In this document: piece after piece, positions 1 to 64,000 of the stretch
How positions within the stretch are numbered: position 1 is the first letter of the stretch
Layout of the letters: every line of letters begins with the position of its first letter
Origin: Dicyema japonicum
Lineage: Eukaryota > Animalia > Dicyemida
Length of the DNA stretch: 64,000 nucleotides
Assembly: GCA_011109175.1 (NCBI GenBank)
Contig: RDEW01000036.1
Span: forward strand, 547,281-611,280
Reading direction: 5' to 3'
Position numbers and translations under genes: made by a program
Notes under the pieces: generated by a model
The model's database searches: none
What the model was told of the DNA's origin: nothing
Seen by the model: only the letters and a program-made list of their open reading frames with translations

Positions 1-75
1 GGTCGCTTTTCAAAAGTGGAAACATAGCTTACAATAAATGTGTTTACTGTCCATAGTTATAACTATTATGGTTTC

Positions 76-881
76 TTAACTAAGGAAGCCTAGCTTAGAG
101 GCATGAACAATTCCTCTCCTCCCCCATTTTAAAAAAAGGGGATTCATAATGGAAGATAGTTTACCTAATTGAAATAAATGTTTATGCGTTACGGGAATAA
201 TATAATTTGCTAAAATCAATTTATAGAAATGAATACCTAATACCCTAACAAACAAAATCAATCCTCAATAGGATTACTTAAACACAAAATATATAAACTA
301 TTCACGAAATGCCTAGGAAATGTTCTCAAATTTTATTTTATTTCTCATTCTATTAATTGTACCCAAAAAAATAGCTACAAATGGTCAACCAACAACAACA
401 ACATCTAACACAACCCAACCTCCAACAACAACATATAACACAACACAACTTACAAGGAATCTTTCAACTATAACAACCCAACCAACAACAACATCTAACA
501 CAACCCAACCTCCAACAACAACTCCTATGTCTACAACTACTCAACTCCCAACAACAACTCCTATGGCTACAACAACCCAACCTACAACACTTCCTCTATG
601 TAGGACAACTACTACAACTACTCCAACAAGATCAGGAATCGGAGCAAATACAATTTCAGGAAAACTAAGTAATCTTTCATATCACTTTTAGTTGTTCTTT
701 CAGTAATAATCATGGTAGTTCGGTAATAACCTACGATTCTAACATATTAACATTTAATTTGATTAATTTGATCGTTCGGTTAATTGGGGTACTTGGAGTA
801 ATAGTTGAACTGGAGATCAAACGTGAAGAATTTTCCCTCTTGATTATTGAATCTGATATATGACAAGTTGTGTGTTATAAC
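76..881 (+). repeat. Duplicated ~800-bp block (copy 1 of 3) carrying the mucin-like gene and its upstream region; other copies ~10007-10824 and ~14777-15528
   Basis: Near-identical sequence by eye from ttaactaaggaagcctagc through the ORF and 3' flank in all three places, same strand. Confidence 0.9.
320..726 (+). CDS. Thr-rich mucin-like surface protein, copy 1 (127 aa; signal peptide; GPI-like hydrophobic C-terminus)
   Basis: MFSNFILFLILLIVPKKIAT, then PTTTSNTTQ repeats. A 23-nt GT-AG intron at 669-691 joins to give ...SGIGANTISGKLIVLSVIIMVVR*. Reading frame intact. Confidence 0.75.
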
Positions 882-1265
882 TAGGGGAACCAGAAAATTG
901 CAAATTTCAAAATAAAAATTGCAAATAATAATATTTTTAATCTTTATTTTGGAATATAATAAAAATAGAAAAAATTATAGTATTGATTAAATTTTAATTA
1001 AAATGACAGTTATGACAAAGGTAACGTCTGTGGCTCGGTAATTGCTCTGGCTCGCGATATATTTAATAACTTTGTCATAAAATTTAACAACTTTAGCAAA
1101 TAATTTAATAACTAGGCAAAGAATTGGTATCGCAGTTGTCCGCGGAAACGCTTACTCCGTGATGTCAGCAGCCGCTCTCCCCCATAGTTAATAAATAATA
1201 GTTAATAAATTTTTCATTTAATTTATGGGATTATTATTTATTTTTTGGGATTATTATTTATATTT

Positions 1266-1657
1266 TTTTAAAGCCTTTTCACGAGAGCCATAGTATTTTA
1301 TTGCTCCGCATAGGCAGGACACACACTTTATTTAAGTAAAGAACAGTTAATTTTAACTAATCGTAGAACCAAGGAATGATCTTCACTTCTTTTTTTTTTG
1401 TGTGAGAGTCCTTTCTAGACAATCCAGTTCGCAGTAAGTATCCACTGATGACGGCGTCACTCGTCAAACCAAAAGTTGAAGCACCATTACTGTAGTCCCC
1501 ATACAAGCCCACCAGGGACCTTTTGCCTGCTACGTTTCCGTCCTGAGCCACTACAGTCCTCATTATACCAACCTGATCACAAAACCTTCGTTAAGCAACC
1601 ATGTCTAGGCACACAGTACAGGGGCAGTAGGCACCACAACGACCAGCAAGCTGGCCA
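1266..1657 (-). mobile_element. Chimeric retrocopy: SRP RNA head plus 3' part of the tRNA-SINE
   Basis: Flanked by 13-bp direct repeat ATTATTTATATTT (1253-1265, 1658-1670). 1266-1470 is nearly identical to the 3' ~200 nt of the SINE at 19948-20296. Confidence 0.8.
1471..1656 (-). ncRNA. SRP (7SL) RNA, S domain / compact form
   Basis: Minus strand has helix 8 GGCUCAGG-ACG-GAAA-CGU-AGCAGG (SRP54-binding CAGG/AGCA motif, GNRA loop at 1538-1535) and helix 6 GGUUGCUUAAC-GAAG-GUUUUGUGAUC (GNAR loop at 1589-1586). A long helix 5 pairs GUUGUGGUGCC/GGUGCUUCAAC, UACUG/CAGUA and CCCC/GGGG. Ends in UUUU. Confidence 0.85.
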
Positions 1658-1704
1658 ATTATTTATATTTATTGTATTATTGTTTATTTTTTTTTATTTA
1701 TATC

Positions 1705-2108
1705 TATCGACAATAAATAGGACGCTAGAGACATTTGGATATAGTTTTAAGAAGATTCAATTTGTACCTATGGCGAGAAATTCTACAATAAATATGGAAG
1801 AAAGATATGCCAGAAAAATAATTGAAATTGATAATCAACGGCTTATTTTTATAGACGAAATAGGAGTCAATTTTTCGATGAGATCCAAATTTGGAAGATC
1901 TATAAAAGGAGTTACTCCGAAAAAATGTATTAGAAACATAAGAGAGAAAATTTTTTCTATTTGTGCTGCTATTTCAGTGGACAGCCTTTTACATTACGAA
2001 ATCAATTCCTCCCTTTATCGCACGGAGACGTTCATTGATTTTGTAATACAGCTTAATTATAAGCTTAAACATGCAGGGGAAAAAGTATGGTTATATGTTA
2101 TTATTTAA
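1705..2108 (+). mobile_element. IS630-Tc1-mariner transposase fragment (DDE_3-like)
   Basis: RLIFIDEIGVN...FGRSIKG...SICAAIS motif pattern typical of the N-terminal half of the DDE domain; truncated, no TIRs seen. Confidence 0.7.
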
Positions 2109-2294
2109 GACATTGCACTGAGGCTCTTTTGTAAATAGCAGACAGATATATTGTATATTGTTAGATCGCATGTCAGTTGGTGTTTCTTTTAAGGCTCTTC
2201 AATTAAATATCCCAGAGTGAACGGAGAAGTCGGTAAGGAATACGAATAAGACATAATGCAATAGAAACGTCGTCACTACCTCAACCAAAAAGCC

Positions 2295-2900
2295 TGCCTC
2301 GGATGAAAGAGATAATATAAAGATTATCATATAAGATCGAAATTTTTAAACTAAAAATATTCATTTGATTTCATTCTAATAGTAATTAACGGCGGAACAT
2401 TTCCCTCCCTGTCGACCAATTTTGATCTCAACTTCTCGGACGCCTGTTTCTGACCGACGCAAACCGAAGGATCGGATTTCTGTTATTCAACTGAACGGAT
2501 TAAAGGGAAAATTAATGAACTTAGCACTCAACCAGGGGCCATGGAAGGATCGCTCTCGTCAAACAAAGAAATCGTCTCAAAAGGAGGGGGAGATTTTTTC
2601 CCGAAGCAGAGTCATTATAAAATCGCTGAGCAATGAAATTAAAGCTAAAGAATTCAAAATACAGAGAACAAAATGGACACGTGTCATCATGCTTTCTGTA
2701 AAAAGTGAAGGAAATCCTGAGTAAAACCAGGTAAACAAATTCACGGGGGACTGATGCGATTTTTCCATACTTATTATTTCATGAACTACAATTCGATTCC
2801 AACGGTAGGTCGCGAACATCCGGCCTACATTGAAAACGGGAAAACCGATAGGACTTGACTTTAATCAGACCAGTTTTACTAATCTGTTCAATGTCCAAAA
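2295..2900 (+). mobile_element. Degenerate LINE 5' / ORF2 remnant; 2295-2530 recurs at ~11545-11790
   Basis: SVIQLNGLKGK(I)NEL resembles an APE endonuclease start. KSLSNEIKAKEF..TKW resembles the LINE linker at 39917-40123. Confidence 0.45.
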
Positions 2901-3229
2901 TTTTGGAGAAGCTTTTCCTTGTGAAAATTATAGACATTCTTCTTGATAGACAGTTCCAGCATGGATTAAAAAAATATTGATCAACCACACGCCATATAAT
3001 CTCCGTGAGTGACTTCATTCACTCTGGTTTTTTCGAAATTTCAGATATCAGTAGCCCTTTCTATGAACAGTGGACATATTTAAAGCCTTCGACTCCACTG
3101 GACACGCCTTTGAATGGATACTTGCCAAATTCAACTATTAATTTTTTCAAGTTAAAATATTACCAATTCCTAATTCATTTAATTGAATCTAAATATTAAA
3201 GCGGACCAATAAGGTTCAATCTGTAGTAG

Positions 3230-3726
3230 AGATCACCAGGGTCCAAATCAAGGTAGACAATGTTATCAGTACCTCGGTGCTAGTCAAGCACAATAAACCG
3301 GACATTGTGGAACACGATAAGGAGTCTGGCCAAGTCCTTATCATAGAGGTTGGCATTACGTCTCAAGACCGTTTGCAGACTGTGGAGGTGGAGAAAAAAT
3401 GGAAGTGTGACTTGCTTGCAAACGAAATGAGGCAGATGCTTGTTTGCATGGTCATCGTTATTCCAATAGTGATGACGTGGGAAGGAATTGCAACAAAGTA
3501 CCACAAGGGTTATCTGAAGCTGTTAGGGGTAGATAGAAAGCTCCAGGTCTATCTACAGTCCACTGTATTAAAGCGGACCCTAGAGAGCCTGACACAGGAG
3601 TATAAGGGGCAGAGCCCGGAGATGCCATATGGGCAGAGGGTTCATTGGACAAGGCGTTCTCGGAGTTGTTTTAGCAACCAGAATCGAACCTACCTGAGGA
3701 GGCTGGCGAACAGGCAGGCTAGGTAG
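3230..3726 (+). mobile_element. RLE-type (R4/Dong/NeSL-like) non-LTR retrotransposon, 3' endonuclease end
   Basis: HNKPDIV..D...LIIEVGITSQDRL..VEVEKKWK.DLLA..VIPIVMTWEG: PD-(D/E)xK restriction-like endonuclease. Confidence 0.8.
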
Positions 3727-3859
3727 GTAGTCGATTATTAAATATTAACTTTTTATTGTTGGTTAAATAAAGTGGGAATTTAATTAAAAAATTAACAAAT
3801 TATTATTTTACTATTTTAAAAGGTTAATTCTAATTAAAATTTTTTCTATCCAATTCTTT

Positions 3860-6400
3860 TCCTCTTCGAGCAACTATGGGAGTAAACCCAATTGTCACAG
3901 TCCTTTTCTTATTCCTCATTATATATTGACACCACTTCGCTAACACTCTTCTCTTGAATTTCTTCATAATCAGACCGAGAGTAAATTTTCTTTATCCTTT
4001 CGTTAAGTTTATCATAACGCCGCGAATCGTCGACTTCGTTCTTATATGATATAATCATACTCTCCAAAGTCTTCTTGATTACCAGCGATTGAGCATACGC
4101 ATACGTTTCTTCACTTATATTTAAAGATCTGGCATACTTCCACGAATGTGAAGTCACTAGGCCATCCCAGTGAGTACAATCGGACAATCTTGACCTCTGC
4201 GTAGTGTATCAACTCCAGCTCTTTGGAAAGAAGGTCATATTTCCTCAGCTTTTCGCATTCCATTTGCTGTAGATTTTGGGAAGATGTTATTCCCACTTCG
4301 ACCAAGATAATTTTGTTTCTCCTTTTATCAAAAACAAACAGTCTGGCTTGTTATGCTCAATAATTATGTCCGTTTAAAAAAAAAGTGTCAACTCTGATTT
4401 CAACTGAGTCATTCATTACAATGGATTGCACTGAATGAGCTTCAGTTTTTTCGTTTTTGAGACCAAACTCTCTGCAAAAGTGGAAATGTAGACACCTCAC
4501 GACTTCGTTATGTCTTCTTACATAATCCCCATGCAACATCTTTTCACACCTTGTGGCACAATGATTCAAAGTCTTCTTCCATTTTTTACAATGGGTGCAC
4601 ATTGCATTTTGTTCTCCAAAGAACAGATTCCTATTTTGAATAAGGAAGAATAAGGCTTCCGACATTGGGAAGTTATCCTTCTTTAGAAACCAATGAGGAA
4701 AAAGCTCGATGTTCACATAATTTTTTAACAAATTTTTATAAATAACGGAATGAAGACTTTTCAATCTTATTTAATTCATTAAACCTTTTTTTTGCATTTT
4801 CGAAATCAATTTTCTATCCAACTCTAAAGTGTCGTAAACAGAACATTTTTGCCTTAGAAATTCTTCAATTAATGCCAAATGTGTTTTCTCTGAAATTTCG
4901 GCTTGAAGAATTGCGGGACTTCTATTGCAAACAGTACTTCTGAGTTTCAAATCATGAAAAATCTATATAACATCTTCACTTAAAAGAGAGATTGAGTGTA
5001 GCACTCTCCCAAGGTAATTCCTCGTTAAATAAAGCCTCTGCTTAGATGCAGGTTTAAGATGGACTCGATGTTTAATCAATATGGTGCGGATAGCTTAAAA
5101 AATCAAATCGTATTCACAAGGTTCCACATTAATGAGTCCAATATAATAGTTATATAAAGACAGAGCATGCTCATTAATAGCCTTTAACAAATTCACTGCA
5201 TTTAGTTTGGTATTCACCGAGTTTCTCAATTCTCTGGTTTACTTACGAAGAAATTATTTTTAACATTTCTGGCACTTGAATTTGTCCAGAAGGACCTTCC
5301 AATACACCGAGGTATTTATATCCATTCCCTTAACAACTTGGCTTCATCTGATAACAAGACATTTGTAGCGGACTTTTCTAGATTCCTTTCCAGCCCTACA
5401 GCACTGAAGTACAAATTAACATCTTCCATCATTATGATTGACAATAACATCTTCACTAGTCGAAATAAGTTTTAAATCGTCAATAAAAGTATGATTAGTT
5501 GAGAATGACGAGACAGACTGATCATCATGTAAAACGGAGACTTTTGGATACTTGTATATTAATAAACGGCTAAGTGGGTCAAGCACTATGACAAATAACA
5601 TGGGGATAGACTATCCCCTGCAAAATTTCCCTTTCAATCTGAATATCACGAATATTTTCATTATTCAACATTAGTTTCACTCTCCAATGCATAATCAGTA
5701 ATCTCACAACTTTAATAATCCATTCGGGGATCCGGATTTTTGAAGGACTTCCATTAAAAAGTTGTGGTCAACTGAGTCAAATGCTTTTTTGACGTCAATC
5801 CATGCAGCATGTAATCCACCTCCATTTACTTTATTAAGTGATTTATTGACTAGTGCCTGTTCTATAGCACCCTGACATCTCTTCTTGTTCCCATCTGCTT
5901 TTCAGAAAGAAGGCCAAACGCTTCCACACAATCCGCTAGCTTGGCATTGATACACTTCGTCATAAGTATATAGAGTGACGACATGCATGTAATAGGGCGT
6001 AAGTCCTTTGGCGACTGTGGCGTTTCGCATTTTGGATCAAGTACGTAATTCCAGTAAAAACCAGTTTCCAGGGACGTACTCTCCGTTCACAATCCTAATC
6101 ATTTCGGTATGGAATTCATGCAGCGAGGTAAATTTCTTAAGGAAGAAATTGTAGATCCCATCACAACCTGGGGCCTTCCAATTAGGCAAATATTGAATCG
6201 TTTGTTCAAATAAATTTTTCGAGAATTCAACAGACACATTTTCAACACCAGCCATTCTTTTTTTGCAACCAACAATCGACAAAGCATGGCACGCCATAGA
6301 CTTCTCGTCAGTAGAAGGAGTCTTCGTAAAAAACTTTTCAATAAAAACAGAATGTGATTTCATAATACATTAAAAAAATATTTTGGAAGAATACTAATTT
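3860..6400 (-). mobile_element. RLE-type non-LTR retrotransposon, degenerate RT + CCHC + RLE
   Basis: PNWKAPGCDGI, WIDVKKAFDSVDH, GDSLSPMLFVIVLDPL, FIDDLKL, CTHC...LNHCATRC, then EVGITS..EKLRKYDLL. Confidence 0.85.
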
Positions 6401-6499
6401 GAAAATGTTTTTATTCGAGATGTATCATTTGCGAAAATTGAAAGCCATATAAAAAACACAAAGAGCGACCTCTGGATTAAGGTAATTAGATAAGGAGGC

Positions 6500-9400
6500 A
6501 ATTTGTGAGTTCTACAGTAAAAAAGGATTTTCTACATTCTACAGTTCTACAGTAAAGTTCTACAGAATAAATGGTTAAGAAACAAACACCAAGAGACCTG
6601 TATTAAACCAGTAAAAAGCACTAAAGTGAAGAGCTCTTTCATCCTCCGGGAAGTGCTACTGCTGAATCATTCTCTTTAGAAAACAAGACTCCGCATAAGA
6701 CAGAACCTGTTAAACCAGCGAATGTCATTACAAAACACGATCCCAAGGAAATGTCCAAAATATATGGATGAACTAATGAAATCCGATCATTCAGAGAACA
6801 AGACTATATTAATTAAAGTGAATTCTACTATGAATACGATTAAAATCGCAAACTTTTTACAATACTATGACCGATACGGATCTATGAGGATAAGCCACAG
6901 AGGACCGGGCTCTTTCCTACTGGATTTCCTGAATAACTCCCATGTAGCCACCTTTATAGAAGCGGTGAATGAGACCTGCCCCTTTGGTAATGACAATCAC
7001 CATTTCAAGATAATCTCAACAAAACCGTCTAAGATTGTCCTAAGGAACTTCCCCTTTTGGGTGAAGGAGGACGACCTCTTGGACTACTTTCAAAAGATGG
7101 CTTTCTCAGTCACGAAGGTTACCCGAATGACCAGAAGATTGCAGCCATGCCATTGGCGAAGGCCACGATCAATATGAAGTCGGAGGCTACATCACTAATA
7201 CGATGTGGCTTCTACATCGAGAAAACAAGATTTCTTGTGAATGGATGCGAAGAGGACCACCGATCTGCTACAGCTGTCAGCAAATCGGCCACTTTGCAAC
7301 CAGTGCACGGGAAAGAAAAAATGCTTACGTTGCGCGGAAGAACACGACACCACCAAATGTAATGCGGATCCAACTCTTGAACGAAAATGTGTTAACTGCG
7401 GGTCAACACGACACGGCGCAAGATACGAAGGATGCCCTGTATTCATGGAGGCCAGACGAAAGTTAAACTCCCGAATCGACGACAGGGAACCAAAATAGAC
7501 AGATATTATAACCAAGAAATTGGAACTGCCAGCCTAAAAAAGGATAATTGGTCCAAGAACTAACAAGTACGAAGCTGCATAGAAATTCCATGGGTCGAAG
7601 GTGCAGAAGCTGGTACTGGAACCACATTGTTCTACAGTGAAGTTCTACAGATACGTGAGCCAAAAATTATTATGAATATACAAAAATCTCTTTGACCAAA
7701 CCAGAAGGAGGATCGTGCTCTATGGAAGAAGCTCCAGCTATCTTTAAGAAGCAACTGGAGTATATCCAGGGGGTCGACCCAATGGAGCTAATCCTAGGGG
7801 AAAGTTGAAAGCTACAGAAGAACTCCTAACGTACTCTCTAAATGATCTTAATGATACCAAAATGGAGATAACGACAGAGGACGTTATAAATGCGATCAGA
7901 ACATGCAAGGCCAACGCCCCTGGACATGATCATATAAGTATGAGATTGTTCAAAACCGGATGATCTGCTGCTTGTGCTGAGGAATCTATTTAACACGAGT
8001 ATTATTCATGGATATGTCCCAATACGATGGAAATGTTCTATTATCAGAATGGTACTCAAACCGGAAAAGTCGGGGAGGAACTCTCAACTATAGACCGATC
8101 AGCCTCATTTGGTCTATATCCAAGATTGCTGAGCAAATTATCTTCAAGAGGCTGAACGATCACATAAAAGAAAGTGGATTCCTCCTCGCGGAACAATGGG
8201 GCTTCAGACCTGGAAAATCCTGTACGGACTGCATCTACCAGATGCACTCGACGGTATTGAGAGGTCTGGAATTAAGAGACAAGTCAACCTAGTATGTCTG
8301 GATCTGTCTAAAGCAGAGCTTTTCAAAAAATAATTCTCGCGGCACACTAATCGTAAAAAAAATAATCCACGGCACACATTAAAAAATAAAAAAATTAAAT
8401 TTTTAAGATGTGTAAAACTAAGTACAAAAATTGGTAATTTAATGCCCAAATTTTTATTAATAAAAAAATGAATTCTTAATTATTATTGTTTTTGCATATA
8501 TCATCAATATCAGGTCGAATGGTTGACAAAGGCACTCTCATTTCAGCACAAATCGGACGAGAAACAGTGTTATCTGACAAAGGTATCTTCATTATTTTTT
8601 GTTCATATTTATGACCAAACATAGTCCGAGCAATAATACGACAAGCAGGGATTATCAAGTTTTCGCCAATAATGTGAGGTTTTAGTTGTTTTGCTATCAC
8701 TTCTGAGATCAGGTATGAACATTTCAATGATTCCTTTGTGTTTAAAAAAGTTTCACTGAACATCAGATCTACGATTCATAGTAAAAACTTAAGTTGTTTT
8801 TTTCAAATGGATAAAATAATCCACAGATTTTTCGGAATAGTCCGGATGCTTGGAAGTAAAATGTCTCTTTAGTTTGCTAAAAACCATAGCATCATTTGCA
8901 AAGACTCTCATGCAAATTAGACATTGAGGTAGTTTATTTTTATCTTTGCATATAAATCCAAATGACAAAAAAGAATCTTTATAAAAACGACGAACTGATC
9001 CATAAGCACGTTGATGCGCACGTTATTAAAAAATTAATAAATAATGGTTAACCAATGTAAATGTCATTAATATATAATAAAAAAATGATTATTTTAATTT
9101 TAGTAATTATTTTAATTTGTTTATCTTTTTAAATTAATTAGGTCAAAAAATGCATATAAATTTATTCAAATTTGTATTTGGCAGGCGGCACACTAGAAAT
9201 TGTCTTGCGGCACACCGTTTGATAACCTCTGGTCTAAAGCTTTTGATAGCGTGTGGCATGAAGCCCTCCTATCAAGGCTAGCAGCTGCTAATATCCATAA
9301 GAAACACTTCATATGGATCAATAACTTTCTAACGGAACGAACTTCTCGAATACGTGTCGGACCATATATGTCAAAAGATATTGCATTGAAGAGGAGGCAT

Positions 9401-9900
9401 CGTGTACAACCTTATTCACTTGGCATCCCAAAAGTGAATTCACTTCGCTACCTCAAGATAGTCATCGATGGAGAAGGTTCCTTCATGGAAGATATCGGAC
9501 GAAGAAGGAAGAAAGCGCTACAAGCGCTTTTCTGTACAAGGAAGCTATCCGTAAGCTTGGAGACCTTCCTATTTGTTTTCACGAGAGTTATTCTGCCGGA
9601 ACTATTGTATGGATGCGAAGCATGGTTTTTCTCACGCCATAGAGAAGGAATTATACTTCTTATGGAAAAATCAAGAAGGTCAGCAATAAAGCTGGCCTTG
9701 GGGAAAAAACTATTCAACACCCTTAGTATAGAAGAAGATAAAATCTTTACTCTGGTGAGATACATTGTGGAGAAGAGGATCGATGGGATCCACATATAGG
9801 ATAAAAAAATGGAGATGAGGTACGTCGGAAGAGTCCAGGCCGCATTGGCGGACTCGCATAAACCTTTTAATTATCTCCTATAATACGCTTAAATAAAGAT
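6500..9900 (+). mobile_element. I/Jockey-like LINE (gag-like ORF1, partial RT), internally deleted, split by a hAT
   Basis: Three zinc knuckles (CYSCQQIGH, CLRCAEEH, CVNCGSTRH) at ~7200-7450. RT YRPISL...QWGFRPGKSC...VCLDLSK continues as AFDSVWHEAL after 9231. Confidence 0.85.
8314..9231 (-). mobile_element. Non-autonomous hAT (Buster/Charlie-like) inserted in the LINE RT
   Basis: 8-bp TSD GTCTAAAG (8306-8313, 9232-9239); imperfect TIR CAGAG(C/G)TT(T/A)TCAAA; GCGGCACAC subterminal repeats; ORF fragment SYLISEVIAKQLKPHIIGENLIIPAC...IPLSDNTVSR. Confidence 0.9.
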
Positions 9901-9909
9901 TGGTTCGGT

Positions 9910-10000
9910 TCAGTTAGAGAAGAAGTTAGTTTAAATTAGAAAATGGATTAGGGTAATTAGAAGAGTTAGTTTGAATTAGAGAATGAATTATGGTGCATTT
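9910..10000. repeat. Degenerate ~21-bp minisatellite upstream of mucin copy 2 (also 14648-14770 upstream of copy 3; short trace at 6478-6497)
   Basis: Recurring AATTAGAGAA..NTTAG(G/T)(G/T)T units. Confidence 0.7.
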
Positions 10001-10255
10001 GATCCATTTAAACTAAGAAAGCATATCTTATAGGCATTAAAATTCGTCTCCTCCTTACTTTATTGGAAGGGGATTCATATTGGCGGATAGTTGATTTAAT
10101 TGAAATAAATGTTTATGAGTTTAAGGGAATAATATAATTTGCTAAAATCAATTCATGGAATTGAATACCTAATACCCCAACAAACAAAATCAATCCTCAA
10201 TAGGATTACTTACGTACACACAAAATATATAAAACTATTACGAAATGCCTAGGAA

Positions 10256-10668
10256 ATGTTCTCAAATTTTATTTTGTTTCTTATTCTATTAATTGTACCA
10301 AAAAAAAACTATAGCTCTAATTACTAAAGCACCAACAACAACGTCTAACACAACCCAACCTCCAACAACAACATATAACAACCCAAACTTACGAGGAATC
10401 TTTCAACTATAACAACCCAACCACCAACAACAACATCTAACACAACCCAACCTCCAACAACAACTCCTATGTCTACAACTACTCAACTCCCAACAACAAC
10501 TCCTATGGCTACAACAACCCAACCCACAACACTTCCTCTATGTAGAACAACTACTACAACTACTCCAACAAGATCAGGAATCGGAGCAAATACAATTTCA
10601 GGAAAACTATGTAATCTTTCACATCACTTTTAGTTGTTCTTTCAGTAATAATCATGGTAGTTCGGTAA
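10256..10668 (+). CDS. Thr-rich mucin-like surface protein, copy 2 (frameshifted as assembled)
   Basis: Same signal peptide, repeats, 23-nt intron (10611-10633) and tail KLFVLSVIIMVVR*. An A9 run after the signal peptide and a second indel break the frame. Confidence 0.6.
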
Positions 10669-11929
10669 AAAACCTACGATTCTAACATATTAACATTTAA
10701 TTTGATTAATTTTGATTGTTCGGTTAATTGGGGTACTCGGAGAAATAGTTGAAATGGAGATCGAACGTGACAAATTTTCCCTCTTGATTACTGATTCTGA
10801 TATATGACAAGTGGTGTGTGATAACATAAATTTTAGGGAAATTCACTTAATTTGTTTTGTACTTTTCTTTTTCATGTAAAATTCCATTTACTCCACATTT
10901 GTTCTTTTTAAAATAAAATCACATTTTGACAAAGTCTACTAATTTCGGAAAGAATGGACTTTGTTGTAATTTGGGGGAGATTATTTTAACAACTATAATA
11001 AACTTTATTAACATGGAAGGTTAAGAGGGTATCAAGTTGACGATTCTTTCTACAAGTCCTCCATAGCTTGGACTTTCATCTGTGACCTCAGACCACTCTT
11101 GCGACATACACGTAAGGATAGATCTCCTTTCAGAAAGTTTGCCATCCTTTTCTCTGCTATTTCTCTAATCGACACTACTCTTTGTCCTCATCTAACGTCT
11201 CAGTTTGTGTAAGGCAATCTTGATCCCTCTCCCTTAGATTTTTAAAGAAGCAAAATAAAACACTCTATGTATGTAGTGTAATACCATCCTCAGAGGAGCC
11301 ATGGAATGATCGTACTTGAAAAATAAATAAAAATATATTCCTTCGAGTTTGAATTTCTTCATACCGATTTCGCGTGGTGTGTTGATTTTTCTACGGAGGA
11401 AACATTTTTATACTTGGAACAAATTTACTTCAAAGCAGATCCTTATAAAGTGAATATATTCCCAAAAACTTAAAATGTGATTTTAAAAAATATTTAAATA
11501 ACAGTTTTCCCGCCATCTGTCTATGCAAATCTTTAAAGTTGTTCTGCCTTGGATGAAAGATTTACTAATATCAAAAATTTTCACAAAATATCGAATTTTT
11601 TAAAATGAAAACATTAATGTCTATTTGATTCCATTCTATCAGTAATTAACGGTGGAACATTTCCATCCCTGTCAACCAGTTCTGGTCTCGGCTTCTCGTT
11701 CGCCTGTTTCTGACCGACGCAAACCGAAGGATCAGATCTCAATTATTCAGCTGAACGGGATTAAAGGGAAAATTAATGAACTTAGCATTTATTTAGAAAT
11801 TAAATAGTTATATACTAATCATTCAAAAATCGAAGTTATCGGCTTCATGAATTTAACAGACAGCAGTTTGACTGATTTATAGCTGGAGACTTTTTCCTCC
11901 GTTGACAAAACGGTTCCCTATATAAGGGG

Positions 11930-12700
11930 TCGCAGCCAGTCTCTTTGAGTTTTTTATTTGGATCTTTCAATCATCGCAAATGATCACTTACATCTCCAAT
12001 AAAAACATTTTAAAATAGTGTTCTTCCAAATTTTAAAAATCTCGCTTAATCATAAATTCTGTTTGTGGATCTACAATTATGTCTATTAATATGAAAATAA
12101 GTAAAGAATCTGACAGAAAACGTCTTTTTCAGCCTCAATGGACTGAGACTTTTGCCATCATGTCAGATCACCTTCAAAAATGTTTCCTTTGCCATGAAAC
12201 ATTCACCGAGAACAAAAATTCAAATCTGGAGAACTCTTTTATTCAAATAGTGGTAATTTTCAAGAAAATATCCAATTGGCGATGCACGAAACTATCTGTG
12301 GAAGAACTCCTAAAAATATTAAAAAGTTGAAAATTATTGGAACCAGTTTCCAAGACTACTAATATTGGAAAATTCATCGTCAGTCATTATTGCAAAAATG
12401 GGGAAACCATTCACAGATGGTGAATACATCAAATCCTGTCTTATAAAATTGTCACTATTCCAAGTAATTTTTAAAAGTTTTTAAAAATTACTGAAAATTT
12501 CGGAATTGGCAAATTTAAGAGAGTTTACTGTATTTCTCTTTTTTCAGAACAAATCGAATACATCTACAATGTGCAAGTTGGAAATGTCAAATTTTGCGAA
12601 AGACGACAACTTAAGCCGACCATCTTATGAAGTATAGAATTATTTTAATTGTTATCTTGTAACATGCTGTAGAGAGGCACATACAATTGCCGAAAATCTT
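11930..12700 (+). mobile_element. hAT transposase remnant (GTF2IRD2/EPM2AIP1-like)
   Basis: KRLFQPQWTETFAI....CFLCHETF..NKNSNL; downstream KPFTDGEYIKSCL-like remnant. Confidence 0.55.
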
Positions 12701-12818
12701 TATATCCACGAACAAATGTCTAAGTTTATCAAGAAACGAAAATTTCAAATTTACAAAAATTTGGAAAACAATCTTTAGTTACAGAGAATTGCATATTTGG
12801 TTTCAATTTATGAAAAAA

Positions 12819-12926
12819 CCACGACGCACGTGAAACCCGATGGCTTCTCCAGTTGATCTCCGTTGCAATCGTAAGAGGCAACGCAACGTCGATAATCTCG
12901 GCGGGGTTCACTTTGGATGGATGGCT
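12819..12926 (-). repeat. ~110-nt structured interspersed module (copies also at 31001-31088 -, 42830-42908 +, 51858-51910 +)
   Basis: Shared core GTTGC..CCTC..ACGA.TGCAAC(G/A)GAGATCAACTGGAGA in four places. Confidence 0.75.
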
Positions 12927-12939
12927 GTGTTAATTTTTT

Positions 12940-13190
12940 TATTAACCTCGGATACACCGAGAAAGAAGTTAAAGTAAACAACTAATTAAGTGTATCCAGT
13001 TTCCACTTCTACAGAGTCCATCCGGAATCAACATAAAAGGTAAGACGTCATTACATGCAGTTGTGGAAACCCCTCCAGTGGAGTGGGGAAGAGCAAATGA
13101 TCTTTTTCGTGCCGGCTGCACTGGGCGTCACCTAGACGGGTGGATCACATGACGCCACTCTATTAGGAAGAGAGAGGAAGAACAGACAAA
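12940..13190. repeat. ~250-bp hairpin-rich repeat, copy 1 (copy 2 at 54562-54870)
   Basis: Colinear with the 54.6-kb copy from ttattaacc(t/c)cggatacacc to ctcta(t/a)tagg. Confidence 0.8.
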
Positions 13191-13487
13191 CAAGCAGAAA
13201 ACTTCAACCAATTAACCACACAGCACCACATGGCGCCAATTGTTTTAAATAAATATTAAATTTTAATTTATGAGAAACTGAATATATTTACATTTTCGCT
13301 ACAAGGAAAATGCAAAACTGTTTGATTTTGAACGATAAAGTAATAAAAACGGAAAATCGAATTTTGTCGTTTATCCGTAAATAAAATGCTTTGCTGTTTT
13401 GCAAGAGTATTTTAATGAATCAAATGCGCATTGGACGATACAGTACTTCAGGACATCAAAGATCATTTGGTAATTTTGGATGATGAC

Positions 13488-14183
13488 TGGGGAGATTTTT
13501 GTCAATAAAGTCAAAATTTGATGTTTTTTAAAATTGTCTAAAACTTTAAAAAATGTGGTTTTTAGTCAAAAATATCGAAAGTCTATTGTTAGAAAATATC
13601 CTGATAAATTTTCTATCAACTCACAAGGAAATCTTTTTTGCAATTTATGTAGACATTTGTAACTGCAAAAAAGAATTTTTTAATTAAAATACATCAAATT
13701 AGCAGGTTTATTATTTTTATTACTATTTTACAGCCGTCAACAAAATAAAACTAACTGATTTTCTCGTCCCATCTGCCATTCATGAGTCGATATAGTCACT
13801 AAGGCTTTTGTGGAATCCGATATTCCCTTGCATAAGTTAAACAGTAAACTTACGAGACTTGTTTAGAGAATTGGACATAATCTTCCTTCTACTTACCCTT
13901 GGCGAAAAAGTGTAGAAAATTTATGGCAGAAGCAGAGTGACATAATTAAGCAATTTTTGAGGTTTTATTTTCATATATATCTAAAGACCGAAATTTTAAA
14001 CTCGAAAACGTTTTGAATTACATTATTCTGTATTTAATAAAAATTTTGAGTTGTTTTTATACTAAAAATTATTTTGTAGATATATATATCATAAAGTCAA
14101 AAAATCAAAATTTTGAACTTTTAAAGTCAATAAATCATTTTTAGGTCAAAATATCCGATTTATAATGTCAAAAAATCGTCCTA
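13488..14183 (+). mobile_element. Internally deleted hAT, CGGBP1-like transposase family
   Basis: Ends T(G/A)GGGAGATTTTTGTCAATAAAGTC...AAAAATCGTCCTA, shared with 41742-43011; BED-like RKYPDKFSINSQGNLFCNLC at ~13590. Confidence 0.65.
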
Positions 14184-14329
14184 ATGACATTGCGAAATAT
14201 TTTCCGGATAAATTTGATGACGATTGAGTTCAAATCCAAAGTTAAGTAATACCAGCAAATCTAACATAAATTGAATATGAAAATAATAATGATTTGATAT
14301 CAGAATCAACGTCAAATCAGATTTATAAA

Positions 14330-14647
14330 ATGAATTTCTTTTTAATTTTTGGAGAGCATACATTTCAAAATATGCTGATATCTCAGGAAAGGCTATACGT
14401 ACACTATTACCTTTTCCAACGACTACTTATGCGAGTCGGAGTTTCCAATGTATACATAAGGATACAGTTGTCAACAATAACTCCTAACGTTACACAACTA
14501 TGCAAAGAGTTATCTCAATGTTCACATTAAAATTGTTTTGGTTATTACGAATAAGAATTTTAAGTAATATTGTAAGAATTGATTGAAAGGGTTCCAAAAA
14601 ATTATCCCAAAAGGGTTCCGCGAGCATCTTAAAATTGGGAACCACTG
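14330..14647 (+). mobile_element. 3' end of a Buster-type hAT
   Basis: C-terminal remnant TTY.CES.FS...QLSTITPNVTQLCKELSQCSH*; right TIR TTGGGAACCACTG at 14635-14647. Confidence 0.7.
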
Positions 14648-15022
14648 GATTATGGTAATTAGCGGATGGATTAGGGTAATTAGAAAAGGAGTTAGTTTGA
14701 ATTAGAGAATGAATTAGTTTAATTAGAGAAGGACTTAGTTCAAATTAGAGAATGGATTAGGATGAATTGGATCCATTTAACTAAAGAAGCCTAGCATAGC
14801 GCAGTAATAAATTCCTTCCTCCTTACTTTATTGGAAGGGGATTCATATTGGCGGATAGTTGACCTAATTGAAATAAATGTTTATGAGTTTAAGGGAATAA
14901 TATAATTTGCTAAAATCAATTCATGGAAATGAATACCTAATACCCCAACAAACAAAATCAATCCTCAATAGGATTACTTACGTACACACAAAATATATAA
15001 ACTATTACGAAATGCCTAGGAA

Positions 15023-15457
15023 ATGTTCTCAAATTTTATTTTATTTCTTATTCTATTAATTGTACCAAAAAAACTATAGCTATAACTACTCAACCAACAA
15101 CAACGTCTAACACAACCCAACCACCAACAACAACATTTAACACAACCCAACCACCAACAACAACATTTAACACAACCCAACCACCAACAACAACATCTAA
15201 CACAACCCAACCACCAACAACAACATCTAACACAACCCAACCTTTAACAACAACTCCTATGGCTACAACTACTCAACCCCCAACAACAACTCCTATGGCT
15301 ACAACAACCCAACCTACAACACTTCCTCTATGTAGACAACTACTACAACTACTCCAACAAGATCAGGAATCGGAGCAAATACAATTTCAGGAAAACTAAG
15401 TAATCTTTCATATCACTTTTAGTTGTTCTTTCAGTAATAATCATGGTAGTTCGGTAA
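15023..15457 (+). CDS. Thr-rich mucin-like surface protein, copy 3 (five 30-bp PPTTT(S/F)NTTQ repeats; frameshifted as assembled)
   Basis: Same leader, 23-nt intron (15400-15422) and tail; an A7 run and a 1-nt loss at tgtag(g)ac break the frame. Confidence 0.6.
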
Positions 15458-15981
15458 TAACCTACGATTCTAACATATTAACATTTAATTTGATTAATTT
15501 TGATTGTTCGGTTAATTGGGGTACTTGGAATATTCTTGGAATATTCTTCAGTTAAAGAACATGTTATTTGACAGTTCTTCCCGTACCCACTACAAGCAAA
15601 CTATTTTGTAGTTGTTTGATGAATGAGAGAAATTTGGTCTATTGATTACAAATGCAGTTTTCTCTCCCAGCTGACCCATATGCTGATCTTACTAGAAACT
15701 TTTACTTTTTGTTATTACTTTTTTGTTGGCTATCAGTTTATTTGTTTAATAAATCAATTCCGAGTTAACTCAAACAAAATAAGCCCAAATAAATATAATG
15801 TGAAAGAAATACTCAATTATGAAGCATTATAAATTTTATAGCACCAACTCCCAATTATTTATTTTATTTTTAATAACCCCTGATTTCTGGAGAATGGTTG
15901 AGTTATATCAAGTTCCCAAAGTGAAGTGAGGGACGCATTCTTTCAAAGTATCTTCCATATCAGGCATTTTGAGAACTAATT

Positions 15982-16571
15982 GGGGCACGTAACGCCAAAA
16001 AATCAGAGGTTTCCCCAAAAACATAGGTTTTCCATGTAGCTCGATAAATAAACAAAAATAACATTATTTTTTAAAGTAATCAGTTATTTTCAATTTATTC
16101 ATTTTTTATTCCTACCGTCACTCTTTCTGAAAAATCGTGAAGATAGTCTCCAATCAAAAATGTTGCCTCTAGTTTTCGATTAAATTTATACTTTTTGATA
16201 TTTATAGTTCACATCTATATCCTCATAGAGATATGCATCACTATCTTCTTTAATTTCACATTCATCAATAGCAGTATTAAATATTTCTTCCGCGTCACAT
16301 TAATAAAATCGATATTACTAAACGTTGATTTTTTTAAAAATCATTTTTTCATGCACAAATGTCTCCTGTCATCCACGCATTTTTGGACAGAGTATAAACT
16401 TACATAAATTTCAAGAGAAAATATAATAAAAAATTAATGAATAGAAGTTATAAATTTAATTGATTTGTCATACTTTTGGTAGAAAATTTATAGAGCACCC
16501 AAAAAACGGAGTTTTCCCCAAAAATAGTGGTGCCCCATTTAGGAGGTGCGTCCTAAATGGAGGTCGGACTG
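15982..16571 (-). mobile_element. pogo/Tigger-like DNA transposon remnant
   Basis: SKNAWMTGDI (DDE_1-like) on the minus strand; terminus GGAGGTCGGACTG|TA; GGGGCAC/GTGCCCC inverted pair; CCATTTAGGA/TCCTAAATGG hairpin. Confidence 0.5.
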
Positions 16572-17070
16572 TATCCACTTTAAAGAGATGAGGGTATCAA
16601 GTGTAATATACCTACGTCATAGTGCCCCAGAGCTACGTCTCCAGGAAAGAAACACTCCACACTAACACCTCTTGAATCCCTGATTCGGAAAAACCGAGGA
16701 GTAGGAAACTATAATTATCAAATTCTACCCCCAAGAAAGACTTTCATAGCCTCAAGAAAGGTCATTTGGCCAAGATAAAGTCACTGCTGCAACGTGTTGG
16801 ATCACGTGATTAGTTAGTTCGGTTTTTACTAGGTCTTTGGAATTTTACATTTAAGAGTGAGACTCGCACGTCTTGAGAAGTCCACGATATCTTTGTTTGC
16901 CATGAACCACCAGAACTCGACTGGAGGATATGTCTTGATTCAAAGAGCTTGGAGGATCTCCTAAGCCGAGTAATCAAGGGAAGTTCAAAAATTAAGGAAG
17001 TTAAATTTAATCAGAGATAAAAATTTAGTTATCATAATTGGTTAACCAAATTTAATAAAATAGCAACGTT

Positions 17071-17186
17071 GTGTCGTGTGGTATCACGTGGCTACTTGAT
17101 CGAAGATTATTTTTCCTTCAATCTGGTGGTGTCGTGTGGTATCACGTGGCTACTTGATCGAAGATTATTTTTCCTTCAATCTGGTG
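17071..17186. repeat. Perfect 2 x 58-bp tandem duplication
   Basis: gtgtcgtgtggtatcacgtggctacttgatcgaagattatttttccttcaatctggtg twice; may be an assembly artefact. Confidence 0.9.
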
Positions 17187-17973
17187 GTGTCATCGGATCC
17201 ACCTTACTTAAGAGACTCCCGATACCTGGTCGGCATTCAAAGGGGCCCATCTATTAATTCCACTGGGACACAAATTCGCTGCCTAGCGACAAGTTCTAGA
17301 ATCGACCTCAGCTCCCCGGACGACGATCTTTGTGTTTTGGATGAGGGTTCGCTGGAACGCGTAAGGATCAGGAATTAGTTTGGTTTTACCCCTGGTCTTT
17401 GTAATAATTTAATTGGTCAAAATCATGACTGACCGATATCTTAATTATAGTGACGAATTAATCATTTTAAAGAACAAATATTATGCCGAGATCTCCCCAT
17501 ACTCACTACTTAATTTTAATGGGTACTACTTTAAGAGAAATTCATGTCAAGTAGACACATTGTGATTTATTTACTACCAGGTGACCACTTGAAATTCATT
17601 CTACTTAGAAAATTCTTTACGATTTAAATGGTTTTACTGTACTCATTTTGCTAACCTAGGCTATCCCCTGAATAGGTCTTATCCTGTTCCCACAGTTGAA
17701 ATAACCCTTCCAACCATATTCACCATTTTAAGAACCTCTTCACTGGAGTAGGGAGAGAAGAATCATTTTTGGATAACAGCCAGGCACTGGGGGTTCCAGT
17801 AGTTAAATGAATCCCATGACGCCTCTTAGGAATTGAAAATGTATTATTTAAACTTAATTAATTATTTAAACTTAATTAAAATGCTTCTATGAATTAAATT
17901 TAAAATAAATAAAAAGACCACAAAGTTAGCTAAAATAAACCATTATTAGTGACACAATCCCTTATTACGACGA

Positions 17974-19227
17974 CTAAAACAAGGACTGGAAGATTTCATT
18001 TTCCAGTCCTTCCTTCACTATTGTGACAGGTTTTAACTTATCTTGGATACCATGAATGAATTTCTATAATTTCAAAGTCTCCTCTTACCTGAGCATAGGC
18101 AATTCCGTTTCTCTTCTCACACTCGTTCGCATTCTTTCCGATCCACACATACACCCCACTGGCATGATTCACTATGAAAACGTCCTACAATCAATATTTC
18201 GACCACATTTGGATCAAGATATTGGCGGGAAATTTTGGAAATATTTAAATCAGTATATTCTATTTTTCCTGATTCATTGCTCACTTTAAGGATTTGATCC
18301 TTTTTATGCTTATGGTGCACTTGTTTGTCGACTTGCTCGTCACTTAGTTTCTGCACAAAGTCATCCTTTCAAATCACACCAACAAATACAGCGTCTCCAC
18401 TCTCATAAACGACGATTTTAGCAGCCCCCCTATCCGCCACAATGTGTTGGCGAAGGTCATGGCTTTAACCCGCTCGCCCGTGTTACATTGAGCTCCGTAC
18501 CAGATATTAACACGTGTCCCTTCATCAAGGATAAAAACGTCAGTTATATCCAGGCTATGTCTGCTTGGGGGAACCTATTATAACTAATGAAGTCACCTCG
18601 ACGACTCTCACATTTTTTTTCACTCCACAGAAGTGCAGCAATCGGGGACATATTCATTTGCCTCTACTTTGTTAAATCCGCTCTCAGCTCCGCCGTTCAT
18701 AATCCTAAGATTAATCCCATTAGCACATGATTTCATTAAAGTAGCTATGAAACAAGGCGGATTCGTGACCCTGGATCTCCCTGTGCTGAATTGCCTTGTC
18801 AGCCAAGTATGTGTCGAGTTCCACCGTCTTGTAGGCAGCAGTCCCGTATTCATCCTGTTATCGTAATAAGCATGCCAAATACAGCTGTACTGAAGTTGCC
18901 GATCCAAAAGTGGAGGTCGTACGAGATTTCGTTGGTGTTCGGGTCTTCTTGTAAGCCTACAAGTAAGACGATGGATGACTCTGAGGACTAGGTAGGAATC
19001 CCCGTTGTAGAATTTCCCGTAGAGACTTTTGTCCCATGGGGTCACTTTAAAGTTAACAATGCGCCAAATAGTGAACCCTTCCTTTTCGGTTCCCTTCCAT
19101 GCTGGTTCAGCCATAGCGGAGGTTACTAATTTAAAGGGTTTGACTTACTTTTGACTTGTCTTTCAGTTTCGCTTCCAAATAGGGCTATATTTGTGTCTTG
19201 AATATCATAAATCTTCATTTTCTTCAT
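17974..19227 (-). CDS. Gelsolin/severin-like actin-binding protein (3 gelsolin repeats)
   Basis: [27 protein letters not shown]...IWRIVNFKV...[12 protein letters not shown]...[23 protein letters not shown]...HREIQGHES. Eight introns of 22-28 nt (19126-19148, 18957-18979, 18855-18882, 18705-18726, 18575-18596, 18366-18389, 18185-18206, 18064-18088); a few 1-nt indels. Confidence 0.95.
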
Positions 19228-19947
19228 TCTTGCTTTAGAAAATTGATTAATTCAGCTTTATAAGCTTAACTAACTTATAAATATATTATTTTAATTGGTT
19301 AACCATCAAAAACAATAAATAATAAATATTTTAATAAATTAATTATCACACTCTACTTACTTGCGGTCACCAATATATGCAGTTACTAAGAAATCAGATT
19401 ATCACACCCACAGTTTGTCCATCCAATATTGTCCAAGCAAGTTCATCCCATTCAACGCTCATTTCTCGTTCCTAGTTGAGCCAGTTGTCCATAATCCAAG
19501 AGTCATCAGTCATAATTACTTCATAAAGGCGGCCAACATGCCGAACATCCGCCTTTATGATAACCTTATCAAATACCTCAAATACGACCATAGTTACGAG
19601 AAAACTCCAAACCTGTTATGGAGACTGGCTCAAGATACCCGTTAGTTTCGACCTTCCCTTATCGGTCTGGATTGCTTAGTTAACTGAAGACACTCTTTTA
19701 ACTCTGATAATCTTGAGTCAACAATAATTATCACAATCCATTTACATGCGGTTTCTCAGGAAACCCTAATTGATTAAACGGTAAAGTGCGCTCGCTACAT
19801 GGGCGTGTGTAGGGTCAAGGAGGAACACTAGAATAAATTGAGGACTCTTTTGGGACGATTCAGAGTCACATGGTTCTCTAGATCTAGTCTTCAGTTGTGG
19901 TCTTTTGACGTTATTTTATCATTCAATAAATCTTATTTTACATGTTA

Positions 19948-20296
19948 ATAATAATAATAATAATAAAGCCTTTTCACGAGAGCCATAGTATTTTATAGCT
20001 CCGCATAGGCAGGACACACACTTTATTTAAGTAAAGAACAGTTAATTTTAACTAATCGTAGAACCAAGGAATGATCTCACTTCTTTTTTTTTCTTTTTCT
20101 TGTGTGAGTGTCCTTTCTAGACAAATCCAGTTCCGCAGTGAGTATTCACTGATGACGGCGTCACTCGTCAAACCATTTCTGCATCGTAGATGCGTGGAAC
20201 CTTCCACCAGGTGAACAGCAGCGAGATTTGAACCCGTAGCCTAAGCCACTTAAGCCGACACCTAACCACTAAGCCACCCCAGAGAATGTTCCTCAG
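19948..20296 (-). mobile_element. Full-length tRNA-derived SINE (349 bp)
   Basis: A box TGGCTTAGTGG (20276-20266), B box GGTTCAAATC (20234-20225), (ATT)n tail, 13-bp TSD ATTTTACATGTTA (19935-19947, 20297-20309). Confidence 0.9.
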
Positions 20297-20477
20297 ATTT
20301 TACATGTTACTGTCTCTAATTCTGTCCTCCACCTAATCCTGTCATCAGAACGAGGTTTTTTGAAACAAATACACTATTTTGTTTCTATAAGGGCTGTCAT
20401 AAAATATACGACCCCCTTCTCCAATGGACCAATCAGAATTTTCCCTACCAGAGGACATCTGTGTAAACCGTCTAGGC

Positions 20478-21093
20478 CAGTAGTTCTTAACAGGGGCGCT
20501 GGAACATATTAGAATGACGCTGGAATTTTAATTTTTTAATTATTATAAATATTTGCATTAGGTTTTATAAATCATTTATCACGTGCTTTTCTAATTAATT
20601 CTACTTTGACTTTGTAGGTAAAGTCATATTTAGCAAATATGGATATCAACAATACTGGGTTTCTCATGTAAAATATCCTCAATTGTGGAATGAAATCGAA
20701 ACACTTAATAGCATTTCCTTCAACATATCTATTGAAAGAGGATTTAGTGGAGTCTACAATATTTTGACCAAAAAAAGAAATAAATTACAAATTGTGAATA
20801 GAGGAGATTTGAGACTAAGTCTGTCAACATAAAGGGATTGACAAATTCTCATCAACCACAAGGCAGTCACTAAAATTGTTTTTATATGATAAAAAAGTTT
20901 TGTTTGTGAATAAACTTTTTAATTTTCAAAATAATTAGTAATATTTGATAATATTAAAATTTGGTCAGTTGGCACTCTATTGACTGAAAAAACAGTTTCG
21001 ACGTACAATTTGAACAAAATTGCAAAATAAATCCGCAATTGAAAATAATTAGATCTTAAGGAGGCGCTGACTTAAAAAGGTTAAGAACTACAG
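20478..21093. mobile_element. hAT MITE (616 bp)
   Basis: 14-bp TIR C(A/T)GTAGTTCTTAAC; 8-bp TSD GTCTAGGC (20470-20477, 21094-21101); GGCGCTG subterminal motifs. Confidence 0.9.
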
Positions 21094-22100
21094 GTCTAGG
21101 CTATGGAAACCACTCCTCTCCACTAACATAAAATAAGCTGGAAAATAAAATGTGTCTCTCGTTCACTTTGCAACCTCTCCAAGTTGACGCAAATCACCTC
21201 TCCAAGTGTCCATAACTTATAAAAAGTCAATCCACCAGACGAAAGTGACCAATAACCACTGACCTCCTACAAGTTAGCGAGGCATCGGTAACTTATCTAA
21301 CTATATATATTCATATCGAGTCATTTTTTGTTCTCTAATCTCAATATACTTTAATTATGCCACGTGCTAATCACTAATATTGAATATCCCCCATATGGTG
21401 CAGTTGATTCAATACGATTGGAAGTAAGGCTGAGTTTAATGAAAAACCACACTCAACGTCACATAACGGTAAATCCATTATGAGAAAGATAAGTGGAATC
21501 CACTCCCTCAGCACCATGGAAACAAAAAAAGCTCATAAAGTTTCCTTCAGATTCCAACATGCAATTGATGATGTCAGCGACATCTGCCATAAAGTATGTT
21601 ATCCACTATCAGAAATGAAGGACTCGTTGTCCTGAGGATTCACTCCCGAACTCCCGGGCCCATATAAGATGAGACAATAATAAAAACTTAACTTTCCTCA
21701 ACACATCAATTAACAAAAACAACAGCCCCTCCCTATGGAGAAATCCCTCCCACCATATACTGAGGCTAAATAACTAGAATATTTTTATCTAATTCGTTAA
21801 CACCATTAACCATCAAAAAACAAGGATCCCTGTTACCTTCAACATTGTAAAATCCACTCCTTAGCTATCTCCCACTCTAATACTTATTTTATCCCCACAA
21901 AAACTTTATAATGTCAAGAAGACACGAAATATGAAACATTAACAGTAAAAACGACGAAAGACAGCTTAAAGAGTTCTAGGAAAGTCACAAAAGATGTTCC
22001 CGTTGAGGTGGTGGGTTTTAGTTTGTCCATTCCAGAATGAAAGAGCTCAGAGGATCATCAATAATCAGAAAGTATTAGTCAGTTAGAATGTTAATATTGT

Positions 22101-23012
22101 TTAAAGCATGAACGGGAGATCTAAATTTTTCTGTCCAATCCCCAGTAAAGACACCCGAACTGAGAGGTCCCTGGAATGTTGTAGAACACGTAGCCGGGCC
22201 AGAGAATGTTCCTCAGAGTTACCAATGCATTTCCTCGTTCAAACTGCAAAGTCCATGAACCTGAAGTGATGACTTGGATTACCCTGAGGTACCGAATTTT
22301 CAATACTGTTGAAGATGTCGATAGACTTTTCGTAGTCTCCCCTTCTAGCCACGGCCTCCACGTCGAAATCGACGGGATCCATGAAATAGAAGTAACTGCT
22401 GAATTTAGTAGCCTCGGAGACCGTAAGTCCTTCATATTACAGCAAGCGAACCCTCAAATAGTCTATTTTTAATGATAGTCTTGTCCGGAGCCGACAAATA
22501 CGCCCCACGTGGGACGATTGAGATTTCATCAATCAATTTTATTAAGGCTCGCAAACGGTCTTCTTCCTTTATCAGAATCTGCAGTATTTTTTAATTTGAA
22601 ATACCAACCACTTTCTCGTTGTCTCCATCCTCTCCCACGACTTTGTCAATCAGTTCGTACTCATAGCTGGGATCTCCCGAGAAACGCTCAAAGATTAGGG
22701 AGTAACTCCGCAAGGCTACCTCGTCCACTTCCGGTAATAAATTCCACGTTACACACTTTGAACTACGCTTATTTGCCACTCCCACCTGTAAAAGGTCTTT
22801 CTGTTTCTCATCAAATCATCAGTAAATCCCTGAGCAATGTAATAGTCACCGTTGATTCCCTCAATTCTCTCCCAAAATGTGACTTTGTTAAACTTGTTGT
22901 TAGCCTTCAAGATTGGCAGAGAAGTCTGCAAGGCTGCCCTTATTTGCGGAGAAAGGGAAATGCCGCTTGTTCCGAAATACTCAATGTCTACCAATACGGT
23001 CTGTGAATCCAT
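22101..23012 (-). CDS. RSPH9: Radial spoke head protein 9 homolog
   Basis: FWERIEGINGDYYIAQG...RFSGDPSYEYE...IKEEDRL...VPRGAY...GSWTLQFERGNALVTLRNILWPG...KNLDLPFML*. Introns 22763-22785, 22579-22608, 22430-22451, 22261-22282; one G-run indel near the end. Confidence 0.95.
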
Positions 23013-23208
23013 CGTCAAGGAAATATTCTGTTTACAATAATTCATTTTTAATAAAAAATAAATTAAAGTTTTTATTATTAATTTGAGTATATTATTCGAG
23101 GAGACTATGTAAGTCGAAAATACTGCCTAGGCTTCTCTTGTCCTGCTCCGCCTTCGATTTCTGCGCCACACCAGATATATCTCTGTGATCGTCCGCTTTT
23201 GGTAGTTA

Positions 23209-23221
23209 GTTTCATGCTAAC
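23209..23221. promoter_or_regulatory. Possible RFX X-box upstream of RSPH9
   Basis: GTTTCATGCTAAC ~200 bp upstream of the ATG; imperfect match to GTTNCCATGGNAAC. Confidence 0.35.
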
Positions 23222-23759
23222 CACTGGTTTCCTTTACTTGAAGGGACGGGGGGTAAATAAATTTCAACTTATTTGACCAGTCAATTCAGTCCATTTCCGA
23301 CCTCTCCTATCCCACCGAACGAACTGTTTTTGTCTCAGTTGATATAGAGGAGGTGTTTGACTCAACGTCTTCCAACTCTAATCTCGAGTCATAGGTGGCA
23401 CGCTTTATCAGCGGCCTTAGAGAACAAATGACATTCCCCCAGTCTCTTCGGTAGAAGTAGCCAACAGAAAAGTAACAACCAAAAGCGGACCTCCCAGAGA
23501 TCAGTCAAATATGTGACGCAAAATCAGAGGTTATATATAATGAAATGAAAAATTCCAAAGACCAAGATAAAACAAAATTAATTAATCACGTGACCCCAGC
23601 AGTTACAGCAGTTGCCTCATTGTGATTGTGTTCTCCTCTTGACTCCACACACACGTATCAAAAGTATGCTCTTATTGCCTCTGTGATCACTGGATTGAAA
23701 GAGTCCTCAACTAACTAACTGATCCCTGACTGACTAGGAAGAAGTCTAAACCGGTGATG

Positions 23760-26012
23760 ATGACCTCCTCGAACGGTTCTATATAAGTGGCTTTGAGTCT
23801 TTTCGTATCTGTGATGTTTTGAAGTATTTGATCAAGATCTCGTAAGGGGACTGCGTGGTTGGTTGATAGTTTTAAGAAGTTTTTGTTGTCGTTCGAGTAA
23901 AAGTGCTCAAAGGGTCATAGACTCAATATTAGGACCAATGACTGTTTATGCCTCCCTGGATTGGGTTACTTATGCAGGGAAAATGGGAAATGATCGTTGG
24001 CCTCGATGCACTCGCGTAGGTCGATATTGACTGGATAAACTGGTGGTGGACTGTGAAGAGGTATCCAACGTTGCTTCCAAGAGTTTTTGAAGTGATCATT
24101 CTCTTTATTGGCGAAGGAAAGTTCCAGGTCAAGCATGACTTCAAGGATGTCTGGCGTGGTGACTTGAATAATCGTGTTCTTAAGGGGAATGTCGTAGTCC
24201 TTCATATATAGTTAATAAAGTTACAGAGGACTTGGTTGGAATAACTTTAAGTTTTATTTGAGCAACCCGTGGGAACAGAGAGTCAATCACTTCGTGTACT
24301 GCTTGATAATCCATCTCCTGGCAGTGATAACAATATCATCCCCCATGTGGTTTTCGTTAGTGGGATGTTGCATATCATGGATAAATTGGTTAATAAGCTC
24401 CTTAGACGTGTCTTTGATAGCATTTTGTCAGATATTACTTGGTCTCCTCCCCCGCTCATGAAGTTATCACCCAGTTTTAAATTCGGATGAACAATCGTGT
24501 CTAATATTGTTTTGGAAGTATTTTCTTTATTATATCGACACGGGGACAGATACTATATGTGGCTTTAGTGCGTCGAATCCCCCAGTCAAAAAGTAGAACA
24601 AATGGCCTGAAACTGGATAGTTGGATACTTTCTCTGTATGTTCGAGTACTATTCTATCAAGGATTCGGAAGAGGGAACATAGGAAGGATATTGAATAAAA
24701 GAAGTATATTTTGTTAATAGGTTTGTTCTGTTCGCTTAGTGGCTGATTATTCAACATTTCTGGAGTGGCATTCCTGTTGATTATATGTTGAATCTGAGAG
24801 CTTTTTGTTATAACGTTTGAGGACCGATGTGGTTCAGCTTAATGGCAGTGGAATCCGGACCTTTGACTTCGGAGTTCCGGGACATATAACCGTGGAGTCA
24901 CCGAGAAGGACTAAATATAGTCAAATAGTAGGTGACCCCAGTTTTCACAATTAACAGAACCATCTGTGGTCCACCATCGCACCCACCACTGCCTGAAAGT
25001 GCCTCCTCTCGTAGGAGATCGATTGGGAAGATAACTTATGGGCGGCGAAAAAGATAGGAGAACCGCCTTTTTTTCAAAAGTGGAAAAAATCTGAGTTGTA
25101 GCTCCTGTAAGTGGGGATCAATCCATAAATTTTCATTGTCTTCCACGGAGGAGTGGGTAAATAGACACAATACGGAGATACTGTCAATTACCGTATCTCC
25201 AGTTGGTTCGTGATAATTGTTGTGTGGTTTATTGGTTTTTTGGCATAAAAATCATTTTTCCGACAATCACACGAGAAGTGGTTTTAATTTGCTTTGATAC
25301 TACAAAAAGCAAATTGGGGTAGATGCCACAAAGAGGGTCTTCACGACATACCAAAGACACACTTCCACCAATAGGTGAGGTAGTTAGTTACTTTGCAGGG
25401 TTCGAATCAAAATTAGCCAATTTGAACAAGGATCACACATTTTTTGTGGGGGATGAAGAGTATGCAGCTCCACCAAGTATTTCTAACCTGAGTAGTTCAA
25501 AATCATCAAAGAAAATCCCCTCCATAAGAAAAAGAATAAATTTTTTTGCATCCTTCGCATCCTGGTTTCCCAAATCAAAGAAATCTCAGACCAAAAGAGA
25601 ACTCCCAGAATGCGAGAAGTACCACCCCACGTGACTAAACATTTGAGATTTATAGTATTCTGAGTCAAATTGAACATAAAACCAGGATCCCAAGCTACTG
25701 CAAGCAACAATTCACGATGCCTAATTGGGGGAAGATACCCCAATCCGAACTCGAGTCCCCCCAATATTTGATGTGCTGTGGTTGCTCTCACAAGTAAGCA
25801 TTCTTCATGATCTTGTAGATTCAACAATATATCGAGGAGACCTTATCGTCTATTTTGCTTCCACAACATGTGCGAGCTCTGCATTCTTGAGCAACTGAAA
25901 TCCTCAATGTGGGTGATTGAGTGTGGGAGTTGTGGTTATGAGACGGAACTGCCAATTGCATATCGAATGCAATACCTGAGACTAAATGTTGAAGTTTTGG
26001 ATAAAATTTCAA
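23760..26012 (-). CDS. Probable multi-exon host gene, unidentified (bounds approximate)
   Basis: Chain of open segments joined by plausible 23-30-nt GT-AG introns (e.g. AWDP|EYYKSQMF, SLL|DAKDAKKFILF); no family recognised. Confidence 0.4.
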
Positions 26013-26115
26013 ATAATAATATTTATTAATTAAACTTTTATTTATTATTTAAATTTATGTTACATTGTTAACCACAAAGTAAAGATTCAATTATCCAAGT
26101 TGTTAATTGGTCTGA

Positions 26116-28336
26116 TGATAAATAGTGACCATAAAATGGTTATTGGCAAGTTCTCCTTGAAGAAATACTACATTGGCAGGAAGAACCTAAGTCTAAGCAA
26201 AACGCTACCACCTTACCATACCCATGTATATATGACTGAGAAGCTCTGGTCTCAGCCGCTGCTGGTGACAAACTACCAAAAACATATAGAGAACCACCTA
26301 TATACATTACCAGCTAATATGACTATACAAGACCTATGGGATCAGACCAAAAGCATTATTTGCCTTGCCGCAAACACCCACCTTGGAGTGAGACGGCAGA
26401 CAACCGGAAATATGTCACTTGGCCATCCAGACTCCTTATTACTGGCAAAACAACAACGAGAAATATGGATACAGAGTCTAAACACGACGGATATACATAT
26501 CAAAAACAAACTACGAACTGAACGAAATATTATCAAGAGAAGAATCATGAAGCTTAATAATGAACACTCGAAGGATGTCTTCCTATCACATCTTAGAGAG
26601 CTGGAGCAACTAAAGGACAATGCACAAATGTTCGCTGCAGTCCGACTAATGCGAGGAAAGAAAAAAGCGACAGTACATGTTATGGATGGGAAGGGGAAAC
26701 TTATCTTAAAACCAGACGAACAGATCGAATTGATTGCTGCCCATTTTGAAAAACTGTTCAATGCGAACGGCCAAGAACTGGCCCCTTTCATCGGAGAACC
26801 GCGGATGCTGGAAACAATTATCACATCTAAGGAAGTTCAGAGTGCGTGCAGTAAGCTAAAGAATCACAGGAGCGCTGGACCAGACAACATCCCTCCCGAA
26901 CTGCTGAAATATGGACCTATGCGTCTATTCGAAACCATTGCGACATTGTTAAATGGAATGTTTACATCCAACTCTGTCCTACCACTGGGGAAAGGGACAT
27001 TGATACCTATACAAAAGCCTAACAAACCAAAGGGACCACTAGAAAGCCTACGCCCAGTCATATTGTTAAACACATTACGAAAAGTTCTTGCATCTGTTGC
27101 TTTGGACCGCTTAAAACATCCTGCAGGAAATTACCTATCAGCATGCCATAGTGGATTTCGTGAAGGAAGGTCGACAGCGGACATTCTGTGGAGCCACAGG
27201 TGGCGGTGTGCAACGGCTCAAAGATACAAAAATGCCACGACCATCCTGGGGATCGATATGTCAAGAGCTTTCGACACCATTAGCCGACACAAGCTAATGG
27301 TTGTCCTTCATCAATTTGTGGACCAATCATTGCTACGGATAATCAGAGTACTTCTCTCAAGTACTGAACTGTCAGTCCGAATTGGGAGAACTCTATCCCG
27401 ACCATTCAAAACTACAATCGGCACTCCTCAGGGAGACTCCTCTCTCCCTTGCTATTTGTGATTTATCTCGAAGCCGCACTACGTGATCTAAGAACATGCT
27501 ATCAAGGAAAAATATATGAAGTCGTTTATGCAGATGACGTGGACTTTATATCCGAGGATACAGAAGCCCTCACACATCTGCTGGAAAATGCACCGGACAA
27601 ACTGGGGGAATGGTTCCTCATCGTTAACAGGGCCAAAACGGAAATCACGGAAATCAAAAGAATGGACAACATCCTTAATGAACGTTGGCGACATGTTAAT
27701 AAGCTTGGATCCCTACTGGGGGACACAGAAGACATCATCAAAAGGAAAACACTTGCAGGAGTAGCAATGCGAAAACTCAAAAAGGGATGGCTGAAAGGAC
27801 TAGATGTCAATCTGCGGATACGCATGTACAATGCATTTGTGAAACCGATACTGACATACAATGCTGGTACTTGGGCCTGTACAGGTGCGGAATCAATGGC
27901 TCTCGATGGGTTCCACAGAAAACAGCTTAGAGTATTATTTGGCATGCAGTGGCCGGCCAGAATCTCGAATACCGGTATTTACAAAAAATGCAAGAGTAGG
28001 CCTCTAAGCCTGGAAATCACTGACGCCCGGTGGAGACTGTTTGGTCACGTACTACGCATGGATCTTGCTGCCCCGGCTAATGTGGCGATGGAGGACCATT
28101 TCATGTTCGAGGGCAAATGCTTCCGTGGCAGACCAAGAATGACCCTACCTATCATGCTGCACAAAGACCTCCAAAGGATAAAGAAATGCCTAAAGACGGG
28201 AGACGATCTGGACATGCTGAGATCGACTGCGTGTAACCGTGGAGGATGGAAGAGGCTAACTAATAACATTGTTTCTTGTATTGCACATGCTTTGCTATAA
28301 CTATTATGGCAAGGCGATAAGTGCTGTAATAATAAA
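26116..28336 (+). mobile_element. RTE-clade LINE, 5'-truncated, nearly intact RT
   Basis: SAGPDNIPPELLK, RPVILLN, SGFREGRS, GIDMSRAFD, GTPQGDS, YADDVD, C-terminal RTE tail, (TAA)n end; 12-bp TSD TAATTGGTCTGA (26104-26115, 28337-28348); single frameshift at a C run. Confidence 0.95.
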
Positions 28337-28811
28337 TAATTGGTCTGAGGGTGGAGGCGCTCTCGTACCTATTGCACAAAATTTTCACTTAGCTTCTTGA
28401 TTTTTTGAACCGTTAGCTACGGTTGTTCAATGTTGTTTTATCGTATCACTAACGACGAAGGTTATGGACAGAAAATTAACAGTCTTCTTTTGTTCGAGAA
28501 TTTGAGTGAGGGAATTGAACCTGTGTTTGGGTCTTCCTTAAATAAGACGAACTAAAAACAACTATTCAATTACTACGTTACTAATGCAATCCCGCTATGC
28601 TTGGGTCATTACAAATGTCATTCTTAACTTGCTCCTCTCCGTTCCCATAGCTCATCCAGTCCTTATCTTCTCTAAAGTGTTACCCAATATTTTAGAGATC
28701 CCCGTCCATGACCATCGGGAGGAAAGAGTAGTTGTCTATGGACACATGGCTTCATTCGTCGTTGTTATAAAAAATATAAGTAAAATTATTTTAAGACAAA
28801 ATGGGCAAAAA

Positions 28812-29391
28812 TTACTCTGTTTTGTAATGAGGATACAAATTATAATTTGGGGGGAAACAATTATAATGGGGGACGAACTGTTCACTCTCAACAGTTTCCT
28901 GCTTAACAGAACCTTCCACTTCAGGACAATCCGGATAAGAGGACATTTTTCGAATATTTTTAATAATTTTACACGTCAAACAGTTCGAAGGGAGATTCTC
29001 CTCACTGCAGATGAGGTTCTCCATTAACTTATTTCTCACCTCCCAGGCATATATCCCAGGATCGTCTTCCAAATAGCATTTTACGGCCTATAATTTACGG
29101 AATGGTTTACTTCAATGACGTTGGGAGTTATTTTTTGACATTTACTTCCACCCGAAGCTTTAGGTAGTATCGACCCCGTTTCAATCCACGTTTTGATTAT
29201 TTTGTTAATACATGCGTGAGAAATTTGCATCATTTTGCTTATTTTGGACCGTTTATAGCCCAGGGAGTAGTAATCTATGATTTGCCGTCTTTTAAATAAT
29301 TCCAGTGGTCTCCCACTTCTGTAAATTCCTCCGAGTTGATTCACTCTGAAGTCACTTTGGTCTATTTTACTAATATCGAAGACTTACCCAT
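28812..29391 (-). CDS. Divergent paired-box transcription factor, most like Pax1/9 (176 aa, no homeodomain)
   Basis: MDQSDFRVNQLGGIYRSGRPL...ISHACINKII...ETGSILP..GGSK...DPGIYAWEVR; introns 29362-29387 (26 nt) and 29088-29110 (23 nt) restore one frame. Confidence 0.9.
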
Positions 29392-29989
29392 CCTTAGATT
29401 ACTCTTCGTAAAAGTTGTAACTTTTAAATAAAATTTTGACGATTGCATTGAATGTACTCAAGTGTGTTAGTCGACACGGTTTGCACATTCATTGAACAAT
29501 TGAACTTTTTAATTGAAATTTATTATTCGATGTAATGACCCACATGTTGTACATTCACTGGTTTAACAGTTTGTCTCCACCACCATTTTTTATATTATGT
29601 CTCCTTCGCTGCCTTCCTAAAGAATTCTCTAATAATGTCCTAGTCTACTTTAAAACACTTTCATAGTCACGTCTTCAGCTCTACCACCTTAATACAGTGT
29701 CAGAGATATTCCCCCAGATCTTAAAGACTCTATAACTCATATCCTCAGTTCTATCATTCTAAACCATTTTCTGAGTCATGTTCTCGGCTCTGACACATTA
29801 AAACTATCTCAGAGAAATGTCCTTACCTTTACATCTTAAAAACTTTAATAGCAGCGTAAATATCTTTCAAGACACTATGAAAGCTACGAATCTTCTAGAT
29901 GACCCTACAAACGAACTCTCAGCAAGTAAAGTCCCCTAAAGGACAATTGATAAATATTGCACAAGTTAGTAATGGATGACATAACAACG

Positions 29990-30726
29990 AATATATAGAC
30001 ACAGTGACCGATATGCCACAATGGAGTACGCTGCAACTGAGGACATGTGCATCTACGCATTCCAGAGGATGATCAAGAATTTTGGACTACTTGTTGGGGG
30101 ATTCCAATTCAGTGAAAGGATAAAAAACGAGTTAATGAAAATTCACAGGTGATCCCTCGGTATAAAACTGGCAGTCGATGCATCATAACTATATACCATG
30201 AAAATGACACCATAAAATCGTCAGCAGGGACATTTCTCGGCACCGACAACCTCTCTGACGTCATCAAAATATCAGTGGACTTGGCGTACTTGTGACCCTA
30301 ATCGATAGAATGTTCAACAATATGTACAGTTCCATTAAAAGTGAAGAACTAAAGACAATAAAGTGTCAGGCATCCATCCCATACGATGTGCAAGAGATTA
30401 AGGGCGGCTATAAATTCGTGGAGAACACTGGGATCTACTTCCAGGTCATTCTAAACGGCAAATTTATCGACCACATCCTGTTTCCTAGGCAGATTAATAG
30501 TTTGTGTGATTATTCTATTTGAGAGTTCATGAACATTGAGGACATTAAGGAATTAATTACAGATAAGCTGACTATTACTTTGGATGAATCCGTATTGAGT
30601 TCCTTCATAAAGTACATTAAACGATTCAGATTGAGTTCGAGGACAATGGAATTTAAACATTTTAAAAAATATTGTAACAGTAATGAATGTGGGAAAACCA
30701 ATAGTAGATTCTCTCTGATTAAATAA
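29990..30726 (+). CDS. Probable multi-exon host gene, unidentified (5' bound unknown)
   Basis: Long open frames joined by 23- and 24-nt GT-AG introns (SVDLA|MFNN, RQIN|KFMNIED), ending ...SRFSLIK*. Confidence 0.45.
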
Positions 30727-31959
30727 AATTATGTTTTACTTAATATTTCTCGTTATTTCTAGAACATTCGAGAAGTAATAATAATTAAATAATTATTTGG
30801 TTACTAAGACCTAACTATAGTCCTGAAAAATCCCTTTTTTAGATCAGGCAAAAGACACAACATGGAAGGAGAAAAAATACGAAACGTTGCAAGATCATCG
30901 TAGTTGAGACAACTGGAGGAAAATAATCGTAGTTGATACAAATAAGTTGGAAATCGCTTCGTTTCCTAAAGAAACTTGGACACCTAGCTTCACTAAAAAG
31001 CCACGACTCACGTGAGATTCAGTGGGTTCTCCAGCTGATCTCTGTTGCGATAGCGAAAGACAACTCAACCTCGATTATGTCGGCGAGGACAAATTTTAAT
31101 TGATTTTTGTGTTTTTGAAAATAAATATATTAATTTTTTAATTTAATAAAATAATTTTTTAACAAAGAAACAAATGTCAGTTGAAAAAGCCGGCTGCTTG
31201 GATTGCAAACGAATATTTTAATTAAAAAAATTCTTACAGAAATTGAATTTAAACGATAGTCTTTTTTTACAAAATGTCTTGGAAAGGCGTTTCCGACGTG
31301 ACAAATAGGAATTGTTTCGAGATTTAAATAACTCAAATAACGAAAATCTGTATTTTGATATTTCTAATACAACATCTGAAGAAAAGAAATTTTTGATCCT
31401 CTTAAAGTTGAAGATTCTTTAAATATTGAATACACTGATAATGAAGATGAAATACTTTAGAAGATTCACAAAATAGTGAACAAAAATCTGAAAAATAAGA
31501 CCTGTAAACAAAAAAGATATTGTTGTTAGATTAACTTAAAGAAGGAACTCTTTCTAATGCTGAGAATGATCATAAAGTTTTTCTAATTTCTTAATAAGAA
31601 GCAAGTATGACTGAAGCAAAGAAAAACATTAAGAATTATGTTTATTTTAATAAAACTTAATACGTTTTTGGTTATTAAAAAACAATTTATTACGTATGAG
31701 ACTAGACTACTTTTGTAATATCGAAAACCTGAATACAATAATAGAATATATTAACTAAAGTTCAAACAGGAGTCACCAATTCTAACCATTGTCTCAACGA
31801 GTCTGACAAAACAACAGATAAACAGGAAATATCCCTCAGCACAATATAAAACGGGAATGGGAACTCATCCATATAATTCAGTATCCTAAGGGAACCATCC
31901 TCCTCAAACACTGGCACTTAATATCAAATTCAGAGTCCTACAACAAGTAATAACATTTA

Positions 31960-32702
31960 CATTATTCTCCTCAGAATCTAAGGCTATAAAAATACAATTT
32001 TTGAATATGCTAGCTGCGTCTTCTACGGTGGAGTAAGTTTTTCCTGTCATCTCTCAAGACAATTTCCCCTTCTGACCAGACTTATTTTGGGTAGATGCCA
32101 ATTTCGATAAAATTTTCTGTTTTTTATGGAATAAATTTATTAGTGTATTCACATATATATCGATTTCGTAGATCAAAACTATTTTTCAAACTCTATAATT
32201 AATGCATGCAAAAAAAACTCAAAATAGTTCAGGTCAAGTTACCTTTGGCATAAATTTCAAACACTTTTGAATAGAAGGAAGTAAAACAATATCCAATATC
32301 CGGAAACAAGTTTTGTAAGCATTGATCTTAGAGTCGGTAGATGGAATGAGAAAATAAGATATTTTTACAGTGCACCTTTGAAATGGTAATAAAAATGATA
32401 GACCTGTTAATTTTAAATGTTTATTATACGAAAGATTTAAAAACGCTGTGATAGAAAATTCACCAGGATATTTTCTAATAACAGTCTTACCTTTTCAATG
32501 ACCTTCCTTATTTGAATACGGCATAACAGTTGACGACACGTTAGTATTTTATTCAAAAACTCTAAAAATTAATAAATAAAAAATAAAAATCAATAAAAAT
32601 TTTGAACTTTTTTAACTTTATTTGATTAAAAAATCACATTTTTGTTTTAAGCAACTTTAAAGAACATATGAATTTTTGACTTTATTGACAAAAATCGCCC
32701 AA
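31960..32702 (-). mobile_element. CGGBP1-like hAT remnant, 5' portion
   Basis: Terminus GACTTTATTGACAAAAATCGCCC; IRKYPGEFSIT segment homologous to the 13.6-kb copy. Confidence 0.55.
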
Positions 32703-34074
32703 ATTATCACCTGAGGCCTCCATACACTGCTGTATTCTCTCTCCACAGACTCATTAATATTCCAACCAAAGTCAGTCAAATCGACTGCATTTTTAGCAAA
32801 TATGTCAGAATTAAATTTTTTATTTTCAGTTCTCTATCACTCTGTTCAGGTGGTTTATAATCACTCAAGGGGGACGTGTTCTCAAGACTTTATGGTCATA
32901 TTCTCACATAAATGTCCATTCTTTGTTTTTCTACAACTTCCTCACAGTCCTCATTAGGATATAATAATCGACAATGACTACCCGTTATAACTGAAAAGGT
33001 TTCCTCATTGAATTGAACACATTCGTCCATTTTAGTTGCAAATTTAATCATTTGACGATCATTCTTATCAGTTTGATCATTTTTGTGCACGTGCTGATAG
33101 TCTTTCAAGAGATTTGTCTGCTTTATCAAGAAAAATATACAGGATTTTGATGAGGACCAATATCTGAGACTCTTTCTTCGTCAGTAATTGGTCGTCGACC
33201 TCATCCTTAAAGAGATTTTGTCTTTCCTATTTTGGATTGAAATTTCCCGCCAATTTATTCGTCCCCGATGGGTTTCCAGACTCAATGGAAGAGATATTGG
33301 GAGTCGAACTGAAGTAACCCTCATAGTCACACTCATAAATGTGGCCGCATTAATATTTATAGTCTTAATTTATTAAATTTGTTTGAAAATAATTATAATC
33401 TCATCACTAGGACGTTCTATGGTTGAGGTCTCTGCTACATAATTGACATAAATAATATAGGACTTTTACTTGGCGTTAGGAGGAAGCTGAGCACTCTGAT
33501 GGTATTTCTCCACTCTAAAGTGGAAGCCTAGAGGAGAAGATTAAGGTGAGTTACTTTTGGTTTAATGTGTCCCGGGAACGCCTTGTAGCTATCCAATGCT
33601 ACAGCTGTTAAAGATTTAATCTCACAAACTCCCACTACACGTCGCAAGAGAAGTGCCCATTTTGCGGGGGCGCTCACTCGAAGGAAGGTATGTCAGTTCA
33701 ATACTGACGGGTACGTAAATGGAGGGAGTGAGAGATCCAGACAAGCTACGTAAATTTCCCCTCGACTTCAAGTAGGTGCTAATGCACTTGACTTTTTATG
33801 TGGTGAGTGATGATGTAACACCATCATACAAAGCTACCGTAGCAGTACTACTTTTCATGACTCAGAGATATGTCTTCTACAGAAAGGCATGACAGTGTTA
33901 ACATTGGATGTTTGGACCATATATGAGGAAAATAAAATTATAGTGTACCGTTGAACTAACTTTCATTATTATCTATGGTGGACAGATTTTTATCAGATTC
34001 TCGCTCTTTCTATCACAATCTTAGTTTTTATCGGAATCTTAATTTCAAAAAATAATTTTTGGTTATGAAATAAA

Positions 34075-34320
34075 AAATTCCAAAGACCATGGTAACACCA
34101 CTACTCATGTGATTCCGGGACGCTCCAACAGAGACCTCAACTTGGCACGATGTTCATCCCTCGAGCTCACACAAACACGTCTCGGGCGTACAGCTGGATG
34201 CTCGTAGTCGCATAGGTTCATGCGGATTAGGAAATGTAGAGGTCTTGGAGAGGGGACCTTTCCAGAAGTGGAGTTATTCTTGATAGAGTTTTGATAAGAT
34301 ATGAATCTGACCACAAATAA
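34075..34320 (-). mobile_element. 3' end of an I/Jockey-like LINE
   Basis: Ends GGAATCACATGA...GGTCTTTGGAATTTTTTATTT; the same signature occurs at ~16800-16850 (+), ~23545-23600 (-) and ~40890-40930 (+). Confidence 0.55.
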
Positions 34321-34923
34321 AAATTGGATAATTCAAATCAATTTTCCACCAGTCGCAGACGAAACGTCCGCTTGCATTGTACCTCGACACTCAAATTCCT
34401 GTGTCGACTAGGGAATCGGATTTCGACATGCACTGGAGATCACCTTGAGCGCTGCTAGCTATTAGAGCGAATCTCACTCACAATCCTGAGAGGGATAAGC
34501 ACGCAGTCATGGCACGACTGACATATGGTCCTAGAATTGATTCTTAACGATTAAAGTGTTTAATATCAAATTTCGACATTCCTAACTCAGCCTTGCTATC
34601 ACATGGGTCATTCTTACCTTTATTTATTAACCATATAACATTTATAAAAACCAATACTGGGGAAGATACACAAACAGGAGGCATACAAGTCTACGATTCA
34701 TAATATTCTTAACAGATGTAAATTCTCGCCTCCCTTTTTCGTGTCCATGGACGAAATAAAGGAAAGGAGACTTGGATACACTAAGTTTTGAATTAAATAT
34801 GTCGGATACTCTCCGTGTTCGACACCTGCTGCCATAAAAATAGATTTTGATATTTCATCAGAATTGCATAATTGATTACATAAGTGGCGCATATATAAAT
34901 AAAGAAATTACGCAAATCACAAA

Positions 34924-35193
34924 ATGTGTCCAGAAATCAGACAAATTACGGATGATGATATCTTTGAACTAGAAAATGACCCCTCAGTCGCTGCTGTCCT
35001 CGATAATTTGGATAGTCTACTGCCAGCACGTGAGGACAGCCATACAAGAAGTGTTGACATGATTTTGGTGGATAGTTTAAATTATATTGGATATCTACAA
35101 AGTGAAACTTTCGATAGACTATGTGACCTGGAGGGGATGCATGAAAGAGACATGGGAAATTCCTTTGACCCAACAAATAATGGGAATCAGTAG
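34924..35193 (+). CDS. Id/Extramacrochaetae-like HLH protein lacking a basic region (89 aa)
   Basis: VAAVLDNLDSLLP.......SVDMILVDSLNYIGYLQ fits the helix-loop-helix pattern L..L..LLP...S...IL...I.YI..LQ, preceded by an acidic stretch. Confidence 0.55.
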   Translation: MCPEIRQITDDDIFELENDPSVAAVLDNLDSLLPAREDSHTRSVDMILVDSLNYIGYLQSETFDRLCDLEGMHERDMGNSFDPTNNGNQ

Positions 35194-35662
35194 ATTTTGA
35201 TTTTTTTTCATTTTTCAACTTTATTCTTTAATTGTGTTTCTTCTGACAATAGCCATTGAGATACTATCTCGAAGCCACCCAGTCTCACTCAGTTCCTTGG
35301 TAGCACTTTGGATCATTAAGTCGATCCGACGGACTTTAATTTCTCTAAACTGTGGATGCTGGTGATACATGCAAGTCATCTTTATATAATTCTTACATTC
35401 TATCCATGTACTTTCTAATAGCACCAATGCTTGCTCACACAGCTTGCTACCCCCTGTAGTGGGGTTCTCCCTTGTCGATTATCAATTTGTCTTTTTTGGT
35501 CAACATAAATCAGTCTCTTCCTTATCAAGAGGTTTTTAAGTATCAACGGATTCTATAAATCAGTCTTTAGTCATCTATCCCGTATTTATAATTCCAAAAT
35601 CATTAATTTTTCCAATAAGTAGTTAATTTACAAAAAATAGTAAATAATGAAATATACTAGTG

Positions 35663-35980
35663 GGGCCTCAAAATAAAGTGGTTGATTTATTGACTTATGT
35701 GGAACGAGTGTCGGGAAACAGGCCTGATGGTCCCTAGATCGAATCTCGCTGAGGCACATTTCGACTGAAGGTTCCACGCATCTACGATGCTTTGGCTTGA
35801 AGAGTGCTATGAACATTTTTATGCGGAATCAGATTGTCTATAAAGGCATACCAACAAAAAGAAGCATTCTTGGTTCTCCCTCTACGATTAGTTATAATAA
35901 CTGTTCTTTACTTAAAGTGTGTGTTCTGCCTGAGGGGAGTTATAGGTAATATGGCTCTGCGTAAAAGTGCAGAATTATTA
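35663..35980 (+). mobile_element. Diverged copy of the tRNA-derived SINE
   Basis: Shares gaaggttccacgcatctacgatgc, ctacgattagtt..aactgttctttacttaaa and the 3' tail with the 20-kb copy; degenerate A and B boxes. Confidence 0.75.
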
Positions 35981-36372
35981 AATGGAAATACTGGTGGAAT
36001 AATATCTATAAAATTGATTTTATCTTTCACATAAACCCTAATCTTATCTTTTATCATCAGTGAGACAGTCTCTAGTGGGGCCATAGACATATTAAAGGAG
36101 GGAATTGGTGTAGTATCTTTAGCTTCATACGGAGGACCCATAACAATAATATTCCTCCTGGTTTTCCTGTCTTCTACAGCACTTCTTCCGGTTTCATGCT
36201 TCAGGTGCACATATAAACGGATCGCAGGCTGAATCAGTATCATGCGTGAATCAGCAAGTTTGTACACGTCTATAAGTCTGGATCTCCAAAGATCTCTGAT
36301 ACACAATGAGACTGGTGATATAAAGTCATAACGTGATCGACATCGCCTTGCATGCCTTGCTTCTGTATAGAT

Positions 36373-38315
36373 CAGTGTTTCTCAAACTGAAGTCCCCGGT
36401 CCTTTTTGGACCGGGGAACAATCTTTAGTAATTTATATTATTCTACTTATATATTATATTTTTTAAATTATTTTTAATTAAATTTTAAAAAGAACGTGCT
36501 CAATTTTATCCTTGTAGAAATATCTTGTTCAAATAATTCAATGAATAAAAATACATATATCAAATATGGATTCTTAACCGTTAACACCGATAAAACAGAG
36601 TTCACAACACTTACACGCAATGATCGAAGATCGGACGAGTCTTGGAGAAAGCAAAAGAAGGTGGGTTCGCTTCTCGGGGACTCAGAAGATGTTTCTCGGA
36701 GGAAAATCCTCGCAATGTGTGCACTAAAGAAAGTATCGAATATGTGGGGTCATAAGAAGAGGATGGGATTAAACACCAAACTCAGAATATATAAGGCTTT
36801 TGTCATCCCCGTCCTGACCTACAATTCAGGCACTTGGGGAATCTCTAAACAAGAGATGGACCGTCTTGACGCTTTCCACAGGACACAATTGAAATCAGTA
36901 ATCAAGATCAAGTGGCCTAAGAAGATCTCAAACAATGACCTCTACTCGAAGTGCAAATCTGGTATACTATCCGAGGAGATCTTCAGATCAAGATGGAGTC
37001 TCTTTGGACATATCTTACGTCTAAATGCTCAAGTACCCGCGAATATCGCCATGGAAAACTACCTAATGCATACGGGAGCCGGTTTCCGTGGAAGACCAAG
37101 AGTCACACTCCCAACTATTTTGAATGGAGACCTGTCGGCTGTGGGACTGAAGCTCACTTCCGCAGACGACCTAGATACCTTAAGGGAACTGGCACGAAGT
37201 AGAGGGTCCTGGAAAAGGCTGATAGAGAGGATGGCTAGAAATACGGCACAAGGGAGGCTTGATTAATTTTATGACTTCTCGGGAGTGCTTTAAATAATAA
37301 AATAATAATATGGATTCACTCTGATAACTTCTGGCGGTAAAATAAAACCACAATGTGTCCTGTGTTCTGAGCTTTTGGTGTCAACTTCACTTAAGCAGAG
37401 AAAGTTAAAGCGGCATATGGAATCCAAACATTCTAATTCAGTACACAAGGATGTTGATTTATTTTTTCTGGTTGCCGTTCCGGATTTCAAACTTAGTCAA
37501 TGCTATTGGTATACATTGCATGATCCACCGTCATGCATTGATGATGAAAACCATGCCTGACGATTTGAAAAATGTCATAATTAAAACGGTAAACTATATT
37601 AAAGCCAAGGAACTCAATTCTCGTTTTTTGATGACTTATGCAAAGAAAATGACTCTGAATTTGAGACTTTTGTTGCATTCACATGTGAGATGCATTTCAA
37701 AAGGAAAAGTTTTGAAGCGAGTATTTATACTACGAAAAGATGAATTTCTTAAAGACGTCAAATAAAAACTGCATGAAAAATTTCTGACACTCGTTTATTG
37801 ACTTTATTGGCATTTTTGGTGTATATATTTGAATCTGAATTTTGTTAATTTACAACTGCAAGGAAGAGATACCGCAGTCCTCTATTGCCATGAAAAAATG
37901 ACTGGTTTCAAAATGAAACTAGAACTGTGGAATTCGAAATTAAATACAAGTTTTCTACCATTTCCACATCTAAATATATTTATTGATGAAAATGAACTTT
38001 GCATAACTACAGCATTGATGAGATGAAACAACATACATTATTTATTAGAGAAATTTTCTAGGTATTTCTTCGATATTATAAATTTTTAGATATTTTCCTG
38101 ATATGAATTTGATAAGTATTATCGATTTCTCAGCAACCCATTTGCAATTTCAGATAATGATCTCCCTTCTGAAAACCATATAATTCAGGAACATTTATCG
38201 ATTTGTTTAATGATGGATATGCAAAACACGTTTTCAACCAAGTCTCCCTAAGCGATTTTTTGGTTTCAAATGGCTGATTCCTATTGAGAATTGGAAAGAT
38301 GGCACTTAATTTGCC
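36373..38315 (+). mobile_element. Buster/ZBED5-like hAT, degenerate, split by an RTE and truncated by a LINE
   Basis: Left TIR CAGTGTTTCTCAAACT; perfect 10-bp subterminal hairpin at 36393-36417; YIKYGF|T...KPQCVLC...LKRHMESKH; HCMIHRHAL; LLLHSHVR.ISKGKVL. Confidence 0.85.
36574..37306 (+). mobile_element. 5'-truncated RTE inserted in the hAT transposase
   Basis: KKVGSLLG...YKAFVIPVLTYNSGTW...RWSLFGHILR...FRGRPR; 11-bp TSD AATATGGATTC (36563-36573, 37307-37317). Confidence 0.9.
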
Positions 38316-40930
38316 AACAGAAGAGAACATCAGAAAAATACGAGAATTGAACAGAGAGATCGACAATAACACAAAGGCAGAAAATGAAAATAGATGGACG
38401 AGACAATCAAAGGCTACCCAATGCAGAGAGTCTGGAAGTGGATCAAGAACATCAAAAATACCCAATGCAGAGAGTCTGGAAGTGGATCAAGAACATCAAA
38501 AGATCCTCCCAGAGATAAAAGTCGAAGTCTACATAAAACTAGTCACTCCAATAAAATATTATACATCTATCTCTTACAAGAAGTTTTCAAAAGAATACCA
38601 AGTATTCCTGAAAAAGATTGAACCGAAACGCTCCGATGACTGGATCCTATTTACTAGTCAGGATGTCGCAGAGCCATATCCAAAGCCAACAACTCAGAGT
38701 CAAAGGGCCAGTGTGAACTGAAGCACCTAGGCCATATAGCCCTGGAACTATTAGCCTATATATTCAACCTATCCATTAACACAAATACAATCCCTGAAAT
38801 ATGGAAGAAGTCTCTAATCAACCTATCGAAAACCTAACAAATAGAACTATCTTCCTACGCCCAATATCTATTCTGTCCGGTCTCAAGGATCCTTGAAAGG
38901 CTATTATGGAAAAAAGTACAGGACTCACTCTCAATACCTTCGACCATGAACGGATTTTGGATAACCATTCGACCACAACACACCTCACAACCATCACAAC
39001 ATTTATTGCGGAAGGATTTAACTCCCCAAACCCCATCAGAGGACAGTACTTATATCCATGGACATCACAAAAGCGTTCGACTCAGTCCCTAGGAAGCTCA
39101 TTACAAAGAAAATATTTAAAACCAACATCCATCCGAACTGAAACTTTGGCTTGGAAACTTCTTAAATGGAAGACGAGCACAAGTACTCTGCAACAACATC
39201 AAATCAAGATCTCGACACTTTCCAAATGGAATCCCTCAATGTACCCCACTGTCACCCAAAGTCTTCAATCTCTACATAAACGACATGCCACACACCTGTA
39301 ATGAAAACTGCCTAATCCTCTCCTATGCCTACGATGTCATTCTTGCCTCCAAGGATAGAAGTATTCAATCAGCGACTCAGTCCGCTCAACAAATGCTTGA
39401 CAAGCTGGAACTATGGCTCTCGAAGCGGAGACTCGACACATCAGCAACAAAGTCCTTTGTCACACTGTTTACCACCTACAAAAGACAGCTCTGTATCGAA
39501 CCAAAAGTCTTTATGAAGAACGAAGCTATTCCTATTAACTAGGAGTCAACTTTGATCAGGGACTCACCTTTATCCGACATGTTGAGAACAAAGTAACTTC
39601 TGCTCTGAAGAAAATGAGATTATTAAAAGTGCTCTCAAAGTCACTTAGTGGCCTTGCTACAATTTATGAACAATTTATCCGACCAACGATGACGTATGCA
39701 AGTCCTTCCTGGGCAATGCAGATTTCACGATCGTTGTCATTGAAACTATCCGCAATCGAGTAGACTGCAATAAGGTTAATTGGACCAGAACACAGCTACT
39801 TCACCCGCATAATCTTGGAAGCAAGACTATACCCAAACATCAATTATGTTGGTCGAGTGGTCGTAGGAAGACGGCCTTGAAAGGCAACGTAAAAATTCTA
39901 ATCGGATCACCTTGAAATGAAACTCCGGATCAGAGCATTGAATAATGAATTAAAGGCCAAAAAGCTAAGGGCCCAGAAATTGAAGTGGAATCGTGTGCCT
40001 ACAGTAGTAAATCGAAATCGCACTTCAAGAGAAGTGCTGAAAGATATTCTAAACGTAGCAAAAGGTGATGAAATTTCATCTGTGGAGGATTATGTTAAAA
40101 GAAATGTGAACAAGTTGATATAAATTCTACACGAAAATTTCACAAGCACAGGAAATCTGATACAATATTATCACACAGAAAACTGAAGAAAATGTCAAAA
40201 CCGCTCTTTTGAAAAAAGATGTGAGATCGAGACATCCAGAAGGCCACAGAAAGATTAAAAAATTAACCTGTACCGGCTTAATGCCTGAATAATTGAAAAC
40301 TGGTTCATGGTGAATGCAGATCTTCCTTTTTTTTCCTCTGACAGAGTCAGCTTGAAGTTAAACAGGGTCGACAACCCTTTCAACAGATGTCAAAGGATTT
40401 TGAGTGTGAAACTTGATATGCATCTCTGTCTGATACCACATGTGGAAAACATTCTGTTAAATGCGAGAAACTGAACTGAGTAAAAGTTTATCGGGAATAT
40501 GGAAGAGTGGTACTCAGCCGGTCCTGATGAACGTGTACAAACAGTACATCGATCCATGTTTCTCATATGCATGCGCCGCGTGGGGACCACCCATATCTTG
40601 GACAAATATGAGGAAGATCGAGGAAATGCAATAGGGCTTTCACAGTAACGGAACGTTCGATTTGTGGAGATCACCGAACCGGACCTACGCCTCTGGAGAC
40701 CCTTATGAGACTAGACTCCAGATCAAGGGAATGTGGCCTGAAAATTCAGTCAATCTCGTACGTTCATGCGCGGCCACGAGGGAAAAAAATGAGGTCGCTG
40801 TTAGAATGCATCAATTATACGCACGTTATGCGAATAGACGGACTCAAGAGGAGAGTATCGAGCCAAGATGAGGTCTCCATTAGAGCGTGTGGGATCACAT
40901 GAGTAGTTAGTCTTTTGGAATTTTTATTTT
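38316..40930 (+). mobile_element. Two or more degenerate I/Jockey-like LINE fragments in tandem
   Basis: RPISIL, DITKAFDSV, SYAYDVIL at 38800-39400; a second linker and 3' end at 39900-40930; 44-bp tandem duplication at ~38417-38500. Confidence 0.75.
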
Positions 40931-41104
40931 CTTCCTTAAGACCGACATATAAAAAGATTCTAGTTAAAAAAATTCATGATTTCGATGTCTTCATAGTCTA
41001 TAAATGGGTGGGACAAGGGGTTATCCAGCTTGAGAGATGGTGACGTTAATGTATGTCATAGTCCATCAAAGCAACGTCACCAGCTCAACCATCTGATTTA
41101 ATAT

Positions 41105-41575
41105 CTATTTGACTAATTTATTCTCCCGGTATTGCTCCAGAGCCACAAGGAGGTGGCCATACCTATGAGGACGGTAATTTGCAATGCCCCCGTCTGTCGT
41201 CAAGTCATGAAGGAATAGGTTTGAAACGAGTCGGAGAGAGTAAAAAACCCTGGGGTACTCCGTTGGTAGTAATCGTGATCTTGATCTGAAATGTCCACAG
41301 AAACTCTTCCACGTCTTCCAGAGAGAATGCTGGCCAACCAAAACATCAAGTTTGGATGTAATTTGCGGCAAAAATCTTCCCAATGAGTAGTTTCCTCTGA
41401 ACTGTATCGAATGCTTTGTTAATGACAATGAAGACCATCGTTGTAAATGTGCTATTACCAAACACCCTCTCTTGCTGTCAGTAACTGAGATAGCGGAGAT
41501 AAACGAGTAGTGGTAGATCTTACAAACGAAAACAGTGTAGAAATTCAGGTTGAAGATTAACGGAGTAATGGCCAA
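41105..41575 (-). mobile_element. Probable LINE APE endonuclease remnant
   Basis: LDVLVG..HSLW segment resembling GDFNAH..LW; weak. Confidence 0.35.
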
Positions 41576-41741
41576 GAGAACAAGCTACGCATCATATGGT
41601 CCTTCTATCGGGTCAGGACAGTTTTCCTGAGTCTCTGACTTGTGAGAACTCGATGGAACATCCAAGCCATTTGGTAAGTCAAATTAAAAAACATCGTAAC
41701 ATAACCGGATTAACGGTTAAAAGAAAAATAATCATTATCAT

Positions 41742-43011
41742 TAGGGCGATTTTTATTTTGACTTAATAAATCAGAAATTTTGACCTAAAAATTGACTTTA
41801 TTGACTTTAAAATTTCACAATTTTGACCTTTTTTGACTTTATTATGTGGAAGGACACTTTTTCAGATAGTTGTACATATGGAGGAATATGTTGTTTTTCT
41901 ATATTTGTAATAGAAAGGTTGACAGATAATCTCGATTCCAGTACTTCCTGATTCCACATAAATCGTCCCCGAAATGCAATTTCTGAATGTGTTCTACTGC
42001 GTCTCGCAAAATTCCTTAGAACATCGTCTGACAGATAATCGAAGAGTTAGCCGCAGAAGACAATGACGACAAGAAGTTAAAAATATTTTCTTGGGATCAG
42101 AAATTTTTCCAATAAGTGCATTGACATATTTCTGTCCTCGGATATCAATTTCATTAATTAAAAAATTTTCAGATCTATTATTATTAAAAGCACTCACGAG
42201 AATACACAAATTAGTTAAGTTTCCCTTGTTCCGTATTCCTAATCATCCTTTCATAAAATAGTAATAAAAATAATAAACCTGCTAATTTGATATGTTTCTT
42301 AGACGATCTACATGATTCAATAAAAATTGCTTTTTTGCACAAATGTTAGTTAGTTAAACCATATTCGCGTTACCAGTGAAAACTGATTATGGTTTGTGCT
42401 ATTTTTTTCGATTATCCTTTCAGTTAGTCTTCTCCATCCTTTTCGTTGTCGTGCTCGTTTCCTGATTTCGTCCAGATCGTCCGCATCCATCAGTCGGCCC
42501 CCGATCACTGCGTAATCCTCCTCTAGTGTCCTTGGAAGACAACTTCTTGGACGTAGGAGATACAATATGGCCGAAAAAATTCTTCCATGGCGGCATTGCA
42601 TAGTTTCTGTTCACCCATCCGTAGAATATGACCAAAAGGCCACCAGCGTGCTTCAAGTACGTTTTTATTTAAAAACTCGAAAAATTGAAAATAAGAATCA
42701 ATTAAAATTTTGACTTTATTGACCTAAAAAATTAAATTTTGACCTTTTTTGACTTTATACTTTTAATTTATATAATCAAATAAATAAAATAATCAGTTAA
42801 TTTATCCCCAGTAAAGCATATTTAAAACTGCCATCCATCCAAAGTGGACCCCGCCGACATTATCGACGTTGCGCTGCCTCTCACGATTGCAACAGAGATC
42901 AACTGGAGTTATTATAAAAAATATTATTTGATTAAAAACTACATTTTTATAAGTTTTAAACAATTTTAAAGAACATACCAATTTTTGACTTTATTGACAA
43001 AAATCTCCCTA
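41742..43011 (-). mobile_element. CGGBP1-like hAT with both ends, containing a nested RTE 3' fragment (~42330-42660) and the 110-nt module
   Basis: TAGGGCGATTTT...AAAAATCTCCCTA; flanks ATTATCAT / ATTATCAC (7 of 8); NFLINEIDIRGQKYVNALIG remnant. Confidence 0.75.
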
Positions 43012-43299
43012 ATTATCACACTTATGGTCAATTTAACCGTTTAAGTTCGACCCCTTCTAACCTGGGGACCTCCTTTATGGTCTCTAACCTCACATTGTCC
43101 AAAAATTAATTTTAGCATAATTATAAAAATCAAAATCTCGACCTCTTATAACTCAAGTACAACCCCTTTACAGCATAAGGACCATTTATACGCAATTAAG
43201 AGCCCAGTTATGACCTAAATGGATGGTGGACAGACAGAACAGCCAATTTAGTATTTAATAATATATTTTTGAGTAATGTGAAAAAATAAATTAATTAAA

Positions 43300-44931
43300 T
43301 TAGTAATCTAATGGTACAACAACCTCCACATAATTGATAGGGAAATAACCAGTTTTCCCACCAACAGACCCATACATCCAATTTTGGTCCAATCTTGATA
43401 TCAAATCAATACGATTCCCCGTCGAAAATGAAATCTCATCATCCTGCTCTGCTTCAAAGTTGTACAAAGCACGTGCCCACGGTTTATCACCCACTTCAAA
43501 ATTGTTATAGGAAACATTAGTTTGATACGTCATCGTTTCATCCTTTTCAGCATTAGAGGTGGGGACATCATCCTGATAAGTAGTTGTACCAAGATTAGAC
43601 AAATAGGAGGTCGCATCAAAGTGAGAGGGAGGAAAATCACACTGATAAGTAGTTGTACCAAGATTAGACTGGTAGGAGGTCGCATTAAAGTGAGAGGAGG
43701 GAACATCACACTGATAAGTAGTTGTACCAATATTAGACAGGTAGGAAGTCGCATCAAAGTGAGAGGGGGGAACATCACACTGATAAGTAGTTGTACCAAG
43801 ATTAGACTGGTAGGAAGTCGCATCAAAGTGAGAGGGGGGAACATCACACTGATAAGTAGTTGTACCAAGATTAGACTGGTAGGAGGTCGCATCAAAGTGA
43901 GAGGGGGGGACATCACACTGATAAGCCGGTTCACTGTTGGTGGCATAGTTAAATGAAGGAACAAAAGTTTGGGGAGGATTGTCATTATAGTACTCAGCAT
44001 CCTCAGAATAATTATTAACACTCGACATACTCTGTTGGTCAGTGATAGCACGTTGGGTACTAAGATATACACAGAAAACCTACATTTGCTTCAGTGATTC
44101 CAGTAAATCATTAAAATTATCTAAGGACTTTGAGAAGTACTCAGCAAAGGCGGTGGAACACTCCTTCAGCTGGTTGATCTTCTCCAACTACAATAAAGTT
44201 CACTAATACATCATTCGACAGGAAGGAGGCCATGGCTACGGAGCAGGAGTCCCTCGTGGACTCAAATTTGTTCTGGGCCTCTACCAACTCATCGGAGGAG
44301 GGCACCCCGTTATCTAGATTATACCATCCACTACTTTTGCATTTCCTCTTGTTGGAATCAAAGTCCAGTTTCCGACTCATCATCTTCTTGTTAAGGTACT
44401 GGAATAATAAAATCAGCCAACATTGATCTCCTTGAGTTCGTTTGAGTGAAACTGATGAATTGGCTCTAAGAACACCTGGATGATAGTCTCATCCATTTGC
44501 TCTTTATATGAGGACTGCAGTTTCAAGGCATCCGCGAACGAGGAAAGGGCGGAGGCTGGGTTAATCACAACAACAACAATAATTGGGGCAATTGGAAAGT
44601 TCGTTGGCGTATTTACCACACGTCTCTGATAGTAACAAATCTGACTGAGAAGTAGCGTATTTTGATGACTTCCTTCCACTCAGAAGAGAGAGGTGTCCTG
44701 AGCTTGAAGTTATCCTCAGACAGTTTTCCATTCGATCAGTCACTTCATTTATCATGTTCCCGAAGATTTGACAACTCTGTTGTTAGCTAAAGAGAATACC
44801 TTCTCCATTTTAACAAAGTCCTCGTCCAATTCGGTTCCTTTGACAGACCCAATTTTCTGAATGACATACTATATTTATTTTTGAAACATTACCTGATTAG
44901 CTTTGTTCAACTTTTTTGTGATCACCTTCAT
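43300..44931 (-). CDS. Endophilin (N-BAR + SH3) with repeat-expanded linker
   Basis: KKLNKANQYVIQKIGSVKGTELDEDFVKMEK...KMMSRKLDFD...; SH3 ARALYNFEAEQDDEISF..G..I.L...LDQNWMYG...GYFPINYVEV. Seven introns of 21-24 nt (44869-44892, 44777-44799, 44556-44577, 44399-44421, 44314-44334, 44188-44209, 44060-44083). Confidence 0.95.
43579..43923 (-). repeat. Coding tandem repeat, 5 x 69 bp plus a partial unit
   Basis: Unit YQCDVPPSHFDATSYQSNLGTTT (23 aa), in frame within endophilin. Confidence 0.95.
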
Positions 44932-45052
44932 TTACAACAAGAAACAGAAATATGCTTTTAGTTCAATTAAATTTTATTTATTTAAAATTATAAAAACATA
45001 AATAATAAATATTTAAATTTAATAATAAATTATAAGTAGTGATTCCCTCAAT

Positions 45053-45272
45053 CTTTGAAGGTTAGGATAGTCATGTCATTAAACTATTCTGAATCCTTTG
45101 CAGACATAGGTGCAAGAGAGGCACGTCACCACCTCAACCAAAAAAACCTGGACGAGTTGAGGAAACTCTCTTACGATCGAGGAGGTTGGAAGAAGTTGGT
45201 TCGGAGGATTGTTTTGAGTGCTGCATGAGTGAAATTATAACTATTATGATTTTACTAATGTTGCTTATAATA
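45053..45272 (+). mobile_element. Short RTE 3' fragment
   Basis: GRPRHHL...NLDELRKLSYDRGGWKKLV; 11-bp TSD ATTCCCTCAAT (45042-45052, 45273-45283). Confidence 0.85.
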
Positions 45273-45701
45273 ATTCCCTCAATAAGGAACAATTAATAGT
45301 ACTAATCAGTAATTAATTGCTCATTGGTTACGTCAGCAACGTCATTTAATCAGTTTATTCGACTATTCTCATTATAATGACAATTCTGTTGATAAATCGT
45401 GGGGGTCACAGCTCAAAGGGTCATCCAATTAAGAAGGGGGAATGAAGTGAGGGTCTTTTGGCGTTAAGTTTGGCACAACTATCGCAGCTAGGAAGTGACC
45501 CACATCGAGGAACGGTGAGTGACCGTGTGATATGTTCCTTTGACCAGGTTCCCTTATTGATGCCCCATGTGAATAAATAATAGTGGGGAGTATTACATAG
45601 CCAATATCTCCCATGACAGTTAATAATTCTACTCGTGTCAGAATTCCAGGAATGATTAATGCATCGATTATTAAAAACTTCCGCACAGTAAATTGAACCA
45701 T

Positions 45702-46134
45702 TTAATAAGCATACAAATAATCACTGTGGAATATTAATCGTTGAATTTTTTAGTTTGGCGGTCAATTCGTCGATAAATTCCTGGTATTTTTGGTTGGATG
45801 ATACGTCGGCTGAGTTGTCCTATATATTAGGTAGGCTAAACCTTTATGAATTTGACCATTTCCGACTGAGTCTTAAAGTCCCAAATGTCCGCGACAAGAC
45901 ACTCAAAGTCGTCATCATCCTCAATCTGAGTAGAATACATTAGAATACATTCCTGAGAGCACCGACGGTTTTGGTTATGTATCCTTCGATCCCCATTTTC
46001 TCTTTGATTCCAGAGATCAGATTCTTGTCATACCTTTGAGTGAGCATTCGCTTCCTATCCATGAGTCCTTTGGATTCCCCTTTCATCTTTGTTTCTGTCA
46101 TTTTTACTTTTTTCGGACATTGTTTTGAATCCAT
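45702..46134 (-). CDS. PPP1R14 / CPI-17-like PP1 inhibitor
   Basis: RMLTQRYDK...IEGYI...L.NIEDDDDF...DIWD...EFIDELTAKLK resembles CPI-17 RVTVKYDR...DFIQELLAKL; introns 45926-45948 and 45820-45841 keep the frame. Confidence 0.7.
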
Positions 46135-46199
46135 TTTACTTTAATTTAAATCCTATTTTAATTTATTATTAAATATTTTTTTAATAATAAATATTTATT

Positions 46200-47428
46200 T
46201 ATTATCTTTTTCCCAATTTTTATTTGATAACATCGGGTACACCGACAAAGAAGTCAATTGTTAGACTTATCCATCGTCGTGGAAACAGAGATCCACCACT
46301 GTCACAAAGTCCACCCAGAACTAACAGGAAAAAACGCATCCAGTCCTTGCAGTTATGGGAACCCCTCGAGTAGAATGGAAGAGCAAGGATTATTGTTAGC
46401 AACATCCTAGCCACTAAACGAGCAGGTCTCATTAGGGATATTTTTAAGAGTAATTCCGCCTATTTCCAAGACTAATGGTGGATTTATCATAAATGGGCTA
46501 ATCCAATAATCCAAAGATATAATCATATAAATATCATTTTAAATATTTGACGCTTCCAAATATGAAACAAGTTACAAGCACGCAATTATAGTCTCTATTA
46601 CCACATTGTGATATCCCACATAGATATTCCAAGTCACCAAGAGAACGTAAAGCTAAAAGACAATCCAACAGATTCGACGTGATCTGGCGTGTTGGATATC
46701 CTTACATATATTTGGTAATAGAAAGGAATTATTAAAATAAGGAAAAGGTCTTCGTGTTTCCTCAAGAGACTAGGACATCTGACTACTCTCAGGAGCCAGT
46801 ATGTCCGTATCCACGCTCCAGTTGATCTTTATTGCTCGGGAGAGGTAACATGTATCCTTGTGGACATTTTGTTGAGCTTTCAGTTATCAAGAATATTTTA
46901 GTGTACGGGATCATGTGAATAACTCGAGGTAAGACGAATAAGGTTACTGAAATCGAGATCACCCGATGGCCTTTCTCTTAATAACGGCGGTAACTATCCT
47001 CTGATAATCAGTGAACACAGAATGACTCAACATGACTTTCAAAGCACTGGTCTTGTCAATTATTACCCAGTTCATATCTATGTTTAACAGAGAGTTGCCA
47101 TGTCCACAGTTTGAATAAGCCAGATTTACTTTGGATGTCCCTCAGTGGAGAAGATTCTGATTAACCTTTAGGATTGAGTCTTTGAACACTCTTGCGGAGA
47201 ATAAATCGTGTGTATCTGCTTCGAACGATCTCGGCCATGGAGACCAGGTGAGATGGAGGATAGTATCCGAGACAGGTCACAGGATGTCATAATGATTGTT
47301 CTTATATTAATGCACTTGCAAAATAATGACCCTGGGATCATGTGAGGTAATTTCAACCCTTTCTGTGCAAATATTACTAACATTTTATCCCAAACTATCA
47401 ACACAGTCCGTCCCTCACGATCAGCCAT
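46200..47428 (-). CDS. Probable multi-exon host gene, unidentified (bounds approximate)
   Basis: Long stop-free segments (e.g. SRYTRFILRKSVQRLNPK|TSKVNLAYSNCGHG...YQRIVTAV) with short GT-AG gaps. Confidence 0.35.
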
Positions 47429-47499
47429 TATTATTGAACCAAAAAACCACTGTCAAATCCAAAATAACAAAATTCAGGTGATCCCAGCCTCCCTCACCA

Positions 47500-50230
47500 G
47501 TCTCCATATTTTTCTCGGTGTTCCGACTGCGTTCCTGCGCATTTCCGATATTAAGGAGGTCCGCATACCTGAGTCCTTCGCAGGGGCACTGTTCCAGTCG
47601 CCTCTATCATATTTTCTAGGTTTCTAGGCAGGATTTCCACTTGGGAATATTTCTTTAGTAAGTTTGCTGCCTTCACTTGAATGTTGCATATCTTGTCCAA
47701 ATTCGTTGCAGAAAGGTTAGATCCCCAGATATTACATGCGTATTCTATTGATGAACTGTTTGTATATGACATCCAGACCACTCAGATCTTTTTTGTCTCT
47801 TAGGTTTCCCAAGAACGCCTTCAGAAAGTTGATTTTCCTCGTACAAGTCAATAACATATTTTCGACATGTTTTGTAAAGGTTAAGAAAGTGTCAAAGGTA
47901 ACTCCCAGGAATCGATACTTTTCCTAGTTTTCTGTTTGTCGTAATATGGCCAACACCGACTTCTTCGGGCTAGCAGTCAATTGATTTTCTCAAAGCCATA
48001 AACTTAGTTTATTCAGATTATCCTGTACTATTCTCGTTGCTTCGATGACACTCACATCCCTCGAGGCAATGACTATATTATCAGCATACGTTAATAATAT
48101 ATCATCGTCCCCCTGAGGGAGTGGCAAGTCATTCATCATAAGGTTAAACAAGAAGGGAGATAATGGGAAGTCTGGGGAACGCCATTTGCTTCAGCATTGG
48201 GTAAATATTCGAAAGTTTCCATATTATTTATTTAACCCAAGAACACCAATAGTTAATTTAATTGTATTAAACTAATTAGGTGATCCCGGCCGCCTCCATC
48301 AGGTCTTTCATCTTCTTCCGGTAGACCTTCCGAGATCCAACACAGCTTCTCTGAGGACGGGAGGGTTTTGAAAGAGAAGCAAGAGGGGTGATGTAAAGTC
48401 TTCTAGTAAGACCCAATCCATTAGAGCATTGTAGGAAGTTGGATTTTCGGCACAGAGCGGCGAATCCCTTCCCATTTTGTCCGATAAGGTCTTCCAGAGA
48501 GGTGGGTGTGAGACTGACTGTTCTCACGAGCTTGCCGATAGTTGTAGCTGATAGGGACTGAATATCATTGGTTTTCTGTTTGTTCGTCCAGGATAGGTTG
48601 ATTCCCTAAGACGCACAGGCGTAGCTGATAGATGGCTCAATGAATTGTTTATGTCGTAGTTTCAATGCTGGGAAAGGGGTTCTGATGCCAACAAAAATAG
48701 ATTTGATCAAACCAAGCTTTCTTGAACAGGTTCCGGAGATATATTCGACATGAGGGGAGAAGGTCATGTGCGTGTCAAAGGCGACTCCTAAGATCTTCAA
48801 TTTCTTCGTAAATGGTATTTTAGTTTGGTTGATAAATAAATCAACGGTCATTCTTCCAAGACGTTTGTCTGATGTAAATAGGGATGTGGAGGACTTCTCA
48901 GGAGATATATCAAGTCTGTTGGAGATTAACCAATTTTGAATCACGTGTAGTTGTTTTTGAACTCTTTCTGAGGCTTTTAGGAGATCCTGGTCACGGGATC
49001 CAATTAGAATGTCATCAGCGTAGGAGAGGAGAAGGTCGTCTTTATCAACTGATCGTGGCAAATCGGACATAAAATGGTTGAATAACACGGGGGACAAAGG
49101 AGAGCCTTGCGGAACACCATTGGGAAGTAGTCTCGAAAGTGATTTGGTCCTATCCATACGAACCTGGGCTCTTCTCCCGCTGAGGAAATTCGAAAGCCAG
49201 AGTTATAGATTGAGGTTAATGGAGAGTCCAAATAATTTCCTGGTTAAGATTTTCCTGGAGACAGAGTAAAAGGCTACAGAGCAGACGATGGTTTTGAGGT
49301 GACGAGGACTTGAGTTGAAGCCATCAAGGATAAATTGATTGAGAGAAGTAAGGTGGGTGGACGTTGAATAGAACTTTCTGATCCATGTTGAGAGGAAATG
49401 AAGGGGATGGACGGGGAAATGAGATCAAGTACCAGTTTTTCCAATAATTTTGAAAATGAACATAATAGAGAAATTGGTCGGTATGAAGCGGGGTTGTTTT
49501 TGTCCTTGCCAGGTTTTGGTATTGGGCGTATGTGGGAAAGTTGGAATTCATGTTCAAAGAATAGTTGAAAATAAGGGAGATTACCCCAATAGTAACCGGT
49601 CCAAGGTGTTTAAGAAGTATTGAAGGGATGCCATTTGGACCATAAGAGCGGGAGGGATTAATCATCTTAAAGCCTTCGAATTCGTTTGAATGAGAAATAA
49701 AGGTGATCGGCGGGATTCTTTTAGGTCTTATCAAGAACAAAGAGGGTCCATCCATTTTCTTGAAGGTTTTGTGACTTATACCGGTATAATACTTCATTAG
49801 TTTATATAAGCTGTGTTGGTCTGTCTTTTGTTTCAAGGTGAAGTTTTCTTCAGGACAAAGTCTTTTTATTGCCTTCCAGACCATCTGAGTGGATTTCTGA
49901 AATGGGAGAGAGCAGATTCGATTTTCCCACTTGTTTGCTACAGCCCTTCTAATCCTTCTTGAAATTTTATCATTGAGAGACTTTGTCTGGGATTTCTGTC
50001 CCGGAAGGGGATGTACGTGTCTTTTAAAGCGGTTTCTTTCTCTGATTAGTGATTTGGTATTCTGATCCAAAAATTCGTTGTAGTATTTGAACCTTCCAAG
50101 AGGAATGAATCTACTACGAGCATCAAGAATTATTTTGTTCAAATGGTCGACGGCCTCATCAATAGAACGGAATATGTTCAAGTCAAAGCAAAGTAGAGCC
50201 TGGTTAACATGTTTTGAGTAGCCGTCCTAA
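47500..50230 (-). mobile_element. Two tandem I/Jockey-like LINE RT fragments (47500-48190; 48270-50230)
   Basis: GVPQGSPLSPVLFNHFMSDL...SYADDILI in one and GVPQ..PLSPFLFNLMMNDL...TYADNIVI in the other; PSRSYGPNGI. Confidence 0.85.
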
Positions 50231-50749
50231 TTTGCTTTTTTGTAGTTGAAGAAAGAAATATAGCGGGAATACAGTTGAAGTTGATTGATAGAAAATTAAA
50301 TAATTAAAAAAATTAAATCATTTTAACAGTTAGAACAGAAATATTTACATAATTAATGACAATTAACCAAATTCTTGGTCAATTTAACCTTTATGTGAGA
50401 TAAAGTGTACCATCTAAAGATTTCCCCTCTCCACATTCATCCTGGTCTTAGGAACCATGAGCTGACATCAAAATCCGCTTTAACATAATATGGAAACCAA
50501 AACTTTGACCTCTTCTAACTTGAAGACCTGACATAATCTCGAATTGACCCCCAAAATCAAACATTTTACCTTTTCCCTTGTGGTCCCTAACCCCTTTTAT
50601 ATTAAAAAATCATTTTCGCATTATTCAGGGGTCACGTGTGGAAAATTACCCTAAAATCGACTGTGGTCTAACAGACACAAATTTAATCATTTATCATATT
50701 GATAAATGAATCATCTATTGTGGTAGTATCCTACATAATATTTTAGTGT

Positions 50750-51500
50750 CATATAAAGGATTTGTAGATGATGGGGGATGTAGTCCTCTCGTTGGCCACG
50801 ATGTTTCTTCACTATGATTCTCAGGTCGGACGTCATTTCACTGAAGAGAGAAAACGTCAGACTGAATTGTCATTCCACAACTATCATGTCCAAGTGGTGT
50901 CCTAGCCGCATTCCATCTATGCGCAAAAGCACGTCGAGTCATTTTGGAGCTTCTGGAGTGTTCCTCCAAGTTAATGGTTCTACGGATTGTTGGTAGGATG
51001 GTAATTAGGGTCGAATGATTTCTGAGGATATCGTAATTTCAGTATTTCAGGATGATTACTGAATGGAAGGATCCTTGTCTCCCAATGTAGGTAACATGGA
51101 GTAAATTTCAAACAGCTCGTTATAGTTCTCAAAACTGGGCTAGTAGCTGCTTTTGGGATAAACTGAAAAACATGCAAGGGGCCCAGTTTTGGAAGGCATA
51201 ATTAAGACTCCTGTCTCCCATCAGTGCAAAAGTCTTCAATGTGTTGGTTGAAACAGAGGGATCTAAGGTAATCTAATCATGTGGAAGATTTAGGAGATTT
51301 GGACATTAATCGAAGCTATTAGGATGTTTTTTGTATTTCGATGCGATGATGAGTTTGTCAGCGTAAAATAGGAGGGGAATGTCTGAGTTGTGTGCCTGTC
51401 ACTGAATTGAAGATTGAAAAATGTATGGTAGAGCACTGATCCGTGAGGGAACTCAGTGTGGAGGTACCAAAAACGAGACATATGGGAGTATAACCAGTAT
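50750..51500 (-). mobile_element. Highly degenerate LINE RT remnant
   Basis: ..PHGSVL..FN....IPLLFYADKLII recoverable across frameshifts. Confidence 0.45.
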
Positions 51501-51854
51501 GGCGGAAATAATTCTTTTCATACAGCATTTTAAAATGCTTTAACCAAAAAGATATCCCGTCTTTCTTTTTTTTCTTCAGAAAAACTTGAGTAGTCTCTAT
51601 ACTTTTTTGGCAATCTGTTTGATGTATTTTTCCATTTTCCGCCTTTGACGATCCAGAAATTCCAAACAGACAAATGATGGAAGATTGAAAGAATTATATG
51701 AACTTCAACTTTCATGATCTATTCCCATACACTGTATTTTCTACCAAAAATCACCCTATTGGAGACACATTTTTTTCAGACTATTCTTGGTTATCGAAAT
51801 GGTCCTCCTCGCTTGATATTGCTTCATACATTAGACAATCATCAAATTAGTTGA

Positions 51855-54480
51855 ACGGTGCCTCCCACGACGGCAACGGAGATCAACTGGAGATGCCACA
51901 AGGTCTCATGCCTGTTGAGCGTAACCAGACAAATTAAACTTAAAACTACAAGAAATTCTCATTTGTGGTCGATAAATAAATATTTAGAAGAAAACTATCA
52001 TCAGGAAAAATGTATTGAGGTGTATAGTATGCAGCCCTCGTGACTGGGAGTGAAACACACCTTAAAAAGGAGAATAATTTATAATAAAGAAAACCTGATA
52101 TGTTCGGATCTGGGAGATGTGATGCAGAGGTGGGATGCCTACAAGAGACAAAAGTACAGGCTGGAATGGACGAGCTACATGGAGACTATAGACTCATTTT
52201 ACTACTATCGTCATCAAGACACTATGGACAGGGGTTTGCCGTGCACAGGAAAATTGTTCGTGGGATACGTCGGTGTTGGAGTGTTAACGACAGAATCAGC
52301 ATACTGCAAATACGGTTCGGGGTCAAACCCACGTCGAGGGCCCTTATCTCAATTATAAATGTTTATGCACCCCACAGTGGACGGATCGCCAAAGATTCGG
52401 ACGAACTTACGCTTTCTACGTGCAGCTGTCGAGGAAATATGAACTGGAATCGTCTTTTCTAGTTTTCATTGCCGGAGGCTGGAATGCTAAAGCAGGAGTA
52501 CGTCGAGAAAAGAGTCGACTATCGGAAGACACAGAGGAGGGATCAGGAACTTGCCGGGGGCTGTGCTGATAAATCTGCAAATTCAGGATAACAAAGGGAA
52601 TATGATTTTTGACGCTACAGAACAAGCCGAACTTATTGCTGCTCATTTTGAACGACTGACCAAATCCTCTGATGAAGATTGCATTATGAAAACTATTCCG
52701 CTAAAAAATGAAGAGATGCCCGCGACGGTAGGACGTGGACAAAAATAGAAGCGGGCGGACTTACTTCTCCACCTCTCTTCGGAAGCGGAAGCCTGTAATA
52801 AGTTTTTGAAGGTGGATTTGGTCGTCACAAGCAGATGTTCTCCCTTTGGTTCCTTCCTTGAATTAGTTAGTTGTGACTGTTTGTGCTGGACTTACAATGG
52901 TAAGCCTGGGGTCAATAATAATTATTGAACGACTCTGACGTTGACGGGGAAAAGGTGGACCTAATCACTGGTAATGCAGGAAATCTTGTAAATGAAATTA
53001 CGGTGGGAGAAGTTATGAAAGCAATAGAGAGACTGAATTGCAATCGCTCGTCGAGACCGGGTGGCATAAGTGCAGAGTTACTGAAGTACGACTCAAAAAC
53101 CCTGGTAGAAATCGTGGCCAAAAAATTAAACGAATTGTTTGCAACTAACGACCTTCTTCCGTTGAGCAAAGGAATTCTGGTGCCGATTCATAACCGAATA
53201 AGAGAGCGAGCCATGTGGAAAACCTGCGCCCAGTCATCCTACTCAATACGCTAAGAGAGTCCTTGCTCTGGTGGTGCTGGATCGTGTGCAAGAGCCTGTG
53301 AATGAATTCCTGTCATCGAGCCACAGTGCATTCAGGACAGGCAAATCTACTGCTGATGTTGTCTGGGAGCATAGGTGGCGTTGTGCCACCTACCAAAAAT
53401 TTGAGAGTGCGACTACGATTTTGGGGATCGACATGTCAAGAGCTTTCGACACAATTCACCGAGGAAAGCTCATTGATGTTTTGCTGGGATTCCTTGATAG
53501 GGATCCTGTCGAGATAATAGAAGTTTATTGTCGAACACAGATCTAACGTTACGAGTTGGGATACCTCGTCCAGAAATTTTTCGACGATGTGGGTACCCCC
53601 AGGGAGACTCCTTTCCCCTTTGCTGTTTGTGGTACCTGGAAGCAGCACTACGTGGTCTTCAAAATTTGTATAATAGCCAAATCACCGAAATTATATACGC
53701 TGATGATGTGGATTTCGTATCGGAAGATAATCTAGCTTTGAGGCGGTTACTTGACGTTGCCTCTGCAGAGCTGGGAAATGGTTTCTTACGGTGAATACTA
53801 AAAACTGAAATTGTGAAATCGTACGCATTGGAAACAGGATAGATACGTATCAGAAAGCTCGGCTCCCTCCTCAGGGACATAGAGGACATAACTTAGAGGA
53901 AAGTACTATCGACGGTCGTACTGAACAGGATGAAGACGGATTGGTTGGCTAACAAACCAGTAACGATCGCGTTTCTTTTGCGCCTCTATAATGCTTTCGT
54001 AAAGCCGGTCCTCTATATAACTCTTTCTGCTACGGGGTCTCGTCTCAGAAACCAAAAATCATAACTCCTTCCACCAAAGGCAATTACGAATACTGTGCGG
54101 GGTACAATGGCCGACACGGATCAACAATGAGGCACTGTACCGAAAGTGCTCAACGCGACCTGTGACTTGGGATGTGGTGGAGGCCCGATGGAGACTATTT
54201 GGACACGTCCTACGGATCCCCACATCATCTGCAAATTTGGCAATGGAGGAATATTTCACTGCAAGTGGAAAGAAATATCGGGGAAGCCCACGTACTACGC
54301 AACCGGGGAAGCTAAATGAGGATCTCAAGACAATCAACTAGAGGCTCGTAAGTGGGGAGGATCTGGATGCTATGAGAAGTTTGGCGTGTAACAAGGGAGG
54401 ATGGGCGAGATTGATCCGAAAAATCGCTTTAAGGTGGAAATATGACAATTATGTTTCTAGGATAGTTGCCTATAATAATA
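51855..54480 (+). mobile_element. Degenerate near-full-length RTE (APE, RT, 3' end)
   Basis: GCLQETK, IINVYAPHS, GIDMSRAFD, PQGDS, YADDVDF, RWRLFGHVLR; (TAA)n tail at ~54470. Confidence 0.85.
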
Positions 54481-54561
54481 ATTGCCTGGTCAAAAAGAAA
54501 GTCCTCAACTAACTAAATAAGCCAAGTTCCCATGCTTAGAGCGATGAGTGTACTTTACAAT

Positions 54562-54870
54562 TTAATTTATTAACCCCGGATACACCGAGGAGTTAAAGTA
54601 AACAACTAAATAAGTGTATCCAGTTTCCACTTCCACAGAAACAAAGTCCTTACGGAATCAACATAAAGAGTAAGACGTCCATATTTACAGTTGTGGAAAC
54701 CCCTCCAGTGAAGAGGAGGAGAGCAAATTATCCTTTTCGTGCCGGCCTGGCACTGGCCGTCACCTAGACAGGTGAATCACATGGCATCACTCTAATAGGG
54801 AGAGAGTGTGTGGTCGATTGGTCTAATATAAAAAAGTGCTTGTTGGGTATAAACAAAAGCAAAAATAATT
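54562..54870. mobile_element. Hairpin-rich retroposed element, copy 2
   Basis: 13-bp TSD TGTACTTTACAAT (54549-54561, 54871-54883); homologous to 12940-13190. Confidence 0.75.
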
Positions 54871-54954
54871 TGTACTTTACAATCATCACGTCTTCTGAAT
54901 TCCGGTCTTTTCTGGACATGTGACATCTCGGAAATTGAAGAAGGCATAAAACAG

Positions 54955-55020
54955 AAAGACGTAGTAATCGAACCCACAACCAATCGGGAACGAGGGCAAC
55001 AATAGCCATTAGGCCGTCAT
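54955..55020 (-). other. tRNA-like pol III head (second SINE family or tRNA pseudogene)
   Basis: A-box-like CGGCCTAATGG (55016-55006) and B box GGTTCGATTAC (54974-54964), 31 nt apart; no complete cloverleaf. Confidence 0.5.
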
Positions 55021-55299
55021 GAGTTTTATCTTCAGTAACTCAACATTTAAAAAATAAATATTTATTTATTTAAAACCAAGAATATAAACACAAAATATAT
55101 AAATAATTATATTAATATAAAATAAAAAATGACTGTTTTGTATGTTAGTCACATTTTTATATAAAGATTTTTAGTGGCACAAACTACTACAGGACAATTC
55201 TTATAGACAAACTATCAGAGTTATATGGAAAGGAACTGAATCTAAAAATGTTTACTTAACTTAATTCCCCAGTAATATCATATGCAAATCCTCCCAAAT

Positions 55300-56370
55300 T
55301 GACGCCAATCTGATATTTGCCGACTTCATTATCTTCATGATCGACGCCTCATCCCTTTTGAGTGTTCAGGACGCTGTGAGTTTCTATGATTCGTTGTCCG
55401 CCAAGATTTCCCTCTTGAGTACTCTTTTCGTTGTCTACAATTGTATACTGAATTGTGAGATTAGATAATATGAACGATTCCGCTCTCAATTTGCAGTTTA
55501 TTGAGAATTTCGTTGATTTGAAGCAGCTCCACCTTATTTTTGAGGATTTTGAAGTGCTTTCTGTTTTATTGTAGAGTGAGAATTCTTTGGTGAGGGCAGT
55601 CGATCACGTGGGAATGTTTATTAAAAACTCTTACTTTTTTGATTTGGTTCAATGACTGTTGTTTTCGTTACCCACTAGTCTTTAAGGATTACGTGATGAG
55701 CTATCTAGGGAACCTTTAGAGGACAAATGTCAATTAAGAGACCCCGGTGTCCATGGTTAGCTTTTTCCTACGGTTTGTCTTGGAATCATTGATTAATTTG
55801 AGTAAAGGGGGAGGTCTACATAGGTAATTTGTTTGAGATTCCAAGATCACCAAGAAAGAAGGCTGCAAAACCGACTAATTAAGAGATCCCGGCTTCTAAT
55901 AACTTCCCGATTCCCATCGAGTGGTCCACCCAAGATGTGTCTCTTAGAATGTTGGTAGGGGAAATCGATCAGGATGTCATTTTCAGGAATGATCGAGATT
56001 CTTCCGCATGGGGGACCTTATCACCAAATGGGTTTCCTGTTTTTTGGCAACAAGTAGGAAACCCTGGTGGATCACGCGACTATCTCGAAAGTGGTGGAGA
56101 ATCTTGCTCTAACTCTCATCTCCTTTTCTCAGTCAATACTTGCGTTCCAACATAGCTTTAGAGGATGTATCATCACGACTCATTGGGATCTGTTTCTCAA
56201 TTTATCGAGAAAACTCAATTATAGACGCTGCCGGGTCCATCCTCAACTTCCCAAAAGAAATCTTCACCACGGTAAGAAGATGACTACTGTAATCCAATTA
56301 AATTTTCCAGGGTATAGATTTCGGGATCTTTCATTTTTTCATCTCCAGTCCGTCGTACGTTAGCATCAGT
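55300..56370 (+). CDS. Possible multi-exon host gene, unidentified
   Basis: Open segments such as FIENFVDLKQLHLIFEDFE|SENSLVRAVDHVG joined by short GT-AG gaps; many indels. Confidence 0.3.
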
Positions 56371-57101
56371 CTCTTGTCGTACTAGGACATTTGGCGACAG
56401 GACATTTAGCCGACAATTCAACTAAGCCATAATGATAAAGAAGTACACTATGTATTTTAATAACGGTAAAAAATGGAATTTACACAAACCACTCGTGGAG
56501 AGAGAAAACTTATGCTATGCGTTATGGATAGACAGAGAGACAATGTCATATATTGGAGATGTTTATAAAACATCCAACCGTTTCGCTTGTTGCAAAAATA
56601 TGAAAAGAACAGTCAGAGTGGGAGCTCACAGTAGAACAAGTGATGGCCGGAGTGTTGGATTTATAAAGATCAAGAAGAAGTACCAGGATGTGAACAAAAG
56701 GATAAACAGTATTGAAAAATATGATGAATACACTCAGTAGAAGTTTTGAGTGCGCTTTCTCATAACCTTAAAGTAAATCTTAACTGTTTTACATACCGAA
56801 CAATGAAAATGTCTGGACACCCTCTTGTCTTATTTGAACAACTACCTGATTATAACCTGTTTCCCAATTTAAAGACTCATTTCAACGTTCCGCCATTCTT
56901 TCTAACGGACTAGCAAAGGTTAAATACGTTTCTTTCGAAAATTTACTCAGTAAGAGATAGAAAAAGCATCTTTCTCGTGGTTTCTTGCAAATGATTAAGA
57001 AAGGCTTGGTTGCTAAAGACTTTCTAGTCTACATATGTATCATCAATGATGCTTAGGATTGAAGAAGAGAGTGAGGAAGCTCTTACTGATAATTACTTTT
57101 A

Positions 57102-57406
57102 TTATTAAGTCACTTTTACGAAAGCCATAATGTTTATGGCCCCGCATGTGCAACAGAAATATTATAGTTAATCTATTTCATCTTCCTCTGTCGAATGCTA
57201 ATGATCTCAATTCGTCCAGGTCGTCCCCTGTCTTTAGATTTTTTCTCACACGATTTAGATCTGTGTATAAGGCATTTGAAAGTGTCGATCTAGGTCGTCC
57301 GCGGAAGGGTTTGTCGCAACTGTCAAAGTAATCTTCCATCGCTTTGTTAGCGGATGCGTCCGGGTTCATTTTTAATACATGCCCAAACAGCCTCCACCGG
57401 GCATCT
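57102..57406 (-). mobile_element. RTE 3' fragment whose tail best matches the SINE tail
   Basis: FRGRPRSTL...GDDLDELRSLAFDRGR; 10-bp TSD ATTACTTTTA (57092-57101, 57407-57416). Confidence 0.85.
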
Positions 57407-57539
57407 ATTACTTTTACGCTCTTTATTTAATTAATTATTTTTTAATAATAAAATAAATAATAAAAAACTATTAAAATAATAATTTGAATTTTTATGTGAA
57501 TCCAATTATGCTCAACAAGGACAAAATTTTGCAGAATAT

Positions 57540-59439
57540 GATTAACAATTCTAAGACGAATCAACGTATAATAAAGCTTATAAATACCTAGTACATGATA
57601 TTGTTATGGGGAGAAGACATTTGGTCATCGGAATTAACAAATTAAATAAAATTTGTGGTACCTTCAATCTCCTGGGACTCCTAACGTCACATGAAAGGGA
57701 GACACTCGCGCAGTTCTTCGGTCAAGTCAGACTTCTCTGCGTTTAATTGAAGCTAATTGAAGCTTTTCAACGATTTTACACAAAATCGATCACTCAACGA
57801 CTTCTACAACATCGGAATGTTCGTAACCGTACGCAGTCTTGAGCTAGTAAACATCAACCTCCCATCCATCAGGAGTTTTGGACTTATTCAATCTGGAGTG
57901 AGGTCATTAACCCTAGACAAGTGCTCTTCTAATCTCTCCGTATTTATCCTTTTTATTCTGAATTTCTTGATGCAATTTTCGTGGCCTAATTTGTCAGAGT
58001 TATCGGTCTCCCAGTCAACTGACCCCAACCTGCTCTCCTGCCTCGTTTGCTGTCCGCTTATTCTTAGAAATTTATGCATGGTCTTATAAAGCTGAAATTT
58101 GTGTTTTGCTCCATCACATATACGGGGATCACTTTCTTGTTGTGTTATGTGCATATTTAGAATCTCATGTGCCTCAAGGAGCTCAACCTGTCCTTCAATA
58201 AGCTGGAGTCTCTGCCTTGTGTGGATTCCCCTCTTTCAGTACTGATTCTCAGAGGGATTTTATTTCCTCGCTGGTGGGGGTTAGAAAACTGAGGACCCTC
58301 ACAGAGCTCGATGTTTCTTTTAACAACATTGGGGTCACAAAATGTGTAGAAGAAGTCTCCCAGTTGTGGAATCTGAGGACTGTTGTCATTTTTATGACTC
58401 TAGTTTGATATTTCCGACAATCCGATCGATTGTGTCCCCAAAATCAGACAAATTGTTATGAAATGCCTGTTTTGCTGGAGAACCCCGCCTACTGGCTTTG
58501 TCCTTAACGGACGGACTCTTTCAAAGGCGGACAAAATGGTTGAGACCTGATCTATATATTTAGCTGGTCACCACGTGCGACTATCAACTTAGCAAGGATT
58601 CAGGTCCCCTTTATTTTTAATTCTAAGCCAAAAAAGTTATCACTATGAGTCTGAGCTCTGCCATAGTCCCCGAGATCGTAATAGAAACCCATCCTAAGGA
58701 GCAAGTGGATACTGCCATAACCGAGGAGTTATGTTCAGTCAAGTCTTGCTCGTCGTCTTTGAAAAGCTTATTGAAAGAGAAGGAAGAAGAAACCGAAGAG
58801 TTTGATGCTGCCGAGTCTGTGCGGGTGATTGAGTCTTCCTCTTCATTCAAAGTCTTTGAGTGCACTGGTGCCTTGGGGAGGAGTTCAAGGGAACTGGTCC
58901 TGTCATTTGACAATTTCGAATCCCTGTCATTGAGCGACAAATTAGCTTCATATCAGTTGAAGATCCCATTTAGAGATGTGATCATGGAAAGTAACGAACA
59001 AAAAAACACTATCATCATAAAAAACATCCAGGATCTCAACAAGGCCTACGGGACCGATGTGGTAGAAATCATTCAGCTTAGCTTTGACGGGGTTAGTGAG
59101 ATTAAGGTTGTTTTACTAGTAAAGTCAGAGATTTAGCTACCTTAATAAGATCTGTTCCAGTCTGAGGGACAATAGTGAGGAAGCTCTGCTAAAAATCCCA
59201 GAATCACTTGATCTTGTGGGAACTGACCATTTCGGGACCCTTCCTGAACCTGATTTTGAAGAATGTATCGACTATATGGACATAAACGTAACACTTATTC
59301 TAAAATGGAAGGATTCCATCGAGGATGTAGCTTTTCTTTCGGAATCGTTAGGGGACAATCGTAGGATGAGCTTGTGGGACAAACAAGTCATTAGCAATGT
59401 GGAGACACTTATCTCGAACAATGACTGCGACGATATTTT
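57540..59439 (+). CDS. STK11IP: STK11-interacting protein-like LRR protein (runs into the gap; 5' bound approximate)
   Basis: IGMFVTVRSLELVNINL, SWPNLSEL, LKELNLSFNKLESL, RKLRTLTELDVSFN, DNPI and TGFVLNGRTLSKAD (58491-58532) follow the STK11IP motif order; acidic linker follows. Confidence 0.65.
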
Positions 59440-59812
59440 NNNNNNNNNNNNNNNNNNNNNNNNNNNNNNNNNNNNNNNNNNNNNNNNNNNNNNNNNNNNN
59501 NNNNNNNNNNNNNNNNNNNNNNNNNNNNNNNNNNNNNNNNNNNNNNNNNNNNNNNNNNNNNNNNNNNNNNNNNNNNNNNNNNNNNNNNNNNNNNNNNNNN
59601 NNNNNNNNNNNNNNNNNNNNNNNNNNNNNNNNNNNNNNNNNNNNNNNNNNNNNNNNNNNNNNNNNNNNNNNNNNNNNNNNNNNNNNNNNNNNNNNNNNNN
59701 NNNNNNNNNNNNNNNNNNNNNNNNNNNNNNNNNNNNNNNNNNNNNNNNNNNNNNNNNNNNNNNNNNNNNNNNNNNNNNNNNNNNNNNNNNNNNNNNNNNN
59801 NNNNNNNNNNNN
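59440..59812. other. Assembly gap (373 N)
   Basis: Run of n in the sequence. Confidence 1.
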
Positions 59813-60242
59813 GCGAAGGGAACCAGACGTATAGCTCCTTGATTTTAAAATAAAACCTTTTAAATTAAAGAACAAAAACTTTTATCGCCGGATAGCAGCT
59901 CTCATGATTGAGAATGCATATTATTGTACGATTTGTATAGAAATTCGCTCAATCTGGCTACTGTCCTTCTGGTTGATAGTAACAGAAAAAATTACCACAA
60001 AACCACAAAAACCAATAAAATAATTTAAAACCGCAAACTCGAATAAAAATAAACAGACTAATTTTAATGTATAATATTTTTGTGCTTACAAAAAAAGTCA
60101 GAATTAGTCAGAAACAATAAATGAAAAATTAAAATATTCATATATTTTTAATGGAGATTGCGATTATGTAGTAATTTATATAAAAAAAATTTTTATAAAA
60201 AAATAAAATTTTATAAAATTAAATTCAATTTCCACTTTTTAG

Positions 60243-62730
60243 TGACTGTGCAGTTGATATGCCATCTGTTTGGTGTTTTGACTGTTTCTTCATCATGACC
60301 TCGAGCATATCAATCATCATGACCTCGATGAACTAAGAGATCTTGCGAAACGGAGATACTGGGTTGTCGAGAATGAATGGAACGGAATCTATGCACAATC
60401 AGGTACACTGATGTTTTACTGTCAAGGACAAAAGTAGTCGAATCAATCCATTTTCAGAGATATGGAATACTTGGATATTCTAATCCTGCAGTTTTGTGCT
60501 TCTATTTTACCCCCGATGACTTTCTCTGCATATTACTTGATAAACTTAGTGTGAATTGATTTCTCTGGTTCGCTTCGCATAAACAATTTCAGTCCTGAAA
60601 ATTACGACGTAGAAAGCGGGGGCAACAGAGGATGGAATACGCCTCTTCTTTTTGGATATACTGATTAAAATTCAGCGTAAATTTGTGTAATTCAAATCCC
60701 AGTAGATCGCTAGGTTGGTTTGTCTGAAGTGACAGAGCATATGAAATTGTGAATGGTATTGCAGTTAATATATCACTTTACAGCAACATTGTCAACCGTT
60801 TTCAGGTCTCACGTCTTTATGATCTTATAGACTTTTAGAAACGTTAAAGAAGCCAATATTGAGGACGTTTTGTACGAAGTCGCCAATCTTTGGTTTGGAT
60901 ATTCTTTATTCTCAGCAACAAGGACTAACAACAGAAGCACTATGAATTGAAAGATGAATACTGGGAGTTTTTTAATCCACCAAAAGATTCCAAAATTTCG
61001 CGGAGTGTTCGCTAATCTGAGAAAATTTGAATTGTCTGTCGTTTGTAGCAGTCGTTAAGCAGGAGATTGAATTGTTGAAAACCTGTGCTGGACTCTGACG
61101 TGTTTGATTAAAAAAGTAAGCTAAAAATGACAAGTAGCTCATCGGGCTCAGTCTGAAAGACAACGAGACTACTCTTTCAGACTGAAACTTTTCAGAAATG
61201 CTTGTTTTGTTGCATCCAATATCAGAATATGTGGTGAATTTGGACAAAGTAGTCTCACCGCTTTACTCTTACATTATAAATGTGCTCAAAGTTCTTAATT
61301 TTGCAGAAATTGAAGAAACTAGCTAATATCACCAGGTGCTGTCTGAATGACACATACGCCATAGTCGATAGAAATAAAAGCAAGAGACTAATGATTGAGA
61401 GAGAGTATGCCAGATGGAAATGCAGGTCATCAAAAACCGTCAAGAAAATGCCTTGGAAAACTTAAAAAACAGCTAAATGAGTATTGGTCTTCACTAAAGG
61501 TTAATAATAAACTTCGGAGGAACAAATCGTGAGAATGTGAAAATAATATGTGTTGTCTGCAAAAACATCTGTCACCTTACGATTTTAGCCTCGGAACGAT
61601 ATGTGATTATGCCAGTATTCATCCAAAAGTTGGTTAAGGGATATGAGAACTCGCAGGTCACACGTGGGCTCATCAAAGACTGGAGTATAAATTTAGTCAG
61701 TGGAGTGTGTTTATGGAATGGGATTTGCCAGTGGGGGTTCATTAATCTAAGTGTGGTCACGTTCTTCATCTTGACTTCTTTAATCTATATTACTTGTCCA
61801 ATGATCTAAGTACATCAAAATTTCAAATGTCCCCTCTGTAGTCGACCTTTAATGGCGGTTATTTCAGTCCTTCTGTATTATCTTACTCATTTGTCGACAG
61901 GGTGAATATTACTTTTCACAAATAGGTTCGAGTATGACACAAATCTGGGATTTCTAGATTTTGAATCTAATCAGGATAAATTCATGCACTCTGTAGTCGA
62001 ATTTGAAGGTCACGTGGGGTATATGTTTCCCATAAATGTCGAGAAAGCTTGAGAAATTCAATTAGCAGTCTGTGGTGTTAATATTGCGTAGTTTAGCTTT
62101 TTCTAAAAAATGATGAATATTAAAGAGATCTTCGATAATATCATCAATGTAAGCAATCGATAGTGAAAATAGATTAACAATACACAATCTAATAAGCAGG
62201 TTCGTGAGAGCTAATGGAAAAACAGACGATCGCCTATCAAAACGATGCTTTTTTCAGAATACTTGCTGTCCTTGGACGTGCAGATCATTGTTCTGATTAA
62301 GGAGTAGCAATTTTTGTCATGCGGTCTCCCTTCTGATATTCTCAATTAAAACCAAATCGGTAATCATCAATTAAGTACTGTAAATGTATCACTCCCCTTT
62401 GTTAGAAGATTAAACTGTCGACTTATCCTTATTTCTCTCACAAAAGAGTTGTCGTCTTTCCACTTAAAGCATCCAAAAAGATATTACCAGACCACCACAT
62501 GCCAGTATCATAAATTTGAATAACCATTCAAAATTTTATTGCGAAATCTGCTTATGGCCATCATTGTTCTCTGAAATCACAAGAGCGAAATGAGATTGAA
62601 GCTTCCAAACGCTCGAAAAGGAAATTATTGGAAGCATGAATAGAATCATACTTTGTCACATGGGGGCAACCTGTTTTTTTACGTGTTTCCAATGTAACAA
62701 GATATCAATTGCTAGATTTAACAAAGAAAA
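60243..62730 (+). CDS. UBR1/2/3-family N-recognin E3 ligase, shortened (bounds approximate, several indels)
   Basis: UBR-box part DCAVDMPSVWCFDCF (60244-60288); DILILQFCASIL (60474-60509); YELKDEYW (60941-60964); RING-H2 CVVCK...CGHVLH (61752)...CPLC (61828-61839). Confidence 0.75.
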
Positions 62731-62850
62731 AAAACAAAAAATTTATTTAAAATAATAAAAACAATTATTTTTAAGTCTTGACATTAAAACCGATCTTAAG
62801 TCTTAACATAAAAAAAAACCGATCTTCTTCCATAATAAATGAAATAAAAA

Positions 62851-63385
62851 TCAGAAAATTCCTTCTTGATGTTTGACTACATTATCATCTACGAAGTCCA
62901 GGGGACTTCGAAGACTAGCACTATTGAATCCGAAGCCTAGATGACCGTGACATATTATGTGCCCCGGGCCAAAATACTTAGTATTGACCTCAGCTTCGAA
63001 GCCTGAAACGTCGTCCTCATTCCTGAATCCTAGCAACAAGTGGGATTCTCCGCGTTTGATAACTCTTCCTTTGGCATAGGCAGCCAGAGTACCTATGCCG
63101 CACAGGAGCTTAACGACTCCCACGTTCGGCACCTATAACCAACTAGTGTAGTTAGTCCCACTTTAACCAGATTTCAATTTTTCTGTCTTTCCTTTCAAAA
63201 AAAGGCTAAATTAAATCAGAATTAAACTTACCGTTTTAAGCGAAAAATGTGATACCTTTTCTCGTACTCTCCTCTCATTTGAGTACTTATATCTTCAATC
63301 GATTCCACAAAGATATGATTAATTTTTTCATATGACAAGATCTCTGATATATCCCTAAATTGAGACAAAAAATCACTAAATCCAT
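62851..63385 (-). CDS. Probable small multi-exon host gene, unidentified
   Basis: Open frames with 22-29-nt GT-AG introns (e.g. gtaagtttaattctgatttaatttag); candidate ATG at 63385. Confidence 0.4.
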
Positions 63386-63516
63386 GATGTTAAAATTAAA
63401 AGAAATCAGGATAGCCATTTAATAAATACAGTTTGTATTAATTTTTTTTTAGAATTAATGAATTAGTTAATTGTTCATAATAGTTACAAAAAATCATATT
63501 ATGTAGTATATCTCTG

Positions 63517-63530
63517 GTTACCATGGAAAC
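63517..63530. promoter_or_regulatory. Canonical RFX X-box
   Basis: GTTACCATGGAAAC, with a partial second site GTTGCCCATGTGAC at 63546-63559. Confidence 0.6.
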
Positions 63531-64000
63531 AGGTAAAAAACAGGTTGCCCATGTGACATATTATCTAACATTATACACTTGCTGTTTCCGACATGATCAT
63601 CCATGTTCACTCAATTTCGGAATAGAAGAGATTCGAGTATAGGACCTACGTCCGACCGATATCTCCGTTCGAAACATCTGTTTTTTATGTCTGTCATCTC
63701 GTCCATATACTAGAGAGAATAAAAAATGCTCTTTCCATAGTGAAAATAAGTAGTCACTCAGTGCGATAAAAATGCTTCTGACTACTTGAATGCCGATTCT
63801 GCCTAACAAAAGAATTTGAAAAAGTACTCAATCTTCGGAGATAGTTTTCGTTTCGTCCCAATCGCCTTCAAAAATAAGGAGTGGTTTAAAAAAAGGAATC
63901 ACTAATGAAACTGGCAATCTCGACTCAGAAAATTGCGTAAACGAGACGGTTTTCTCACCTCCTTGGAATGTTATCCCTATGAGGATTCTGTTGTCTTTGT

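What the first reader, a model, noticed from the sequence alone, without database searches (positions are those of the whole stretch)
1471..1656. Candidate minimal (~186 nt) animal SRP RNA without an Alu domain
Seen: helices 5, 6 and 8 fold fully. The 3' strand (CAAC) closes against the 5' strand (GUUG) and is followed by UUUU. Only 16 nt precede it, which can fold as GGCCAG-CUUG-CUGGUC, with no UGUNR Alu motif there. Known: metazoan SRP RNAs are ~300 nt, and the Alu domain binds SRP9/14 to slow elongation. Inference: this lineage may have lost the Alu domain. Alternative: the first 16 nt resemble the helix-5 5' strand of human 7SL and could pair with UUGGUU across the junction, making this an S-domain fragment of a normal RNA.
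Basis: partly seen in the sequence, partly recalled or inferred. Interest (0 to 1): 0.8.

Follow-up and report, generated by a model that had tools for sequence, protein, structure and literature searches.

The report
SRP RNA piece fused to a SINE
The 186-nt sequence really is the signal-binding half of a signal recognition particle RNA, but here it is not a gene: it is the front end of a retro-copied hybrid welded to a truncated SINE, so it cannot show that this animal lost the Alu domain.

Summary
On the minus strand, 1488-1629 matches the S domain of Rfam Metazoa_SRP (model 104-247 of 299; 58.4 bits, E 2.7e-14, below the gathering score of 70). It is preceded by a 16-nt hairpin, closed by GUUG/CAAC and followed by UUUU. 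There is no Alu domain here or anywhere else in the window.

The locus is not a free-standing gene. The U-tract runs straight into the body of a very abundant SINE whose 121-nt tRNA-like head is missing, with overlap U-GG at the junction. The SINE tail abuts a T-rich target. Read contigs join the flanks without the whole 390-392-nt block.

The best reading is a chimeric retro-pseudogene, of the kind known from U6/L1 and 7SL/L1 chimeras. A LINE reverse transcriptase began on SINE RNA and jumped onto an SRP RNA.

I could not settle whether that RNA was a real ~186-nt transcript or a fragment of a normal ~300-nt one. The U-tract junction, paired ends and terminal hairpin (about 2-3% by chance) favour a short RNA. 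The prior for animals and a diverged second copy that loses similarity inside the hairpin favour a fragment.

I put a functional Alu-less SRP RNA in this lineage at about 0.1. The scan noted the chimera before, on this same stretch (s1-305166).

The parts
1471..1656 (-). SRP-RNA-derived piece, 186 nt (5' hairpin, closing stem, S domain, U4)
   Evidence: Sequence; fold; Rfam match
1488..1629 (-). S domain: distal helix 5, helix 6 (loop GAAG), helix 8 (GGAAAC loop, AGCA)
   Evidence: RF00017 model 104-247 of 299, 58.4 bits, E 2.7e-14. The 28-nt helix 8 core is identical to the canonical animal SRP RNA in L003, and one base different in L001 and L002.
1641..1656 (-). 5' terminal hairpin GGCCAG-CUUG-CUGGUC (6 bp, -7.0 kcal/mol)
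   Evidence: A hairpin of 6 bp or more occurs in 1.6-3.5% of random or shuffled 16-mers, and in 4 of 180 16-mers from canonical helix 5 5' strands.
1637..1640 (-). GUUG, 5' strand of the closing stem (the stem continues to 1625)
1475..1478 (-). CAAC, 3' strand of the closing stem
1471..1474 (-). UUUU at the SRP/SINE junction; the last U and the following GG are shared with the SINE (microhomology)
   Evidence: Alignment with SINE copy 2, which reads ..GCAGAAAUGGUUUGACGAG. Read loose ends at 1470 show the normal SINE continuation.
1266..1470 (-). 5'-truncated SINE body and short A tail; the 121-nt tRNA-like head is missing
   Evidence: 93% identity to 19964-20175. Summed word depth in the millions in run X1.
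1658..1670 (-). Upstream copy of the 13-nt direct repeat AAATATAAATAAT (possible target-site duplication)
   Evidence: Same length as the duplication around SINE copy 2, but the flank is itself a tandem repeat.
1253..1265 (-). Downstream copy of the 13-nt direct repeat
19948..20296 (-). Reference full-length SINE copy, with A box TGGCTTAGTGG, B box GGTTCAAATCT and an (ATT)6 tail; 13-nt target-site duplication TAACATGTAAAAT at 20297-20309 and 19935-19947
   Evidence: No Rfam tRNA hit.

Best explanation
The locus is a chimeric retro-pseudogene. A LINE reverse transcriptase (probably the resident RTE type, which mobilises the SINE) primed on a T-rich nick. It copied about 200 nt of the 3' part of a SINE RNA, then switched template onto an SRP RNA at or next to a U-run. 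It copied the S domain and stopped at GGCCAG, and the 390-392-nt hybrid was sealed into AT-rich repeated DNA beside a Tc1/mariner-type remnant. The SRP part is a recent cast of a working-type S domain, because all conserved positions are intact. It is not itself a gene. Shown: S-domain identity; direct fusion to a head-less SINE; the SINE tail at the target; the block missing as one unit from related flank copies. Inferred: template switching, and the single event. Not decided: whether the copied RNA was a discrete ~186-nt transcript or part of a normal ~300-nt SRP RNA. I lean slightly (about 55:45) to a fragment or aberrant short form over a normal cellular species.
For: S domain. SINE fusion: 1269-1471 is 93% identical to 19964-20175. 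In copy 2 the same body follows a 121-nt head with A and B boxes and is flanked by a 13-nt duplication. At position 1470 thousands of read contigs continue into the normal SINE head, not into SRP sequence (loose ends). Contigs in all four runs join 1267 to 1658 or 1660, skipping SRP and SINE together. A 13-nt direct repeat brackets exactly 1266-1657. No TSD-like repeat flanks the SINE part alone (read by eye). Upstream there is only AT-rich tandem repeat and a weak DDE_3 remnant, with no second SRP match in 64 kb. 7SL/LINE-1 and U6/LINE-1 chimeras are a known class (bioRxiv 10.1101/2025.02.02.635956).
Against: The empty-site joints have sides of only 22-24 nt in low-complexity DNA and carry 6-27 other letters. 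They probably come from paralogous repeat copies, which keep both 13-mers, so neither the duplication nor the single event is proven. A contig with one mismatch over 1552-1657 continues for 68 nt unlike the window, so a near-identical copy, possibly the source gene, exists that I could not read.
Confidence: 0.8

Rival explanations
1. The retrocopy is a full-length cast of this animal's only SRP RNA. That RNA would be a ~186-nt pol III transcript consisting of the S domain closed by a 15-bp stem and a 5' hairpin. It would have no Alu domain and no long helix 5, so there would be no SRP9/14-mediated elongation arrest, as in microsporidia.
For: The junction lies at UUU(U), as expected for a jump onto the 3' end of a pol III transcript, and an internal T4 would terminate a normal gene. 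The 5' and 3' ends pair. The first 16 nt form a perfect terminal hairpin (about 2-3% by chance). The outer stem is not recognised as canonical helix 5: an equal-sized excision of a canonical RNA scores 147.5 bits over model 87-260, against 58.4 bits over 104-247 here, and the conserved cGA loop is absent. Conserved S-domain letters are intact, so the source is under selection. Earlier unchecked notes describe a divergent parasite genome with many pseudogenes.
Against: To my knowledge every animal SRP RNA described has an Alu domain. Four animal SRP RNAs fished from metagenomes with this very helix 8 sequence are all full-length canonical. A copy 88% identical stops matching at 1652, inside the 5' arm of the hairpin, so the hairpin is not shared by all copies. 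In run X1 the conserved core has 4-5 times the depth of the window-specific parts, which suggests other SRP sequences in the sample, although these could come from a host or contaminant. A's added by the reverse transcriptase before a jump could also give the U-run.
Confidence: 0.1
2. A short S-domain-only derivative gene (a 'mini-7SL', made by deletion and a new terminator) is transcribed alongside a normal 7SL RNA. This locus is a retrocopy of that side product.
For: The same structural arguments for a discrete ~186-nt RNA apply. A near-identical contig at about 7 times the depth of the diverged copy could be a small gene family.
Against: To my knowledge no such RNA is known in any animal; the known 7SL derivatives (Alu, B1, BC200) keep the Alu part and lose the S part. 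There are no expression data.
Confidence: 0.25
3. The block is a member of a new composite SINE subfamily whose head is the SRP S domain instead of the tRNA-like head.
For: At least two or three copies share the 5' boundary to within 5 nt but have different upstream sequence.
Against: By eye, the SRP part has no convincing A or B box. The depth of the SRP part is about a thousand times lower than that of the SINE body. There are no other copies in the 64 kb.
Confidence: 0.07
4. Two separate events: a genuine short SRP RNA gene sits here, and a 5'-truncated SINE later landed on its terminator.
For: T-runs are favoured nick sites for LINE endonucleases.
Against: No duplication flanks the SINE alone (read by eye). 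The direct repeat and the read joints bracket both parts together. The upstream sequence is tandem AT-rich repeat without a suitably placed TATA or PSE-like element (read by eye).
Confidence: 0.04

Closest known systems
LINE-mediated chimeric retrocopies of small RNAs (U6/L1, 7SL/L1, U2, 5S and others; also the Magnaporthe tripartite chimeras)
   Same: A small pol III RNA in sense orientation at the 5' side is joined directly to the 3' part of a retroelement. The joint is at the small RNA's 3' U-run with microhomology, and the whole is inserted as one block (papers).
   Different: The partner is a SINE, apparently mobilised by an RTE-type LINE rather than L1. The SRP part is only the S domain with a short closing stem, not a full 7SL.
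Metazoan SRP (7SL) RNA, Rfam RF00017
   Same: Helices 5 (distal), 6 and 8 with all conserved loop letters. Helix 8 is identical to canonical animal RNAs.
   Different: No helices 2-4 and no proximal helix 5 (about 110 nt missing). 58 bits against 181-270 bits for canonical RNAs. Not a free-standing gene.
Reduced eukaryotic SRP RNAs (microsporidia without a canonical Alu domain or SRP9/14; dikarya and trypanosomatids without helices 3 and 4)
   Same: What the source RNA would resemble if it is a real short RNA: the S domain kept and the Alu end reduced to a hairpin (PMC5499648; PMC4605306).
   Different: Those are single functional genes in lineages where the protein partners are also altered. 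Here neither a gene nor the protein set could be examined, and the host is an animal with a repeat-rich genome.
7SL-derived SINEs (Alu, B1, hagfish SINE1)
   Same: 7SL sequence joined to a retroposon tail.
   Different: Those keep the Alu domain, which carries the internal promoter, and delete the S domain. This is the reverse, and it is low-copy.

Membership tests
Metazoan SRP RNA (RF00017) | S domain: distal helix 5, helix 6 with a GNAR loop, helix 8 with conserved symmetric and asymmetric loops | tested here: met
   Model 104-247, 58.4 bits, E 2.7e-14; conserved letters present
Metazoan SRP RNA (RF00017) | Alu domain: helices 2, 3 and 4 with UGUNR between helices 3 and 4 | tested here: not met
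   No match to model 1-103 at this site or anywhere in the window. The only UGUNR (UGUGG, 1634-1638) lies inside the closing stem.
Metazoan SRP RNA (RF00017) | Reaches Rfam's gathering score (70 bits) | tested here: not met
   58.4 bits. Canonical RNAs score 181-270 bits, and a 186-nt excision of one scores 147.5 bits.
Metazoan SRP RNA (RF00017) | Free-standing pol III gene with its own promoter and terminator | tested here: not met
   The U4 runs directly into a SINE body. The block is bracketed as one insertion. The upstream sequence is AT-rich tandem repeat.
Small-RNA/retroelement chimeric retrocopy (template switching) | The 3' part is a 5'-truncated retroelement whose tail abuts the target | tested here: met
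   The SINE lacks its 121-nt head. The tail GGCUUU-AAAA abuts the T-rich target.
Small-RNA/retroelement chimeric retrocopy (template switching) | The 5' part is a small RNA in the same orientation, joined at its 3' end | tested here: met
   The junction reads ..CAACUUU(U)|GGUUUGAC, with U-GG overlap
Small-RNA/retroelement chimeric retrocopy (template switching) | One target-site duplication encloses both parts; the empty site lacks both | tested here: inconclusive
   A 13-nt repeat lies at 1658-1670 and 1253-1265. Read joints run 1267->1658/1660. However, the flank is a tandem repeat, the joints have short sides and extra letters, and they probably come from paralogous copies.
Alu-less functional eukaryotic SRP RNA (microsporidian type) | It is the only SRP RNA of the genome, and SRP9/14 are absent | not testable with these tools
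   Only this 64-kb window and contig summaries of four runs were available. Collection scans found no relatives.
Alu-less functional eukaryotic SRP RNA (microsporidian type) | A discrete transcript with the predicted ends | not testable with these tools
   The runs are contigs of unknown kind, and a filter removes human-like records
7SL-derived SINE | Head from the 7SL Alu domain with an internal promoter; high copy number | tested here: not met
   The head is the S domain. The SRP part has about a thousandth of the depth of the SINE body.

The most novel reading that the evidence does not exclude
This animal's signal recognition particle uses a ~186-nt RNA that is only the S domain, closed by a short stem and a 5' hairpin. 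It would be the first metazoan SRP without an Alu domain, and so without SRP9/14-type elongation arrest. The retrocopy would preserve a full-length cast of that RNA from its first base to its pol III U-tail.
Probability: 0.1. Interest if true: 0.8.

Novelty: new member of a known kind. Interest (0 to 1): 0.3.

Why it matters
As it stands, this is one more example of a reverse transcriptase stitching a cellular small RNA to a retroposon, in an invertebrate RTE/SINE system rather than mammalian L1. That is useful for annotation: this is not the SRP RNA gene. It is also one data point on template switching. Its wider value is as a pointer. Retrocopies record RNA ends, and this one has the look of a complete short RNA. 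If a genome-wide search found no canonical 7SL and no SRP9/14, it would reveal loss of elongation arrest in an animal, so far known only from microsporidia and partly from some fungi and protists. The check is cheap once the whole assembly is in hand.

Tried and rejected
- **Rfam default scan.** It was blank; only the E-value mode found the S domain.
- **Fold energy.** It is not significant for the 186-nt piece (z -1.0) or for the piece extended into the SINE (z -0.1).
- **Collection scans for relatives.**
  - The 30-nt helix 8 string found nothing in metagenome contigs.
  - The 27-nt 5' end found nothing in prokaryote-genome or viral contigs.
  - The SINE core found nothing there either.
  - SINE strings found nothing in the paper library.
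- **Identifying the host.**
  - The SH3 ORF had no homologue.
  - The reverse-transcriptase ORF's nearest named relatives are Octopus, Elysia and Phytophthora LINEs at 40-55% identity.
  - The Atlas gave only broad animal taxa.
- **Sequence homology of the 5' 16 nt to canonical helix 5.** MAFFT aligns GCUGGUC gap-free with one canonical RNA (7/7), but the other two match only 3/7. Overall identity is 26/49, which is too weak to decide.
- **tRNA origin of the SINE head.** ARAGORN and Rfam found nothing; only the A and B boxes are visible.
- **An old, decayed pseudogene.** Rejected, because no conserved S-domain position is hit.
- **The 13-nt repeat as proof of a target-site duplication.** Rejected, because the 13-mer recurs in the tandem flank.

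Full report
**What is there**

Read on the minus strand, 1656->1471 is 186 nt: GGCCAGCUUGCUGGUC, then GUUG, a long irregular stem with two hairpins, CAAC, and UUUU. The real evidence is Infernal.

- The default Rfam scan of the window is blank.
- In E-value mode, 1488-1629 (minus) matches RF00017 Metazoa_SRP positions 104-247 of 299 at 58.4 bits. E is 2.7e-14 locally and 3.5e-12 for the whole window.
- That span is the S domain. The helix 6 GNAR loop (GAAG), the UAA linker and the helix 8 AGG/GGAAAC/AGCA letters are all present.
- Nothing in the 64 kb matches the Alu domain.

**What it is attached to**

BLAST of the neighbourhood against the window shows that 1269-1471 is 93% identical to 19964-20175. 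A third, diverged copy lies at 35832-35966.

At 19948-20296 the same body is preceded by a 121-nt head with tRNA-type A and B boxes (TGGCTTAGTGG and GGTTCAAATCT). It ends in (ATT)6 and is flanked by a 13-nt duplication, TAACATGTAAAAT. This is a complete SINE.

In the finding, the SINE head is replaced by the SRP piece. The joint reads ..CAACUUUU|GGUUUGACGAG, where copy 2 reads ..GCAGAAAU|GGUUUGACGAG. At least three U's are therefore not SINE sequence, and U-GG is shared.

**Read evidence**

Four runs of one sample were laid on the region. They are Logan contigs and their kind (DNA or RNA) is unknown.

- The SINE body has summed word depth in the millions. At 1470 the usual continuation is the SINE head, not SRP sequence.
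- Contigs in all four runs join 1267 to 1658 or 1660, skipping SRP and SINE together.
- A 13-nt direct repeat, AAATATAAATAAT (1658-1670 and 1253-1265), brackets exactly 1266-1657. This is the same length as the duplication around copy 2.

I do not count this as proof of a target-site duplication. The flank is a ~21-nt tandem repeat. The joining contigs have only 22-24 nt on their shorter side and carry 6-27 other letters. They evidently come from paralogous copies of the flank that already hold both 13-mers.

Several other points fit the insertion reading:

- No TSD-like repeat flanks the SINE part alone (read by eye).
- Upstream there is only AT-rich repeat and a weak DDE_3 transposase remnant.
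- The SINE tail abuts a T-run, as expected for target-primed reverse transcription.

The locus is therefore a chimeric retro-insertion, not an SRP RNA gene. Another first-stage note on this same stretch says the same (s1-305166). 7SL/L1 and U6/L1 chimeras are an established class.

**What RNA was copied**

The metagenome scan with the helix 8 string returned four loci, each with a full-length canonical animal SRP RNA (181-270 bits, model 1-299). They serve as comparators.

Arguments for a discrete short RNA:

- The junction lies at a U-run, the expected 3' end of a pol III transcript and the preferred acceptor for template jumps. An internal T4 would terminate a normal gene.
- The last four bases before the U-run pair with bases 17-20, so both ends of the piece meet.
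- The first 16 nt form a perfect terminal hairpin. That occurs in 1.6-3.5% of random or shuffled 16-mers and in 4 of 180 16-mers from canonical helix 5 strands.
- An equal-sized excision of a canonical RNA scores 147.5 bits and aligns over model 87-260. The window piece aligns only over 104-247 and lacks the conserved cGA loop at 99-101. Its outer stem does not look like ordinary helix 5.

Arguments for a fragment:

- To my knowledge every described animal SRP RNA has an Alu domain.
- A transcriptase that enters helix 5 internally, on the 3' strand, would copy round the S domain and back. It would be expected to stall roughly opposite its entry point, where helix 5 is still duplex. Paired ends therefore do not prove completeness (inference).
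- A's added to the cDNA before a jump would also read as U's.
- A copy 88% identical in the reads (13 differences in 111 nt) matches only from 1652. It loses similarity inside the 5' arm of the hairpin and also breaks off at 1542.
- In run X1 the conserved core has 4-5 times the depth of the window-specific parts.
- MAFFT aligns GCUGGUC.. gap-free with the helix 5 strand of one canonical RNA. Overall identity is only 26/49, and the other two canonical RNAs do not share the heptamer.

I cannot decide between the two readings.

**Age and quality of the copy**

No conserved S-domain position is damaged. A contig with one mismatch over 1552-1657 exists elsewhere or as another allele. The retrocopy is therefore young, and its source has a working-type S domain.

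Helix 6 carries two U-U mismatches in the window copy, and the 88% copy has A's that restore both pairs. That copy, however, has a non-GNAR loop (UUAG). Neither looks like the pristine gene.

**Comparison with known systems**

- By mechanism it belongs with small-RNA/retroelement chimeras.
- It fails the membership tests for a metazoan SRP RNA gene: no Alu domain, a score below the gathering threshold, and no free-standing gene.
- It is the reverse of the 7SL-derived SINEs, which keep the Alu part.
[quoted passage not shown] The fungal RNAs without helices 3 and 4 would be a further analogue (PMC4605306).

**Limits**

- The host could not be identified.
- The rest of the genome could not be searched.
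- Only one read-laying run was available.
- The decisive tests are listed under next steps.

**Verdict**

- The locus is an SRP S-domain/SINE chimeric retro-pseudogene (confidence about 0.8).
- The claim that this animal lineage lost the Alu domain is not supported by this locus. I put it at about 0.1.

Noticed in passing
window 19935-20309: A complete copy of the abundant SINE (349 nt, minus strand). It has a 121-nt head with A and B boxes, an (ATT)6 tail and a clean 13-nt target-site duplication, TAACATGTAAAAT. ARAGORN and Rfam do not call the head a tRNA.
   Followed up: partly
window 1150-1212: A second extremely abundant repeat lies just beyond the insertion. Its summed word depth in run X1 is about one million at 1150-1191 (774,000 to 1,050,000), falling to about 182,000 at 1192-1212. 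It is unrelated to the SINE body and has no other copy in this window.
   Followed up: no
window 1770-2105 (+): An ORF with a weak DDE_3 (Tc1/mariner-type transposase) match, E 3e-4 and below Pfam's cut-off. It is probably a decayed DNA transposon next to the insertion site.
   Followed up: partly
window 1216-1267 and 1658-1692: The flanks of the insertion are units of a ~21-nt AT-rich tandem repeat (GGGATTATTATTTAT(A)TTTTT). Related copies elsewhere in the genome are about 20-fold deeper than the SRP piece in the reads.
   Followed up: partly
window 43303-44028 (-): An intronless ORF of 242 aa with six or seven repeats of TTTYQCDVPPSHFDATSYQSNLG and a C-terminal SH3 domain (Pfam E about 1e-12). 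It has no homologue at E 1e-5 or below in the 5.8-billion-protein search.
   Followed up: partly
window 26100-28300 (+) and 48609-50181 (-): LINE reverse-transcriptase ORFs broken by frame changes. The nearest named relatives are Octopus, Elysia and Phytophthora elements at 40-55% identity.
   Followed up: partly
reads only, matching window 1542-1652: A second SRP-like copy 88% identical, within contigs of 574-1213 nt. It is identical to the window over 1622-1652, all its differences lie 3' of that stretch, and it loses similarity at 1542, just before the universally conserved helix 8 loop.
   Followed up: no

Follow-up and report, generated by a model that had tools for sequence, protein, structure and literature searches.

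A single-copy SRP RNA-SINE chimera in the dicyemid Dicyema japonicum, a probable template-switch retrogene

The genome of Dicyema japonicum contains a single copy of a fusion between a complete retrocopy of SRP RNA and the 3' part of an abundant SINE. The fusion resides in a 64-kb stretch of DNA (G000:C290:547281-611280) that we analysed and that is termed the window in the following; positions without a contig name refer to it. With considerable confidence we interpret the unit as a bipartite chimeric retrogene that originated in a single event, through a template switch and with a likely target-site duplication (TSD) of 13 bp. What carries this reading can be taken directly from the data, namely the anatomy of the unit, its uniqueness, its source gene, a hot spot for 5' ends in the SINE and the similar degree to which both halves have diverged. 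LINE-mediated chimeric retrogenes are a known class, to which the unit adds a further case.

Anatomy of the unit and the source of its SRP RNA

As had been announced in an earlier note on this DNA, the chimera is present at 1266-1657, and it is oriented on the minus strand. Read in this direction, a 13-mer is followed by 187 nt of SRP-like sequence, about 201 nt from the 3' part of the SINE, the sequence AAAA and a second copy of the 13-mer (Table 1). The halves are fused without spacer and in the same orientation, and neither a tail nor target sequence is present at the join. Here, the chimera reads CAACTTTT immediately followed by GGTTTGACG, while the SRP RNA gene on contig C337 reads CAACTTTTT before its own flank begins and the SINE reads AAATGGTTTGACG. 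The T at 1471 can also be assigned to SINE position 126, which corresponds to 1 nt of microhomology and sets the maximum ambiguity of the junction at 1 nt.

Table 1. Positions of the chimeric unit, its parts, its surroundings and the reference SINE in the window
Feature	Position	Strand	Basis or remark
Chimeric unit	1266-1657	-	between two ATTATTTATATTT 13-mers
SRP RNA retrocopy, complete, ~187 nt	1471-1657	-	pairwise alignment with C337 gene
S-domain core	1488-1629	-	Rfam Metazoa_SRP model positions 104-247
Junction, U-tract (TTTT) of SRP RNA 3' end	1471-1474	-	comparison of gene, chimera and SINE
SINE 3' module, element positions 127-336, without head and two hairpins	1270-1470	-	alignment with 20-kb SINE
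A4 tail (plus strand TTTT) after SINE end GGCTTT	1266-1269	-	sequence reading
Direct repeat copy 1, ATTATTTATATTT, 3' side of the minus-strand element	1253-1265	.	putative TSD
Direct repeat copy 2, ATTATTTATATTT, adjoining the SRP 5' end	1658-1670	.	putative TSD
Two 21-bp units GGGATTATTATTTAT[A]TTTTT, subterminal array of transposon, target site	1227-1269	+	paralogous arrays
Reference full-length SINE	19935-20309	-	body 19965-20279; (ATT)n tail 19948-19964; 17 extra 5' bases 20280-20296

A genome search revealed three SRP-like loci in the whole genome, only one of which is an intact gene. This likely gene (G000:C337:42015-42201) features a TATAAAAG box 20-30 nt upstream, extends from TGGCCAGC to CAAC and is followed by a T5 terminator. 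In an end-to-end alignment with window positions 1657-1471, 183 of 187 nucleotides are identical (98%), the four substitutions being located at 1621, 1599, 1551 and 1495. Homology sets in with the first base of the RNA (TGGCCAGC), includes four T residues of the terminator and is lost completely beyond both ends, so that the retrocopy possesses neither upstream promoter homology (it lacks the gene's TATA region) nor the downstream flank of the gene. As the copy is bounded by the ends of the transcript, it derives from RNA and not from a duplication of DNA. The ends of the retrocopy are in turn indirect evidence for where the short SRP RNA that was copied begins and ends.

A default Rfam scan missed the SRP part because its score lies under the gathering threshold, which is 70 for Metazoa_SRP (RF00017). 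In a permissive scan of 1100-1800, this model matches at 1629-1488 on the minus strand with 58.4 bits (E 3.8e-14). The C337 gene itself also stays below the threshold (62.6 bits) and is aligned with model positions 104-247 only. These positions represent helix 5 and the S domain, the motifs of which are conserved in the gene. In the predicted fold of the RNA, the 5' 28 nt form one small hairpin and a long helix is closed by both ends; a canonical Alu domain is found neither in this fold nor in the Rfam alignment, which comprises S-domain and helix-5 positions only. As judged from its sequence, the source RNA is an atypical and reduced SRP RNA, and the Alu domain seems to be absent from the SRP RNA of this species. 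The SRP part of the chimera is therefore no S-domain fragment, and the earlier note's 'S domain rather than Alu domain' is not supported as a selective capture: what was copied is the whole SRP RNA, which is naturally short here. Among the SRP proteins of the same genome, SRP19 was found with 52 bits, SRP14 is represented by a sub-threshold exon match (17.8 bits, E 0.19), and the genome search for SRP9 returned nothing. A comparable reduction of SRP has been described for microsporidia (PMC5499648). With regard to other small RNAs, 13 copies of U6 snRNA score above the Rfam cut-off genome-wide, three of them on contig C351.

The SINE partner and its 5'-end hot spot

The partner of the SRP RNA is a dispersed high-copy element with TSDs and simple-repeat or A tails, for which the genome search gave 2049 candidates at first look. 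Its reference copy, located at 20 kb in the window, is flanked on both ends by ATTTTACATGTTA (19935-19947 and 20297-20309), and the 13-bp TSD that the earlier note ascribed to this intact SINE is thus present. In the alignment with the full SINE at 19948-20279, window positions 1471-1269 of the chimera correspond to positions 126-337 with 93% identity. Repeat search combined with pairwise alignment likewise relates 1238-1397 and 1430-1471 to the element at 19933-20175. The earlier note had the SRP RNA replace the tRNA head of the SINE. The direct fusion to ~201 nt of SINE sequence is borne out, but the missing part amounts to ~104 nt and comprises two hairpins in addition to the head. An A-box-like TGGCTTAGTGG and a B-box-like GGTTCAAATCT can be read directly in the head, and it is from these motifs that the label 'tRNA head' stems. 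ARAGORN detects no tRNA in the whole window and Rfam none in the 20-kb SINE at E<=1.

Start positions, TSDs and tails of the family were taken from an alignment of 30 copies with the SINE at 20 kb. Fourteen of them start at 22-26 and count as full length (among them L005, whose alignment extends into its own TSD), nine start at 120-127 and seven are scattered. The nine that start at 120-127 are each preceded by unrelated DNA and equipped with their own TSD. The SINE part of the chimera begins at 126/127 and thus within this hot spot. In the predicted fold of the SINE RNA, two hairpins, GUGGAAGGUUCCAC and GCAUCUACGAUGC (positions 94-107 and 108-120), directly precede this point on its 5' side, and a single-stranded stretch comes after them. 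The hot spot would fit a pause site for reverse transcriptase or the start of a short RNA that arises by processing. Cleavage by an HDV-like ribozyme was considered as a cause of the hot spot and rejected for this SINE, as Rfam yields no ribozyme hit at E<=10 or E<=1 and a P1 helix of 6-7 bp cannot be drawn from positions 116-131. TSDs are clear in about two thirds of the 30 copies and range from 7 to 16 bp, with several of 12-13 bp. Tails mostly consist of (ATT)n and in about a fifth of the copies of A7-A10; both types occur in full-length as well as headless copies, which may reflect two mobilising LINEs or variable tailing.

Some further features of the family deserve mention. Between the head of the 20-kb SINE and its TSD, 17-19 extra bases (20280-20298) copy the sequence at 22200-22218 in 18 of 19 positions. 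This source is situated 1.9 kb away on the same strand, and the extra bases may be the product of another short template switch. At 35660-35985 on the plus strand, the window contains a diverged relative of the SINE that is ~79% identical in the body and has a different head. The relative retains an identical block of 24 nt, GAAGGTTCCACGCATCTACGATGC, that spans the two hairpins and appears to be under strong conservation.

Target site, read evidence and origin of the unit

The unit is inserted in a Tc1/mariner-like DNA transposon, with a weak DDE_3 match in the ORF at 1476-2108. This host transposon extends over ~1050-2100 and features two types of subterminal tandem arrays with units of ~21 bp, a TTTGTCAAAATGTTTAATAAC type and a GGGATYATTATTTATATTTTT type; the copy in the window lacks ~350 bp that its paralogues carry. 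Elsewhere in the window, a mucin-like repeat of gene size is present in three copies (76-881, 10008-10825 and 14776-15529) with variable Thr/Pro-rich coding repeats of 30 nt.

The 13-bp direct repeats reported by the earlier note exist: within the 64-kb window, ATTATTTATATTT is found at 1253-1265 and 1658-1670 and nowhere else, against 0.02 occurrences expected from shuffled sequences. Yet, the 13-mer is an element of the 21-bp tandem unit GGGATYATTATTTATATTTTT that recurs at many loci, so that shuffling the whole window provides the wrong null and the statistic in favor of a TSD is weakened. Paralogous arrays in fact read ...ATTATTTATATTT TT GGGATC ATTATTTATATTT ATTG..., and removal of the 8-bp spacer yields precisely the observed flanks. 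It is thus conceivable that a single chimeric insertion went along with the deletion of ~6-8 bp of target and that the 13-mers are pre-existing units of the array instead of a TSD. We regard this as unlikely, because exactly the spacer would have to be lost, and because 13 bp falls in the middle of the range of TSDs in the family. The repeats abut both ends of the unit exactly and an A4 tail is present. A simple 13-bp TSD is more likely than deletion of the spacer since the SINE family normally generates TSDs of such length, and the flanking repeat would then be a true TSD. Under either model, the insert is one contiguous block inside the array. Contigs that join 1267 to 1658 were considered as an empty-site allele and dismissed, since their GAGATC or 27-nt filler matches paralogous arrays (C24, C157, C367 and others); an empty-site allele was not seen among the contigs that cover the stretch.

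The junction between SRP RNA and SINE occurs once in the 67.5-Mb assembly (67,542,437 bases in 377 pieces). The published genome of D. japonicum is described with 67.5 Mb, 377 scaffolds, 49% repeats and 1.24% heterozygosity and was obtained from pooled worms from one octopus (PMC6736024). Read evidence was drawn from Logan contigs of sequencing runs. Parts of the stretch are found in eight runs; the best four are from one sample, and none of the eight is on record as RNA. The junction, for which a check in reads had been proposed, is crossed by contigs of two runs that stem from one sample, probably the one assembled: in run X2 by a contig of 83 nt (1443-1525, 1 mismatch) and in run X1 by a contig of 67 nt (1454-1520, 0 mismatches) with only 21 nt on the SINE side. 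Run X5, the sole run from another sample, does not cover the SRP part. All contigs are short, and none of them spans the whole unit. A further X1 contig (1552-1657) agrees with the gene at 1599 and with the chimera at 1621, and from 1658 on it departs from the window with a different upstream flank; the base specific for the chimera at 1599 is absent from the contigs listed. This contig presumably represents a third SRP haplotype, an allele of the SRP gene among the pooled worms, and part of the four substitutions in the copy may accordingly go back to variation within its source gene.

How did the two parts come together? SRP half and gene differ by 2.1% and the SINE half differs from the family consensus by 2.5%, with many family members being only 0-1% away; both halves look equally old. 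A tail or a TSD belonging to just one of the halves is not found at the locus. The earlier note's argument for a single event agrees with both observations, and its notion of one fused unit, made by a switch from SINE RNA to the 3' end of SRP RNA, is matched by a junction in the U-tract and a copy that runs to the first base. An origin in two events, with an SRP retropseudogene and a truncated SINE becoming neighbors by chance or targeting, might be invoked as both SRP pseudogenes in the genome (for the second, see below) adjoin retroelements. Certain retroelements do target pol III genes. We nevertheless deem such a history very improbable: the SRP part has no tail, neither half alone is flanked by a direct repeat, the join connects the 3' end of the RNA with the hot-spot 5' end of the SINE in a base-exact manner and the halves are equally diverged. 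In addition, the locus is devoid of promoter homology and thus not an SRP gene. An artefact of assembly or scaffolding, by which a read of the SRP gene was misjoined to a SINE, is hardly credible. Reads from a SINE with so many copies are easily misjoined, and the contigs on the stretch are short, with none spanning the whole unit, but two runs independently yielded contigs that extend across the junction, 4 positions distinguish the SRP part from the gene and the flanks are continuous sequence of the host transposon.

The view that the unit is the founder or a member of a new SRP-headed SINE family, transcribed and mobile, can draw on its architecture, which is that proposed for the origin of hagfish SINE1 from 7SL RNA and a tRNA-SINE (PMC7245038), and on the young age of the SINE family with its many copies at 0-1% from the consensus. 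We give this view an extremely small chance, because the junction occurs once in the genome among three SRP-like loci overall, the gene's upstream TATA region is missing, the copy has decayed by ~2% and the stretch appears in no RNA run. The earlier idea of a SINE built on the SRP S domain and repeated genome-wide is not compatible with a junction that is unique in this assembly. Lack of the SRP promoter, single copy and ~2% drift rather identify the unit as a dead-on-arrival pseudogene and not a SINE.

We therefore return to the single-event template switch. In the course of events that we propose, the reverse transcriptase of a LINE would prime at a nick in the 21-bp array of the DNA transposon and copy SINE RNA from its 3' end. 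It would leave this template at about position 126, where either a recurrent short SINE RNA has its 5' end or the enzyme pauses just 3' of the two stable hairpins, jump onto the U-tract at the 3' end of SRP RNA and copy the latter up to its first nucleotide. Integration of the cDNA would follow, most likely accompanied by a 13-bp TSD. It is the template jump itself, the identity of the enzyme and the nature of the flanking repeat as a true TSD that we infer. The enzyme may be an RTE, as supposed in the earlier note. LINEs with AP endonuclease and reverse transcriptase are abundant in the genome (6563 RVT_1 candidates). Among 30 reverse transcriptase loci and two 10-kb LINE regions, BLAST uncovered no LINE that shares the tail of the SINE and returned inserted SINE copies only.

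A second SRP pseudogene and relation to known chimeric elements

An older SRP pseudogene is located at G000:C373:62824-62990. It exhibits ~88% identity over the part that aligns, and a 16-nt deletion takes out the GGAA motif of helix 8. Homology extends from within ~2 nt of the 5' end of the RNA to CAACTTT in the U-tract, and a dispersed repeat begins 0-5 nt further on (pseudogene and downstream repeat, 62824-63623). Copies of this repeat on C310 and C190 start no more than 3 nt from the same point and are preceded by unrelated DNA. A better preserved relative on C343 is a LINE with coding sequence for a CCHC-knuckle ORF1, an AP endonuclease and a reverse transcriptase. The C373 locus is probably an independent second chimera, in which SRP RNA directly precedes a LINE whose 5' end is complete. 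It follows the same logic as the full-length U6/L1 chimeras. The LINE on C373 is fragmentary. Taken together, this suggests that reverse transcriptase has repeatedly jumped onto SRP RNA.

Chimeric retrogenes made by LINEs are characterized by a full-length cellular RNA in the 5' part, a 5'-truncated retroelement in the 3' part, direct repeats of 12-16 bp and a switch beside hairpins (Gogvadze et al., PMC2104539). 7SL RNA is among the partners reported, and WEIRD-MgSINE is a chimera of a small RNA and a SINE (PMC2104539). Further examples of the class are U6/L1 in mammals and WEIRD-MGL ('MINE'), like WEIRD-MgSINE from Magnaporthe (PMC2104539, PMC4476161, PMC11838501), and 7SL/L1 chimeras have also been reported from mammals (PMC11838501). 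The Dicyema unit resembles this class in that a full-length small RNA constitutes the 5' part and is joined at its 3' end, and that the switch point lies next to predicted hairpins. Its flanking repeats of 13 bp have a length within the 12-16 bp of the class, but their 13-mer is part of the 21-bp tandem array. As in WEIRD-MgSINE, the 3' part is a 5'-truncated SINE in the same orientation. Unlike the chimeras from mammals and Magnaporthe, it resides in a dicyemid, a spiralian parasite, and would be the work of an enzyme that is neither L1 nor MGL. Further differences from known chimeric retrogenes are the A4 tail in a family with mostly (ATT)n tails, the break at a sharp 5'-end hot spot that is shared by ~30% of the normal copies and the naturally short SRP RNA that served as acceptor.

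A full-length, promoter-less retrocopy of SRP RNA is also what processed 7SL pseudogenes (P7SL type) consist of. Other than in these, the SRP sequence is not directly followed by a tail, but the SINE fragment continues and supplies it. With the SINE1 families (Alu, B1 and hagfish SINE1-1_EBu), the Dicyema chimera shares a 5' part derived from SRP/7SL RNA and a 3' part derived from a retroelement, and hagfish SINE1 has been proposed to descend from a fusion of 7SL RNA with a tRNA-SINE, mobilised by an RTE (Kojima, PMC7245038). The Dicyema chimera, however, retains the S domain, which has been lost from SINE1 families. Furthermore, it does not have the fold of the Alu domain, there are no copies that share its junction and none of the runs in which it appears is on record as RNA. 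A single copy compares with 2,363 full-length copies of SINE1-1_EBu in hagfish (PMC7245038) and with more than 1 million copies of Alu in human DNA (PMC11260458). With one junction and three SRP-like loci, the copy number is not that of a SINE family.

One may speculate that SRP RNA is a preferred acceptor of LINE reverse transcriptase in dicyemids and that the unit at 1266-1657 is an intermediate on the way to an SRP-headed SINE, perhaps transcribed from an internal SRP promoter and mobile in some populations. We consider this a long shot. A possible reason for such a preference is that LINE and SINE ribonucleoproteins form at ribosomes, the site of SRP.

The mechanism as such is known and the lineage is new; a new class of elements is not revealed. 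The reduced SRP RNA is in fact a more unusual object than its chimeric copy. What the chimera offers is a clean and datable case of template jumping by reverse transcriptase in a dicyemid, that is in a lineage in which the biology of retroelements is almost unstudied. Its base-exact connection of an RNA 3' end with a recurrent SINE 5' end corresponds to the postulated intermediate from which composite SINEs, hagfish SINE1 among them, would arise.
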